Part shown: positions 1 to 33,382 of the stretch, one piece after another
Layout of the letters: the number at the start of each line of letters is the position of its first letter
Position numbering within the stretch: position 1 is the stretch's first letter
IMG/VR virus record: IMGVR_UViG_3300045988_125345
Span: 1 to 33,382 of that record
DNA from: a virus
Direction: 5' to 3' (one strand)
Length of the DNA stretch: 33,382 bases
The notes under the pieces: generated by a model
Told to the model about the DNA's origin: nothing
The model's database searches: none
The model's input: the letters and a program-made list of their open reading frames with translations, nothing else
Position numbers and translations under genes: made by a program

Positions 1-55
1 CCACTTGCCGTCTTTTCTGACATAATCGCAATTATCGGCCACATCATGCAACAGC
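1..55. repeat. Terminal redundancy of the contig (identical to 33328-33382), which implies a circular or circularly permuted assembly. It also contains the second printed copy of inverted repeat IR-R (1-36) and its dif-like 28-mer (15-42).
   Basis: Direct comparison shows that the first 55 nt (ccacttgccg...caacagc) are identical to the last 55 nt. Confidence 0.95.
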
Positions 56-603
56 GTGCCTTCAGGCACTGTGGTGAGCGCGTCACGCTGGGCGGAAGTC
101 TGCACACGCAGCATGTCACCCTTCATGGCCGCGCCGATATACGTCTGCGTGATGACCACGCCAGCGGCGGCCGTGTTCGACACGCCAGCCGGAAGCAGCA
201 CCTGAGCCAAAGCCAAAGCGCCACCCGGGACACTGGGAGCCACAGGCGTCGCGGCGGCAACGCCTTTCATAACTCCGAACACAGGAAAATCCGAATCATC
301 CGACATTGGCGGGCGCGTCTCATGCTGCTTCACATACACCACGTCGATACGCGAATTGGCGGACGGGGCAGCATTCAACGGCACTTTCACATTGCCATCG
401 TTCTGAATAAGCAGCGCACCATAACGGTTCAGCACCGCGTTGAACGGATGCACCGTCACGCTCATGGAATTGCTATTGCCCGTCACGAGATTATCCTGCG
501 AACGGTCGAGAATACCGGCAATCGGCAGCATCGTGGTCTTATCGCAGACGAACAGGCCGCTCATGTCGCGGCGCGCATCCAGAAACGACGCATTACCGGA
601 CAC
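1..603 (-). CDS. Receptor-binding tail fibre protein, N-terminal constant part. The gene wraps the circular junction and continues at 33327 down to 32986.
   Basis: The minus-strand frame is open from GTG 603 (alternative ATG 564) to the window edge. It translates as (VSGNASFLDARRD)MSGLFVCDKTTMLPIAG...TSAQRDALTTVPEGTLLHDVADNCDYVRKDGKW. It joins in frame to ORF 32986..33378 because bases 1-55 equal 33328-33382. It lies directly downstream of the fibre genes. This ORF is not in the supplied track because it runs off the window edge. Confidence 0.7.
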   Translation of the reverse strand, partial: MSGNASFLDARRDMSGLFVCDKTTMLPIAGILDRSQDNLVTGNSNSMSVTVHPFNAVLNRYGALLIQNDGNVKVPLNAAPSANSRIDVVYVKQHETRPPMSDDSDFPVFGVMKGVAAATPVAPSVPGGALALAQVLLPAGVSNTAAAGVVITQTYIGAAMKGDMLRVQTSAQRDALTTVPEGTLLHDVADNCDYVRKDGKW

Positions 604-613
604 TGCGAAGATA

Positions 614-1366
614 CTATTCCTCAACGCCATTATCAATCTTTCCTTCCAACGCTTTCAAACGTTCCTCAAGCCGGTCGATACGGTCATGGGCGAGATGCGC
701 CTCATGTATGGCCCACACGCCCAGCATCGGATAGTTGATGCCGACAGGCTCGTAATCATCATTATACTCAACGAACTGCCCCAAGCCGTTGTCATCCAGC
801 TCTTCGGCAATCATGCCAATGTGGATGGTCGCACTATCGCCGCGCTGGTTCACATCGTCGATGAAACGGTAGAGCGTCCAATCCACGGAACGCATCTGCT
901 CCAACGTGATTTCCGGCTTCATGAAATCCTGCTTCACCTTGCGGCTGGACTGCGACGTGCCCATCGTTCCGTCAGACAACGCCCACACCGCGCGCCACGG
1001 GCCGACCGTGAACAGGTTGTTGTAGGCGTTCGTCGTGTGCGTGCCGCCACGGTCGGTGGACAACACTCCCCAATTCCACGCGTTGCACTTCGCGTCGATG
1101 GTCGAACGGTCATACGAGTTTTTGTTGATGGACGCGGTAACTGTCTGGTCGATGTTAGCGCTGATGTCCAGCACCTTCTGGATGGCCTGAGTCAACTGCG
1201 AGCCCGAAGGCTTCTCCAATTCGCGCAGGCGGCGACCATACTCGTTCAACGTGGACACGAGCTTGTTGGTCGCCTGAGCGGGATTCTTCACGTCGAGCAC
1301 GCCGTCATCGTCGGCGACCGGTGTCGCGCCGTCCGCCGACTCTCCCTGATGCACCACGATTTCCAT
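614..1366 (-). CDS. Tail fibre protein with a C-terminal intramolecular chaperone (peptidase S74-like) domain
   Basis: 250-aa ORF. The C-terminal half (SSRKVKQDF...TLYRFIDD...IHIGMIAEEL...INYPMLGVWAIHEAHLAHDRIDRLEERLKALE) matches the pattern of autoproteolytic fibre chaperone domains. The start overlaps the upstream stop (TAATG). Confidence 0.65.
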   Translation of the reverse strand: MEIVVHQGESADGATPVADDDGVLDVKNPAQATNKLVSTLNEYGRRLRELEKPSGSQLTQAIQKVLDISANIDQTVTASINKNSYDRSTIDAKCNAWNWGVLSTDRGGTHTTNAYNNLFTVGPWRAVWALSDGTMGTSQSSRKVKQDFMKPEITLEQMRSVDWTLYRFIDDVNQRGDSATIHIGMIAEELDDNGLGQFVEYNDDYEPVGINYPMLGVWAIHEAHLAHDRIDRLEERLKALEGKIDNGVEE

Positions 1367-2547
1367 TATTCCACCGTCACTTTCACACCGTCGAACACGT
1401 CACCCAACGTGAACGTAATCCAATTCGAACTCTCATCGGCCTTGATGCCGGTGATGCGCCGCGTGTGCGCGCCATCCACATAATACCAGTCGCCCTTCGT
1501 CGTGAACCTGATGTAGTCGCCTACCGTATAGTTGGAGAGCGTCTGGTTCACCGAATGCAGGTATCCGCGATGCACTTTCGCCTCCGTGGACGACACCGGT
1601 TGCCAGTAGACGGCGGCGGCCTCATTCGCATACGCCTGAAGCGTGTTCTGCAATTTGACCGTCGAATGGCTGGAATCCACGCTCTCCCAGATTGGTGCTC
1701 CAGCATTCTCCAGAATGTCCGTGTAGGCGGACACGACGAGCGTCTTGTCATCGGACTTGCCGGACGTGAACCATTGCAGCGAGGCGAGCTTGTCGCCGTC
1801 ATCCGTCGCGGACAGGGAGGCGATGCCCGGCTGCATGGCGGACGCGCTGAAATAGTGGGTCTCGCCGCCAAGCAAAGGGTGTCCGGTCTTCATATGCCAC
1901 TCGTAGCCGAGGCCGTCGGCCGTGCGCGTGGGGAAGAAGCCGATGTCGCAGCCGTTCTGATAGTTCGTGATGTTCGTCAGCACCTCGCCCACATAGCTGA
2001 GGTCAACGGCCTGATAGTTCGCTTCCGACTTGCCGGTCTCCGCCTTCTCCAACACGACGGGCACATGGCTGTGCGGCCAGCTCATCGCCTGTTCGACGAG
2101 ATTGCGCGCGACCGTGTTCCACGTGACATTCTTGTAATGCGTGTCATACTGCGTGTCCGGCGAGCCGTCGGACTTGATGAGGCTCTTGCCCATCGCCTTA
2201 GCCGGAAGAATCGTGCGATGGTCAAAATATGTCCACATGCCGGAGGCGACCAAGGTCAGCACGCCCGAATCGGCGTCATAGTCGCGGCGCATGAGAACGC
2301 CGCCGACCGTCAGCCCATCATCCTCGGCGACCATGACCGTCTTGCCGATGGCCGCGGTGTTGCGCAGGTCGAGCAGTCGCGCGTCGTTCGCGATATATTG
2401 GGTGCGCGCATCGTCGGACGAGGCGTAGATGGGCACTTTGACGGTGAGCGAATCCGTGTCGTTCAGCTTCATCTCCCATTCCGCCGACGTGTGCGGGAGC
2501 GGGATGATGCGACGTCCGGTCAGCAGGTCTGCGAGATAGATTCTCAC
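1366..2547 (-). CDS. Tail-associated (Tal-like) tail tip/baseplate protein
   Basis: The ORF lies downstream of Dit. The likely start is GTG 2547, which overlaps the Dit stop (GTGA) and is preceded by AAGGAGG; the track's ATG at 2565 is the alternative. The N-terminus is VRIYLADLLTGRRIIPLPHTSAEWEMKLNDTDSLTVKVP. The call rests on position and size. Confidence 0.55.
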   Translation of the reverse strand: MRIYLADLLTGRRIIPLPHTSAEWEMKLNDTDSLTVKVPIYASSDDARTQYIANDARLLDLRNTAAIGKTVMVAEDDGLTVGGVLMRRDYDADSGVLTLVASGMWTYFDHRTILPAKAMGKSLIKSDGSPDTQYDTHYKNVTWNTVARNLVEQAMSWPHSHVPVVLEKAETGKSEANYQAVDLSYVGEVLTNITNYQNGCDIGFFPTRTADGLGYEWHMKTGHPLLGGETHYFSASAMQPGIASLSATDDGDKLASLQWFTSGKSDDKTLVVSAYTDILENAGAPIWESVDSSHSTVKLQNTLQAYANEAAAVYWQPVSSTEAKVHRGYLHSVNQTLSNYTVGDYIRFTTKGDWYYVDGAHTRRITGIKADESSNWITFTLGDVFDGVKVTVE

Positions 2548-3377
2548 CTCCAAGCCTCCTTCCATTCGACCGTCATAGACGGGGTGCCCGACTGCACGCC
2601 CAACGGCGTGAACTGTATCGTCGCGTCGCCGTAAGGGCGGAACCAGTTCTCTTCGGTGAGGAACATGCTCAAATCCGACTGGTTCTGAAACAGGACTCGT
2701 TCATCGTCGAAGTCGAACACCATCGTCTCGTCCGGGTTGATTTGACGGTGGAATTCGACCGCTTCACCCGTCTCGATGCAGTGGATGCGCACGCCTTCCG
2801 ACAATCCGCCTCTGATTTTCACGACAAGATGCGTCGGCGCGAAACCGCTGCCGGTGATGGCGACACGTCCCGGATTGCCCACCTCGCCTTCCGACAACGG
2901 TTCCGTCAGCGGGTCGGTGATGCCCTCGCCGTCGGTAGGCACGCCGACCGTCTGCGAGTGCAGCGGGCCATAAAGATAGGGGGATGGCGCGAGCAAGCCA
3001 ATCTGGAACGCTGCCTTGCCGCGATACCGGTATTCGTCCACCGTCATCGACCTGAGTTCCGCGTCGCACGACAATGCGACTCCCGCGCCCTTCTGCACGG
3101 TGACCGTCACCATGCGTCCGGCCATGCCGCGAAGACGGCGCATCATCTCGTCCGTATCCTCGACCGCGGTGGTCGCATAGTATCCGTTGATGGTGATGGT
3201 GCGCCCATCATAGTATGTTGTGCCGGGAACGGCGTTGCCGTCCGCTCTGGCCCAAGCATCCTGCTCGGTCTTGGCCGACGGCAAGTCGTCGAATCCACTC
3301 ATGGACACCAGCGTGAACTCGTGTCCGGCATCGCCGTAAAGCGTGATATCACCGACGGTGACGGTTATCGTGCTCAA
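2544..3377 (-). CDS. Distal tail protein (Dit-like)
   Basis: 277-aa ORF immediately after the tape measure, with an ATGA overlap. The call rests on synteny. Confidence 0.55.
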   Translation of the reverse strand: MSTITVTVGDITLYGDAGHEFTLVSMSGFDDLPSAKTEQDAWARADGNAVPGTTYYDGRTITINGYYATTAVEDTDEMMRRLRGMAGRMVTVTVQKGAGVALSCDAELRSMTVDEYRYRGKAAFQIGLLAPSPYLYGPLHSQTVGVPTDGEGITDPLTEPLSEGEVGNPGRVAITGSGFAPTHLVVKIRGGLSEGVRIHCIETGEAVEFHRQINPDETMVFDFDDERVLFQNQSDLSMFLTEENWFRPYGDATIQFTPLGVQSGTPSMTVEWKEAWR

Positions 3378-6300
3378 GGTCTGACACTTCCAATCATCTC
3401 GTTATTCAAAGCGTATCCGAATCGGCGGGCCACCAGCTCCACGTCGCTCAACGGGCTTGCCACCACGTTGTCGATGTGGACGCCACCGGTGGGCTGTGCC
3501 GCCGCCACCATACCAGTATAGTCGGCGAGACGCGGCTTCGACACCACGCCGAGGTCGGCCGTGTCAATCTGGTCAAAATCCAAGGAGCCGAGCACGTCAT
3601 CGACCTGACCGCGCACGAACGGGCCCTGAGCGCCGATGGCCTTGCCGAAATCACGCATCAGATGCTCGCCGGACACGCTGGTGTAGCCGGAGCCGGAGAA
3701 CGGGCCGACCTTTGCCGGGGAGAACGGGAAGAAGTCTCGAACCTTCTGCAACGCGCCCTTCACTGCGCTTTTCACGCTTTCGACCGCGCCGAGGATGCCC
3801 TGCTTGAAGCCGTTCATCAACGCCGCACCGGAGTTGATAAGCCACGAGCCGGCACTGGCGAACATGCCGATAATTTGGCCCGGAATGCCTCTGACATAGC
3901 CGAGAATTCTACCGCCCAATCCTGCGAACGGGCGTGCGATGTTCCCGATAATCGCCGGAATGGTGCCCGCAACGGCCATGAAAAGAGACGGGAAGTTCGC
4001 GGCGATGCTGGTCACCACGCTGACGAACGCGCCAATCAGCGTCGGTAGACCGTTGACGATGCCGGAGGCCAGTCCGCCGATGATTGCGGGCAGCTGGTTG
4101 ATGATTGCGACGGCGATGCCCGGCAATGCGGCTGCCAGCGACGTTATCACGCTGGTGATGGCGGACATCAACGCCGGGATAAGCGTCGGAAGCGCGGAGG
4201 CGATGCTCTGTCCGATGGACGGGAGGGCGGCGACCACGGTGGCTCCAAGCGTCTGGATGCCGGAGGCCAAGGACGCGCCGAATCCGCTGATGAATCCGGC
4301 GATGGCACCGCTGCTGTCGCTGATGGCGCTGAACGCGGCCTGCACACCGGCGACCAACGCCTGTCCGAGCGAGGTCATGAGTGACGGAATCTGGCCCGCC
4401 AGCGTGGCGAACAGCGTGCCGAACGCCGCCAGCATCGGCTGGCCGTAGGTGGAGATGAGTCCGGGCAGTTGCGCGAACATGTCGGAGAACGCCTGCGTGA
4501 TTTGCGGCAGTACCGTCATCAACGCGGGCGCGAGCGTCTGTCCGACACTCATAAGAGCGTCGGCGATGCCCGGCAACGCGGCGGTGACGCTCGACACCAT
4601 CTGCGGGAGGGCCGCGGCGAACGCGCTCGCCATGGCTGGCAGTTTCGTCTGGATGCCGGTGAGCGTGTTGTCGAGGCTCTTCTGCCATTCGTCGAACTTG
4701 CCTGTCATCTGGGACGGGTCGAGCTTGAACAGCGTCTGGAAGCCGGCTGTAAGGCCGGTGAATATCGCGCCGGTCACGCCCAACTGGGATGCGATGCCGC
4801 CAATCTTGCCGATTGCCGCGCCGACCCCATTCACGGCCGCGCCGAATCCCTTCAACGCGCCGGAAGACACTTTCAGCGCGGCGGAGCCGATGGTGGCGAA
4901 CGCGGCCTTTCCTGCGGACGCCAGCGGGCTGAACCGTCCGACGATACGCGACACGGCTCCGCCGAACGTGGCAGACAGTCCGGTGCCGAACGTCTTCGCG
5001 GCGTTCGTCAGCGGCGTGAACGGATTCACACCCTTGAACGAGCCGAAAAGCTTTTCGGGAAGACCTTGGAGCGGAATGGACAGCGTGGACGCCACTTCGG
5101 AGCCGAACGACGCGAGCACGCCCTTGACGTGGGACAGGCCGTTGCCCACCGTGGAGCCGAGCTGGGACATGGCGGCGCTGATGCCGGTCGTATCCAGCAT
5201 CTCGGCGAACACAGCCTTGAACTCGGACGCCTTGCCCTTCGCGCTCGCGACCATGGAGAGCACGCCGGATTCGACGTCGGCGCGCAGGACCTCAATCTTC
5301 GTCTTGGCGTTGGAGACGATTTCGGCGAGGATGTCCTTGACGGGTGCCCACTGCTGTGCCGTGTTCGCGGCGTAGTTGGACAATCCGGTCTTCAGGTTGC
5401 CGAACGTCTGCATGATGCTGTCCGACGCGGACACTGCGGAGCCGACCAAGGGGAGGAACGCGTTCGGAATCTTGAGACCGGTAAGCTCCTTGAACTCACG
5501 TCCCACCTGCACGAGCTTGTCGCGGTAGACGTCGGCGTCCTGTCCTGCGGCGTCCAACGAACGGTAGATGTCCGAGTCCACGACGATGGTGTCGGCGGCG
5601 GCGCGGATGTCACGGAACGCCTGAACGAGGGACGGGGCCTTCTTCTTCGCGGCGGCGTCCATCTCCTTGCCGAGGGTTTCGAACGCCTTGAGGAAGGCTT
5701 CGGGGAGCGCGTCGGCGTCGGAACCCATCGCGTTCAATCCGCTTTGCAGGAGCTTCACATTGTCGGACACGTGGCCCACGCCGTTCAGCAGGTTCGTCGC
5801 GGCCTTCTGGACGATATCGAAGCCAGCCGCGCCCTTCTCGCCGAAGCCGAACGCATACGTACCCAAATCCTCGAACGCCACGTTGAACTTGCCGAGCGCG
5901 TTCTGCACCCTCGTCGATTCCGCCAGCGTCTTGGACAGCGCGCCCGCCATTGCCGCGAGCTTGTCGATGACGGAGGCGGATGCGGATATGGCGGCTCCGA
6001 ACGTGCCGGTGAAGCTGGAACCGAGCTTGATAAGCGTGTTCTTCACGCCGACAAGCGCGCGGCCGATGAACGGGATGCGGGATGCGAACCGGTCGTTCGT
6101 GGCGACCATGAGGCTGAAGACGGTGGTGCCGATGACGCCCACCGTGTTCAGCATGTCGCCCAAGGAGGATAGGAGGTTGGCGTTCTGCGAGTTCAGACTG
6201 ATGAGATTCGTCAATGGGGCGAGGAACTGTTCGACCTGCTTCGGGTCGAACGCCTTGTTGACGGCCGGGGCCAGCTGGTTGATGAATGTGGCGGCCAGCG

Positions 6301-7375
6301 TGGAGGCGGCGTTCGACAACGGCACGAATCCTGCGAGCATTTCGCCGAACGTATCCACCATGCCCGAATCGGAGATGGCGGTCAACGCCTTGCCGACGTT
6401 CGCGGACAATGTGGTGGCGGCTTCGGCGGACCTTACACCAATCGTGTTCTTGATGCTGTTCCACGCGCGGTCTGCCGTGACAGGCATGGCGGCGAACTGC
6501 TTTTCGATGGCGTCGGCGTTCTCAAGCACCGTGTCATAGAGGGCTTGGCCGCTGATTTTGCCTTCCTTGCCCAACTGCTTCAGGTCGCCCACGGACACGT
6601 TAAGATGCTTGGCGAGCATTCGTGCGATTTGCGGCGAGTTCTCCATGATGGAATTCAGCTCGTCGCCGTTGACGATGCCCTTGCCCAACGCCTGTGTAAT
6701 CTGCCGCATGGCGCTGGACGCCTCCTGCGTGGATGCGCCGGTGCTAATCATGTTCATGTCGAGCAGTTTCGTGAACTTCGCGGCATCGCCGTAATTGGAC
6801 ACGACTTCAGGCGCGAGCGTGCGCAGACGTGCGGCCGACTGGACGAAATCGTCAGTGGTCACGCCGACCCGGTTCGCGTATTTCAGCGACGTCTCAAGCG
6901 AGTCCTTATAGTCCCCTGCGTTGCCCACCGCGTTCTTCAGCATGGCGGTGGTCTGGCCCCACTGGTTGCCCATTTCGATGATGTTGGACGTCACGCCCTT
7001 GACGGCCTTGCCGACCGATGCGACCGCGGCGATGGCGGCGGCCGTGTTCAGATACTTGCCGATGTCGAGGCTTGCGAAGCTGTTTCCGAAGGCGTTGGCG
7101 GAACGACGTCCACCGGCGGTGAAGGAGGCGAACACGCCGCTGAGCGCGCCTTTCACGCCGCCTTGCAGGTTGAGGCTCTTATTGAACGAGCCGGAGAAGA
7201 GTTTGGACATGCCCAAGCCGTGCGAAGTGAAGAGTCGGCTTGTGCCGGACGCCAGCTTGGGCTGGACGGCTGGGGTGAGCACCGCTCCCTTGCTTGCCTT
7301 GACAAGTGCGGACTGCAAGCCTTCCAACGACGGGAGTACTTGAATCCATGCGGTCGCGATGCTGCCCTTTGCCAT
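3374..7375 (-). CDS. Tail tape measure protein
   Basis: 1333-aa ORF that is rich in A, G, S and L, with long helical and hydrophobic tracts. It lies between the frameshifted chaperones and Dit. Confidence 0.9.
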   Translation of the reverse strand: MAKGSIATAWIQVLPSLEGLQSALVKASKGAVLTPAVQPKLASGTSRLFTSHGLGMSKLFSGSFNKSLNLQGGVKGALSGVFASFTAGGRRSANAFGNSFASLDIGKYLNTAAAIAAVASVGKAVKGVTSNIIEMGNQWGQTTAMLKNAVGNAGDYKDSLETSLKYANRVGVTTDDFVQSAARLRTLAPEVVSNYGDAAKFTKLLDMNMISTGASTQEASSAMRQITQALGKGIVNGDELNSIMENSPQIARMLAKHLNVSVGDLKQLGKEGKISGQALYDTVLENADAIEKQFAAMPVTADRAWNSIKNTIGVRSAEAATTLSANVGKALTAISDSGMVDTFGEMLAGFVPLSNAASTLAATFINQLAPAVNKAFDPKQVEQFLAPLTNLISLNSQNANLLSSLGDMLNTVGVIGTTVFSLMVATNDRFASRIPFIGRALVGVKNTLIKLGSSFTGTFGAAISASASVIDKLAAMAGALSKTLAESTRVQNALGKFNVAFEDLGTYAFGFGEKGAAGFDIVQKAATNLLNGVGHVSDNVKLLQSGLNAMGSDADALPEAFLKAFETLGKEMDAAAKKKAPSLVQAFRDIRAAADTIVVDSDIYRSLDAAGQDADVYRDKLVQVGREFKELTGLKIPNAFLPLVGSAVSASDSIMQTFGNLKTGLSNYAANTAQQWAPVKDILAEIVSNAKTKIEVLRADVESGVLSMVASAKGKASEFKAVFAEMLDTTGISAAMSQLGSTVGNGLSHVKGVLASFGSEVASTLSIPLQGLPEKLFGSFKGVNPFTPLTNAAKTFGTGLSATFGGAVSRIVGRFSPLASAGKAAFATIGSAALKVSSGALKGFGAAVNGVGAAIGKIGGIASQLGVTGAIFTGLTAGFQTLFKLDPSQMTGKFDEWQKSLDNTLTGIQTKLPAMASAFAAALPQMVSSVTAALPGIADALMSVGQTLAPALMTVLPQITQAFSDMFAQLPGLISTYGQPMLAAFGTLFATLAGQIPSLMTSLGQALVAGVQAAFSAISDSSGAIAGFISGFGASLASGIQTLGATVVAALPSIGQSIASALPTLIPALMSAITSVITSLAAALPGIAVAIINQLPAIIGGLASGIVNGLPTLIGAFVSVVTSIAANFPSLFMAVAGTIPAIIGNIARPFAGLGGRILGYVRGIPGQIIGMFASAGSWLINSGAALMNGFKQGILGAVESVKSAVKGALQKVRDFFPFSPAKVGPFSGSGYTSVSGEHLMRDFGKAIGAQGPFVRGQVDDVLGSLDFDQIDTADLGVVSKPRLADYTGMVAAAQPTGGVHIDNVVASPLSDVELVARRFGYALNNEMIGSVRP

Positions 7376-7378
7376 CTG

Positions 7379-7965
7379 CTATTCCTTTCGGTGAAGACCC
7401 AACGCCTTGTTGATGTCTTCGGTGTTCATCGAATCGAGTTCGTAATCCTCCTTCTTGGTGTCCTTCTGGTTTTCCGGCAACACGCTTTTCGGCTTCTGCC
7501 CCTTGCCGGAGTAGGGGGCGAGCGTCGACTGTTGGATGATATCGAGCAGTCGGGCGGTCGCGCCGAACGTGCCTATGAGTTTCGCTCTCTCTATGAGGGT
7601 GTATTGTCGTGGGCTGCCGTATTGGCTTGCGAAATCAGCTAAGATTTGGCTGTCCCACTTGTCCGGGTTCAGCGCATACGTCAGTCTTTCGACTGGGAAC
7701 CCAAAAGCGTCGGCAATTTTCCCGACAGGTATTCCCATGCGTCGAGCACGTCGTCGTCGAACGCGGCCATGACCGCCTCGTACTTGTCTTCCTTCAGGAC
7801 GCCGCGCATGAGCTTGTCCACGAGCCAGATTGCCTCCATGCTGTCTTCCACGCCTTCGGAGTGGATTGCCTGTTGGAATTTGCGGTTGCGGAGCAGTTTC
7901 GCATAGGCGTCCGCCCAATCGTCGTTGAAGTCTTCGACGGTGATGGTGGGCTTGCGTTTTGCCAT
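7379..7965 (-). CDS. Tail assembly chaperone frameshift product (G-T-like), made by a -1 frameshift at 7717-7723
   Basis: The second ORF (7379..7918) is in the -1 frame relative to the G ORF and overlaps its 3' end. The G frame reads G GGA AAA at the overlap. Confidence 0.65.
7681..7965 (-). CDS. Tail assembly chaperone (G-like, short product)
   Basis: The start is ATG 7965 (MAKRKPTITVEDF...), preceded by GAAAGGAAAA. The gene is directly upstream of the tape measure and ends shortly after a slippery heptamer. Confidence 0.7.
   Translation of the reverse strand: MAKRKPTITVEDFNDDWADAYAKLLRNRKFQQAIHSEGVEDSMEAIWLVDKLMRGVLKEDKYEAVMAAFDDDVLDAWEYLSGKLPTLLGSQSKD
7717..7723 (-). promoter_or_regulatory. 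-1 programmed ribosomal frameshift slippery heptamer GGGAAAA
   Basis: The plus strand reads ttttccc at 7717-7723. On the minus strand this is G_GGA_AAA in the G frame, and the -1 frame continues as GKIADAFGFPVERL... Confidence 0.65.
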
Positions 7966-8006
7966 TGGTTTTCCTTTCGTATCGGGTTGTGTTCCTTTAT
8001 AAGGAT

Positions 8007-8041
8007 ACCCCACATGCCGGTCAATTGATGGCATGTGGGGT
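8007..8041 (-). terminator. Strong hairpin downstream of the CBM gene (12-bp stem)
   Basis: accccacatgcc / ggcatgtggggt with an 11-nt loop, located in the 94-bp gap between the CBM gene and the chaperone gene. Confidence 0.45.
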
Positions 8042-8059
8042 ATGGTTCCAATGTGGCTG

Positions 8060-8734
8060 TCACGGCATGACAAGCGACATTTTGTCGAAGCCATGTGCGC
8101 TTGTTCCGACACTCGTGCAGACAATCTGAGCCGTCACCGGCGAACCTCCTGTCTTGACCGTTCCGGAGAACGCATCCCAGTTGTAAACGACCTTCGGGCT
8201 TAGTTCGGTTTTGAACAGGACGGACTGCGTATCAACGTCTTTTACCTCGATGACACCAGCTCCATCAAGTTCCCAACTATACATGTAGACCGAAAGTCTT
8301 AAGTTTTGGTTCGGCGGGATGACGAACGTGTCTGAAGTCGCACTGGCCGGATATTGGTCGCCGACGCCAAGGAAATAGCCGCCATTCATTGCATAGTCTC
8401 GCTTGATGATGCAACCAGTTGGCGTCCACTTCACATCGCCATCTTCGAAACTGCCGTTGGGGACCAGATTGTCGGTGAACTCTCCAAAATCGTAGCGGCT
8501 GTCCGAGTTTAGAACGCTTGTATAACGTGTCGCGCTCCAAACGTTGTTACCGCCGCTCGTGCCGTCAACTGTGGATTTCATGACCTTCAGAGTGAATGCC
8601 GTGCCTTTCGGTCGGGTGATAACGCCGGTGTACACGCCATTTTCACCCTTCGTCATCTTCACTCCGGATTCTCGCCATCCGGGTTTTGGCTGGCCCCAGT
8701 CACCGATAATCCACACCGCACCGCCGTCAGCCAC
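8060..8734 (-). CDS. Tandem carbohydrate-binding-module protein, a putative tail decoration or adhesin and a moron-like insertion
   Basis: 224-aa ORF with a GTG start. The N-terminal half (AVWIIGDWGQPKPGW...GVYTGVITRPKGTAFTLKVMK) resembles a starch-binding-type beta-sandwich (CBM20/25-like). The C-terminal half (NLVPNGSFEDGDVKW...) matches the CBM4/9-type opening motif. The gene is visibly more AT-rich than its neighbours, has gaps on both sides and is followed by a hairpin. Confidence 0.55.
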   Translation of the reverse strand: MADGGAVWIIGDWGQPKPGWRESGVKMTKGENGVYTGVITRPKGTAFTLKVMKSTVDGTSGGNNVWSATRYTSVLNSDSRYDFGEFTDNLVPNGSFEDGDVKWTPTGCIIKRDYAMNGGYFLGVGDQYPASATSDTFVIPPNQNLRLSVYMYSWELDGAGVIEVKDVDTQSVLFKTELSPKVVYNWDAFSGTVKTGGSPVTAQIVCTSVGTSAHGFDKMSLVMP

Positions 8735-8779
8735 CGTCTTTGTCAGTGACGGTGACTGTCAGCGTTAGATTTGGAGAGC

Positions 8780-9376
8780 TTACGCTTTTGGGATGGTGAT
8801 GTACTGGGTCTGTGCGGGCTGGGTGGCGGTCGGATAGGCGTTGATGGTGAACTCGAAGTTCACGAGAGCCGTATGTACGTGGCTGATGTCGCCGGTGATG
8901 AGGAACGTGGCGTCGGCCATAACGTTGCGGCGCTTGCGTCCGCCCTTCAGGATTTCGTCGATGACGATGACGTGGTGTTCGAGGTCTCCGGCCTGCTCCT
9001 TGACGGTGATGGTGCCGTCCTTGCTGGAAGTCGCGGCGGTCACGGTCACGTTAGAGGAGCCGTAGGCGACCTTGAGCAGGTCTTCGTTCAGCGCCTCGAT
9101 GCAGGTGCCCGTCCACGTCTTCGAGAATGTCGGGTCGGCCTGTGCGACGGTATCGCCGCCAGCGGCCACGATGTCATCACCTGCGGTGAGGGATGCCGGT
9201 TCGGTCAGGCCATCCTCGGACAGGTAGCCGAGGCCGACGAATGCGGCGCCAAGTTCGGTGGTTGCGTCGGTGGGGATTGCGGTGCCCAGTGGGGCGACCC
9301 AGATGTAGCCGGACTTGTTGGCACTCGCGCCCGGCTTCGAGAATGTCACGTTTGCGGAAGACTGCTTTGCGCCCAT
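8780..9376 (-). CDS. Major tail protein
   Basis: 198-aa ORF containing GYIWVAPLGTAIPTDATTELGAAFVGLGYLSEDGLTE, a pattern typical of siphovirus major tail proteins. It lies upstream of the chaperones and tape measure. Confidence 0.7.
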   Translation of the reverse strand: MGAKQSSANVTFSKPGASANKSGYIWVAPLGTAIPTDATTELGAAFVGLGYLSEDGLTEPASLTAGDDIVAAGGDTVAQADPTFSKTWTGTCIEALNEDLLKVAYGSSNVTVTAATSSKDGTITVKEQAGDLEHHVIVIDEILKGGRKRRNVMADATFLITGDISHVHTALVNFEFTINAYPTATQPAQTQYITIPKA

Positions 9377-9414
9377 CTCATTTTCCTTTCGTTGTTAACG
9401 TTCTAATCGGTGGG

Positions 9415-9438
9415 GAGGGCGGCATTGTCGCCGCCCTC
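9415..9438 (-). terminator. Hairpin just after the capsid gene, a candidate partial terminator or mRNA stabiliser
   Basis: gagggcggc / gccgccctc, a 9-bp GC stem with a 6-nt loop, in the 76-bp MCP-MTP gap. Confidence 0.4.
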
Positions 9439-9452
9439 ATATGCGGGTAATG

Positions 9453-10496
9453 TCACTCGGTGGTGTGGGTGATGGCGTAGAACTTGCTGGTTCCACCGAT
9501 GAAGCCCCAGCCGATTGCGACTTCGGTGCGGAGCATCACCTTGTTGACCGCGCCCAAGTCGCCTTCGGCGGAGTTGTCCGGGTTGCCGGAGTCGAACACT
9601 TCGATGCCGGACAGTGGGATTGCGCCCCACACGAAACGGTTGGCGAAGTCGCCGATGACCGCATCGAGCACCTTCTTGGTCAGCTGGCCGGAGCCGGTGG
9701 CCGCGGCGGTGTCGGACACGGTGTTGGAGGCGGCGAGGGTGACGCCACCGAGGTTGACCATGTTGCCGATTAGCGGAACGTCGGCCGCGTACTGGGTCGG
9801 CGTGCCAATGGTGGTGAGGCCGTCGCCGATTGCGGCCAAGTAGGCGGAGGTGGTGACGCCCTGAGCGGACGCGTCGCCCTGTGCGGCGACCTGTCGCACG
9901 GCCTGCTTGAACGCGGTGGCGGCTTCCGCGCCGGTGCCCGGCGTGTAGCTGATGTCTCCGGCCTTGTCGAGCACATAGCCGTTGGTGCGTGCGACGGTGG
10001 ACGCGGCCTTGGTGGCCGGGTTGACGCCGAAGATGGGCGCGAAGTCGAGGGCGCGGCTGATTGCGCGGTTCACGTACGTGCGGTACTGGTCGAGGATGCC
10101 CGCCTGATACGGCTGTGCGAGGATGCTCTGGAGCATGGTCTGGGGGGAACCGGCTCGGAAGGTGGCGTCGGTCGGATTGTATGCGCCGTCAACGCCGAAC
10201 AGCTGGAGGAACTTCTTCGGGAAACGGTATGAGATGTAGAAGGTAATGGGGTTGATGGTCACGACGCCGTTGGTCGCATCGTTGGAACTCTTCTTCTTTT
10301 CGGCTTCAGTCTCGCCGGTTGCGCCTTCACCGAAGATGCCCATCTCGCCGGAGAAGTCGATGGTCTGCATCTGGGTGCCGATGAGGTCGATTGGGGTGCT
10401 GTTGGAAATCTTGGCGATGGCTCCGGCCGCGGGCTGGTCGGAAATCAGCTTGCGGTCTACGAAGCCCGGCTTAAGTTCGATTGTCGCTAGGGACAT
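9453..10496 (-). CDS. Major capsid protein (HK97 fold), with no delta domain
   Basis: 347-aa ORF. The C-terminal segment GAVNKVMLRTEVAIGWGFIGG, the overall composition and the length are typical of HK97-like capsid proteins. Codon bias is strong and C-ending. Confidence 0.85.
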   Translation of the reverse strand: MSLATIELKPGFVDRKLISDQPAAGAIAKISNSTPIDLIGTQMQTIDFSGEMGIFGEGATGETEAEKKKSSNDATNGVVTINPITFYISYRFPKKFLQLFGVDGAYNPTDATFRAGSPQTMLQSILAQPYQAGILDQYRTYVNRAISRALDFAPIFGVNPATKAASTVARTNGYVLDKAGDISYTPGTGAEAATAFKQAVRQVAAQGDASAQGVTTSAYLAAIGDGLTTIGTPTQYAADVPLIGNMVNLGGVTLAASNTVSDTAAATGSGQLTKKVLDAVIGDFANRFVWGAIPLSGIEVFDSGNPDNSAEGDLGAVNKVMLRTEVAIGWGFIGGTSKFYAITHTTE

Positions 10497-10662
10497 GACT
10501 GCCTTTCGTGGTTGGTGATGTCGGCCTTCTTCATTGCGGCCCCGACTCGGCCTCTACCACGATTGTTTCCGGCTGTGTGCGCCTCGACCCCGCTGTCGCC
10601 AGTGGGTATGCCCTGCATTGTTTTACGACTGTGCGGGGCGGTTCAAGTCGTTACGTTTTAGT

Positions 10663-10720
10663 GGAGACGGTCGGGTTTTGGCAGGCGGAAGAAGCTTTCA
10701 ATGGTCTGCCGACCGTCTCC
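10663..10720. other. 58-nt perfect long hairpin (12-bp outer stem) in the HNH-MCP gap, a candidate element of the cos/packaging or RNA-processing region
   Basis: ggagacggtcgg ... ccgaccgtctcc, with further internal pairing. Confidence 0.4.
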
Positions 10721-10734
10721 AAGACATAGCATAA

Positions 10735-10764
10735 CACCCCGTCTGACTTTCGTCAAACGGGGTG
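10735..10764 (-). terminator. Hairpin terminator after the HNH gene (13-bp stem, GAAA loop on the minus strand)
   Basis: The minus strand reads caccccgtttgac-gaaa-gtcagacggggtg, followed by ttatgctatgtctt. Confidence 0.5.
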
Positions 10765-10822
10765 CCGTGCAAACCAGAGTCACAAGAGAGGAGCTGCACA
10801 TTGCTGCGCAATGGTTCCTATT

Positions 10823-11107
10823 CTACCACCTTCTCGTCGCTGTTCGCGTTCGGCGTGTCGCCGGACTTGCTATGTGGTCCGACTTGGCGCGGTTGCACTG
10901 CATGTGCGCCGGGACGAGATTGTCCATCCTGTCGCTGCCACCGGCCGCGCGCGGTATCACATGGTCCGCGGTGAACGCCAGCGGATGCGCCGTGTTGCGG
11001 CCCCAGTAGAACGGTTCGCCGCAATAATAGCAGGGCGCTCCCGTACGCTTGGTGCGTTCACGCAGGATGGTGCGGTTGCGGTGGTAGAGGCCCGTATCCT
11101 TTCCCAT
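10823..11107 (-). CDS. HNH endonuclease (terminase-associated)
   Basis: MGKDTGLYHRN...CYYCGEPF...FTADHVIPRAAGGSDRMDNLVPAHMQCNRAKSD is an HNH motif. The start ATG 11107 overlaps the TerL stop (ATGA). The longer track ORF from 11230 would overlap TerL. Confidence 0.85.
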   Translation of the reverse strand: MGKDTGLYHRNRTILRERTKRTGAPCYYCGEPFYWGRNTAHPLAFTADHVIPRAAGGSDRMDNLVPAHMQCNRAKSDHIASPATRRTRTATRRW

Positions 11108-12555
11108 CAGGCAATCACCTCCCTGACCTTGCGCTCCTTCGGACGGTTGACGCCGCGATACCACGCGGCGATGGACACGCCCTTCAGACCGGCCGTTGTC
11201 TCGGTCTTGCGTATCGGAGCGAACTTCCACTGGTCATCCGAACCGGACTTGAGCTTCTGCGCGTTCTGCACTTCCGCGGTCAGCTGCGGGTTGTTCGTAT
11301 GCTTGAAGCGTCCCTCGTCCAGCAGGTCGAGGAATCCCTGCTGGGATGCGAGGAATTCGGTGCCAGTCAGCTGCACGACGTTCAGGCCGCGCGGAAGCAT
11401 GTCCCTTATCGGATTGTTCAAGCCGCCAGCATCCAGAATGAGCGTGGTCTTGCGTGGGCGCGTCTTCAGCTCGTCCACGACCCACTGCCATGATTCGGTG
11501 GTGGGACGTTCGTCCACGATTTCGCCGATGATGTACGCCCACTTGTCGTAATGCTTCGAGCCGACCGTCACCTCTTCGGTGCTTGCTGCCACGGACAGGG
11601 CAAGCGTGCTGGTGGCCGGGTCGAAGGTGAGCGCGTAGACAAGCGTGTCGCGGTCATGCTGGAGGTCGGAGTAGGCGCTGTCCCACAGGTCCGTCGGGAT
11701 TGCGGGCGGAATGCTGTCCGCCCACCACAGGCCGAGGTCTTGGATGCGGAAGTCTATGAGGCCGTCCGCGCCGCCCTGCTTGGCTATCGCCACGTCGGTG
11801 AGGAACGCCTCGCGTGGAATAACGTCCGGGTAGAGCGGGTTGGTGAGCGCCCACAGCTGTTCGTCTTCGATGTCCGCCGTCTCGTCGTCGATGCCGTAGC
11901 GCACTGCATACGACATATCGTCGTTCTCCGCGTTGTCGAGGAACACGTTGAACGTGTCGCCGATGGACGAGGGGAGGAACGGGGTGCCAGTGTAGATTAT
12001 CATCGCCATGCGGCGCGTCTTCAACGTCTTCGAAATCATCGCCTCGTATTCGGAGCGGAGTTCCTGAGCCTCGTCGAAGATGACCAAATCGAACGTGCCG
12101 CCCATGCCCGCGGAAGCGCTCTTGCGGGAGCGGAACCGGACGAACGCGCCGTTGCGCAACTGTAGGCGCTCGCGGCCCATGGTGGTGCTGAAGTGAGTAA
12201 CCTCGGCCTTCAGCTCCGGGTTCGCGTCGATGGCGTCCTTCAAATCCTCCATGATTTTGTTGGCCGCAATCTGCTCGTGCGCTGTGACGAGCACGTTCAG
12301 GCCGAGCACGAACAGGTAGTAGAGGATTGGTGCGGTGAGGATTTTCGTCTTGCCGTTCTGACGCGGCATGTTCAGCGCCACGCGCTTGTACTTCCAAGTG
12401 CCGTCCTTCTTGCGCTGGAAGGCGTTGTTGAGGAATTCGACCTGAAACGGGAGGATTGCGTTCCCGCGGCCCCAGTTCACGTATTCCGCGGCCATGATTG
12501 CCACGTCGGACTGCGGTCGGACCGCAGCCCTCCAGTTTGGATTCTTTACCAGCAT
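11107..12555 (-). CDS. Terminase large subunit
   Basis: 482 aa. It has a Walker A-like NMPRQNGKT, a Walker B LVIFDEAQE, and a C-terminal nuclease half. Confidence 0.9.
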   Translation of the reverse strand: MLVKNPNWRAAVRPQSDVAIMAAEYVNWGRGNAILPFQVEFLNNAFQRKKDGTWKYKRVALNMPRQNGKTKILTAPILYYLFVLGLNVLVTAHEQIAANKIMEDLKDAIDANPELKAEVTHFSTTMGRERLQLRNGAFVRFRSRKSASAGMGGTFDLVIFDEAQELRSEYEAMISKTLKTRRMAMIIYTGTPFLPSSIGDTFNVFLDNAENDDMSYAVRYGIDDETADIEDEQLWALTNPLYPDVIPREAFLTDVAIAKQGGADGLIDFRIQDLGLWWADSIPPAIPTDLWDSAYSDLQHDRDTLVYALTFDPATSTLALSVAASTEEVTVGSKHYDKWAYIIGEIVDERPTTESWQWVVDELKTRPRKTTLILDAGGLNNPIRDMLPRGLNVVQLTGTEFLASQQGFLDLLDEGRFKHTNNPQLTAEVQNAQKLKSGSDDQWKFAPIRKTETTAGLKGVSIAAWYRGVNRPKERKVREVIA

Positions 12556-12556
12556 T

Positions 12557-13423
12557 TCACACCACCTGATACTTCTTGAGTACGTCTGCGTCAGCGCCCT
12601 TGCCGTAGGCGTCGCCGATTGATGCGATATCCTGCGCGGTCTGCGGGAACGTCAGCTCGTAGTCCAACGTGATGCCCAATGGTTCGAACACCGCGTTCAA
12701 ATCCTGTTTGATGATGTAGATTCGGCTGACGAAGCTTTCGCGGTTCGACACCAGCGACTGCGTTGTGGCTCCGAGCGTGTCCAGAATCTGCGCGTCCTGC
12801 GGCGGGAGTCCGGTCTCCATCTGGAAGCTCAATGCCGTGTTTTGCAGGAGGGTTTTGAGCTGTCCGTTGTCCCACTGGCTGAGTCGTTTGACTTCCGGGC
12901 GGACGATGGTGTCGTGGTCGTCGTTGGCGTCGAATTTCGTCCAGTTGGCCGGATTCTTGTTCGGGTCCGTCTTGATTACCACGTCCGGGGAGGTGCCGAC
13001 CACGACGGGCTCCGGCAGCATGAGGTGTTCGAGGTTCTGGGAGATGAGTCCTTCGATGACCATGGCGCGCTGTGCGAGCAGTATGGCTTGGTCGGTGACG
13101 GGCGCGTAGCTGAGGGTGAGGCATCGGAGGTTTTCGTCGATTTCCTCGGCGTTCTCGTCATAACATCGGCCGTCCAAGCCGACGGCGGCGACCTTCTCCA
13201 ACGGAAGTTCCGCGGAGGGTAGGTAGTCTACGCTGAGCGGGTCGCCATCCTGCATGAGGAAGTAGGAGTTGGCTCCGCCGACCGCTTTGGCGAGGATGCG
13301 GGTGAAGCTGCGTTTGCCGACCGCGCTGAAGTTGGTGACGCGCACGCGCATGGCGTACGCGTTCTTGACGAGTTCAATCCATGGGAATGAGATTGCCTGT
13401 TCGTCCACTGTGGTGAGTGTCAT
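12557..13423 (-). CDS. Putative compact portal protein (uncertain)
   Basis: 288-aa ORF abutting TerL. The C-terminal region LQNTALSFQMETGLPPQDAQILDTLGATTQSLVSNRESFVSRIYIIKQDLNAVFEPL resembles the conserved portal stem/tunnel region. No other portal-sized ORF exists in the genome. The gene is upstream of TerL rather than downstream. Confidence 0.4.
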   Translation of the reverse strand: MTLTTVDEQAISFPWIELVKNAYAMRVRVTNFSAVGKRSFTRILAKAVGGANSYFLMQDGDPLSVDYLPSAELPLEKVAAVGLDGRCYDENAEEIDENLRCLTLSYAPVTDQAILLAQRAMVIEGLISQNLEHLMLPEPVVVGTSPDVVIKTDPNKNPANWTKFDANDDHDTIVRPEVKRLSQWDNGQLKTLLQNTALSFQMETGLPPQDAQILDTLGATTQSLVSNRESFVSRIYIIKQDLNAVFEPLGITLDYELTFPQTAQDIASIGDAYGKGADADVLKKYQVV

Positions 13424-13734
13424 GAGCGTTTCGCTTCCTTCGCGATGAGTTTCTGGAGAGTGGTTTTCGGAGCTTTGGTGGCGGTGGTTCTGCTTTTGTG
13501 CGAGTCCACCTTCACCGCCTCGTCGAAGTTCTTGGTCATGGTCATGAGAAGCTGCATGAAGCTGACGTAGTTCCTTTGCGCGTTCGCGGCCATACTCATG
13601 TAGTACTGGCGGTCGTCGTCTTCGGTCTCCTCGGCCTTCCGCGTGTACTCCTCCATGTCGGAGTACGCCTTGTCGATGAGCCCGTTGACCTGTTCCATGC
13701 GGCTTGAAAGGGCTTCCTCAGTCTTTCCGGCCAT
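13420..13734 (-). CDS. Hypothetical helical protein with an acidic centre and a basic tail (role unknown; small terminase not excluded)
   Basis: 104-aa ORF with an AAGGAGG RBS, an ATGA overlap with the next gene, and good codon bias. Confidence 0.55.
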   Translation of the reverse strand: MAGKTEEALSSRMEQVNGLIDKAYSDMEEYTRKAEETEDDDRQYYMSMAANAQRNYVSFMQLLMTMTKNFDEAVKVDSHKSRTTATKAPKTTLQKLIAKEAKRS

Positions 13735-13867
13735 AAATCCTCCTTAGCTGTTCGGCCATTTGTCGGTGCTGTTCTCGATACCATCGTACCATTTCGGCCT
13801 TCATGATGGTGCGGCGTGTGGGGCTTTCCTCATACCGTGGGTCGGTGTTGCTGATTGTCGGGGTCAT
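13718..13867 (-). CDS. Hypothetical small protein (49 aa)
   Basis: ATG 13867 overlaps the upstream stop (ATGA). It translates as MTPTISNTDPRYEESPTRRTIMKAEMVRWYREQHRQMAEQLRRIYGRKD and appears translationally coupled on both sides. Confidence 0.45.
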   Translation of the reverse strand: MTPTISNTDPRYEESPTRRTIMKAEMVRWYREQHRQMAEQLRRIYGRKD

Positions 13868-14367
13868 GTGAGGCTGTTCCTTACGTAGATTTTGCAGTCG
13901 CATCCGGCGTGTCTCGCCCAGACGCCGTAATGGTTCGCGTCGTACGGGTGCCATATCCCGCACCGTTCGAGACACCATTGGCATGTCTCGCCGACCGCCT
14001 CGCGCACGACTTCGGTCGTGGAGTCGATGGCGAACAGGTTGTCGGTCGCCTCCTGCATCGGCTGTATGGCAAGTTCCCGCTTGTATTTCGCGAGGAAGTC
14101 GCGCACGGTCTTGTCGGAACGCTGCTGGCTCAGGAGCCAGCCGATTTTCTTGCCGAAGGCGTCGGAGTCGAGCCGTTCTAAGCCCAGTCCAGCGGATTTT
14201 TCCGCAACCTGCTTCCAGATGTCTCCCAAGACCTTCCCGGCCATGTGCTTGTCGCCGCTGGATGCGGCGGCTTGGGCCTGACGCACCTGCCCGTCGGTGA
14301 TGATGTCCTTGGCAGCCGGTGAAAGTATCTCCATGAGGTCTTCGACGGACTCCTGTGTGCTCTTCAA
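13864..14367 (-). CDS. MuF-like minor capsid protein (C-terminal Cys/His motif)
   Basis: 167 aa. GETCQWCLERCGIWHPYDANHYGVWARHAGCDCKIYV resembles the C..C...H..C.C motif of the SPP1 gp7 / Mu F family. Confidence 0.45.
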   Translation of the reverse strand: MKSTQESVEDLMEILSPAAKDIITDGQVRQAQAAASSGDKHMAGKVLGDIWKQVAEKSAGLGLERLDSDAFGKKIGWLLSQQRSDKTVRDFLAKYKRELAIQPMQEATDNLFAIDSTTEVVREAVGETCQWCLERCGIWHPYDANHYGVWARHAGCDCKIYVRNSLT

Positions 14368-14741
14368 CTCAGATACTCCAGCTGGTAGTCGTAGACGGTG
14401 GAAGCGCGCCCGTCCTTGGTCGGCTGGGTGTCGGTCGTGTTGAGCAGCGGGGTGCCCATGATGTCCCAGAGGCTCTGGTTGTACCAGTCGGTGAGCGCGT
14501 CGCCGATTTCGGCGCTGAGCGTGTTGTCGGCTCCGCCTGAGAGTTCGCGCGTCACCACGGTGATGGCGATGTCCAAGTGCCTAATGTATGGGGTGATGTC
14601 CGACGCGTTCTGGCGCGTGACGATGATGAGCGGATACTGGCTGGCATCCTTCACGGCCGGATACTTGTCGTATACGCGCATGTCGAGCCGTTGCGCCAGT
14701 CCGTCGATGATGTCGTTGACGATTTCGTTGTCCTTGCTCAC
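14364..14741 (-). CDS. Head-tail connector component (tail terminator / completion-like)
   Basis: 125 aa. It is the fourth gene in a run of four translationally coupled small genes. The motif ...RVYDKYPAVKDASQYPLIIV... resembles tail completion proteins. Confidence 0.4.
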   Translation of the reverse strand: MSKDNEIVNDIIDGLAQRLDMRVYDKYPAVKDASQYPLIIVTRQNASDITPYIRHLDIAITVVTRELSGGADNTLSAEIGDALTDWYNQSLWDIMGTPLLNTTDTQPTKDGRASTVYDYQLEYLS

Positions 14742-15010
14742 AGTCCGAGTCCTTTCAGCGTGTCGCCGGAGTGCGGCGTCACATGGTATTTGATTTCCGT
14801 TCCAGCTCGACGCGTTCCGTTGAACGTGCTGAGCGTGCGGTATGTGGTCATGGTCGGCGGGTTGCCCCTGTACGAGTCCATCCGCAGCTGCGGCATGATT
14901 CGGGATGCGACGCGGCGGGACTCCTGCTGGAATCCCGCCGACTGCATGACGAGGTTGGTGGCCGCGTTCGGTGCGGCGACCATGATTTTCGCGCCTTTCA
15001 GCCTCGCCAT
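14738..15010 (-). CDS. Head-tail connector component (neck protein-like)
   Basis: The start ATG 15010 overlaps the upstream stop (TGATG). It begins MARLKGAKIMVAAPNAATNL... The call rests on position. Confidence 0.35.
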   Translation of the reverse strand: MARLKGAKIMVAAPNAATNLVMQSAGFQQESRRVASRIMPQLRMDSYRGNPPTMTTYRTLSTFNGTRRAGTEIKYHVTPHSGDTLKGLGL

Positions 15011-15318
15011 CAGTATTGCACCTGCTTCGCGTTGAAGCTCCATTTGAACGGGTTGAACATGACCCTGTTCTCCGGGTCTATCGGAGGTTTGATGGAGGTG
15101 ACGTGGTAGAGGCTCCCGTGGTATTCGAGTTCGCCGCCGACGATTTCGGGCGGCGTGTTGGGCGCGGCCACGTGGATGGTGAGCGAGTCCACTTCGGTCA
15201 TGTTGTCGAATTCGCTGGTGTTCTCGCTCGTGGTGTTCGCGGTCACGATGCCTTTGACGGTGTGCTGGCCGTCTCCGGTGGTGACTGTGATTTCGTGTGT
15301 TTTGAGTCCGTAGTGCAT
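15010..15318 (-). CDS. Head-tail connector component (head closure-like)
   Basis: The start ATG 15318 overlaps the upstream stop (TGATG). It translates as MHYGLKTHEITVTTGDG...ELEYHGSLYHVTSIKP. Confidence 0.4.
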   Translation of the reverse strand: MHYGLKTHEITVTTGDGQHTVKGIVTANTTSENTSEFDNMTEVDSLTIHVAAPNTPPEIVGGELEYHGSLYHVTSIKPPIDPENRVMFNPFKWSFNAKQVQY

Positions 15319-15737
15319 CAGATTTGGAACCTCGCTATGGTGGGGCGTCCGATGCCCAGCTGTTTGAGCTGGTTGCTGGTGAAGAACACGTCGTCCGTGT
15401 TGCCTCGCCATTCGCCGGTGAAACTGTAGCCGCCCGCGGTCTGCGTAAACGTCTTGAACGCGCTCAGGTCGGTGTCGCTTTCGGACATGGACTCTTTGCG
15501 GCTCACGTCCTGCGAGACGCTGACGCCGATGATGTCGGCGACCATCTGGCGGGTGAGCGGGTCTTCCTCGACCAGCTTGTCCAAATCGTCGCCTTGGTTG
15601 CGGTACATCATGCGGAGCACGTTGGACGCGGCTCCGCGTTTGCGTTCCTCATAGTCCACGAGGTCTACTGGCACTTTGTGGCGCAGGTACGCTTCGGTGT
15701 CTTCGACGGTGGCGAGCGGCTTCAGTTCGTCGGTCAA
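15318..15737 (-). CDS. Head-tail adaptor (gp6/gp15-like)
   Basis: 139 aa. The N-terminus LATVEDTEAYLRHKV... is typical of adaptor proteins. It has an ATGA overlap with the upstream gene. Confidence 0.45.
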   Translation of the reverse strand: MTDELKPLATVEDTEAYLRHKVPVDLVDYEERKRGAASNVLRMMYRNQGDDLDKLVEEDPLTRQMVADIIGVSVSQDVSRKESMSESDTDLSAFKTFTQTAGGYSFTGEWRGNTDDVFFTSNQLKQLGIGRPTIARFQI

Positions 15738-15931
15738 TTCTTTTCCTTCCAGTCGTGCATCGCGAGTCCCAGCTGCAAAAGATGCTCGGCAAAACGCTTT
15801 ACCAGCCTGTCCTTCTCGTTTTCATCCAACTCCATTGGTGATGTTACCACCATGTCGTCGTCGATGATTGAGAGGGTCGCTGGAACGCTTTCGTCGCGCA
15901 TCATCATGCTCAGGATTCGGACGTCACGCAT
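15734..15931 (-). CDS. Hypothetical protein (65 aa)
   Basis: The ORF lies between the scaffold and the adaptor, is coupled at both ends, and is acidic. Confidence 0.5.
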   Translation of the reverse strand: MRDVRILSMMMRDESVPATLSIIDDDMVVTSPMELDENEKDRLVKRFAEHLLQLGLAMHDWKEKN

Positions 15932-16409
15932 GGGCGGCTCCCATCCAGTCGGGTGCCTTTGACGCCGGTTCGACGGTCACGGGGGTGACGCGCGTGCGGC
16001 TGTTGATGCTCGCCGCGAGCTGCTTCTCGAACTCGTCGAGACGGGTCTCGTCTTCCGGCAGGAGTTCGGCGCTCAGCCCGTACTGTTCGGCGATGGCGTT
16101 GCGCTTCGCCTGCATCAGGCCGATGCTGATGCCCTTCTCGCGGGCCTCCTTGACGCGCGCCTCGGTCTCCTCCGCTAGCTTTCGGGCGTCATCCGCGGCT
16201 TTCTGGGCTGCTTCGAGCTTTTCTCGCTCCTTGGCGAGCTTTCGGCTGATGATGGCGTCGAGCTGGGCTTGGGTGATTGTCGGCTCCTGCTGTGCCGTGG
16301 CCTCTGAGCCTCCATTCTGGCCTTCAGAGCCTCCCATTCCGGTACCGGTCGCATTCGGGTCTGTTCCTTCCACTAGTCGGATGTGGTTGAATCGTGTACG
16401 AAAATTCAT
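15924..16409 (-). CDS. Capsid scaffolding protein (putative)
   Basis: 161 aa. It has a G/S/T-rich N-terminus followed by a charged coiled coil (ISRKLAKEREKLEAAQKAADDARKLAEETEARVKEAREK), which is typical of scaffolds. The MCP lacks a delta domain. Confidence 0.5.
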   Translation of the reverse strand: MNFRTRFNHIRLVEGTDPNATGTGMGGSEGQNGGSEATAQQEPTITQAQLDAIISRKLAKEREKLEAAQKAADDARKLAEETEARVKEAREKGISIGLMQAKRNAIAEQYGLSAELLPEDETRLDEFEKQLAASINSRTRVTPVTVEPASKAPDWMGAAHA

Positions 16410-16603
16410 ATCAGCCTTTCCAGTCTGAGCCGCATCGCGAGTTCCACGATGTCCGTAGCAGCATTATACGCCCTGCGCAGGTCCATCCGCGCCTTCAGCG
16501 TCTTCGGATTGTCGAAATCGTTGGGCAGCGCTTTGAGCTGCCGTCCGAGTTCGCCTTGTATTGAACGGGCTTGGTTCTCAATCGTTTGGATGGGTGCAGT
16601 CAA
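16406..16603 (-). CDS. Hypothetical protein (about 65 aa, TTG start proposed)
   Basis: TTG 16603 lies 7 nt after AAGGAG. It reads ...TAPIQTIENQARSIQGELGRQLKALPNDFDNPKTLKARMDLRRAYNAATDIVELAMRLRLERLI, and its stop overlaps the scaffold ATG. Confidence 0.4.
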   Translation of the reverse strand: MTAPIQTIENQARSIQGELGRQLKALPNDFDNPKTLKARMDLRRAYNAATDIVELAMRLRLERLI

Positions 16604-16787
16604 GCGCCATCTCCTTCTTGTAGGTCGCCACGAGGCAGTCGTGTTCGAATCCGCCGTCGTCAACCGTCTGAATCGTCGTGTAATGCACCGGGGTGTTCGC
16701 GTATTCGGCGTACCACGCCCATGCGAACATGATGGTCAGCATGACGGCGATGGCTCCGTATGCGATTGTGTTGAATGGTTCGCGCAT
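16578..16787 (-). CDS. Small membrane protein (69 aa)
   Basis: A strong RBS, GGAAAGGAG, lies 5 nt before ATG 16787. There is one clear TM helix (IAYGAIAVMLTIMFAWAWY). Confidence 0.55.
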   Translation of the reverse strand: MREPFNTIAYGAIAVMLTIMFAWAWYAEYANTPVHYTTIQTVDDGGFEHDCLVATYKKEMALDCTHPND

Positions 16788-17032
16788 CCATGCTCCTTTC
16801 CTAGGGTTCGTCCGATGATGGCGCAGGCCAGCGCGGCACTGCGCGTGGTTCTTATTCTAGTCCGATGGCCGAACATGACGCGGCCGTCATCGGTGATGGT
16901 GGCGGCGGCGAGCGCTCGCCCGCATCGCGGGCATTCGTAGACGCATGACAGCCAACGTCCGAGGGGGCGGATTGTCACGTCCGCCCCATGTCGCGCGCCC
17001 GTGTCGCACAGGCGTCCTATCGGATTCGTCAA
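16736..17032 (-). CDS. Possible small Cys-containing protein (doubtful)
   Basis: A TTG start overlaps the primase stop (TTGA). The first ~55 codons have high GC3 and contain CVYECPRCGR. However, the 3' 52 nt overlap the well-supported next gene and contain rare AGA/ATA codons. Confidence 0.25.
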   Translation of the reverse strand: MTNPIGRLCDTGARHGADVTIRPLGRWLSCVYECPRCGRALAAATITDDGRVMFGHRTRIRTTRSAALACAIIGRTLGKEHGCANHSTQSHTEPSPSC

Positions 17033-19290
17033 GCCGTTTCCTTAACGCTCTTCCAGATGCCTTCGATTTCGGCGTCTCCGAGTCCGCTGATGTGGCCGCG
17101 GAGCACGAGTTCGTCGTGGATGCTGGCCTCGTTGTCCTCGTGGTTGTGGAGGCGTCCCCACGCCCACCGGTAGAGCGTGTCGTTGCGGCGTCCTTCGGGC
17201 ACCGGCGTGAGGTCGGGCCGTCCGTTGCGCGGCGCGCCCTCCTTGACGGCGGTGGTCGGCTTCGGCATTGGTTCGACGCCGTATCCGTGGTTGACGAGCC
17301 ATTCGAGCAGTTCGACCGGGGCCTCCTGCACTTCGGTCTCGTCGCCCACCAGACGGTAGAAGCCGACGCCTTCGATGTTGGAACCGGCTCCGAGCACGTA
17401 GCCGCGTCCGTCCACCTTCACGTCGACTGGGATGCCGTCGGCGTGGTTGGTGTTCTTAAGCTTGCCAGTCCAGCCTTCCGGGAGCCGGTAGTAGGCGTGG
17501 ATGCCGCCGTGCGTCGGCGTGTGAACCATGAGTGTCGGGGTGAGCATGGGGCGGAGGATGTTGTATCCGTGGCGGCTGTGCTCGTCCTTCGGCGCGTCCA
17601 TGTCGAGGATGATGTTGCCGGGTTGCGGGATGACGGCGTACACGTCGCCTTGGCCGATTTCCACGACATCCTCCTGCTTGCCGTTCTTCCAGTTGCGGAC
17701 GGCCTTCGGGTTGTCCGGGTCGGTCGGCTCCTTGTGGAGCTTGAAGCCTTCGGGGGCCTTGACGTTCACGATTTCGCCGTCTTCGGTGAGGCGCTTTTCC
17801 ATGTCGGTCTGGATTTCAGGCACGGGCAGGTCTTCGAGCAGGGGGAGGCGGCTTTCGTTCATCTCCTTCTCGTAGCGTTCGCGGTAGGGGGCGAAGCGGT
17901 CTTCGTCGATGACCACGCGCACGGAGCACACCTTGCCGTCGATGCGCTTGCTCCGCAGTCCGACGCCGAGCATCTTGTACGTGTCGCCGCTGGTATGGCC
18001 GAGATACGGGCATGCGCGGGTGTCGGCGAAGCCGTTCTCGCAGATTTCGTTGACAATCCACATGGCGCGCTCGTCCAGCTCCTGCTCGGAGTCGTTGAAG
18101 CTGATGTCGCGGCGGATGTCATCGTCCAACGGCTTGTCGGCCCAGAGCATCGCGCTCGCGAGCATGAACGGGGTCATGCCGTACTTGTCGATGAAGTCGG
18201 CCAATGGTTGCATCTGCTCAGGGGTCTTGCGGCCCGCGAACATGACGGGTACGAGGCGGCGCATGTTGGCGTCGCCGTTGCTTGTGGCGAGCGGGTGGTT
18301 GCTTGCGATGACGAGCGTGGCCTGCGAGCGCACGTTGACGCTGTTGCGGCCGACGCTTCGCGCGTGGATGGTGTCGCCGGTGGCGATGCGCTTGATGATG
18401 CCCATGTCCTTGTCGGTGAGCATGTCGCCTTCCTCGTCGTACGCCCAATAGCGTCCGTCGAGCTTCAGCGCCTCGTTGCCGCTTTCGAACACGCTCGTCG
18501 AGTTGAGGGCCTTGACGCTGATGCCGCTGGCCTTGTCCGGGTAGGCGTCGCCCAAGCGTCCGAGGAGGAAGCTCTTGCCGTCGCCGCCGTGCCCGTAGAA
18601 CACGTAGAAGAGATGCTTGTACGGTTCGAGGAAGGGGGTTGCGAACATGCGGAGGAGGTTTTCGCGGCTCGCGTCATCGTCGGCGGCGAGCTTGGCGATG
18701 AACTTGTTGGCCTGTTCGACGATTTTCTTGGTCTTCTTGGAGTCGTACAGCCATAGGCTATCGTCCACGTACAGGTACGCGCCGTTATCGTCGGCTTTCC
18801 CGACCACGACGGTGCGCTTGCCTTGCGGATGGAAGGCGGTGTTGCCGAACCGCATTCCACGGACGAGGCGGGGGAGTTTGAGCATTTCGGCCCGGAACAT
18901 CGGTTCGAGGTTGCGGACGGCGTGGATGCCGGTAGGGAAGTCGAACTCCTCGGACAGGCTGGAGATTGGATGCCACGTGTTCGGCATGTCGCCGCCGAGC
19001 CAGTTGGTGTCGCGGGCGTACATCGTGTCGCCAGCTTCGTCGAGGCGCAGGTCGCCGTTTCTGAGCGACCAGAACGCGTCGTAGTACGCGTCCGCCCAGC
19101 GGGGCTTGCCGGTTTTGTCCATGACAGGCATGGCGACGGTCTGGAGCCGGGCGTCGGTGAACGTGTACTCGTCGTTCGGTCCGGCCAAGGTGAGGCCGTT
19201 GACCTCGCGGGCCAGTCCGTTCGGGATGTTCCGGTACGGCCGGATGTCGATGGCCGGCGGGTCTTGCGGCTTGCGGAAAGTGTGACACAT
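17029..19290 (-). CDS. Replicative helicase-primase fusion: N-terminal D5/P4-type SF3 NTPase, C-terminal Prim-Pol plus a PriCT-like domain
   Basis: The start ATG 19290 lies 6 nt after AAGGAG. The Walker A is YVFYGHGGDGKSFLL, followed by ...KRIATGDTIHARS...LVIASNHP. Later come NIILDMDAP...HTPTHGGIHAYYRLP...VDVKVDGRGYVLGAGS (Prim-Pol) and PEGRRNDTLYRWAWGRL (PriCT-like). Confidence 0.85.
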   Translation of the reverse strand: MCHTFRKPQDPPAIDIRPYRNIPNGLAREVNGLTLAGPNDEYTFTDARLQTVAMPVMDKTGKPRWADAYYDAFWSLRNGDLRLDEAGDTMYARDTNWLGGDMPNTWHPISSLSEEFDFPTGIHAVRNLEPMFRAEMLKLPRLVRGMRFGNTAFHPQGKRTVVVGKADDNGAYLYVDDSLWLYDSKKTKKIVEQANKFIAKLAADDDASRENLLRMFATPFLEPYKHLFYVFYGHGGDGKSFLLGRLGDAYPDKASGISVKALNSTSVFESGNEALKLDGRYWAYDEEGDMLTDKDMGIIKRIATGDTIHARSVGRNSVNVRSQATLVIASNHPLATSNGDANMRRLVPVMFAGRKTPEQMQPLADFIDKYGMTPFMLASAMLWADKPLDDDIRRDISFNDSEQELDERAMWIVNEICENGFADTRACPYLGHTSGDTYKMLGVGLRSKRIDGKVCSVRVVIDEDRFAPYRERYEKEMNESRLPLLEDLPVPEIQTDMEKRLTEDGEIVNVKAPEGFKLHKEPTDPDNPKAVRNWKNGKQEDVVEIGQGDVYAVIPQPGNIILDMDAPKDEHSRHGYNILRPMLTPTLMVHTPTHGGIHAYYRLPEGWTGKLKNTNHADGIPVDVKVDGRGYVLGAGSNIEGVGFYRLVGDETEVQEAPVELLEWLVNHGYGVEPMPKPTTAVKEGAPRNGRPDLTPVPEGRRNDTLYRWAWGRLHNHEDNEASIHDELVLRGHISGLGDAEIEGIWKSVKETA

Positions 19291-19334
19291 GATTGTCTCC
19301 TTCGTGGTAGAGTTGTTTTCGTTGGCAATCCCAA

Positions 19335-19445
19335 CCCTAGCACACTCGCCAAGAGTTCGCAACTACGGCATTTCGGAAATCGTTTGGTTTCCAGTCTCCT
19401 TGTGGGCCGTAGGAAGCGTAGGCGAGTGTTCTAGGGTTTTTTTTT
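19335..19445 (+). other. Nested long stem-loop followed by a T9 run, lying in the leader of the primase operon. On the plus strand it looks like an intrinsic terminator.
   Basis: ccctagcacactcgcc (19335-19350) pairs with ggcgagtgttctaggg (19421-19436), 15 of 16. An inner stem ctacggc/gccgtag is also present. Then ttttttttt follows at 19437-19445. Confidence 0.4.
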
Positions 19446-19461
19446 GCCCTTTTTTATGTGA

Positions 19462-19498
19462 ACACGACTTGACAACCGTGTGGCGGATGGTGTATACG
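19462..19498 (+). promoter_or_regulatory. Rightward promoter P0 (TTGACA-N17/18-TATACG), facing the ORF-free region
   Basis: acacgacTTGACAaccgtgtggcggatggtgTATACg. The core is homologous to P3 (ttgacaaccgt...atggt(g)tatac). Confidence 0.4.
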
Positions 19499-19524
19499 CG
19501 CGCGCGCACGCGCGCCTCACGCGC

Positions 19525-19553
19525 TTTATATAGATAAAGGACACAACAACAAC
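19525..19553 (-). promoter_or_regulatory. Candidate leftward promoter for the primase/structural operon (TTGTTG-N16-TATAAA)
   Basis: The minus strand reads ttgttgtgtcctttatctatataaag. The -35 hexamer lies inside the (TTG)n tract. This is the only sigma70-like match I see upstream of 19290. Confidence 0.25.
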
Positions 19554-19561
19554 AACAACAA
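19544..19561. repeat. (CAA)6 trinucleotide microsatellite
   Basis: caacaacaacaacaacaa, read directly from the sequence. Confidence 0.95.
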
Positions 19562-19666
19562 CCCTTATATACCTACACCTACACACTACACTTATTGGGC
19601 TTTGAGAGGGGTCAGCCTCATGCGCACGCGTGATACACCTCGACACGCCAAAAGTCAAGGACTTGC

Positions 19667-19788
19667 TGTGACTATTGGCCCTCGAATTTATCGAAATCGA
19701 CTGTGATTTTCGTCACATTTTCACATAGCTCGCAACTCATTCACAGTTCCATCACAGAATCTATTGCCCCTAACTTGAGTTGTCCACA
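19667..19788. promoter_or_regulatory. Cluster of DnaA-box-like TCACA/TGTGA motifs including one perfect TTGTCCACA; candidate replication origin
   Basis: This is a locally AT-rich stretch. TGTGA occurs at 19667 and 19702. TCACA occurs at 19713, 19721, 19741 and 19752. TTGTCCACA lies at 19780-19788. Confidence 0.4.
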
Positions 19789-20391
19789 GGCTCAGCGTTG
19801 GAAATCCGCCAAAACCAAGACGCCCTCGCATGACTTGGCCGCGCTACTCGAATAGCAACGGCCTGACCGCCGACCAACATGGTCGCCGATTCCTCGAAAC
19901 CGTTGGAACGACGCCATTCCCAGATGGTCGTGGCGCGGGCTGGCCGAATCTTCACAATTGCCCGTTGACCGCAGATTTTCGGCGTCGCACGGCCTTCGCT
20001 GTGTCACGCATGGACTGCGACACAGCCATGGCCGCATGCGGAGCAATTTCCTGACGTCGGGAAAATGGTCGCGCGGGCCTTCTGGAGACGGCCGCATCCA
20101 CCATGGCCGCAACTGCCGGAGGCGTGGAATCGAATAAAGGCGTCTCTGAGGGCCTTTTAGCGCTGGCATGTAAAAGTATTAGGGTTCGGCGTGAAAGCCC
20201 GTCTAAGGCCCCAAAGAATCGCTCTCAGATGGCACCATTGCCCATTCGCCCTCGTCGGCGCAATTGGCAAGGCGTGCGGTGAGGCTCCGGCGTGTCCTTT
20301 TTCCGGCACCCCCCCCTGCGTCGGGGTGTCTCTCCCTGTCTGTTATTGGGAATCGTTCTCGTTTTGTCGACGTGTCGGCGGCGTCCATGGG

Positions 20392-20612
20392 TTAACCGCG
20401 TTAACGTCTCAATCGGGTTAACGTATCAACCAAGTTCATGCGTTAACCAAGTTCATGCATTAACCGTGTTGATGTGTTAACCGTGTTGATGTGTTAACCG
20501 TGTTCATCTGTTAACCGTGTTCATGCATTAACCGTGTTCATCTGTCAACCACGTTCATGCATTAACCATGTTCATGCGTTAACTGGGTTCACTCCTTAAC
20601 CGGGTTCACGTC
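20392..20612. repeat. Iteron array: 11 tandem 17-bp units in exact register (20426-20612) plus 3 degenerate TTAAC half-units upstream
   Basis: Units start at 20426, 20443, 20460 ... 20596. The consensus is TTAACCGTGTTCATGCR. Two adjacent units are identical (ttaaccgtgttgatgtg). Confidence 0.9.
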
Positions 20613-20625
20613 GACGTCGCGTTAT

Positions 20626-20640
20626 TGAGAACAGTTCTCA
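20626..20640. promoter_or_regulatory. Perfect 15-bp palindrome TGAGAACAGTTCTCA abutting promoter P1 (operator candidate)
   Basis: 7-1-7 dyad located 12 bp upstream of the P1 -35 hexamer. Confidence 0.5.
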
Positions 20641-20681
20641 CGACACGCCGACTTGACTCACGGCACCAAATGCGGTATATT
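20641..20681 (+). promoter_or_regulatory. Early promoter P1 (CGACACGCC element, TTGACT-N17-TATATT)
   Basis: cgacacgccgacTTGACTcacggcaccaaatgcggTATATT, followed by the AAGGAGG RBS and ATG 20708. Confidence 0.65.
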
Positions 20682-20707
20682 AAAACCATCAACCAAGGAG
20701 GTACGAA

Positions 20708-20890
20708 ATGCACAAGGCACTTAATGGCAAGGGATATATCAAGGACGGAGAAGGGGTGTTCGTCACCACGTCGGGCGAGGTGTACGCCTACCGCGACGGG
20801 GAGCTGACGCCATCCACCGCAACCGAAGACCCGAAGGCGTACGTCGAACTGGCGCGCGGCATGTTCGCCCGAACGACACGCCGCACTTGA
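20708..20890 (+). CDS. Early hypothetical protein (60 aa)
   Basis: AAGGAGG lies 7 nt upstream. This is the first gene after P1. Confidence 0.6.
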   Translation: MHKALNGKGYIKDGEGVFVTTSGEVYAYRDGELTPSTATEDPKAYVELARGMFARTTRRT

Positions 20891-20915
20891 CATCCAACGC
20901 CAAGTCAGGTATATT
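20874..20915 (+). promoter_or_regulatory. Early promoter P2 (CGACACGCC element, TTGACA-N17-TATATT)
   Basis: cgacacgccgcacTTGACAtccaacgccaagtcaggTATATT. The stop codon of the preceding gene lies inside the -35 hexamer. Confidence 0.65.
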
Positions 20916-20943
20916 AAAAGCATCAACCAAAGGAGTGATTAAA

Positions 20944-21315
20944 ATGGGTGACTATCTTGGACAGTTCGAACTTCAGGCGCTGTACGACTCGCGCCAGTCG
21001 TTCTATGGCAAGGCGTTCGTGGAACGCTGGGACACGGAGCACGGCACGCAGTACGTGCTCAGGTCATACGGCACGGTGGTGGCGAAGGTCACGCCGACGT
21101 ACGCCGATGGCGAGTCCGAAACGTACGACGTCGAGGTGGGCATGCGGTATCTGAGCGCCACCACGTTGCGCCACGTCAAGGAGTTCCTTGCACAGACGGA
21201 CGTCGTATTCAAGGGCATCACGCTGGCGTGGTTGCGCAAGGCCATCAAGGACGGCCGTCCTATCGCGGGCGTCGAGTCCTCGTATAGCAAGACGTATACC
21301 GTCAAGGCAATGTGA
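20944..21315 (+). CDS. Early hypothetical protein (123 aa)
   Basis: ATG 20944 follows AAAGGAG. The motifs YDSRQSFYGKA...LRSYGTVVA...LSATTLRHVKEF look like a conserved phage/plasmid family that I cannot name with confidence. Confidence 0.65.
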   Translation: MGDYLGQFELQALYDSRQSFYGKAFVERWDTEHGTQYVLRSYGTVVAKVTPTYADGESETYDVEVGMRYLSATTLRHVKEFLAQTDVVFKGITLAWLRKAIKDGRPIAGVESSYSKTYTVKAM

Positions 21316-21318
21316 GCG

Positions 21319-21360
21319 CGACACGCCGACATTGACAACCGTATACCACATGGTATACCA
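21319..21360 (+). promoter_or_regulatory. Early promoter P3 (CGACACGCC element, TTGACA-N16-TATACC)
   Basis: cgacacgccgacaTTGACAaccgtataccacatggTATACCa, followed by the AAGGAG RBS and ATG 21389. Confidence 0.5.
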
Positions 21361-21388
21361 AAGATATACAAACCAAGGAGTGATTGAA

Positions 21389-21610
21389 ATGCGTAAAGAA
21401 ACATTCATCGACAACATGAAGGCACGCGGATACGAATTGCGGAACGTCCGCAACGGCAACGTGATTGCGAGGAAAGGCGACATCACAATCAGGTGGGTCA
21501 CGCTCGCGAACTATGGCGTGTACATCGACACGCCAACCGTGACCGCTCTCACCGACGAGAACGCGACGGACGAAGAGACGATGCGGATAGTCGACGCCCT
21601 GACGGCCTGA
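21389..21610 (+). CDS. Early hypothetical protein (73 aa)
   Basis: ATG 21389 follows AAGGAG. The longer track ORF from 21188 would span P3. Confidence 0.6.
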   Translation: MRKETFIDNMKARGYELRNVRNGNVIARKGDITIRWVTLANYGVYIDTPTVTALTDENATDEETMRIVDALTA

Positions 21611-21614
21611 CTAT

Positions 21615-21659
21615 CCAGCCCTAGCGGCACACGTGCTGGTTCGAGTCCAGCAAGGGCAC
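21615..21659 (+). other. tRNA 3'-end-like element (canonical T-arm plus 7-nt acceptor-like strand) with a competing upstream CCAGC
   Basis: GCTGG-TTCGAGT-CCAGC (21635-21651) is a canonical T-arm with G53, the TTCGAGT loop and C61. It is followed by aagggca-c. An additional CCAGC at 21615-21619 can pair with the same GCTGG. Confidence 0.3.
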
Positions 21660-21698
21660 TAGACAACATAAGCCATCTGTTATTAAGAAGTGGTTGAA

Positions 21699-23309
21699 AT
21701 GGCTGACAGAATTGCAATCCTAGGCGGGGAGCCGTATGGCGAGTGGATTAAGCGCGACAGCCAAGCGCAAAGGCTGTACCGCGAGTATTGCGCCAAGTGG
21801 CCGGACGGTAACGCCGAGTGCTTCGTGGCCGGAGAGGACTTCTACGTCCGCCTCAACAACGGGAAAATGCGTTACGTCGACAGCGCCGACGACTTCGATG
21901 ATGAGGCCGCGTGGTGCGCGCAGTGTGGCGTGCCGGTTGACGTCGACAGTGGCGACTACTGCATCTGCGACGCCGATGATTGCGACGCGGTTCCCTGCAA
22001 GTACTGCGGGGGCGACATGCTGGGAGACTACTATTGCCCGCGTCACCGTGGATACGACGTGCTGAAGTACGTCAAGGAGCCGGAATACGTCTACCCCTAC
22101 GCGTTCGGGGACGGTGACCAATTCACGTTCGGCGTCGAGATTGAAATTGAGTCCGAACTGTCCGAAGAGTTTGCCGAAGGCGTCAAGGAATCCGACTTGG
22201 TTGCCGGCTGGGACAGTGACCAGTCACTCGACGCGGGCGGCATTGAGTTGCAGAGCAACATCCTTGACATGTCCAAACTGTCCGCGTTGCGTGAGTTGGT
22301 TGAGGACATCCCGGAATGCGGGGAGAACGCGGGCGGCCACATCCACGTTGCCCGCACGCCAAACCAGTGCGCTAGCCGCTGGTACTGGGCGCTACGCGGA
22401 CTGGATATCGCGCAATGCCAGCGCCTCAACATGCGCCACATGGGTGATGATTATTGGTGCACCCTCACCCATGGCGACTACACGGGCAAGCACGTGGCCG
22501 TCAACGACGAACACGCGGACACTATCGAACTTCGTACGTTCGACTGCTGGTATGCGGGTACCGCGGGCAAACTCGTCCCGGCCGTCAAGTGGATTCGTGC
22601 CATGTGGCGCTTCTTCGAGAAGTACCCCCGCGGCACCATTGAGGCCGCCGCCATCGAACAGTACTCTTCGTGCGTGGCCGACAACGTGACCGACACGCCC
22701 CGCCGCACGCTCGAAGAACGGCTTGCGGACGCCCACCGCGCCGCCGCCGCACGCAAGGCGGAGGAGGAGTGCGAGCGCGAGCGCCGCGCCGACGAAAACC
22801 GCCGCCGCGTCGAGAAGAACGTGAGGGAGTCGCGCCGCGCGCGTAAGAGCCATGGCGACTCAACCGCGGCCATCATTGCATGGCGCGAGCACGGGAAACG
22901 CCGCGAGCGCGGCCGCGAGCGCGTCGAGGAAAACCTCGCCAGCGGCTACTGCGTCTACGCGTTCCCGTCCCGCAATCTCAAGCCGTTGCACATCTACTTG
23001 CGCATGGTTGACGCGAGACTCGAACGCGGCGGCACGTTCCGCAGTCTGAGCAACTTCTTCATCTACCACCCATACGACGGGGCGACGGTGTGGGACGGTT
23101 ACGCATACTTGTACAGACCTGAAGGCGATACCGTCGCGCGGGTGGTCAACAATATCATCCGCAGCCGTATCGCACGCGCGTCCCACGGCACGCCGACGAG
23201 GGAATCACTGGAGCGCACAGCGTTGCGCATCTACAAGCACATCGGACGTCCCGAATTGAACGAACGCTACGCGCAGATTCGCAAGAATCTCGCGCGCGGC
23301 AACAACTGA
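21699..23309 (+). CDS. Amidoligase_2-type (glutamine-synthetase-like COOH-NH2 ligase) multidomain protein
   Basis: The motifs FTFGVEIEIESE ... SLDAGGIELQSNIL ... ENAGGHIHVA are present. There is a Cys-rich N-terminal region (CAQCG..CICD..CKYCG..CPRH), a very charged R/E helix (aa ~345-400) and an extra C-terminal domain. The start is ATG 21699 or GTG 21690. Confidence 0.7.
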   Translation: MADRIAILGGEPYGEWIKRDSQAQRLYREYCAKWPDGNAECFVAGEDFYVRLNNGKMRYVDSADDFDDEAAWCAQCGVPVDVDSGDYCICDADDCDAVPCKYCGGDMLGDYYCPRHRGYDVLKYVKEPEYVYPYAFGDGDQFTFGVEIEIESELSEEFAEGVKESDLVAGWDSDQSLDAGGIELQSNILDMSKLSALRELVEDIPECGENAGGHIHVARTPNQCASRWYWALRGLDIAQCQRLNMRHMGDDYWCTLTHGDYTGKHVAVNDEHADTIELRTFDCWYAGTAGKLVPAVKWIRAMWRFFEKYPRGTIEAAAIEQYSSCVADNVTDTPRRTLEERLADAHRAAAARKAEEECERERRADENRRRVEKNVRESRRARKSHGDSTAAIIAWREHGKRRERGRERVEENLASGYCVYAFPSRNLKPLHIYLRMVDARLERGGTFRSLSNFFIYHPYDGATVWDGYAYLYRPEGDTVARVVNNIIRSRIARASHGTPTRESLERTALRIYKHIGRPELNERYAQIRKNLARGNN

Positions 23310-23315
23310 GACTAT

Positions 23316-23338
23316 CGGGGGCGGGAACGTCCCGCCCC
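23316..23338 (+). terminator. 10-bp all-GC hairpin between the amidoligase and amidotransferase genes (attenuator or processing-site candidate)
   Basis: gggggcggga-acg-tcccgccccc, followed by accgttt. There is no long U tract. Confidence 0.4.
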
Positions 23339-23364
23339 CACCGTTTAGAAAAGAGGTAAAAACA

Positions 23365-23865
23365 ATGTGTGTAATCGTTACGGCCGTGCCCGGCTCCATG
23401 CCTGAGCCTGAGGACATCCTAGCCATGAGTGACGCGAACCCGGACGGGGGCGGCGTGAGCTGGTGGGATGGGGAGCGCCTGAGGGTGTTCAAGAACGTTG
23501 ACACCCTGAAGGTGGTGGGCTTCATCTACAGCCATTGGGATAGTCTCAAGCGCGCCCCGTGTCTCATTCATTTCCGTCTCGCCACGCATGGCGCGGTGTC
23601 GCCTGAGAACTGCCACCCGTTCCACACTGAGCGCGGCTATATCGCACACAACGGTATCGCCCACGACTTCGAGGACGGCCCGTATGAGTGCGACACTAAG
23701 AACATGGTGCGCGCGTGGATTGACAGCGGATACGATAACGACACGTTCGCCGGTCAGGGTCTCGTGGCCCTCATCACCCCGCACGGTTGCCTTAAGTGGC
23801 TGGAGGGCAAGCCGATTGAATACGGGCAAGGTGTATGGGTCTCCAATATGTTTTGGGATATCTGA
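23365..23865 (+). CDS. Class II (Ntn) glutamine amidotransferase-like thiol enzyme
   Basis: The protein begins Met-Cys (MCVIV), and carries HFRLATHGAVSPENCHPF and IAHNGIA motifs. It is 166 aa long and has an AGAGG RBS. Confidence 0.7.
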   Translation: MCVIVTAVPGSMPEPEDILAMSDANPDGGGVSWWDGERLRVFKNVDTLKVVGFIYSHWDSLKRAPCLIHFRLATHGAVSPENCHPFHTERGYIAHNGIAHDFEDGPYECDTKNMVRAWIDSGYDNDTFAGQGLVALITPHGCLKWLEGKPIEYGQGVWVSNMFWDI

Positions 23866-23895
23866 AAGTTTTCGGGCGAGTCGTATGGCGCGCCC

Positions 23896-23904
23896 TGATA
23901 TAAT
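23896..23904 (+). promoter_or_regulatory. Extended -10 promoter candidate (TGATATAAT)
   Basis: A perfect TATAAT with an upstream TG, 33 nt before ATG 23937. I see no good -35. Confidence 0.35.
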
Positions 23905-23936
23905 GGAAAAACGAAACCAAGGAAATGAGGTGGAAC

Positions 23937-24317
23937 ATGAAACCTTCCGAATATTTCCGCGATAATGTCGCGAGATATCTCACAGTCCTATCCGATAGGG
24001 CGCTCGAAGCCGGAACCGACGTCGTGCGCACCATAATCGCGCTCGACACGGCAACGCCATACACGGCCAAGGACTATCAGAACGCGCTCGCCGCATGGCT
24101 GCAAGGACGGCACGACGTGTGGCAGAGTCGCATAGACGACTACAAGTCGAACCCGACTGGGAAAGCCCTCGCGACGATAGCGGACTACGCAATCCACGAA
24201 CACACCCCCCACACCCAGCGTGAGTACGATGACATCGTGGAACGCGCCTACCGCATGGCCGTGGATGAAACGCTAATCGAAAACGAACTCGAAAAAAGGA
24301 GGAACAATGGAAAGTGA
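23937..24317 (+). CDS. Hypothetical helical protein (126 aa)
   Basis: ATG 23937 follows AGGTGG; the alternative is ATG 23925. Confidence 0.6.
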   Translation: MKPSEYFRDNVARYLTVLSDRALEAGTDVVRTIIALDTATPYTAKDYQNALAAWLQGRHDVWQSRIDDYKSNPTGKALATIADYAIHEHTPHTQREYDDIVERAYRMAVDETLIENELEKRRNNGK

Positions 24318-24780
24318 GAAACGATACGACGTGCTGACGCGCATAGCAGCCGTGCAGCAGTCGGTTGAGGCGGTGAAACGCACCACCGAAGGCTACGGCT
24401 ACAAGTACGCCACGCTCAACGACGTATGGCAGCTGGTCAAGAAGACCATGGAGGAGCACAGCCTAGGCTGGACGGCCGTCTGCTCAAGCGAGATAGTCGG
24501 CGCGGACACCGACATGCCAACCGTGTACAACACGCTCACCGTGGCCGTCTACGAGGCCCCGCACGAGTATGAAAGCCTCCCGGACATGGTGAAGCATGGT
24601 GAGGCTTTGAGCAGCAGCTACACGTATCCGGCGGCGGCCGCACAGCAGGTGGGAAGCTTCGAAACCTACTACCGGCGCTATGGTCTCCTCCATCTGCTTG
24701 GCCTGACCACAATCGCGGACGATGACGGCAAAACCGCCACATCCCTCCCCCGTCCCTCTCTCACTGAAGAATTCAACTGA
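24307..24780 (+). CDS. ERF-family-like single-strand annealing protein
   Basis: RBS AAGGAGG. YKYATLNDVWQLVKKTMEEHSL and QVGSFETYYRRYGLLHLLGLTTIADDDG match the ERF signature as I recall it (G-S-x-x-T-Y-x-R-R-Y ... DDDG). Confidence 0.55.
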   Translation: MESEKRYDVLTRIAAVQQSVEAVKRTTEGYGYKYATLNDVWQLVKKTMEEHSLGWTAVCSSEIVGADTDMPTVYNTLTVAVYEAPHEYESLPDMVKHGEALSSSYTYPAAAAQQVGSFETYYRRYGLLHLLGLTTIADDDGKTATSLPRPSLTEEFN

Positions 24781-24815
24781 CCACCCCGCAAGGGCCAACT
24801 GAAAGGAAAAACAAA

Positions 24816-25355
24816 ATGGCAAACGACATGCTCGAAATCGAAGCGGTAGGCGAAATCCGATTCGTACACATCAAGGACAAGTACCAGTCTGACGCGGCGA
24901 AACAGCGCGGCATCGAACCGAGCTACCAGCTGCAACTCTCGTTCCCGAAGAACGGAGACGTGCATAAGGAACTCGTCGCGTCCGCGAAACAGCTGGGCGT
25001 GCGCGCCAATGGCGACAACCTCCGCTACAAGGATGGGGACCTCATCACCCTCAAGGACGGCACCCAGCCCCAGCGTGGCAAGTGGCTCGTCAACCTCTCG
25101 TCCAAGTGGAAGCCCAGCATCGTTGACCAGAACGCCAACGACGTTGAACTGACCGAAGAGCCGGGCGACGGCACGCTCGCCAACGTCGCGTTCAAAATCG
25201 GCACCACGAAGGAAGGCAAGCTCACCTACTTCCTGACCGGCGTCCAGCTGCTGCGAGTCGAAAAGAACACCGCCCCCGCCCCCCACAAGTTCGGCGCATA
25301 CACCCAGCTGAGCCTGAGCGACGAAGGCGTGGACGAGGAGGAGCCGGAGTTCTAA
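24816..25355 (+). CDS. ssDNA-binding protein (T7 gp2.5-like / DUF2815-like)
   Basis: 179 aa. An OB-like body is followed by an acidic C-terminal tail ending in Phe (SDEGVDEEEPEF). It lies next to the annealase. Confidence 0.6.
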   Translation: MANDMLEIEAVGEIRFVHIKDKYQSDAAKQRGIEPSYQLQLSFPKNGDVHKELVASAKQLGVRANGDNLRYKDGDLITLKDGTQPQRGKWLVNLSSKWKPSIVDQNANDVELTEEPGDGTLANVAFKIGTTKEGKLTYFLTGVQLLRVEKNTAPAPHKFGAYTQLSLSDEGVDEEEPEF

Positions 25356-25359
25356 GACA

Positions 25360-25557
25360 GTGAACGCGCCAATCCACTACAGCGACGATGACATGATTGA
25401 CGTGCTCACCACATGCCCGAACATAGACCAAGCCGCGCGCGCGCTCAACGTGTCGCGCGGCTGGTTGTTCCCGCACGCGAAACGTTTGGAGCGTGAAGGC
25501 AGAATCATTCCGAAATCAATCATGCCCGCATATTTCAAGCCAAAGGAAAACAAATGA
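25360..25557 (+). CDS. Small helix-turn-helix DNA-binding protein
   Basis: GTG start, 65 aa. IDQAARALNVSRGWLFPHAKRL is an HTH. Confidence 0.5.
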   Translation: MNAPIHYSDDDMIDVLTTCPNIDQAARALNVSRGWLFPHAKRLEREGRIIPKSIMPAYFKPKENK

Positions 25558-25832
25558 CGGAATTTCTAGACACCCCCCCCGCAGAAGTCAGGGTAAGCAC
25601 CATGTTCAACACGATGCTCAAACAGAATCTAGGCAGATGGGCGGAATACACTTCATACAAGAAACGCAACGTCGCGAACGCCACCGCATACCACATCCGC
25701 AAGCACCTCTTGGCGTGGACGGAGCCGGGCGTGGACTACGCCACAGCGACACGCCGCAAGCCGGACGGCACATACGCCGTATGGGTCAGCGCGGTACGCA
25801 TCAAGGAGGACGACAATGACGAGATTGAATAA
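25554..25832 (+). CDS. Hypothetical protein (92 aa)
   Basis: ORF with an ATGA overlap with the upstream gene. Confidence 0.55.
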   Translation: MTEFLDTPPAEVRVSTMFNTMLKQNLGRWAEYTSYKKRNVANATAYHIRKHLLAWTEPGVDYATATRRKPDGTYAVWVSAVRIKEDDNDEIE

Positions 25833-26199
25833 GCAAAAGCCGGAGCCGTTGGAGCCGGCCACACAGAACCGTCTCATCAGACTCTTGGAGCAGCAGAACT
25901 GGTACGTGCAGAAAACCGAAGGACGCTCGCGCAACGGCTTCCCCGACGTGACCGCAGTAGACCCGCTAGGCAACGTGTGGTTCATCGAACTGAAACGCAC
26001 AGTCGGAAAGCCCAGCCCGGACCAGTGCCGCGAACTCAAGGCGCTCGCCGAACATAACGCGAACGTCATGCTCCTATACGGCAAGAAGGCCGTGGACACC
26101 GTACTGCTCTACAAGAACTTGGTTGACATGACGAACGTCTACCATGAAATCCTAGTCGTCGATTCGGAAGGGAAGATGAAATGGACGAGAGAAATCTGA
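25816..26199 (+). CDS. VRR-NUC domain nuclease
   Basis: NGFPDVTAVDPLGNVWFIELKRTVGKPSPDQ is the PD...E-x-K motif of VRR-NUC. Confidence 0.75.
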   Translation: MTRLNKQKPEPLEPATQNRLIRLLEQQNWYVQKTEGRSRNGFPDVTAVDPLGNVWFIELKRTVGKPSPDQCRELKALAEHNANVMLLYGKKAVDTVLLYKNLVDMTNVYHEILVVDSEGKMKWTREI

Positions 26200-27092
26200 C
26201 ATACAAGGTCTTCCAAGACCGCGACACATGGCTCAAGGCCCGCGAGGAGACGATAGGCGCGTCAAGCCTCGCGCATTTCATCGCCACCGGACAGCTGCCG
26301 TCCCCCCCGCCGGACGTTCCGGCAGTGCAGTCGGCGTTGCAGTTCGGCAGCATCTGGGAGCCCATGCTCGTCAAACTGTACGCCGAACACCTAGAGCTCT
26401 CCATCGCCAGCAAGAACACTCCAGTCAGCCAGTTGGAGAACGGGCAGCTCGCATGGTACGACAACAGCTTCTACACGGACGGACGTCTGCACGTCTCACT
26501 GGACGCCGCATACCGCGATTTTGGCGGCATCGTCCACACCGTCGAGGCGAAGACGGGAAGCAAGCCGTCCTACACGTTCCTCGCCACGGAACAGCGCAGC
26601 CAGTATTCCGCCCAAGCGCAGATAGAGGCCCGCATGATGGACACGGAGTATGCGGAGATAATCTACGCGCAACGCCCCCCGTCGTGGGAGACGATGAGTT
26701 CGGAATACATCACCGAACGAATCAAGGAGACACTGGACATCGTGGTCGTCCCGGACGTGATGGACATTGGCAAGCTGGAAAAGTATGCGACCGAATACGA
26801 GCGCGCCATGCGGCCGGACGAGGCAGACAACGACGGACAGCACCTGCTGGCCGACCTGTTGGAGGCGAAAGACCGGTATGAGGCGCTGAAGGAACAGCTC
26901 TCCACATGGCTGGAAGAACACCCCGGCGAGCGCGTCGCATGCGCCGGACACGTCGCGCGGCTGGCCGAGACCACGCGCACCACCACCGACTACAAGGCGT
27001 ATTTCGCCAAGCACCCCGCCGACCTGACCCCGTTCAAGAAGACATCGACGACCACCCGGCTCAGCGTGGTGAAGGAGAAGAAGAATGCATGA
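26181..27092 (+). CDS. PD-(D/E)XK recombination exonuclease (YqaJ / lambda Exo-like)
   Basis: 303 aa. The motifs GASSLAHFIA ... SLDAAYRDFGGIVHTVEAKTG (D...E-x-K) are present. It lies in the recombination module with the annealase and SSB. Confidence 0.65.
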   Translation: MDERNLTYKVFQDRDTWLKAREETIGASSLAHFIATGQLPSPPPDVPAVQSALQFGSIWEPMLVKLYAEHLELSIASKNTPVSQLENGQLAWYDNSFYTDGRLHVSLDAAYRDFGGIVHTVEAKTGSKPSYTFLATEQRSQYSAQAQIEARMMDTEYAEIIYAQRPPSWETMSSEYITERIKETLDIVVVPDVMDIGKLEKYATEYERAMRPDEADNDGQHLLADLLEAKDRYEALKEQLSTWLEEHPGERVACAGHVARLAETTRTTTDYKAYFAKHPADLTPFKKTSTTTRLSVVKEKKNA

Positions 27093-27228
27093 GTTCATAG
27101 TGGACTGCCTGCACATGCTCGCCGTCATCCTCCTGTCGGTGCTCGGAAGCACGACGGTCATATTCGTCATCATCGGAGCGGCCAAAAGAATCTTCGACCT
27201 CATCGAGCATAGGCACGACGATGAGTGA
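27085..27228 (+). CDS. Small membrane protein (47 aa, not in the supplied ORF track)
   Basis: MHEFIVDCLHMLAVILLSVLGSTTVIFVIIGAAKRIFDLIEHRHDDE. Both ends overlap neighbouring genes, with the stop inside ATG 27221. There is one TM helix. Confidence 0.4.
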   Translation: MHEFIVDCLHMLAVILLSVLGSTTVIFVIIGAAKRIFDLIEHRHDDE

Positions 27229-27598
27229 CGTGACGGAATGGCTTGACAGCGAGGCTTGGGCGGACATCGAGAAGATGCGCCAGCCCAAGCCCATGCCGCC
27301 CGCCGAAAAGAAGAAGACCGTCACCCGATACGCCGACATGACGCCTGAGAAGGCGGAGCATAAGCGGAAGCTGAAAAAGAAGTGGATTAACGCCCACCAT
27401 GAGGCGATGCTCGACTATTGGGTGCAGTACCGGAAGCGGCATCGCGAAGAGACCCGCGAGGCGTGCTGCAAGTGGCAGAGGAAATTCCGCGAGGAACACG
27501 GCGTCTGCTATCAGACTTGGCGCAGGTGGAGGCAGACGCCCGAAGGCCGCGAGCGCATAGCCGCATGGGAGGCCGAGCATGGAAAGGACACGCAGTGA
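27221..27598 (+). CDS. Hypothetical basic, Trp/Arg-rich protein (125 aa)
   Basis: ORF coupled to the helicase start (GTGA). Confidence 0.55.
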   Translation: MSDVTEWLDSEAWADIEKMRQPKPMPPAEKKKTVTRYADMTPEKAEHKRKLKKKWINAHHEAMLDYWVQYRKRHREETREACCKWQRKFREEHGVCYQTWRRWRQTPEGRERIAAWEAEHGKDTQ

Positions 27599-28851
27599 GG
27601 GCTTTCATATTCGATGAGGCAGGAACCGGCAAGACGAAGCGCAGCATGGACCTGCTGGACGACGCCGAACATATCCTCGTCATCTGTCCGGCAAGCGTCG
27701 TGAAGACCGCATGGTTGCCGCAAATCGGCCAATGGTCCCACGGCAAGGCGCTGACCATCGAAGACTATCGCAAGATGGGATGGCCCCGTGACTACCGTTT
27801 CCTCGTCGTGTCATACAACATGGCGTCGAAGCTGAGTGAGGTGCCTGACGGTTTCAGCCTCATCGTGGATGAGAGTCACATGGTGAAGAATCCTAGGAGC
27901 GGGCGTTCCAAGGTCGTGAAGGGCATCAGCGACCTCGCCAAGGACGTGCTGATGCTGACCGGCACGCCCGCTCCGAAGGACTTGGAGGACCTGTACGGTC
28001 AGACGGTCGTCATGTACCCGCACGCCAAGGATAGGATGGCCCTGTTAGGCGATTCTTGGCGCACTCTAGGGGCTTTCAGGACACGGTACGGTAAACCATA
28101 CACGATGAACGTGCAAGGGCGTACAGTGGTCAAATACACGTATTCTCAGCCCATGGTCGAGGAGGCGTGCCGACAGTTGCAGAAGCTCGTGCTGGACATC
28201 CGGCGCGGCGGCAACCCATTGCCAGAAGTCGAATGGCTCCCGTCGCCGAAAACCGAACAGGAGGATGCGGCGCTCGAACAGTGGACGGGCACGCACCAGC
28301 TGGCCGAAGACGTGTACGCGACGAGCGCGAGCGCCGCCGCCGTCAAACTCGCCCAGCTCGACGACGGCTTCGCCTATAAGGCCGAAGACCGCGGCGAATC
28401 CTACTGGTTCGGCGTGTCCAAACTCAAAACAGTCTACGATGAAGCCAAGAGACGCGAAGACCCGACGCCACTGCTCGTATGGACGCGGTTCAAAGCGGTG
28501 AGGGACGAAATCTACCGCACTTGGACGCCATGCACGGACGCGAGAACGTTCCTAGCCATGACCGACCAAGAACGCGGAGGGTACCGGCTCATCGTCGCCA
28601 ACCCGCAGTCGATGGGCACCGGCGTGGACGGATTGCAGCATCTCATAAAAGACCAGATATGGCTCGACCTCCCATGGACATACGCCGACTGGGAGCAGGC
28701 CAACCGAAGACTGGTGCGACGCGGAAGCCCCTATCAGGGACAACAGCGCATACTCGTGCCGGACACGTCTTGGAACCGCAAGGTCATGGACGTGATAGAA
28801 GGAAGGAAGACCCTAGATGACATCATCAAAACCGAAAAACAACTGGGATGA
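27595..28851 (+). CDS. SNF2/DEAD-like helicase
   Basis: The start is GTG 27595, which follows GGAAAGGA and overlaps the upstream stop. The motifs IFDEAGTGKTKRS (motif I), LIVDESHMVKN (motif II) and a C-terminal helicase domain are present. The track start at 27418 would overlap the previous gene by 180 nt. Confidence 0.8.
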   Translation: MRAFIFDEAGTGKTKRSMDLLDDAEHILVICPASVVKTAWLPQIGQWSHGKALTIEDYRKMGWPRDYRFLVVSYNMASKLSEVPDGFSLIVDESHMVKNPRSGRSKVVKGISDLAKDVLMLTGTPAPKDLEDLYGQTVVMYPHAKDRMALLGDSWRTLGAFRTRYGKPYTMNVQGRTVVKYTYSQPMVEEACRQLQKLVLDIRRGGNPLPEVEWLPSPKTEQEDAALEQWTGTHQLAEDVYATSASAAAVKLAQLDDGFAYKAEDRGESYWFGVSKLKTVYDEAKRREDPTPLLVWTRFKAVRDEIYRTWTPCTDARTFLAMTDQERGGYRLIVANPQSMGTGVDGLQHLIKDQIWLDLPWTYADWEQANRRLVRRGSPYQGQQRILVPDTSWNRKVMDVIEGRKTLDDIIKTEKQLG

Positions 28852-29215
28852 CGTGATGGAAGGAGTCAACAAGGCGATTCCCACCAAAACCGTCAAAGGC
28901 ACATGCGACATCCTCATCGACCAGCCGACTGTGGATAATCCAATCTACACGCGCATCTCCGACAACCTCGACCATGTGAAGAACATGCTCAACGGTGAGA
29001 AGGCCGAGGAATACGGCAATCCGCGCATCATGTTCCGCAACATCTCGCGACGGTGGTTCGGATGCGACGATGCGGAAGTGGACGTCGCCATCATGATGGC
29101 CGAACTGAAAATCGAACGCATCAAATACGACCATGGCAAGGAAGACTCGTATCTGGACGCCATCGCCTATCTCACCATGGCATTGGCGTTCATGCAGGAG
29201 GGAGAGAAGGAATGA
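28817..29215 (+). CDS. Conserved phage protein, possibly of the DUF6378-like all-alpha family (family assigned from memory)
   Basis: EEYGNPRIMFRNISRRWFG...VDVAIMMAELKIERIKYDHGKEDSYLDAIAYLTMA. The RBS is GAAGGAAGGAAG. Confidence 0.4.
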   Translation: MTSSKPKNNWDDVMEGVNKAIPTKTVKGTCDILIDQPTVDNPIYTRISDNLDHVKNMLNGEKAEEYGNPRIMFRNISRRWFGCDDAEVDVAIMMAELKIERIKYDHGKEDSYLDAIAYLTMALAFMQEGEKE

Positions 29216-29601
29216 CCGGCGACAACCGCAACGTGACGCGGCTGAAAGTGAGCCGCGAGGAGTGGCTGAAAATAGAGTCCGGTGAAACAAGCTTCATACT
29301 CAGTGAAGACGAACCGTCATACGAGCAGGTGGCAATCGTGTTCGTGGACGCCCTCACCGGAACGCACCTCGGCAACGCCATCATCGTCTCGGAATCCACG
29401 TTCGGCGGATGGGAGAGCACTCCTTGGACATGGAGCATGTTCGCCAAGCTCACCGGCATGACCGAGCGGGAACTCAAAGAACGGTTCCCCGCGGAAGCGA
29501 AGATGAAAAACCCATCCGCATGCGAAATGTATCTGTGCGAAATCAAACCGGTAGACAACAGCGAACTGTTGCAACGCCTTTGCGGCGAACAAGGAGAATG
29601 A
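29212..29601 (+). CDS. ASCH/PUA-like domain protein (tentative)
   Basis: ATG 29212 overlaps the upstream stop. TRLKVSREEWLKIESGETSFILSEDEPSYEQ resembles the ASCH/DUF3850 opening motif. Confidence 0.4.
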   Translation: MTGDNRNVTRLKVSREEWLKIESGETSFILSEDEPSYEQVAIVFVDALTGTHLGNAIIVSESTFGGWESTPWTWSMFAKLTGMTERELKERFPAEAKMKNPSACEMYLCEIKPVDNSELLQRLCGEQGE

Positions 29602-29602
29602 A

Positions 29603-30142
29603 ATGCTGAACGACATCACCATCGAACAGTGCGTGGACCATCAAGACCTCATCCTGCCATACACGGAAGAACAGTTGAACCCCAACTCGTACGACGTGAC
29701 CTTGCAGGACACCATCATCACCTATGGCATGGATTCGGAGGACGGCTACGCGGACGGCGGCGACCACACGTTGCACGGCGTCCACACCAAGCCCGTCAGA
29801 ATCGTCGGACACTACATGCTCCAGCCCGGCCAGTTCGTGCTGGGAGCCACCGTGGAGAAAATCAGCCTCCCGGACAACATGATGGCACGGTTCGACGGGA
29901 AAAGCAGTCTCGGCCGACTCGGACTCTGCACGCATGTGACCGCCGGGTTCATCGACGCCGGATTCATCGGCACCATCACCGTCGAACTGAAGAACGAGAA
30001 TAATTTCCCCATCATGCTGAAGCCCGGCATGCGAATCGGCCAAGTGTCTTTCGAATACTTGAACGCCGCCTCGGTGAAACCGTACGGCATGGTCGGCCAC
30101 TACCAGCATCAGAACGCGCCACAGCCAGCGGTGGAGGTTTGA
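29603..30142 (+). CDS. dcd: dCTP deaminase family protein (possibly bifunctional dCTP deaminase-dUTPase)
   Basis: LNPNSYDVTL ... FDGKSSLGRLGLCTHVTAGFIDAGFIGTITVELKNENNFPIMLKPGMRIGQVSF. Confidence 0.85.
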   Translation: MLNDITIEQCVDHQDLILPYTEEQLNPNSYDVTLQDTIITYGMDSEDGYADGGDHTLHGVHTKPVRIVGHYMLQPGQFVLGATVEKISLPDNMMARFDGKSSLGRLGLCTHVTAGFIDAGFIGTITVELKNENNFPIMLKPGMRIGQVSFEYLNAASVKPYGMVGHYQHQNAPQPAVEV

Positions 30143-30143
30143 T

Positions 30144-30290
30144 ATGAAAGCACCTCGCCAATGCCTGAACTGCGGGCGTGATATGACGTTGGAGGAATGG
30201 TATCCGGAAATGCTGTGCGATGACTGCAAGAGGGAAATCGACTCGGCGTTTACGGATGAGGATGAAGGATTGGAGTATCAAGATGCTTAG
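30144..30290 (+). CDS. Small zinc-ribbon protein (48 aa, not in the track)
   Basis: The GGAGG RBS precedes MKAPRQCLNCGRDMTLEEWYPEMLCDDCKREIDSAFTDEDEGLEYQDA. Confidence 0.4.
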   Translation: MKAPRQCLNCGRDMTLEEWYPEMLCDDCKREIDSAFTDEDEGLEYQDA

Positions 30291-30411
30291 AGCACTGGCC
30301 CACCTCGACCCGACTCTGTGTAAGCATTGCCTGAAGAAGCTCACTCAGAAAGAATTATGGCTTTTCGACGGGTACTGCACAACATGCTGGAGGTTGCGCG
30401 GTGGCAATTGA
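30283..30411 (+). CDS. Small zinc-ribbon protein (42 aa)
   Basis: MLRALAHLDPTLCKHCLKKLTQKELWLFDGYCTTCWRLRGGN, with the start overlapping the previous stop. Confidence 0.35.
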   Translation: MLRALAHLDPTLCKHCLKKLTQKELWLFDGYCTTCWRLRGGN

Positions 30412-30769
30412 ATGTGACTGGCGTGACAGCGGCAAATACTATCTGAGCCCGGAGCAGGAAAGCGCCATAAAGATGCGGAGCATAGCATGGTACGGCCCCG
30501 ACACGCAGACCACCACATGCATGGAGGAATGCGCGGAACTCATTCAGGCAATCAGCAAGCTCAAACGCTTCAATCCCGAAGACCCGAACAACAAGGTCGA
30601 CCGCAAGGAGCTTATCGAGAACCTGTACGAGGAAGTGGCCGACGTGCTGATATGCATTGACCTGCTGACCGAAATCTACGGGCTGAAATTTGGCGACGTG
30701 CGGCGCATGATACATCACAAGGTGTGGCGCATGAAGCGGAGGATGGAAGCGCAGGGGGCGGAATTATGA
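30401..30769 (+). CDS. mazG: MazG-like nucleotide pyrophosphohydrolase
   Basis: CMEECAELIQAISK ... LIENLYEEVADVLICIDLL is the EExxE / ExxD metal-binding helix pattern. The start is uncertain (GTG 30401 or ATG 30473). Confidence 0.65.
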   Translation: MAIECDWRDSGKYYLSPEQESAIKMRSIAWYGPDTQTTTCMEECAELIQAISKLKRFNPEDPNNKVDRKELIENLYEEVADVLICIDLLTEIYGLKFGDVRRMIHHKVWRMKRRMEAQGAEL

Positions 30770-30924
30770 TTGAGATTCTGAAACTCATTGTCTGCACTAC
30801 CATTCTGCTCGCGCTCGTAGCGGCCATCCTGATTGTCTGCGACGCGTGGAGCGACCGCGTGTTCCTCGCATATGTGGCTATCGCCGTCATGGCGATAGTC
30901 GCCTGCGTGTGGCTGTACAACTAA
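30766..30924 (+). CDS. Small two-TM membrane protein (52 aa)
   Basis: ATG 30766 overlaps the mazG stop (ATGA). MIEILKLIVCTTILLALVAAILIVCDAWSDRVFLAYVAIAVMAIVACVWLYN. Confidence 0.5.
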   Translation: MIEILKLIVCTTILLALVAAILIVCDAWSDRVFLAYVAIAVMAIVACVWLYN

Positions 30925-30930
30925 AGAGAA

Positions 30931-31003
30931 AGCCCCCGCATTAACCTTGCGGGGGCTGGGGAGAAACCAAAGGAGGGCTGTTGGTAAAAACCACCAACAG
31001 CCC
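30931..31003. terminator. Two back-to-back hairpins forming a bidirectional terminator between the convergent arms
   Basis: agcccccgca-ttaacct-tgcgggggct lies at 30931-30957, and gggctgttggt-aaaaacc-accaacagccc at 30975-31003. T-rich flanks are present on both strands. Confidence 0.6.
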
Positions 31004-31016
31004 TTATTGTATCAGG

Positions 31017-31943
31017 TCAGCGGCACATTGTCAAATACCATTCACTGCCGGAATCGGTGCCGATTGCGACATACCTCGGCTCACCTGAAGAGGCGCCGAT
31101 ATAACGGCCCCACAGGAAACCATCGGCATAGGTGCCCCAACCGTCCAGCACGACCCGCTGGCCGCGAGTGTAGTCGGCGACAATCTTGCCCTTCAGCGAC
31201 GGCTCGGTACGCACGTTCAACGAATCGACGGCGACCTCATACGAGGTGGCGACCACAGTCGGAGCCGGGGAGACCACCACGGCTGGAGCCGGATTTACCG
31301 GAGTGTTCGCGCCCACACAGGCGTACTTGTCCCAAGCGGCCTTGTCGCCAGCGAAATAATCCAAGTCAAGCGAACCGGCATAGCCGTCGATATGGCCGTT
31401 CGAAGTGTACTGGCGCATCGGATATGCAACATACGACCAAATCGAGTTGGCGTCCTGCCAGCCGACCGCATCCATGGAAGCGTAGCACGCCTCCCAGATG
31501 CCGCAGTCATGCTTGCCGCAGATGTCCTTGATGAACGGGATTTCGGAACGCTGGGCGTACACGAGCGGCTTCACGCCGGTCAGACGGATGTACTGGTAGA
31601 GGAATTCGTCAAGATAGGAGCGGTCGCCCCAAGCGGCGTTATCGGCCTGCTCCCAGTCAACGCACGGCACGAACTTCTTCAGATAGCCTTCGGTGCTCTT
31701 GGCGAAGAAATACGCCTCCTCCGAAGCGTTCACGCCGCGAATGTAGTGCATGTATCCGACGGCCAACCCGCGAGCGGCCGCGGCCTGAATCTTCGCGTCA
31801 GCGCCAGTCCACACGGATTCGACGATGCCGTTGTCGGTCGTCAGCTCGCCAGCGCCCCAAGTACACTGCACCACGACGCCATCGGCGTCAATCTTGGAAA
31901 CGTCGCAATCGGCCTTCCAATTGCTGATGTCCACAAACCTCAT
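31017..31943 (-). CDS. Endolysin: GH25 muramidase with a C-terminal SH3-like cell-wall-binding domain
   Basis: The sequence runs MRFVDISNWKAD...VVQCTWGAG...YMHYIRGVN...DLDYFAGD (GH25), then a proline/valine linker, then SLNVRTEPSLKGKIVADYTRGQRVVLDGW (SH3-like). Confidence 0.85.
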   Translation of the reverse strand: MRFVDISNWKADCDVSKIDADGVVVQCTWGAGELTTDNGIVESVWTGADAKIQAAAARGLAVGYMHYIRGVNASEEAYFFAKSTEGYLKKFVPCVDWEQADNAAWGDRSYLDEFLYQYIRLTGVKPLVYAQRSEIPFIKDICGKHDCGIWEACYASMDAVGWQDANSIWSYVAYPMRQYTSNGHIDGYAGSLDLDYFAGDKAAWDKYACVGANTPVNPAPAVVVSPAPTVVATSYEVAVDSLNVRTEPSLKGKIVADYTRGQRVVLDGWGTYADGFLWGRYIGASSGEPRYVAIGTDSGSEWYLTMCR

Positions 31944-32224
31944 TATTCAGAAACCTCCGTTTCATTGCTTGCGATATGCTTGCCGGTCACCTTCGCCTTG
32001 TCGGACATTACAAACGAGGCCGGACTGATTGAATCGGTCTTGCCGCTCGACGCCACGCACGTCAACACGCTGGCGATAGCTGCGACCAAGGCGATGCCGC
32101 ACACGTTCGTCCAATCCACGTCGAACAGGCCGACGCCGCCGACCACTCCGGCAGACAATGCGGCCTGACATGCGGTGCGGATTGCACGCTCCAACGTGTC
32201 AACCCAAAAATCCTTAGTGAACAA
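31943..32224 (-). CDS. Holin (r1t/LL-H-like)
   Basis: 93 aa. It reads KDFWVDTLERAIRTACQAALSAGVVGG followed by a second TM helix, and lies immediately upstream of the lysin. Confidence 0.65.
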   Translation of the reverse strand: MFTKDFWVDTLERAIRTACQAALSAGVVGGVGLFDVDWTNVCGIALVAAIASVLTCVASSGKTDSISPASFVMSDKAKVTGKHIASNETEVSE

Positions 32225-32597
32225 TATTCTGCTCCTTAGTATTGTCGTTTTCCAACGGTTCTATTATACTCCTAAGCCCGTCGGGAAGTCTTGGCTTCGG
32301 ATACCGTTTCAGAAACTCCGGGTCGAGAACATTGCAGAGTTCCCCCAGCCAATGTCCCATCGCCCGAATGTAGGAGGTTTTCAAATCGTCCTGATAGCGG
32401 AGTTCGTCGCGCTCGCGGATGAACGCGGCAAGCTTCTCGTCCTGCCGGTCGATTTCCTGTTGCATGTTCAATTGGGCTTCAGAGAGTCGCCGATAGGCTT
32501 CGCTCAAATCGCCGCGTCTGTTCTGCGCCCAAGTGACCGCCGCGACCACAATGGCGCAGAGTCCGGTCACTAGGGCAACGATGATGTCAGTGCTCAT
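32214..32597 (-). CDS. Membrane-anchored coiled-coil protein (lysis accessory or other; function unknown)
   Basis: 127 aa. An N-terminal TM helix (IIVALVTGLCAIVVAAVTWA) is followed by a charged helix. It lies between the invertible segment and the holin. Confidence 0.55.
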   Translation of the reverse strand: MSTDIIVALVTGLCAIVVAAVTWAQNRRGDLSEAYRRLSEAQLNMQQEIDRQDEKLAAFIRERDELRYQDDLKTSYIRAMGHWLGELCNVLDPEFLKRYPKPRLPDGLRSIIEPLENDNTKEQNIVH

Positions 32598-32608
32598 GTG
32601 ACACCATT

Positions 32609-32650
32609 CTAGCTGATAATTGCGATTATGTCAGAAAAGACGGCAAGTGG
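32609..32650 (+). repeat. Inverted repeat IR-L (perfect core 32615-32650) containing a dif-like 28-mer (32609-32636)
   Basis: CTAGCTGATAA-TTGCGA-TTATGTCAGAA followed by aagacggcaagtgg. It is the reverse complement of 33328-33363. Confidence 0.9.
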
Positions 32651-32971
32651 CGTGGATGGAACATGCCGTGGCGTGACATTCACCTCGGTACGAACAAGGT
32701 GCATATGTGGGCTTCTGGCGGTACAGGAAACATCGACCTGCTGACCGCGAACATCAATCTGACCGGCTGGGGTTCGAAGGCGGTTGTTGGACAGGTGAAT
32801 AACACCGCATTCTATCCGGCAAACTCCGAAGGCGTCTATGCACCAACGAGAGACAGCTATTTTCCGACCATTGCAGGCGTTGCAGACAACGGCAACGTGT
32901 ACATCGAATATGCTGGTGGCGCTTCAGGGTCTCGCATCGTTTCCCCCATTTTCACCTACAATATCGGCTAG
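32612..32971 (+). CDS. Silent alternative C-terminal cassette of the receptor-binding protein, in inverted orientation and lacking the N-terminal constant region
   Basis: The frame reads ADNCDYVRKDGKW (encoded by IR-L) and then RGWNMPWRDIHLGTNKVHMWASGG...SPIFTYNIG*. The track lists only 32663..32971, from an internal Met with no good RBS. Confidence 0.6.
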   Translation, partial: ADNCDYVRKDGKWRGWNMPWRDIHLGTNKVHMWASGGTGNIDLLTANINLTGWGSKAVVGQVNNTAFYPANSEGVYAPTRDSYFPTIAGVADNGNVYIEYAGGASGSRIVSPIFTYNIG

Positions 32972-32985
32972 GCCCTTCAATCGGA

Positions 32986-33382
32986 CTACGCCAGCTGGTA
33001 GGAGAAACTGCCGGAAAGCCATTCCCCTTTACGGAATGGATGGGCTGCGTACGGTCGCACGGCGACCGAATCGTTGATGATTTGCAGCAATACATTGGGA
33101 GTGTCGGACGGAAAGTGAAGGTCGATGTTTTTCGCTTTCAGACGGTCTGGAAGATTCATGACACGACTTGTATCCCAAGGCTTGCAATTAAGCCAATCAC
33201 CGGCACGGTTCATCCAATAGAACCCGCTCGCAATTCCATTATGGACGTTGCCGCGAATCTGCACGATATCCCAGCCGGCATTGTTCTTGTTGGTAAGGTC
33301 GTTCTCCGTGAAGAGTCCTTCGAACTTCCACTTGCCGTCTTTTCTGACATAATCGCAATTATCGGCCACATCATGCAACAGC
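32986..33382 (-). CDS. Receptor-binding protein, currently expressed C-terminal cassette (continuation of the gene starting at 603/564)
   Basis: ...LHDVADNCDYVRKDGKW | KFEGLFTENDLTNKNNAGWDIVQIRGNVHNG...GSFSYQLA*. It is in frame across the circular junction. Confidence 0.7.
   Translation of the reverse strand, partial: LLHDVADNCDYVRKDGKWKFEGLFTENDLTNKNNAGWDIVQIRGNVHNGIASGFYWMNRAGDWLNCKPWDTSRVMNLPDRLKAKNIDLHFPSDTPNVLLQIINDSVAVRPYAAHPFRKGEWLSGSFSYQLA
33328..33369 (-). repeat. Inverted repeat IR-R (perfect core 33328-33363) containing a dif-like 28-mer (33342-33369, read on the minus strand)
   Basis: The minus strand reads GTGGCCGATAA-TTGCGA-TTATGTCAGAA followed by aagacggcaagtgg. The identical sequence occurs at 1-42. 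Confidence 0.9.

What the first reader, a model, noticed from the sequence alone, without database searches (positions are those of the whole stretch)
20392..20612. Exact 17-bp x 11 iteron array immediately upstream of the first early promoter
**Seen**
- TTAAC motifs recur at 20426, 20443, 20460 ... 20596 with an invariant 17-bp period. The consensus is TTAACCGTGTTCATGCR.
- Three degenerate TTAAC half-units precede the array (20392, 20401, 20418).
- Each unit contains two related half-sites (GTTAAC and GTTCAT/GTTGAT) about 8.5 bp apart.
- The array ends 14 bp before a perfect palindrome (20626-20640) and promoter P1.

**Inference**
- There are no spacers, so this is not a CRISPR array.
- Arrays like this are typical of iteron-type replication origins, of ParR/centromere-like sites, or of cooperative repressor or anti-repressor binding platforms.
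- Nothing in the genome is an obvious Rep or ParR. Candidates are the small early proteins, the 65-aa HTH protein (25360-25557) or the helicase-primase.
Basis: seen in the sequence. Interest (0 to 1): 0.65.

Follow-up and report, generated by a model that had tools for sequence, protein, structure and literature searches.

The report
Tandem operator-like array before early promoter
A gut Bifidobacterium phage carries 13 head-to-tail copies of a 17-bp protein-binding-type motif next to its first early promoter and near the end of its DNA; the whole phage group shares this array in very different copy numbers, so it is probably a tunable regulatory platform rather than an essential origin or packaging site.

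Summary
Thirteen in-register 17-bp units lie at 20391-20611, with a decayed 14th at 20374. They are bracketed by two direct copies of GTTATTGrGAAyNGTTCTC and abut promoter P1.

Each unit is a semi-palindrome, RTTAAC-N3-GTTCAY plus a 2-nt linker. Across 150 distinct units from about 35 related Bifidobacterium phages the two hexamers are conserved, the N3 and the linker vary freely, and spacing is almost always a multiple of 17. That is the signature of a phased protein-binding array.

- The array always sits just upstream of the first early promoter. In one lineage it lies between two divergent promoters.
- It starts about 108 bp from the inferred physical left end (20283/20284).
- Copy number runs from 0 (one contig) to at least 27, so it is accessory and not essential.
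- A better origin-like region lies at 19390-19603, beside the P4-family helicase-primase gene.
- The same motif grammar forms a two-unit element between a TetR gene and an MMPL gene in three actinomycete genomes.

The binding protein is unidentified; the 65-aa HTH protein is only a generic candidate. My best reading is a cooperative regulator platform for early transcription (about 0.4). Rivals are a replication origin or enhancer, an end or packaging function, and a host-factor sponge.

The parts
20284..20284 (.). Inferred physical left end of the packaged genome (cut between 20283 and 20284, GGTGAG|GCTCCGGCG)
   Evidence: Three independent IMG/VR contigs start at this homologous base. L009 starts there after an Illumina adapter remnant, TTCCGATCT; L020 and L025 start there directly. 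An HNH endonuclease next to TerL fits cos-type packaging. This is inferred, not measured.
20342..20360 (+). Left copy of the flanking direct repeat GTTATTGGGAATCGTTCTC, holding an imperfect palindrome GGGAATCGTTCTC
   Evidence: the repeat finder family D4: 84% identical to 20621-20639, 279 bp apart. It is present next to the end-proximal poly-C block in relatives.
20374..20390 (+). Degenerate unit 0 of the array (GTCGGCGGCGTCCATGG)
   Evidence: In 17-bp register and scores 9.6 bits on the weight matrix. Decayed GC-rich first units are seen in several relatives.
20391..20611 (+). Array of 13 head-to-tail 17-bp units, each RTTAAC-N3-GTTCAY plus a 2-nt linker; 43% G+C against 59% for the genome
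   Evidence: The identical array is in the independent assembly L055.
20621..20640 (+). Right copy of the flanking repeat, with the perfect 15-bp palindrome TGAGAACAGTTCTCA (20626-20640); operator-like, directly upstream of the promoter element
   Evidence: It sits at a fixed position (-31 from the end of the matched promoter element) in nearly all of the 25 tabulated relatives. The L038-type arrangement lacks it.
20640..20652 (+). Conserved 13-bp element ACGACACGCCGAC abutting the -35 hexamer; shared by the phage's early promoters
   Evidence: The 18-mer ACGACACGCCGACTTGAC retrieved 34 related contigs.
20653..20681 (+). Promoter P1: TTGACT, 17-nt spacer, TATATT
   Evidence: Promoter scan, 10 of 12 matches.
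20708..20890 (+). First early gene (60 aa, no known family). It is absent from L038-type relatives that still have an array, so it is unlikely to be the binder
25360..25557 (+). 65-aa helix-turn-helix protein: a candidate binder only
   Evidence: Weak Pfam HTH_29 hit. AlphaFold2 model with three helices, pLDDT 72. Foldseek gives only generic winged-HTH matches with E above 0.3. It is 80-89% conserved in relatives, including the array-less L018.
17029..19293 (-). Helicase-primase (P4-family SF3 helicase plus Prim-Pol), first gene of the leftward operon: a candidate binder if the array serves replication

Best explanation
The array is a cis-acting platform of about 13 contiguous operator-type protein-binding sites.

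**Anatomy (shown)**
- Each site is a 15-bp semi-palindrome, RTTAAC-N3-GTTCAY.
- Sites are spaced exactly 17 bp centre to centre. At about 10.5 bp per helical turn that is roughly 1.6 turns, so bound proteins would spiral around the helix.
- The array is conserved across the phage group and fixed in position next to the first early promoter.
- The array can be lost: one relative has none.

**Mechanism (inferred)**
- A sequence-specific DNA-binding protein, most simply an HTH dimer per unit or monomers per hexamer, loads cooperatively along the array.
- This forms a nucleoprotein filament between the two palindromic operators.
- The filament modulates transcription from P1, and from the divergent leftward promoter (called PL in this report) where present. 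It could shut early genes off, time them, or boost them.
- The number of units sets the strength or sharpness of the response.

**Confidence**
The identity of the binder is unknown; it could be the phage 65-aa HTH protein, another early protein, or a host regulator. Confidence that this is a protein-binding array is about 0.85. Confidence that its main role is control of early transcription is about 0.4.
For: 1. Binding-site signature. In 150 distinct units from about 25 phages, positions 1-6 and 10-15 carry 0.9-1.9 bits each, while positions 7-9 and 16-17 carry 0.2-0.6 bits.
2. Fixed phasing. Spacings between successive GTTCAY are 17 (141 cases), 34 (30), 51 (12) and 68 (2), against 7 near-array spacings (16-63 bp) that are not multiples of 17, although the spacer bases are saturated with substitutions.
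3. Link to promoters.
   - In every relative the array sits immediately upstream of the first early promoter.
   - In BP677-type phages a 104-aa leftward gene with its own promoter is inserted between the genome end and the array. The array then fills the gap between two divergent promoters, each with its own palindrome.
   - In L038-type phages the array directly precedes the promoter of the DUF8033 gene, with no palindrome and no gp1.
4. Single locus. No site above 16 bits lies elsewhere in the genome, and tandem units occur in no other phage group among 2.9 million viral contigs.
5. Same grammar in a regulatory setting. Two tandem RTTAAC-N3-GTTCAY units at 17-bp spacing, hexamers conserved and N3 variable, lie between a divergent TetR gene and an MMPL transporter gene in three actinomycete genomes.
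6. Functional precedent. Mycobacteriophage D29 Gp36 binds direct repeats upstream of early and late genes and represses them (PMC12266134).
Against: - No binder has been identified.
  - The 65-aa HTH protein has only a generic fold match.
  - The 92-aa neighbour is not an RHH protein and matches no DNA-binding fold.
  - No early gene's presence or absence tracks the array.
- The distance from the last unit to the -35 hexamer varies by 14-30 bp between lineages, so there is no strict stereospecific link to RNA polymerase.
- The palindrome-to-palindrome distance is not helically phased (my own arithmetic on the positions).
- Semi-palindromic direct repeats are also typical of replication iterons (PMC7145576).
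- The phage has a P4-family helicase-primase 1.1 kb away.
- The array is the least stable 200-bp stretch of the genome.
- Nothing here measures transcription.
Confidence: 0.4

Rival explanations
1. The array is a replication origin, or a cis-acting replication enhancer like the crr region of P4. The units are iterons bound by the origin-binding part of the P4-family helicase-primase. The helicase loads there, helped by transcription from P1.
For: - Tandem semi-palindromic direct repeats are the classic iteron form (PMC7145576).
- The array lies in the largest non-coding region, 1.1 kb from the helicase-primase gene.
- It is the least stable 200-bp window of the genome.
- From memory, unverified here: P4 alpha protein binds octamer iterons TGTTCACC, which resemble the GTGTTCAC/T core of many units.
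Against: - L018 has no array yet keeps a helicase-primase 90% identical, together with the other replication genes.
- Copy number ranges from 2 to at least 27.
- The immediate flanks are GC-rich, with no adjacent AT-rich unwinding element.
- A better origin-like architecture lies at 19390-19603, right beside the helicase-primase start and conserved in all relatives. It reads GTAGG x2-3, hairpin plus poly-T, (CG)n, (TA)n or simple repeat, then CCTAC x2-3, and it contains the least stable 80-bp window of the genome.
Confidence: 0.22
2. The array serves a packaging or genome-end function. It could be a cosB-like set of terminase-binding sites, or an end-organising array like the short repeat arrays next to the T7 terminal repeats. 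Either would act in cos cleavage, packaging initiation or termination, or DNA entry.
For: - The array begins about 108 bp inside the inferred physical left end.
- An HNH endonuclease next to TerL indicates cos packaging.
- From memory: lambda cosB occupies a similar position relative to cosN, and T7 has arrays of short repeats between its terminal repeat and the first early promoter.
Against: - In BP677-type phages about 450 bp (gene, terminator, promoter) is inserted between the end and the array. The array stays with the promoter, not with the end.
- L018 lacks the array.
- Copy number is highly variable.
- The terminase genes are about 8 kb away on the other strand.
- Other candidate terminase sites exist on the other side of the cut: the ATGGYCGC repeats at 19870-20111 and the highly conserved block at 20140-20283.
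Confidence: 0.1
3. The array is a sponge or sensor for a host regulator. It would be a multi-copy set of operators for a host TetR-like (or other HTH) protein. It would either titrate that protein away from host genes or couple phage early transcription to the host's physiological state.
For: - The unit grammar is identical to a TetR-MMPL intergenic tandem element in three actinomycetes.
- No convincing phage-encoded binder was found.
- The hexamers are conserved across phages of different Bifidobacterium species.
- Copy-number plasticity suits a dosage device.
Against: - The scan of one genome per species found no tandem pair of units in any Bifidobacterium genome. Single sites were not searched.
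- No Bifidobacterium orthologue of the TetR was looked for.
- The actinomycete match could be convergence on a common HTH half-site.
Confidence: 0.1
4. The array is a plasmid-type partition centromere (parC/ParR, omega or TubR-like) for a plasmid-prophage state.
For: The array of short phased repeats just upstream of an operon promoter resembles parC and omega-site arrays. This resemblance is drawn from memory.
Against: - No ParA, ParM or TubZ NTPase, RHH adaptor, integrase or repressor module was found in any profile search.
- Relatives are plaque-forming sewage isolates.
- No such array occurs in Bifidobacterium genomes.
Confidence: 0.02
5. The array is a neutral minisatellite: a slippage-prone repeat with no sequence-specific function.
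For: - It expands by 17-, 34- and 51-bp blocks.
- It can be lost through recombination between the flanking direct repeats.
Against: - Twelve constrained and five free positions are maintained in 150 distinct units across diverged phages, with almost no indels.
- The array is retained in all but one of the roughly 35 related contigs that span its position.
- It is identical in two independent samples of the same strain.
Confidence: 0.06

Closest known systems
Tandem element between a divergent TetR gene and an MMPL gene in Actinomadura and an actinomycete MAG
   Same: It uses the same unit grammar: RTTAAC-N3-GTTCAY, hexamers conserved, N3 variable, a 2-nt linker and a 17-bp period. It lies in a promoter region.
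   Different: It has only two units. A TetR gene lies next to it; whether that TetR binds it was not tested. It belongs to a cellular transporter locus. The phage encodes no TetR-family protein and has 13 units (0 to at least 27 in relatives).
Replication iterons (lambda ori, P4 ori/crr, RepA_N plasmids, P1 incA)
   Same: They are tandem semi-palindromic direct repeats of about 17-22 bp in a non-coding region near a replication gene. The phage's helicase domain is of the P4 family.
   Different: There is no adjacent AT-rich unwinding element. The period is 17 bp rather than about two helical turns. Copy number is unconstrained and one relative has none. The binder has not been shown.
Direct-repeat binding by small MerR/Xis-like phage and actinobacterial regulators (D29 Gp36; BldC and lambda Xis from memory)
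   Same: A small HTH protein assembles cooperatively on direct repeats upstream of genes in an actinobacteriophage and represses them (Gp36, PMC12266134).
   Different: Gp36 sites are two to four GC-rich repeats about 20 bp apart. The 65-aa protein here gave no specific MerR or Xis fold match.
Partition centromeres parC/ParR, omega heptad arrays, tubC (from memory)
   Same: They are long contiguous arrays of short phased repeats abutting an operon promoter, coated by a small DNA-binding protein.
   Different: This phage has no partition NTPase and no RHH adaptor, and nothing points to a plasmid-prophage lifestyle.
Lambda cosB R sites and the T7 short repeat arrays beside the terminal repeats (from memory)
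   Same: They are repeats within a few hundred bp of the genome end, between the end and the first genes.
   Different: The array stays with the promoter when 450 bp is inserted between it and the end. It is dispensable in L018 and is not next to the terminase genes.
Phage Mu operator region O1-O3 (from memory)
   Same: It is a cluster of about nine repressor sites between divergent promoters near the genome's left end.
   Different: Mu's sites are in mixed orientation and irregularly spaced, and they belong to a lysogeny switch. No repressor or integrase was found here.

Membership tests
Iteron-type replication origin | Several direct repeats of about 17-22 bp in one orientation | tested here: met
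   13 units with a 17-bp period.
Iteron-type replication origin | AT-rich unwinding element adjacent to the iterons | tested here: not met
   The flanks are GC-rich (GTCGACGTGTCGGCGG on the left, CACGTCGACGTCGCG on the right). The least stable 80-bp window is about 800 bp away at 19524-19603. The array itself is of low stability.
Iteron-type replication origin | Required in cis and conserved in all members | tested here: not met
   L018 has no array but keeps the replication genes. Copy number runs from 2 to at least 27.
Iteron-type replication origin | Bound by a cognate initiator and supports replication | not testable with these tools
   A P4-family helicase-primase is present. Binding is unknown.
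Operator array for a transcription regulator | Semi-palindromic sites with conserved half-sites and a free central spacer | tested here: met
   Information content per position over 150 units.
Operator array for a transcription regulator | Located at or between promoters in all members | tested here: met
   The array lies between divergent promoters in BP677-type phages.
Operator array for a transcription regulator | An identified cognate regulator that changes transcription | not testable with these tools
   The only candidate is a generic 65-aa HTH protein.
Partition centromere (parC/ParR-like) | Linked genes for a partition NTPase and a centromere-binding adaptor | tested here: not met
   The Pfam, PHROGs and NCBIfam scans run on the early genes and most other predicted genes found none.
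cos-phage terminase-binding site (cosB-like) | Fixed short distance from the cos cut | tested here: not met
   The distance is about 108 bp in the window type but about 560 bp in the BP677 type, because of an inserted gene.
cos-phage terminase-binding site (cosB-like) | Bound by the terminase small subunit and needed for packaging | not testable with these tools
   No TerS was recognised. L018 lacks the array.
CRISPR array | Repeats separated by unique spacers; cas genes or a leader | tested here: not met
   The units are contiguous, with no spacers and no cas genes.

The most novel reading that the evidence does not exclude
The array could be a copy-number-tunable titration device built from operators of a TetR-like grammar. 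It would bind either a host regulator, acting as a sponge or sensor, or a minimal phage HTH protein that can only bind by polymerising along many phased half-sites. Placed near the physical left end of the DNA, it would set the timing of early transcription. It would evolve quickly by gaining and losing 17-, 34- or 51-bp blocks.
Probability: 0.15. Interest if true: 0.7.

Novelty: new variant of a known kind. Interest (0 to 1): 0.5.

Why it matters
- These phages are a very common, almost unstudied group of human-gut Bifidobacterium viruses. One small early protein alone has 325 clusters in public metagenomes, many on 31-34 kb contigs. Every gene in the isolate records is annotated 'hypothetical'.
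- The array is the most conspicuous cis-element of their control region and gives a concrete handle on how their early programme is regulated.
- It offers a natural series of copy numbers from 0 to at least 27 for testing dosage effects.
- It provides a bait for fishing out the unknown regulator, whether phage or host.
- If the binder is a host TetR-like protein, the array would be an example of a lytic phage carrying a multi-copy host operator.

Tried and rejected
- **RNA:** an Rfam scan of 19200-20800 found nothing. The array lies between outward-facing promoters, so an RNA role was dropped.
- **92-aa protein (25554-25832):** I suspected a ribbon-helix-helix fold from the sequence. The AlphaFold2 model is alpha-beta-alpha-beta-beta with no fold match, so this was rejected.
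- **65-aa HTH protein:**
  - I tested for a MerR/Xis/BldC-like fold and found only generic winged-HTH matches.
  - Comparison with the TetR N-terminal domain was not significant.
  - PDB sequence searches found nothing.
- **gp1:** absent from L038-type phages that still have an array.
- **gp2 (DUF8033):** no PDB or family information.
- **Phyletic partner:** no gene is lost together with the array in L018.
- **LexA box:** the palindrome is GAAC-N1-GTTC and the units are AAC-N3-GTTC, not the N4 spacing of Gram-positive SOS boxes (knowledge-based). Rejected.
- **DNA looping between the two palindromes:** the separations are not helically phased (from the positions).
- **Record ends of the BP677 isolates as true termini:** the ends overlap by about 55 bp, which looks like an assembler artefact. 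I relied on the three contig starts instead.
- **Right-end contigs:** a further scan found none.
- **P4 iteron sequence:** it could not be verified in the held literature.
- **Acidimicrobiales hit (L048):** a 4 x 17-bp duplication at a kinase/response-regulator gene junction, judged to be chance.

Full report
**What the window is.** The 33.4-kb window is essentially a whole genome of a siphovirus of Bifidobacterium.
- Its nearest GenBank relatives are sewage isolates on B. adolescentis and B. pseudocatenulatum: BA720P3/BA746P1 and BP677P1-8/BP742P1, at 74-81% identity over the region. All of their genes are annotated as hypothetical.
- Rightward early genes start at 20708. They include ERF, an SSB-like protein, a 65-aa HTH protein, VRR-NUC, a YqaJ-like protein, SNF2, dCTP deaminase and MazG.
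- Leftward genes start with a helicase-primase at 17029-19293, which has a P4-family SF3 helicase domain plus Prim-Pol. They continue through head, TerL plus HNH, tail and lysis genes.
- No integrase, repressor or partition gene was found.
- The finding lies in the 1.4-kb non-coding region between the two divergent gene blocks.

**The observation.** It holds.
- TRF reports a 17-bp period over 20434-20608, score 189, with no indels.
- In register there are 13 units at 20391-20611 and a decayed one at 20374.
- Twelve of the genome's 16 TTAAC and eight of its nine GTTAAC are here.
- With a weight matrix from relatives, every site above 16 bits is in the array. Shuffled genomes give 0.1 such sites.
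- An independent assembly from another study is 99.986% identical over 14 kb and has the same 13 units, so the array is not an assembly artefact.
The three 'half-units' are ordinary in-register units whose second hexamer is GTTAAC.
- The palindrome at 20626-20640 and P1 at 20653-20681 are as described.

**Anatomy.**
- The array is bracketed by direct copies of GTTATTGrGAAyNGTTCTC at 20342-20360 and 20621-20639. Each holds a GAGAAC-N-GTTCTC-type palindrome.
- The right copy abuts a 13-bp element, ACGACACGCCGAC, that precedes the -35 hexamer of all the early promoters.
- The array is 43% G+C against a 59% genome. It is the least stable 200-bp stretch, but its immediate flanks are GC-rich.

**Comparative evidence.**
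- Using the promoter element and an end-side motif as probes, I fetched about 35 related IMG/VR contigs in addition to the isolates. Almost all carry a 17-bp array at the same place.
- Over 150 distinct units, positions 1-6 (R T Y R A C) and 10-15 (G T T C A Y) are conserved. Positions 7-9 and 16-17 are nearly free.
- Spacings between successive GTTCAY are 17, 34, 51 or 68 bp in 185 cases, with 7 near-array spacings (16-63 bp) that are not multiples of 17.
- Substitution-saturated spacers with almost no indels mean that both the hexamers and their phasing are under selection. That is the signature of a phased protein-binding array.
- A unit can be read as a 15-bp semi-palindrome (ATKAAC-N3-GTTMAT) or as direct GTTMAY hexamers 9 and 8 bp apart. 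Because GTTAAC is self-complementary, the data cannot separate the two readings.

**Copy number.**
- It ranges very widely: 2 (L016), 3 (L030), 5-15 in most, about 20 (L019), and at least 27 in L014, where a 51-bp three-unit block is amplified and the contig ends inside it.
- Blocks of 17, 34 and 51 bp have recently duplicated. BP742P1 has the whole palindrome-plus-array unit duplicated around an assembly gap.
- One 30.8-kb contig, L018, has no array at all. A single hybrid palindrome is fused to P1, as expected from recombination between the flanking direct repeats. The shared flank is only about 19 bp, too short to be collapsed by the usual assembler k-mers, which is my inference.
- L018 keeps every early gene that array-bearing relatives all keep, including a helicase-primase 90% identical to the window's.
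- The array is therefore beneficial enough to be retained almost everywhere, but it is not essential.

**Where it sits.**
- Three contigs begin at the same homologous base, window 20284. One of them begins there after an Illumina adapter remnant. With the HNH-TerL pair, this points to a cos-type physical end.
- The array therefore starts about 108 bp inside the left end of the virion DNA, just before three strong early promoters.
- In BP677-type phages a cassette (terminator, 104-aa leftward gene, promoter PL, palindrome) lies between the end and the array. The array stays attached to the promoters and now fills the space between two divergent promoters.
- In L038-type phages the array directly precedes the promoter of the DUF8033 gene, without a palindrome or gp1.
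- The constant partner of the array is thus the first early promoter. It is not the genome end, the palindrome or gp1.

**Origin versus regulation.**
- A more conventional origin-like region lies at 19390-19603, directly upstream of the helicase-primase gene. It reads GTAGG repeats, a hairpin with poly-T, (CG)9, an AT-rich or simple-repeat core that is the least stable 80-bp window of the genome, then inverted CCTAC repeats. It is conserved in architecture in all relatives examined.
- Together with L018 and the unconstrained copy number, this lowers the origin reading. It does not exclude a crr-like accessory role.
- Packaging is disfavoured by the BP677 insertion and by L018. Better candidates for terminase sites lie on the other side of the cut.

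**Who binds.** This remains unknown.
- The 65-aa protein folds as a three-helix HTH (pLDDT 72) with only generic winged-HTH neighbours.
- The 92-aa protein is not an RHH protein.
- No profile library names any small early protein.

**A lead from elsewhere.**
- A scan of one genome per prokaryotic species for two tandem units found none in Bifidobacterium.
- It did find three actinomycete loci where two RTTAAC-N3-GTTCAY units, 17 bp apart with variable N3, lie between a divergent TetR (TetR_N plus TetR_C_33) gene and an MMPL transporter gene.
- This shows that exactly this grammar occurs in the regulatory region between a TetR gene and a transporter gene. It suggests a dimeric HTH per unit, and it keeps open a host-regulator reading.
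- Among 2.9 million viral contigs, tandem units occur only in this phage group.

**Verdict.** This is a real, lineage-wide, selected array of protein-binding sites.
- Most likely it is a cooperative regulator platform for the first early promoter or promoters (about 0.4).
- The main rival is an origin or replication enhancer (about 0.22).
- Smaller possibilities are an end or packaging function and a host-factor sponge.
- It is a new variant of a known kind, the tandem operator or iteron array, and of moderate interest.

Noticed in passing
window 20283/20284; conserved block 20140-20283; poly-C hairpin about 20303-20331: Three related contigs start at the same base, one of them after an adapter remnant, which implies a physical (cos) end here. 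The 140 bp to the left of the cut is more conserved (86-88%) than the coding DNA. Just to the right of the cut, a C-run and G-run hairpin varies in a compensatory way between phages.
   Followed up: partly
window 19390-19603: An origin-like architecture lies directly upstream of the helicase-primase gene: GTAGG x2, an 18-bp inverted repeat plus T9, (CG)9, an AT-rich and (ACA)6 core that is the least stable 80 bp of the genome, then CCTAC x2-3. The same layout is seen in all relatives checked.
   Followed up: partly
window 19870-20111: Six copies of a (C)ATGGYCGC motif, two of them as an exact 11-mer CCATGGCCGCA 75 bp apart, lie on the right-end side of the inferred cos cut. They may be terminase-binding sites.
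   Followed up: no
window 20640-20681, 20874-20915, about 21316-21360; also a possible rightward promoter near 19465-19500: The early promoters share a conserved element, CGACACGCCGAC, immediately upstream of the -35 TTGAC. Each of the first three small genes has its own such promoter. A similar ACGACTTGACA...TATAC sequence faces into the non-coding region at 19465.
   Followed up: partly
L005 (OP172700) 100-540; also L004, L007, L010, L012, L030, L039-L041: BP677-type phages carry an extra leftward 104-aa gene of unknown family between the genome end and the array, with its own promoter, palindrome and terminator. L036 keeps only the terminator and a remnant.
   Followed up: partly
L002 (OP172705) 3270-3745: The BP742P1 record has the whole palindrome-plus-array unit (about 155 bp) tandemly duplicated around a run of N. 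Its true array structure is unresolved.
   Followed up: no
L039 555-700, L012 31-120, start of L032: Some arrays have units whose spacer and second hexamer are replaced by G or C homopolymer runs (ATTAGGGGGGGGGTTCATTC, ATTAACCGCCCCCCATTC). These could be real variants or sequencing artefacts.
   Followed up: no
window 17029-19293 (-): The helicase-primase has an unusual domain order. The P4-type helicase (about aa 230-380) comes before the Prim-Pol domain (about 530-660) and a PriCT-like C-terminus. About 200 N-terminal residues and a linker of about 140 aa have no assignment.
   Followed up: partly
L046 1465-1500, L049 1391-1440, L051 340-380: Two Actinomadura genomes and an actinomycete MAG have a tandem pair of RTTAAC-N3-GTTCAY units between a divergent TetR (TetR_C_33) gene and an MMPL transporter gene. 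It looks like an undescribed operator.
   Followed up: partly
window 21690-23865: A 536-aa protein, which looked to me from its sequence like an amidoligase (no profile hit), and a class-II glutamine-amidotransferase-like protein form a pair. The pair is missing together from L008, L018, L019 and L026.
   Followed up: no
window 10823-11230 (-): An HNH endonuclease gene overlaps the end of the TerL-like gene, as in HK97-type cos packaging systems.
   Followed up: no

Follow-up and report, generated by a model that had tools for sequence, protein, structure and literature searches.

The window analyzed here, the whole 33,382-nucleotide stretch of IMG/VR virus record IMGVR_UViG_3300045988_125345, carries two adjacent genes, ORF-A and ORF-B, preceded by promoter-like elements on the same strand. 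The features of this region are as follows.

20651 to 20685, plus strand: early promoter-like element, copy 1 (ACTTGAC-N16-GGTATATTAAAA), 5′ of a 60-aa ORF.
20885 to 20919, plus strand: early promoter-like element, copy 2 (same ACTTGAC-N16-GGTATATTAAAA), 5′ of the phrog_4264 ORF, which runs to 21315.
21331 to 21365, plus strand: third, weaker promoter-like element (TTGACA-N16-TATACC, read from the sequence), 5′ of a small ORF ending at 21610.
21699 to 23309, plus strand: ORF-A, 536 aa, ATG start, putative divergent Amidoligase_2/glutamine-synthetase-fold carboxylate-amine ligase with accessory domains.
21699 to 21899, plus strand: ORF-A aa 1 to 67, small acidic alpha/beta N-terminal domain, phage long form only.
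21900 to 22103, plus strand: ORF-A aa 68 to 135, zinc-ribbon module.
22104 to 22703, plus strand: ORF-A aa 136 to 335, catalytic core (AF2 pLDDT about 90).
22704 to 22943, plus strand: ORF-A aa 336 to 415, long Arg/Glu-rich predicted helix, pI 10.6, ending in the motif NVRESRRARKSH (aa 374).
22944 to 23306, plus strand: ORF-A aa 416 to 536, basic C-terminal domain, pI 10.2, lacking in the chromosomal short form.
23317 to 23339, plus strand: GC-rich hairpin between ORF-A and ORF-B, 10-bp stem and 3-nt loop, no T-tract after it.
23350 to 23356, plus strand: Shine-Dalgarno-like AAAGAGG, 8 nt before the ORF-B ATG.
23365 to 23865, plus strand: ORF-B, 166 aa, minimal class II (Ntn) glutamine amidotransferase-fold Cys hydrolase.

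A preliminary description of this DNA had placed the pair right after three promoter-driven early genes, in agreement with the two exact elements and the weaker one, each located 5′ of a small ORF. The exact ACTTGAC-N16-GGTATATTAAAA arrangement has two matches in the window and none in 100 shuffles. Since no promoter-like element directly precedes ORF-A, the pair is probably read from the three upstream elements, and the module would be transcribed early, from the rightward promoters of a Bifidobacterium siphophage of roughly 33 kb. Just 5′ of ORF-A, GGTTCGAGTCC was rejected as a tRNA T-arm, given that ARAGORN and Rfam returned no tRNA; it is one among several inter-gene hairpins. The 55-nt stretch between ORF-A and ORF-B folds at −26 kcal/mol. 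Hairpins of unrelated sequence occupy the same intergenic place in L026 and L003.

ORF-A could alternatively start at a GTG at 21690, which adds 3 aa, but the ATG is favored because homologues begin MADRIA. The motifs from which an amidoligase had been proposed are all in place: FGVEIEIE at aa 144 to 151, DAGGIELQS at aa 178 to 186, and GGHIHVA at aa 212 to 218. So is the Cys-rich module (CAQCG..CICD..CKYCG..CPRH), at aa 73 to 116, and of the charged helix and extra C-terminal domain reported with it, the model predicts the helix at aa 338 to 414 and the domain at aa 415 to 536. No family match was found for aa 1 to 67. In the zinc-ribbon module, close relatives all keep C73, C76, C90, C95, C100, C103, C113, and H116, eight residues that would suffice to form about two Zn sites. 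The helix motif recurs as NIIRSRIARASH (aa 485) in the C-terminal domain. Invariant positions of the core across the family are G145, E147, and E149 (GxExE), S176, E183, G212-G213-H214-x-H216, K264, A267, and R279, joined by N269, H272, T275, and E277 once two bridging proteins are excluded; the invariance of E147, E149, E183, H214, H216, K264, and R279 holds in relatives down to 20 to 30% identity. GxExE, E183, GGHxH, K264..N269, and TIELR of ORF-A align with FGIEIEF, GLE.VSP, CGxHVH, R..N, and TIEFR of Amidoligase_2, and the glutamine synthetase-type metal/ATP motif set (ExE strand, further Glu, HxH, basic residue plus Asn, and ExR) is present.

Placement of ORF-A in the Amidoligase_2 family (PF12224), as first suggested, held, but a plain HMM search was not sufficient to show it: the Pfam cut-off was missed, whereas profile-profile comparison, predicted fold, and motifs support the family. 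A Pfam scan of full-length ORF-A gave no PF12224 match at an E value of ≤0.1, and the core (aa 126 to 334) had PF12224 as its top match at an E value of 0.069 and 13.4 bits, below the gathering threshold of 22 bits. Direct searches of Pfam, PHROGs, NCBIfam, and PDB sequences with ORF-A yielded nothing significant. However, hhalign matched a 25-sequence ORF-A family profile to five phage proteins with a probability of 90.1% and an E value of 1.6e-6 over 154 columns; one of these targets, Ottawa gp65, scored 117.5 bits on PF12224, and the other four are annotated amidoligases. A bridging protein, P0367, passes the PF12224 threshold (35.9 bits) and was reached by the ORF-A family profile at an E value of 9.3e-4 among 1.84 billion sequences. 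In tblastn, its core recovered the Bifidobacterium phage gene at 4e-5, and a third homologue search seeded with it gave six matches. Foldseek comparison of the ORF-A AF2 model returned YbdK (1r8g) as the best PDB match (E value, 1.2e-4; probability, 0.99). Each of the 50 top PDB matches listed was YbdK or a glutamine synthetase, with TM-scores that are low (0.2 to 0.3) because the query is multidomain. Against BFVD, the model had 39 matches at an E value of ≤0.001, the named ones being mostly "Amidoligase enzyme"; the same name prevails at ranks 2 to 43, many others having no name. The rank 9 match, a Mycobacterium phage Tesla protein, is a possible GATase-amidoligase fusion. Zinc-finger matches (RNF31, UHRF1, and B-box) that swamped the PDB profile search with the full ORF-A family alignment were set aside, as they concern the N-terminal module only, and kinship with the pupylation enzymes was discarded, with no PafA or Dop among the 50 PDB matches listed. 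A database search gave 398 ORF-A relatives at an E value of ≤0.001, and the best 120 listed are nearly all full length. Profile-profile comparison, predicted fold, and motif set thus place ORF-A as a divergent Amidoligase_2 ligase with a glutamine-synthetase fold.

The family of ORF-B was recovered directly. The ORF begins M-C-V-I 55 nt after the ORF-A stop and carries HFRLATHG (aa 69 to 76), NCHPF (aa 82 to 86), and HNG (aa 95 to 97), as described before. Its proposed Ntn amidotransferase-like nature is borne out by a GATase_4 (PF13230) match of 33.6 bits (E value, 2.5e-8; cut-off, 23 bits) and by structure prediction of the protein alone, which gave an Ntn fold with a pLDDT of 94.6 and a pTM of 0.91. 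A database search retrieved 126 homologues at an E value of ≤0.001, most of which have PF13230 precomputed. Foldseek assigned a probability of 1.00 to the matches of the model with the alpha-beta-beta-alpha Ntn sandwiches of GlmS, GFAT, EgtC, and PurF, with TMq values of 0.63 to 0.69 to the Escherichia coli GlmS glutaminase domain and 0.70 to 0.74 to EgtC. At the residue level, R71, N96-G97, and T74-H75-G76 align with R73, N98-G99, and T76-H77-G78 of GlmS (1xff), and D110 probably corresponds to GlmS D123, as suggested by the SD(S/T) motif. Among the aligned homologues, R71 and G97 never vary, and Cys2 (at the nucleophile position), N96, and D110 are each kept in 90% or more. By these alignments, ORF-B holds a full catalytic and Gln-binding set (Cys2, R71, N96-G97, and D110). 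There is no synthase domain fused to it. As for EgtC itself, ORF-B scored 24 bits on TIGR03442 against an equivalog cut-off of 218.65, and the window has no egt genes; the likeness seen in the Foldseek comparison is one of structure only.

The two genes are strictly paired. About 50 related loci extend far enough 3′ of the ORF-A relative to be scored, and in all of them it is followed by a relative of ORF-B: at 13 of 13 public-database loci, at 33 of 33 IMG/VR loci, in L028, and in the syntenic 38-kb phage L026, whose ORF-A is 28% identical. These loci show the conserved amidoligase plus GATase-like/AIG2 neighborhood of the Pfam description of PF12224. Both genes are under purifying selection (median dN/dS over 25 intact genomes, 0.22 for ORF-A and 0.10 for ORF-B). 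The pair is nevertheless accessory, because deletions and frameshifts have disrupted it again and again, both in nature and among isolates in culture; cultured phages provide one frameshift and one deletion, and isolates with ORF-A frameshifted or deleted still make plaques. In the searches run, the clade was limited to Bifidobacterium phages and integrative elements. The short form found in the latter sits behind a divergent HTH gene, its zinc-ribbon module is expanded to about 13 CxxC pairs, and its two genes abut or overlap. The surrounding elements carry integrase, CHAP, TopB, SSB, DUF3846/DUF4192, and toxin-antitoxin genes. In one widespread element type (L018 to L020), the pair adjoins two ArdA genes. 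Neighbors of the pair in eight further Bifidobacterium genomes had no informative Pfam match, and the ArdA adjacency is therefore not generalizable.

On balance, we lean toward ORF-A and ORF-B being an early two-enzyme amide-bond module, in which a ligase and a hydrolase act on one gamma-glutamyl-type amide of a macromolecule as an accessory function at the time of entry. By analogy with the glutamine-synthetase fold, ORF-A would activate a carboxylate as an acyl-phosphate with ATP and join it to an amine. The zinc-ribbon module and, in phages, the basic C-terminal half most likely steer it to a macromolecule, which would be a protein or, perhaps, a nucleic acid. ORF-B would be a stand-alone Cys-Ntn amidohydrolase with a pocket predicted to fit L-glutamine or a gamma-glutamyl group with free alpha-amino and alpha-carboxylate. 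The ligase would write and the hydrolase trim, mature, or erase the same amide, as in EgtA/EgtC, PuuA/PuuD, and, in logic, PafA/Dop. This gamma-glutamyl logic draws by analogy on EgtC, a gamma-glutamyl-amide hydrolase, as the best structural match of ORF-B, and on other phages in which a gamma-glutamyl cyclotransferase replaces the Ntn enzyme as the Amidoligase_2 partner or stands beside it. As is well established, such a cyclotransferase can only cleave gamma-glutamyl amides. The module would serve mobile DNA upon its arrival in a new cell, for host takeover or counter-defense, because it is common to lytic phages and integrative elements. The position of the pair, first after the early promoters, points the same way, as do the elements with HTH and ArdA genes and the anti-defense genes in the early regions of relatives (Sequestin in L026 and Acb2/Tad1 in L028), although an early operon shared with such genes is weak guilt by association. 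Neither protein matched PADLOC-DB, which holds defense rather than anti-defense families, at an E value of ≤1. Restriction of the ArdA adjacency to a single element type counts against the favored role, and opposing ligase and hydrolase activities on one bond, with no enzyme acting in between, look like a futile cycle unless the two differ in timing or target.

ORF-B keeps every residue of a true glutaminase and so fits simple provision of ammonia just as well. The pair may be a heteromeric glutamine-dependent amidotransferase, in which ORF-B releases ammonia from free glutamine and ORF-A turns an ATP-activated R-COOH into R-CONH2; we regard this as a possible, if clearly less probable, alternative. 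Ammonia is the nucleophile of glutamine synthetase, which together with the complete class II glutaminase set of ORF-B favors this possibility, and the abutting or overlapping genes of the chromosomal elements are typical of two-subunit amidotransferases. However, the cyclotransferase that is the alternative or additional partner in other phages cannot supply ammonia, and the best profile and fold class of ORF-B are of the stand-alone YafJ/EgtC type rather than synthase coupled. Moreover, we know of no glutamine-synthetase-fold ligase that gets channeled ammonia from a GATase subunit.

A more specific proposal, which we consider rather doubtful, is that of an enzymatic counter-defense or takeover device common to lytic phages and integrative conjugative elements. 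Through gamma-glutamylation or amidation, the zinc-finger ligase would place a covalent tag on a host protein with an immune or housekeeping function, or on an immune signal that bears an amino acid, and the hydrolase would mature or reset the tag.

Modification of the envelope, i.e., of peptidoglycan or wall-polymer precursors, to keep competing phages or elements from adsorbing or entering, seems improbable to us. Such exclusion would benefit phages and integrative elements alike, cytoplasmic peptidoglycan precursors offer carboxylates and amines, and a role of this kind has been suggested for phiEco32-type amidoligase clusters, an idea that later papers attribute to Iyer et al. (2009). Nonetheless, the zinc-ribbon arrays and basic C-terminal half of ORF-A better suit recognition of a protein or nucleic acid than of a small precursor, and profile scans revealed no envelope-related enzymes in the early module of the window.

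The accessory domains of ORF-A also tell against an auxiliary metabolic role, in which the pair would produce or recycle a small molecule (a gamma-glutamyl compound or an amide) in nitrogen or thiol metabolism. The nearest solved fold to ORF-A is YbdK, a weak gamma-glutamylcysteine ligase, and auxiliary metabolic readings are found in the phage literature: a metabolic role has been claimed for a Planctomycetes phage with amidoligase, GATase, glutathione synthase, and gamma-glutamyl cyclotransferase (PMC10945688). We judge this explanation quite improbable, given also that the window has no further pathway enzymes, that the pair is frequently lost in nature, and that ArdA and toxin-antitoxin genes accompany it in integrative elements. 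Hypermodification of phage DNA or nucleotides by an amide-linked group on a base, for restriction evasion, is the least supported option and very improbable: the pair does lie upstream of replication and nucleotide genes, the window encodes a dCTP deaminase as well as a MazG-like pyrophosphohydrolase, and the basic C-terminal half of ORF-A could bind DNA, but the ORFs scanned include no hydroxymethylase, base kinase, transglycosylase (DpdA), glycosyltransferase, or methyltransferase, element-specific hypermodification is implausible in chromosomal integrative elements, and isolates with a damaged or missing ORF-A form plaques.

Pairs of a phage amidoligase and a GATase-like protein have been known since 2009, and the Bifidobacterium clade adds three handles to them. 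Its zinc-finger and basic-tail architecture points to a macromolecular target; its occurrence in chromosomal integrative elements behind a repressor-like gene, once beside ArdA, suggests an entry-time function; and cultured phages that have lost the function naturally open the way to a phenotype test. Should a host protein prove to be tagged, phages of a major gut commensal would display a new class of enzymatic interaction with their host, and a counter-defense device would be a phage or mobile-element analogue of pupylation-type protein tagging, acting at foreign-DNA entry.

The neighborhood itself is a known one, as the preliminary description had recognized, and is already annotated in Arthrobacter, Pseudomonas, and marine phages. 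Iyer and coworkers reportedly gave the first description of phage Amidoligase_2 plus class II GATase-like neighborhoods in 2009. Hundreds of phage genomes now carry the combined annotation (111 and 187 records), and the literature searched held no functional study and no reported substrate for any of these pairs, in line with the earlier statement that no phage version has a demonstrated one. ORF-A and ORF-B share with the PF12224 pairs of Salgado (gp98/99) and Ottawa (gp65/66) of Arthrobacter, of LUZ24-like phages and Paundecimvirus of Pseudomonas, and of marine OM43 phages the ligase fold and motif set, the Ntn Cys-hydrolase immediately 3′ on the same strand, and the location in an early or DNA-metabolism region. 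They differ in that ORF-A falls below the Pfam threshold and adds the zinc-ribbon module, charged helix, and basic C-terminal domain; in that no ATP-grasp or COOH-NH2_lig genes accompany them; and in that their clade is restricted to Bifidobacterium phages and integrative elements. In addition, the 166 aa of ORF-B amount to a minimal GATase_4-type domain, compared with partners of 295 to 486 aa and of the GATase_6/7 type in the Arthrobacter and Pseudomonas phages, and hhalign gave a probability of 46% only for ORF-B and Ottawa gp66.

Among cellular systems, EgtA/EgtC of actinobacterial ergothioneine synthesis and PuuA/PuuD of putrescine use combine a glutamine-synthetase-fold ligase with a GATase-fold gamma-glutamyl hydrolase. 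Our pair likewise joins a predicted GS/GCS2-fold carboxylate-amine ligase to a Cys amidohydrolase, and EgtC and YbdK (GCS2) are the top structural matches of ORF-B (by TM-score) and ORF-A, respectively. However, the proteins are not orthologues, no EgtB/D/E or Puu pathway genes accompany them, and the zinc fingers of ORF-A suggest a macromolecular rather than a small-molecule substrate. In pupylation, the glutamine-synthetase-fold enzyme PafA joins a gamma-carboxylate to a protein amine, and the paired amidase Dop deamidates or removes it. This resembles the proposed module in logic and in host phylum (Actinobacteria), but the putative eraser ORF-B has an Ntn instead of a GS fold, no gene for a Pup-like tag was seen, and ORF-A has no sequence- or fold-level preference for PafA/Dop, neither of which is among its 50 listed PDB matches. 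Finally, the early anti-restriction or establishment genes of conjugative elements (ArdA, SSB, and similar) invite comparison, the chromosomal pair residing in integrative elements behind a divergent HTH gene and, in one of them, right beside two ArdA-family genes. It differs in being an enzyme pair rather than a DNA mimic or binding protein, and the plasmid search for the short form gave no homologue, the only match being a zinc finger in an archaeal plasmid.

Both genes of the pair lie on the + strand of the window:

21699-23309, + strand: ORF-A, 536 aa, putative ligase
23365-23865, + strand: ORF-B, 166 aa, putative Ntn hydrolase

The two ORFs, all the motifs that the preliminary description quoted for them, and their 55-nt spacing were each found as stated there. 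A collection of 5.8 billion proteins yielded 398 relatives of ORF-A, the best 120 of which are nearly all ∼530 to 540 aa long, and ORF-B has 126 relatives. Median dN/dS values across 25 intact genomes were 0.22 (ORF-A) and 0.10 (ORF-B). Motifs, spacing, relatives, and dN/dS together indicate that ORF-A and ORF-B are genuine genes under selection.

ORF-A is a divergent member of the Amidoligase_2/GS-fold ligase superfamily that is missed by the Pfam model. A Pfam scan of the whole protein and searches against PHROGs, NCBIfam, and PDB sequences returned no match, and the core alone scored 13.4 bits against PF12224 (Amidoligase_2), under the cut-off of 22. The earlier assignment to the amidoligases thus failed at the profile threshold but was borne out by profile-profile comparison, fold, and motifs. 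Five lines of evidence support the placement. First, the ORF-A family profile, whose exhaustive search of 1.84 billion representative proteins gave just 133 matches, indicative of a narrow family, reached P0367 (E=9.3e-4), a bridging relative that passes PF12224 at 35.9 bits and recovers Bifidobacterium phage genes by tblastn (4e-5). Second, hhalign aligned the family with five bona fide phage amidoligases (90% probability, E=1.6e-6). Third, all 50 PDB matches listed for the AF2 model (pLDDT ∼90 over aa 140-335) are YbdK or glutamine synthetases. Fourth, ranks 2 to 43 in a viral structure library are mostly named "Amidoligase enzyme" (many entries are without a name); an Arthrobacter phage Salgado protein is among these matches, as is a "LIM domain" protein that shares the zinc-finger-plus-ligase layout of ORF-A. 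Fifth, relatives down to 20-30% identity share without exception G145-x-E147-x-E149, S176, E183, G212-G213-H214-x-H216, K264, and R279, and almost without exception N269 and T275-I-E277; these residues align with the Amidoligase_2 motifs FGIEIEF, D.S, GLE.VSP, CGxHVH, R..N, and TIEFR. ORF-A is accordingly annotated here as a predicted ligase of the acyl-phosphate type. Four accessory regions accompany the core:

aa 1-67: acidic alpha/beta domain
aa 68-135: two-zinc ribbon module
beyond the core: long Arg/Glu helix
C-terminal: basic domain, pI above 10

The basic C-terminal half, present in the long (phage) form, carries the motif N[VI]xxSRxARxSH twice, at aa 374-385 and 485-496 (window 22818-22853 and 23151-23186). 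Long-form relatives of 28-37% identity retain a recognisable first copy. The motif may mark a site of binding or of self-modification. A protein or nucleic acid as the target is suggested by the zinc-ribbon arrays and the basic tail.

ORF-B scored 33.6 bits against Pfam GATase_4 (cut-off, 23), in line with its first reading as a glutamine-amidotransferase-like enzyme. In a residue alignment with the Escherichia coli GlmS glutaminase domain, R71, T74-H75-G76, and H95-N96-G97 correspond to R73, T76-H77-G78, and H97-N98-G99, respectively, and Cys2 comes directly after the initiator Met. Relatives down to 30% identity all keep R71 and G97, and nearly all keep Cys2, N96, and D110. The AlphaFold model (pLDDT 94.6) matched the E. 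coli GlmS glutaminase domain, EgtC, and PurF with a probability of 1.00 and TMq values up to 0.74, EgtC being the best. ORF-B is a minimal stand-alone Ntn domain of 166 aa and a predicted Cys-Ntn amidohydrolase for glutamine or a gamma-glutamyl group. Orthology to EgtC was ruled out (24 bits versus a cut-off of 218.65).

Wherever a locus with an ORF-A relative extends far enough downstream, it also has an ORF-B relative, located after the first gene in the same orientation (13/13 public-database loci and 33/33 IMG/VR contigs). The pairing is kept in the 38-kb phage L026, which shares the gene order of the window at an ORF-A identity of only 28%, and on contig L028, in which a GATase_4 gene comes after that of P0367, the bona fide PF12224 protein. 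Phages that are only distantly related have a strong GC hairpin without a T-tract between the two genes (window 23317-23339; L026, 9826-9852; locus L003, 2337-2364 and 2385-2410), with conserved structure and unrelated sequences; chromosomal copies have abutting or overlapping genes. This hairpin may be an attenuator or a processing/stability signal by which the proportion of ligase to hydrolase is set. In a separate observation, a 453-aa protein of Mycobacterium phage Tesla (BFVD entry A0A2L1J0D3; annotation, "glutamine amidotransferase domain protein") aligned with the ORF-A ligase fold over 324 columns (E=1e-7). Both activities might be naturally fused in this protein, which, if so, would be Rosetta-stone evidence that ligase and hydrolase work together.

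ORF-A and ORF-B would both act on one gamma-glutamyl-type amide, as suggested by partners elsewhere, the type of ORF-B, and precedent. Gamma-glutamyl cyclotransferases only cleave gamma-glutamyl amides and cannot supply ammonia. Such an enzyme is the Amidoligase_2 partner, or one of them, in Bacillus phage 055SW001, L028 (GGACT), a Vibrio phage, and Phage-ZRK32 (PMC10945688). ORF-B itself is of the stand-alone YafJ/EgtC type. EgtA/EgtC and PuuA/PuuD are precedents for a GS-fold ligase working with a GATase-fold gamma-glutamyl hydrolase, and we know of no GS-fold enzyme with a GATase ammonia channel. Glutamine-dependent amidation by the pair is nonetheless quite possible, since ORF-B retains every glutaminase residue.

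The window is essentially a complete siphophage genome of 33,382 bases. Within the cultured-phage collection, it is related only to eight Bifidobacterium phages, with B. pseudocatenulatum and B. adolescentis as hosts, and all homologues of ORF-A and ORF-B in cultured Bifidobacterium phages are annotated as "hypothetical protein". The genome is organised as follows:

left 19 kb, leftward: tape measure, large terminase, tail proteins, primase-polymerase
from ∼20.65 kb, rightward: module beginning with three promoter-like elements and a small ORF after each
20651-20685: promoter-like element, upstream of one small ORF
20885-20919: promoter-like element, upstream of one small ORF
∼21331-21365: weaker copy, upstream of one small ORF
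past the small ORFs, rightward: ORF-A, ORF-B, Erf, gp2.5-like SSB, VRR-NUC, RecE-like exonuclease, helicase, dCTP deaminase, MazG-like pyrophosphohydrolase

The duplicated 46-nt early element follows the pattern ACTTGAC-N16-GGTATATTAAAA and has two exact copies, with none expected by chance; one of the three small ORFs is phrog_4264. Gene order and promoter-like elements agree with the initial placement of the pair right after three promoter-driven early genes and before the replication and nucleotide genes. Neither an integrase nor a DNA-modification enzyme was found among the window ORFs scanned. Between the leftward primase-polymerase and the rightward early genes lies a stretch of ∼1.3 kb with no convincing ORFs (19363-20700); the eight cultured relatives have it at 74-80% conservation, largely without annotation. 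The stretch contains ∼10-15 tandem copies of a 17-nt unit (20348-20608; consensus, GTTCATGCGTTAACCGT), a possible origin (iteron array) or operator array. Late in the rightward module are the dCTP deaminase/dUTPase-like gene (29603-30142) and the MazG-like NTP pyrophosphohydrolase gene (30401-30769); L026, too, encodes a DCD-family protein in the corresponding position.

A short form of the module, comprising ∼13 CxxC pairs and the core without the C-terminal half, followed by a GATase_4 gene of 205-221 aa, occurs in the chromosomes of at least 8 Bifidobacterium species. Its surroundings look like integrative elements, probably conjugative, with a tyrosine integrase, CHAP hydrolase, TopB-like topoisomerase, SSB, DUF3846, DUF4192, PBECR4, and several toxin-antitoxin pairs; no plasmids carrying the module were found. 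Most short-form loci have a divergently transcribed HTH gene just 5′ of the pair. Two ArdA-family anti-restriction genes directly adjoin the pair in one widely sampled element, an adjacency established for that element only that could not be generalised to other short-form loci. Further cargo of the short-form elements (L018, 10963-12863; L004, 4265-5760 and 13524-15632) comprises the two neighbouring ArdA-family genes, a gene with a PBECR4 nuclease domain, and toxin-antitoxin modules of the TacA/GNAT, RelB, and Phd/ParE types, and locus L015 has an AAA_23/DUF2326, MC6, and CTD10 cluster resembling a defence system.

The locus of the pair is a recurrent deletion site. In five cultured isolates (BP677P1-4 and P8), tblastn recovered ORF-A as two pieces. 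BP677P2 (OP172701.1, 2700-2720) has a -1 frameshift (AAA to AA) at ∼aa 255 of ORF-A, between the HxH and ExR motifs, and BP742P1 (OP172705.1, 2913-3543) has lost most of ORF-A with ORF-B intact; isolate BA720P3 is intact at this locus. Metagenomes contributed 13 distinct chimeric proteins in which a portion of ORF-A is joined to a portion of ORF-B, with differing breakpoints (P0138, P0156, P0201, P0228, P0230, P0231, P0236, P0237, P0278, P0337, P0346, P0358, and P0360); their contigs are 1.5-2 kb shorter than intact genomes, and these ORFs are independent deletions. Approximately 5 of 33 IMG/VR loci are damaged in ORF-A or ORF-B, several IMG/VR genomes having frameshifted or internally deleted copies; L056, L057, L058, and L061 are the loci listed with chimeric or damaged copies. 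Intact copies predominate, with cluster sizes in the hundreds. The module is thus dispensable for plaque formation yet retained in nature, which fits a conditionally useful function, and BP677P2 and BP742P1 are natural knock-outs usable for phenotype comparison.

By association, we suggest tentatively, and as a somewhat doubtful reading, that this function is needed when DNA enters a new cell. The suggestion draws on the early phage position, the HTH gene in integrative elements, the proximity of ArdA in one element, frequent loss, and nearby sponge genes: Sequestin (PF21825, anti-Thoeris) lies two genes past the pair in L026 (11586-11837), and the Amidoligase_2 and GATase_4 pair of L028 has a GGACT gamma-glutamylamine cyclotransferase gene upstream (1729-2136) and an Acb2/Tad1-hairpin sponge gene downstream (7195-7464). 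Rival readings are envelope modification for superinfection exclusion, an older published suggestion, and auxiliary metabolism, from the paper on Phage-ZRK32 (PMC10945688). DNA hypermodification is the weakest rival, because companion modification enzymes are missing among the window ORFs scanned and chromosomal elements carry the pair too.

As the preliminary description stated, the pairing is a known conserved neighbourhood: Arthrobacter, Pseudomonas, and marine phages already have annotated amidoligase and GATase-like pairs, with Amidoligase_2 genes in 111 phage records and an Ntn partner in 187. Experimentally amenable relatives are Arthrobacter phage Salgado (gp98/99), LUZ24-like Pseudomonas phages, and E. 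coli BASEL phage Bas94. Searchable papers report no substrate for the phage pairs, which matches its statement that none had been demonstrated. A directed-evolution study of a Pseudomonas phage found missense changes in both the amidoligase and GATase-like genes. The significance of the pair, at present moderate, would be much higher if a host-protein tag or anti-defence activity were demonstrated. What is new here, besides the occurrence in phages as well as integrative elements and the natural knock-out variants, is that, unlike the Arthrobacter, Pseudomonas, and marine phage pairs, the clade of the window is restricted to Bifidobacterium, falls below the Pfam threshold, and combines accessory domains with a minimal Ntn partner.

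Follow-up and report, generated by a model that had tools for sequence, protein, structure and literature searches.

The switches of Mu (G/Gin), P1 (C/Cin) and p15B (Min) place inverted repeats within a fibre or receptor-binding protein (RBP) gene and carry alternative C-terminal cassettes, which become fused in frame to a constant N-terminus. The same arrangement is found in the window (the whole stretch of viral DNA analysed here, 33,382 nt). In the Gin, Cin and Min systems, however, a serine invertase of their own adjoins the segment, and the sites are of the gix or cix type, whereas no invertase was found in the window and its sites are of the dif type, with an 11-6-11 architecture. Mu/P1-type switches make use of a Fis-dependent enhancer. 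To our knowledge, the known phage receptor switches (Gin, Cin, Min, Rin and the diversity-generating retroelements) all bring their own enzyme.

The Rin shufflon of dnaJ2-integrated Bifidobacterium prophages (PMC6109161) shares with our locus the host genus and the combination of a constant RBP with variable TP901-1-like heads, and as in Rin a tyrosine-recombinase type of chemistry would be expected. It differs in that Rin relies on a phage-encoded tyrosine invertase beside the cassettes and on the 11-bp rix site TTCCCTAACCC. The window lacks a recognisable rin homologue, and rix had no match in it with up to one mismatch.

Inversion by host enzymes has been described for Acinetobacter plasmids, where pairs of pXerC/D (pdif) sites in opposite orientation undergo reversible intramolecular inversion by the host XerC/XerD (Cameranesi et al. 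2018, PMC5790767; Giacone et al. 2023, PMC9947245). Active pdif pairs have an identical 6-bp central spacer (PMC9947245), and the centre likewise co-varies within the aligned site pairs of the phages. In contrast to our locus, pdif sites are found beside resistance or accessory modules, on the plasmids of Gram-negative bacteria; they do not lie inside a gene, produce no in-frame fusions and have no role in phages or host range.

The hijacking of host XerC/XerD by viruses that have a dif-like site but no recombinase is also familiar from IMEX (CTXphi, VGJphi, TLCphi and some gokushoviruses). These elements carry one site and integrate at the chromosomal dif, and they are filamentous, microvirus-like or double-jelly-roll phages. 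The window, in contrast, represents a tailed lytic phage with two inverted sites and a centre that is not that of the host, and the outcome would be intramolecular inversion. Xer-mediated inversion as such is already known from the Acinetobacter plasmids. A recombinase-less receptor switch driven by host Xer in lytic tailed phages appears to be new, as far as the searchable literature goes: we found neither Xer-mediated tail-fibre inversion nor the names of the relevant isolates described there.

Layout of the invertible segment

Since positions 1–55 of the window are identical to 33328–33382, the contig is circular, with an overlap of 55 nt and a unique circle of 33,327 bp. A repeat artefact was considered as the source of this circularity and rejected, since another assembly of the same 33,382-nt contig, cut elsewhere, reads through the region. 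The minus-strand RBP gene is the final gene of the tail module. Its open reading frame starts at ATG 633, crosses the contig junction and stops at 32986. Upstream, the tail module encodes a tape-measure protein, Dit (PF22768), a 399-aa tail protein and a 250-aa protein with an endosialidase-chaperone domain. Both tail genes and lysis genes are neighbours of the invertible segment, and the features of the region are as follows:

56–633, minus strand: constant N-terminal part of the RBP gene, continuing into 33328–33382 (= 1–55)
33328–33382 (= 1–55), no strand: terminal overlap, made up of IR-R (36 nt) and 19 nt of flank
33342–33369, minus strand: right dif-like site (28-mer), GTGGCCGATAA-TTGCGA-TTATGTCAGAA, within the RBP gene and coding for ..VADNCDYVR
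33328–33363, minus strand: right arm of the 36-bp perfect inverted repeat (IR-R)
32986–33327, minus strand: head A, currently expressed, KFEGLF...SYQLA, 113 codons plus stop
32972–32985, no strand: spacer of 14 bp between the convergent stop codons
32651–32971, plus strand: head B cassette, silent, RGWNMPW...TYNIG, 106 codons plus stop
32615–32650, plus strand: left arm of the 36-bp perfect inverted repeat (IR-L), dif-like core plus 14 inner bases
32609–32636, plus strand: left dif-like site (28-mer), CTAGCTGATAA-TTGCGA-TTATGTCAGAA
32214–32597, minus strand: gene for a 127-aa membrane protein, with its start 14 bp outside the left site
31943–32224: holin, after the membrane protein gene
31017–31943: GH25 endolysin, after the holin in the lysis genes

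An earlier note on this DNA had described a 36-bp perfect inverted repeat around 677 bp and, between its arms, two convergent head cassettes 14 bp apart that are both in frame with the repeat. We could reproduce the coordinates (32615–32650 and 33328–33363) and confirm the coding layout. The perfect part belongs to a slightly longer inverted repeat of 39 nt with 97% identity (32612–32650 and 33328–33366). The 14 inner bases of the left arm, AAGACGGCAAGTGG, code for KDGKW. Residues 1–210 of the RBP are constant and terminate in ..DNCDYVRKDGKW, and the minus strand reads across the junction as ...HDVADNCDYVRKDGKW followed by KFEGLF...SYQLA. On the plus strand, the frame through IR-L reads ..ADNCDYVRKDGKW followed by RGWNMPW...TYNIG, with the stop codon at 32969–32971. 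This head B cassette is in frame with the left repeat and is without a constant region of its own; the first start codon in its frame is ATG 32663, with none earlier.

The two cassettes were also expected to encode receptor-binding domains, and structure prediction agrees with this, as both model as lactococcal-type RBP heads. For head A, the AF2 pLDDT exceeds 90 over residues 200–323, and the top fold matches in the PDB are the RBP heads of bIL170 and TP901-1. Head B was modelled via the 97%-identical relative P0197, with a pLDDT of about 90–95 for the head and lactococcal p2, TP901-1 and bIL170 RBP heads as the top fold matches. A PDB sequence search with the RBP returned nothing usable. The plus-strand cassette does encode an RBP head: in the isolated B. 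adolescentis phages BA720P3 and BA746P1 it is the sole head, joined to the constant region at exactly the predicted junction. Silent head B is homologous to the one that BA720P3 expresses.

Both sites have the 11-6-11 architecture of dif, ..GATAA-TTGCGA-TTATGTCAGAA, and satisfy the ATAA-N6-TTAT core criterion. In the left site, the XerC-type arm CTAGCTGATAA occupies 32609–32619, the centre TTGCGA 32620–32625 and the XerD-type arm TTATGTCAGAA 32626–32636, such that the XerD arm points toward the invertible segment and the XerC arm outward. The bases of the right site are repeated at 15–42 because of the circular overlap. For B. adolescentis, B. longum and B. animalis, the dif predicted in the literature reads [G/T]CCGATAA-TGTACG-TTATGTCAGAT (Kono et al. 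2011, PMC3025954 supplement), and we used the predicted Bifidobacterium sequence GCCGATAA-TGTACG-TTATGTCAGAT as reference. In a scan of contigs, CCGATAA-TGTACG-TTATGTCAGAT occurred as a single copy in at least nine Bifidobacterium genomes among the matches listed, which included B. simiiventris, B. samirii, B. thermophilum, B. commune, B. vespertilionis, B. margollesii, B. aquikefiri and others.

The likeness to dif, which the earlier note had put forward from an actinobacterial dif consensus, holds against both the published prediction for Bifidobacterium and the genome contigs, to which the arms are nearly identical. The right site equals the host dif at 18/19 specified arm positions and the left site at 17/19. 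When the window was searched for the Bifidobacterium arms (GCCGATAA-N6-TTATGTCAGAT, ≤3 mismatches), only these two sites were matched (1 and 2 mismatches), and 100 dinucleotide-preserving shuffles of the window gave 0 matches to the dif arms. The centre, in contrast, differs from that of the host (TTGCGA vs TGTACG) at 5/6 positions, and TTGCGA was the centre in 0 of at least 120 Bifidobacterium genome matches among those listed. The codons of the right site are rare (GAT 0.19, AAT 0.17, TAT 0.32, AGA 0.06), which gives a joint probability of 2e-5 for the peptide. The site also codes for DNCDYVR, a beta-strand in the model, and its conservation is therefore partly at the protein level.

Orientation, selection and site decay in related phages

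We compared about 70 related phage loci. Of the loci with the A/B pair, the window, L012, L013, L016, L018 and L019 express head A, and L009, L011, L014, L026 and L291 express head B. The flanks of these loci are collinear and 88–94% identical, while the 705-bp segment is about 80–85% identical only after in-silico inversion. For the B/C pair, head C is expressed in L033, L048–L050 and the BP isolates, and head B in ten other loci. The inversion of the segment proposed in the earlier note is thus supported among related genomes, which have both orientations at these sites between collinear flanks.

The presence of both orientations within one population has not been shown, and the only indirect hint comes from contig break points. 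The 55-nt overlap of the window is exactly the k=55 de Bruijn vertex where two orientations would diverge. Another public assembly of the identical genome begins at 32669, i.e., with 19 nt of the segment and the 36 nt of IR-L, and this start is the complementary k=55 branch vertex predicted for a population of mixed orientation. Two assemblies cut exactly at the expected graph branch points hint at mixed orientations in the samples. Contigs that end at or near the site are also found for L010, L015, L031 and L060. The breaks of Logan k=31 contigs inside the 36-bp repeat carry no information, as this repeat exceeds k-1. No exact match to the inverted form of the window's junction (constant flank, then repeat, then start of head B) was obtained from viral_contigs or metagenome_contigs, and in exact-protein look-ups of neighbouring genes the other assemblies of the identical genome all had the same orientation. 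All six B. pseudocatenulatum isolates share one orientation, a uniformity that either selection on the propagating host or rare switching would produce.

Silent heads are full length in 25 loci and include all three head types. Their dN/dS is 0.29–0.41 (dS 0.18–0.66), compared to 0.28–0.42 for expressed heads; for head B alone it is 0.32 in silent copies and 0.28 in expressed copies. By this measure, the silent heads are shown to be under the same purifying selection as the expressed heads.

The sites themselves follow the fate of the second cassette. Of the loci that have a full second cassette, 23/25 carry an intact GATAA in the XerC arm, vs 13/37 of those without one (Fisher p = 6e-6), and the two sites within a genome are more alike than sites across genomes (permutation p = 0.002), where neither value is corrected for phylogeny. 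In the isolates BP742P1 and BP677P1-P8, identity between the two copies is confined to GCCGATAA-TTGCGA-TTATGTCAGAA (25 nt) and ends at both borders of the dif-like core. As far as can be judged from such comparisons, it is the DNA sequence of the site that is conserved, not the peptide alone. BA720P3 has only head B; the XerC arm on the gene side is broken (GACGG), and the lysis side has retained a decayed site and the first 14 nt of head C. Read from these remnants, BA720P3 is a fossil of the switch. The sites of BA746P1 are decayed as well, and the centre TTGAGA occurs in naturally decayed sites. We also considered the deletion remnants GCCGATAATTGCGATTA|ACGAGC.. of L061, L062 and L072 as a mark of the Xer cleavage point; this was rejected, as the sequence breaks off 3 nt within the XerD arm instead of at the border of arm and centre.

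The same arms recur in a second phage family, there around the centres TGCCCA, TGTCCA, TGCTCA or TGCCCC. The centre is equal within the pair in 6/8 loci (L229, L269, L203, L208, L272, L242), and the pairs with mismatched centres appear decayed. In L229, the flipped segment contains a lysis-associated gene. Co-variation of the centre within site pairs is shown by these alignments.

The relatives are lytic phages without an integrase, isolated from sewage as plaque-forming phages (GenBank OP172641-2, OP172700-5), and related contigs of 32–34 kb number hundreds in human gut metagenomes. In the eight isolates compared, B. adolescentis is paired with head B and B. pseudocatenulatum with head C; that the heads set the host range is inferred. 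That the host of the window phage is a Bifidobacterium is likewise an inference from its relatives.

Host XerC/XerD and alternative explanations

The earlier note recognised no recombinase in this genome, and our searches are in line with this: recombinase domains of the serine, tyrosine, DDE or HUH type were found neither in the called genes scanned nor in the long alternative ORFs. With Pfam, 48 called genes (all but the 1,333-aa tape-measure protein) yielded no integrase, resolvase or transposase; a relaxed Pfam re-scan and a PHROGs scan of the called genes yielded no recombinase; and Pfam found no domain in the 10 longest alternative ORFs, which are mostly antisense. A Phage_int_SAM_5 hit on a 142-aa protein (20887–21315; E = 0.21, 12 bits, 28 residues) was dismissed as noise. 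Several phage genes are without any annotation, for instance the gene at 21690–23309, whose 539-aa product has 397 homologues, all unannotated and all within this phage family. PDB sequence searches with this protein and with an unknown protein of 288 aa gave nothing usable.

Because the flip sites copy the host dif and no phage recombinase was found, host XerC/XerD most likely flip the segment. We consider it likely that the locus is an RBP-head inversion switch of a lytic Bifidobacterium siphophage, in which the phage gives two inverted dif-type sites and the host gives the enzyme XerC/XerD. The role of XerC/XerD as catalyst, i.e., in binding, cleavage and recombination, is inferred, without experiment and without read-level data; its support is only indirect, in that the site is kept intact as long as a partner cassette is present.

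In the proposed mechanism, the arms of both sites would act as copies of the Bifidobacterium dif (XerC arm ..GCCGATAA, XerD arm TTATGTCAGA) around a putative private 6-bp centre, TTGCGA, that both sites have in common and that is unlike the chromosomal TGTACG. XerC and XerD would bind both sites, bring them into synapse and exchange strands within the centre, by which about 0.73 kb would be inverted. Since the centre lies inside codons (AA|T TGC GA|T), the inversion would join residues 1–210 in frame to head B (RGWNMPW..), with head A left as the silent copy. The junction predicted for the inverted isomer is ..GTGGCCGATAATTGCGATTATGTCAGAAAAGACGGCAAGTGG|CGTGGATGG. Recombination with the chromosomal dif should be prevented, because its centre is different. 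The activation of Xer on phage DNA, be it with or without FtsK, or as an XerC-only Holliday junction that is then resolved by replication or a nuclease, can only be inferred, and the same applies to the switching frequency. In E. coli, XerCD recombination at dif normally requires FtsK at the septum. This requirement counts against an Xer model on a lytic phage genome.

An alternative explanation might be that the segment is inverted by homologous recombination or single-strand annealing, either by host RecA or by the phage ERF together with its RecE-like exonuclease, and that the likeness to dif is incidental to a conserved coding junction. The phage does carry genes for an ERF annealase (24307–24780), a RecE/YqaJ-like exonuclease (26181–27092) and a VRR-NUC nuclease, and the 36–39 bp repeat of the window exceeds the 28-mer. 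Rare variants of the inner 14 bases are common to both copies of one genome (L019, L026), which argues for gene conversion beyond the Xer core. In the A/B genomes, concerted evolution reaches 14 nt past the 28-mer, which means that the repeats also undergo homologous recombination or gene conversion, or that such events could contribute. Yet, as an explanation of the switch it seems unlikely. The copies of the BP isolates share only 25 bp, exactly the dif-like core, which is very short for homologous recombination. Moreover, homologous recombination is sequence-independent, whereas the arms agree with the host dif in 18/19 positions without a single match by chance, they are kept in the second family despite a different centre and peptide, rare codons are retained, and it is specifically the XerC arm that decays after loss of the partner cassette.

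We also give little credence to another site-specific recombinase, which could be an unrecognised phage protein (e.g., the 539-aa protein) or a host tyrosine recombinase acting in trans. Bifidobacterium genomes carry extra tyrosine recombinases, and several phage genes are unannotated. A precedent exists in a bifidoprophage with an inverted locus without a flanking recombinase, for which a trans-acting invertase was proposed (Mavrich et al. 2018, PMC6109161). However, no recombinase domain emerged in the phage even at relaxed thresholds, and the rix site of Rin is absent. The 11-6-11 architecture combined with the arms of the host's own dif favours XerC/XerD over another enzyme.

The idea that there is no active switch, and that the second cassette and repeats are leftovers of module exchange or the plus-strand ORF (ATG 32663, 102 aa) is expressed independently, is very improbable: it would fit the single orientation in all assemblies of the exact genome and in all six B. 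pseudocatenulatum isolates, the annotation of the 102-aa ORF as a CDS in GenBank, and the decayed sites or truncated cassettes of many relatives, but not the intact silent heads of 25 loci with the dN/dS of expressed heads, the lack of a start codon near the 5' end of silent A-type cassettes, the same cassette pairs in both orientations in multiple lineages, and the contigs that break at predicted branch vertices.

Meaning for Bifidobacterium phages

Beyond the single locus, we lean towards the view that at least two families of lytic Bifidobacterium phages run their host-range switches, some of them multi-cassette shufflons, entirely on host XerC/XerD. The private centre would then serve as an 'address' by which the sites of a phage are paired with each other and kept apart from the chromosomal dif. 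FtsK may not be needed for the reaction, which could run through an XerC-only Holliday junction that is resolved by replication or by the phage VRR-NUC, or through a phage-encoded activator of Xer.

If this is true, a programmed inversion that depends on Xer and takes place inside a gene would be seen here for the first time, as would a receptor switch of tailed phages that works without a phage recombinase. In-frame switching of a protein would join integration (IMEX) and the remodelling of plasmids (pdif) among the known ways in which Xer is exploited, and the system would offer a natural test of how centre identity separates ectopic Xer sites from the chromosomal dif. Related phages infect B. 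adolescentis and B. pseudocatenulatum and are abundant in human gut metagenomes, and cultured isolates and their hosts exist. One genome with two receptor heads would bear on metagenomic host prediction, on the dynamics of phages and Bifidobacterium, and on the design of phages whose host range can be switched or locked. A 33-kb lytic phage would, by means of no more than two 28-bp sites, have outsourced its programmed host-range variation to a host enzyme that is essential, universal and hard to lose.

Structure and orientation of the receptor-binding cassette

The phage contig that makes up the window is circular and complete: its bases 1-55 occur again at 33328-33382, and the unique circle measures 33,327 bp with 59% G+C. 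The inverted repeat described in the earlier note was recovered: 32612-32650 pairs with 33328-33366 over 39 nt (97% identity, including a perfect stretch of 36 nt), and the arms are separated by 677 nt. The gene for the receptor-binding protein (RBP) closes the tail module. Its first 210 residues form the constant region, which ends ..HDVADNCDYVRKDGKW and in the window is fused to head A (KFEGLF..SYQLA, 113 codons). As had been claimed, head B (RGWNMPW..TYNIG, 106 codons) lies on the plus strand in frame with the left repeat. No start codon was found upstream of this repeat in the head B frame, and the stop codons of the two heads are 14 bp apart.

Features of the cassette and its surroundings
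Upstream of the RBP gene: tail module with tape-measure protein, Dit, 399-aa tail protein and 250-aa endosialidase-chaperone-domain protein
ATG 633, across the contig junction, to stop 32986, minus strand: RBP gene
Inside the RBP gene: in-gene dif-like site, GTGGCCGATAA-TTGCGA-TTATGTCAGAA (XerC arm, 6-bp centre, XerD arm)
Lysis side: second dif-like site, CTAGCTGATAA-TTGCGA-TTATGTCAGAA
After the RBP gene: membrane protein, r1t-type holin, GH25 lysin

A search with the constant region retrieved 66 IMG/VR loci, all of which (66/66) have a site at the same position of the gene. In loci with the A/B pair, a second site follows ~754 nt downstream on the opposite strand. The expressed head is A in the window and in L012, L013, L016, L018 and L019, and B in L009, L011, L014 and L026, as well as in L291 (flanks 93% identical), where head A is silent. 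The predicted inversion is evident from these loci: in every one the flanks share 88-94% identity with the window, and the 705-bp segment is 80-85% identical to it either directly or only after in-silico inversion, versus ~55% in the opposite comparison. The B/C pair, with a third head C, also occurs both ways, with C expressed in L033, L048-L050 and isolates, and B in ten other loci.

There are hints that both orientations were present in the sequenced samples, which rest on reasoning about assembler behaviour and not on measurement. At k = 55 and with a 36-bp perfect repeat, a population of mixed orientation produces branch vertices in the assembly graph, namely 55-mers that consist of the repeat plus 19 nt of either the outer flank or the segment. 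The terminal overlap of the window (33328-33382) is exactly a vertex of repeat plus outer flank. The identical 33,382-nt contig is found in at least two other ENA assemblies (L279, L282), with different cut points. ERZ28580402 scaffold_136 (identical genome, 33,382 nt) begins on the reverse strand at window 32669, exactly at a vertex of repeat plus segment, and ERZ1311588 NODE_39 (identical genome) has its cut point at another place and spans the region without a break. Of the three cut points known, two coincide with vertices of the inversion bubble. The related contigs L010, L015, L031 and L060 likewise end at the site or at most 86 nt away.

Heads and cultured relatives

In the AlphaFold model of the window RBP, residues 200-323 are confident (pLDDT above 90) and the N-terminal half is poor. 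The site-encoded DNCDYVRK and KWKFEGLF are modelled as a beta-hairpin leading into a beta-sandwich. The models agree with the supposition that both heads are receptor-binding domains. The best PDB matches of the window RBP are the RBP head domains of lactococcal phages bIL170 and TP901-1 (target TM-scores 0.64-0.67, with modest E-values), and head B, modelled on the 97%-identical relative P0197, matches the RBP heads of p2, TP901-1, bIL170 and Listeria PSA. These predicted folds, combined with the head-host pattern in eight isolates, support a putative role of the heads in receptor choice.

The closest records to the window are lytic Bifidobacterium phages from sewage (~81-85% DNA identity). 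The RBP of BA720P3 and BA746P1, whose host is B. adolescentis, is 316 aa long; in it the constant region is directly joined to head B, at the very junction that had been predicted (..GCDYVRKGNKW-RGWNMPW..), and they lack a second cassette. In BP742P1 and five BP677 phages, which have B. pseudocatenulatum as host, the expressed head is C (..NCDYVRTPSGKW-AKTRDT..CREWRA), and the silent inverted cassette holds head B. The two repeat copies of these BP phages are identical over GCCGATAA-TTGCGA-TTATGTCAGAA only, and this identity stops exactly at the borders of the dif-like core. In BA720P3 (L001 6290-6410, 6660-6790), the XerC arm of the in-gene site is broken (GACGG; GCCGACGG..), and on the lysis side a decayed site, CCCGATGG-TTGAGA-TTATGCTGGAA, precedes the initial 14 nt of a head C. 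Judged from its sequence, BA720P3 looks like a locked descendant, and the single-head B. adolescentis phages like fossils of the switch.

Likeness to host dif, conservation and decay of the sites

The predicted dif of B. adolescentis, B. longum and B. animalis is [G/T]CCGATAA-TGTACG-TTATGTCAGAT (Kono et al., 2011, supplement, PMC3025954). A scan for CCGATAA-N6-TTATGTCAGA, with one genome per species, gave at least 120 loci. Among the matches listed, almost all were from Actinomycetota, with a single copy each, and among the Bifidobacterium matches listed the centre was always TGTACG, save for TGCACG in B. minimum. The dif likeness proposed in the earlier note withstood this comparison, with 18/19 (in-gene) and 17/19 (lysis-side) arm positions matching Bifidobacterium dif, including the CAGA that marks Bifidobacterium apart from the Frankia/Mycobacterium type (TTATGTCAAGT). 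The phage centre TTGCGA differs from the host centre at 5/6 positions. Further arm matches with up to three mismatches were found neither elsewhere in the genome nor in 100 shuffled genomes. The phage sites meet all sequence-level criteria of a Xer/dif core site.

Some contigs classed as viral (L198, L207, L235, L249) carry an apparently genuine chromosomal Bifidobacterium dif, CCGATAA-TGTACG-TTATGTCAGAT-TAG, and TTTTAG-CCGATAA-TGTAGA-TTATGTCAGAT occurs in the viral-classed L199, L209, L211, L216, L223, L258 and L261. These contigs may be elements integrated at dif, like the integrative mobile elements exploiting Xer (IMEX), or misclassified host DNA.

A scan of viral contigs for the dif arms with any centre revealed, in addition to the window's own family with centre TTGCGA, a second, unrelated-looking family of 20-32-kb contigs with 53-54% G+C (among L195-L272), whose DNA hardly resembles that of the isolates (a single match of 137 nt).

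Example loci of the second family
L229 8255-9704
L269 6502-8091
L259 3053-4600
L208 1506-2332

Its RBP junction, ..ADNAHYVRNDGAW (also given as ..DNAHYVRNDGAW), is encoded by CCGATAA-TGCCCA-TTATGTCAGAA. Compared to the window's family, the arms are unchanged, while the centre is different and variable. Both sites of a pair have the same centre in L229 (TGCCCC), L269 (TGTCCA), L203 (TGCTCA), and L208, L272 and L242 (all TGCCCA), and the two pairs with mismatched centres look decayed. Core sites of tyrosine recombinases behave in this way, with kept arms around a centre for which agreement between partners is the only demand. Active pXerC/D pairs on Acinetobacter plasmids show similar matching, with an identical spacer within each pair (PMC9947245). 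In several loci the segment includes a lysis-associated membrane-protein gene, and in L229 this gene is oriented against its neighbours, a trace left by inversion. Up to three sites occur in some loci, as in L269.

The silent heads are full length in 25 loci, and their dN/dS of 0.29-0.41 (dS 0.18-0.66) is indistinguishable from that of expressed heads (0.28-0.42). Purifying selection on a silent cassette without a start codon implies that it is regularly expressed. The site codons are ones that the window genome avoids (joint probability 2e-5 given the peptide). GATAA of the XerC arm is intact in 23/25 loci with a full second cassette versus 13/37 without it (Fisher p = 6e-6, no phylogeny correction), and its usual replacement, N to G or D, argues that the asparagine is not required by the protein. 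The two sites within one genome are also more alike than sites between genomes (permutation p = 0.002). We infer that the DNA site itself is under selection and that the silent copy is in use.

A decayed outer site recurs ~100 nt past the RBP stop in L030, L034, L035, L036, L040, L051, L052 and L059. Its centre TTGAGA yields an in-frame TGA, its XerC arm is often GATGG, and in several lineages the partner in-gene site shows GATGG as well. It appears that once a switch is dead, its two sites decay side by side. In L061, L062 and L072, an outer half-site (GCCGATAA-TTGCGA-TTA) is kept ~85 nt beyond the RBP stop and is followed by unrelated sequence, which indicates that the deletion that removed the silent cassette had its end point 3 nt into the XerD arm.

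Search for a recombinase and proposed mechanism

Gene calling by codon-position G+C gave 49 genes, of which 48 were scanned with Pfam; the 1,333-aa tape-measure protein was left out. In line with the claim that the genome has no recombinase, Pfam detected no integrase, resolvase, large serine recombinase, DDE or HUH domain in these 48 genes. What it did detect were a Prim-Pol/DUF5906 replicase, SNF2 helicase, ERF annealase, YqaJ/RecE-like exonuclease, VRR-NUC, dCTP deaminase, MazG, GATase, terminase, tail tube, Dit, holin and lysin. A PHROGs scan added only a RecE-like exonuclease, the ten longest alternative ORFs had no Pfam domains, and the crossover site of Rin, the tyrosine invertase of Bifidobacterium prophages, was absent from the window. 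The non-coding gaps are too short for a recombinase gene, the longest being 19510-20707.

This 1.2-kb gap separates the divergent replication and early gene blocks, and its ten tandem 17-bp units (GTTCATGCGTTAACCGT; window 20434-20608) look like replication-origin iterons or operator repeats. Two 46-nt direct repeats (window 20651-20696 and 20885-20930, 78% identical), both with a TTGAC..N..TATATT promoter-like layout, lie just upstream of the plus-strand early genes. A few window genes lack annotation, notably that of a cysteine-rich 539-aa protein (window 21690-23865 region) without a Pfam, PHROG or PDB match. This protein is conserved in ~400 contigs of the window's phage family, and its gene adjoins a class-II glutamine-amidotransferase-like gene (PF13230).

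Inversion by host XerC/XerD is the most likely mechanism; which enzyme acts, and how it is activated on the phage genome, are inferences. Host XerC and XerD would bind both sites and synapse them, and strand exchange within TTGCGA would invert ~0.73 kb, by which the constant region would be joined in frame to the alternative head. Recombination with the chromosomal dif should be blocked by the private centre. In E. coli, complete XerCD-dif recombination requires FtsK, and XerC alone is able to form Holliday junctions, which are resolved by replication or nucleases. Speculatively, the phage VRR-NUC could resolve Holliday junctions made by XerC.

The chief alternative is that the repeats undergo homologous recombination, driven by RecA or the phage ERF and exonuclease. 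Yet, this leaves unexplained the minimal core of 25 bp, the identity with host dif arms, the conservation of arms across two families with differing centres and peptides, and the arm-specific decay. Its contribution is probably one of gene conversion, as inferred from rare variants in the 14 bases inside the XerD arm that are common to both copies of one genome.

The cassette works in the manner of Mu G, P1 C, p15B Min and the Rin of bifidoprophages. It falls outside this group on the defining traits, an element-encoded invertase and the crossover sites. Viral hijacking of Xer is known from IMEX, for integration, and reversible Xer-mediated inversion is already known from Acinetobacter plasmids. 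A literature search turned up no description of a tailed phage whose receptor switch is in frame, of Xer type and without a recombinase. Comparative support for the putative switch is strong, and since isolates and hosts of its relatives exist, the switch is experimentally accessible.
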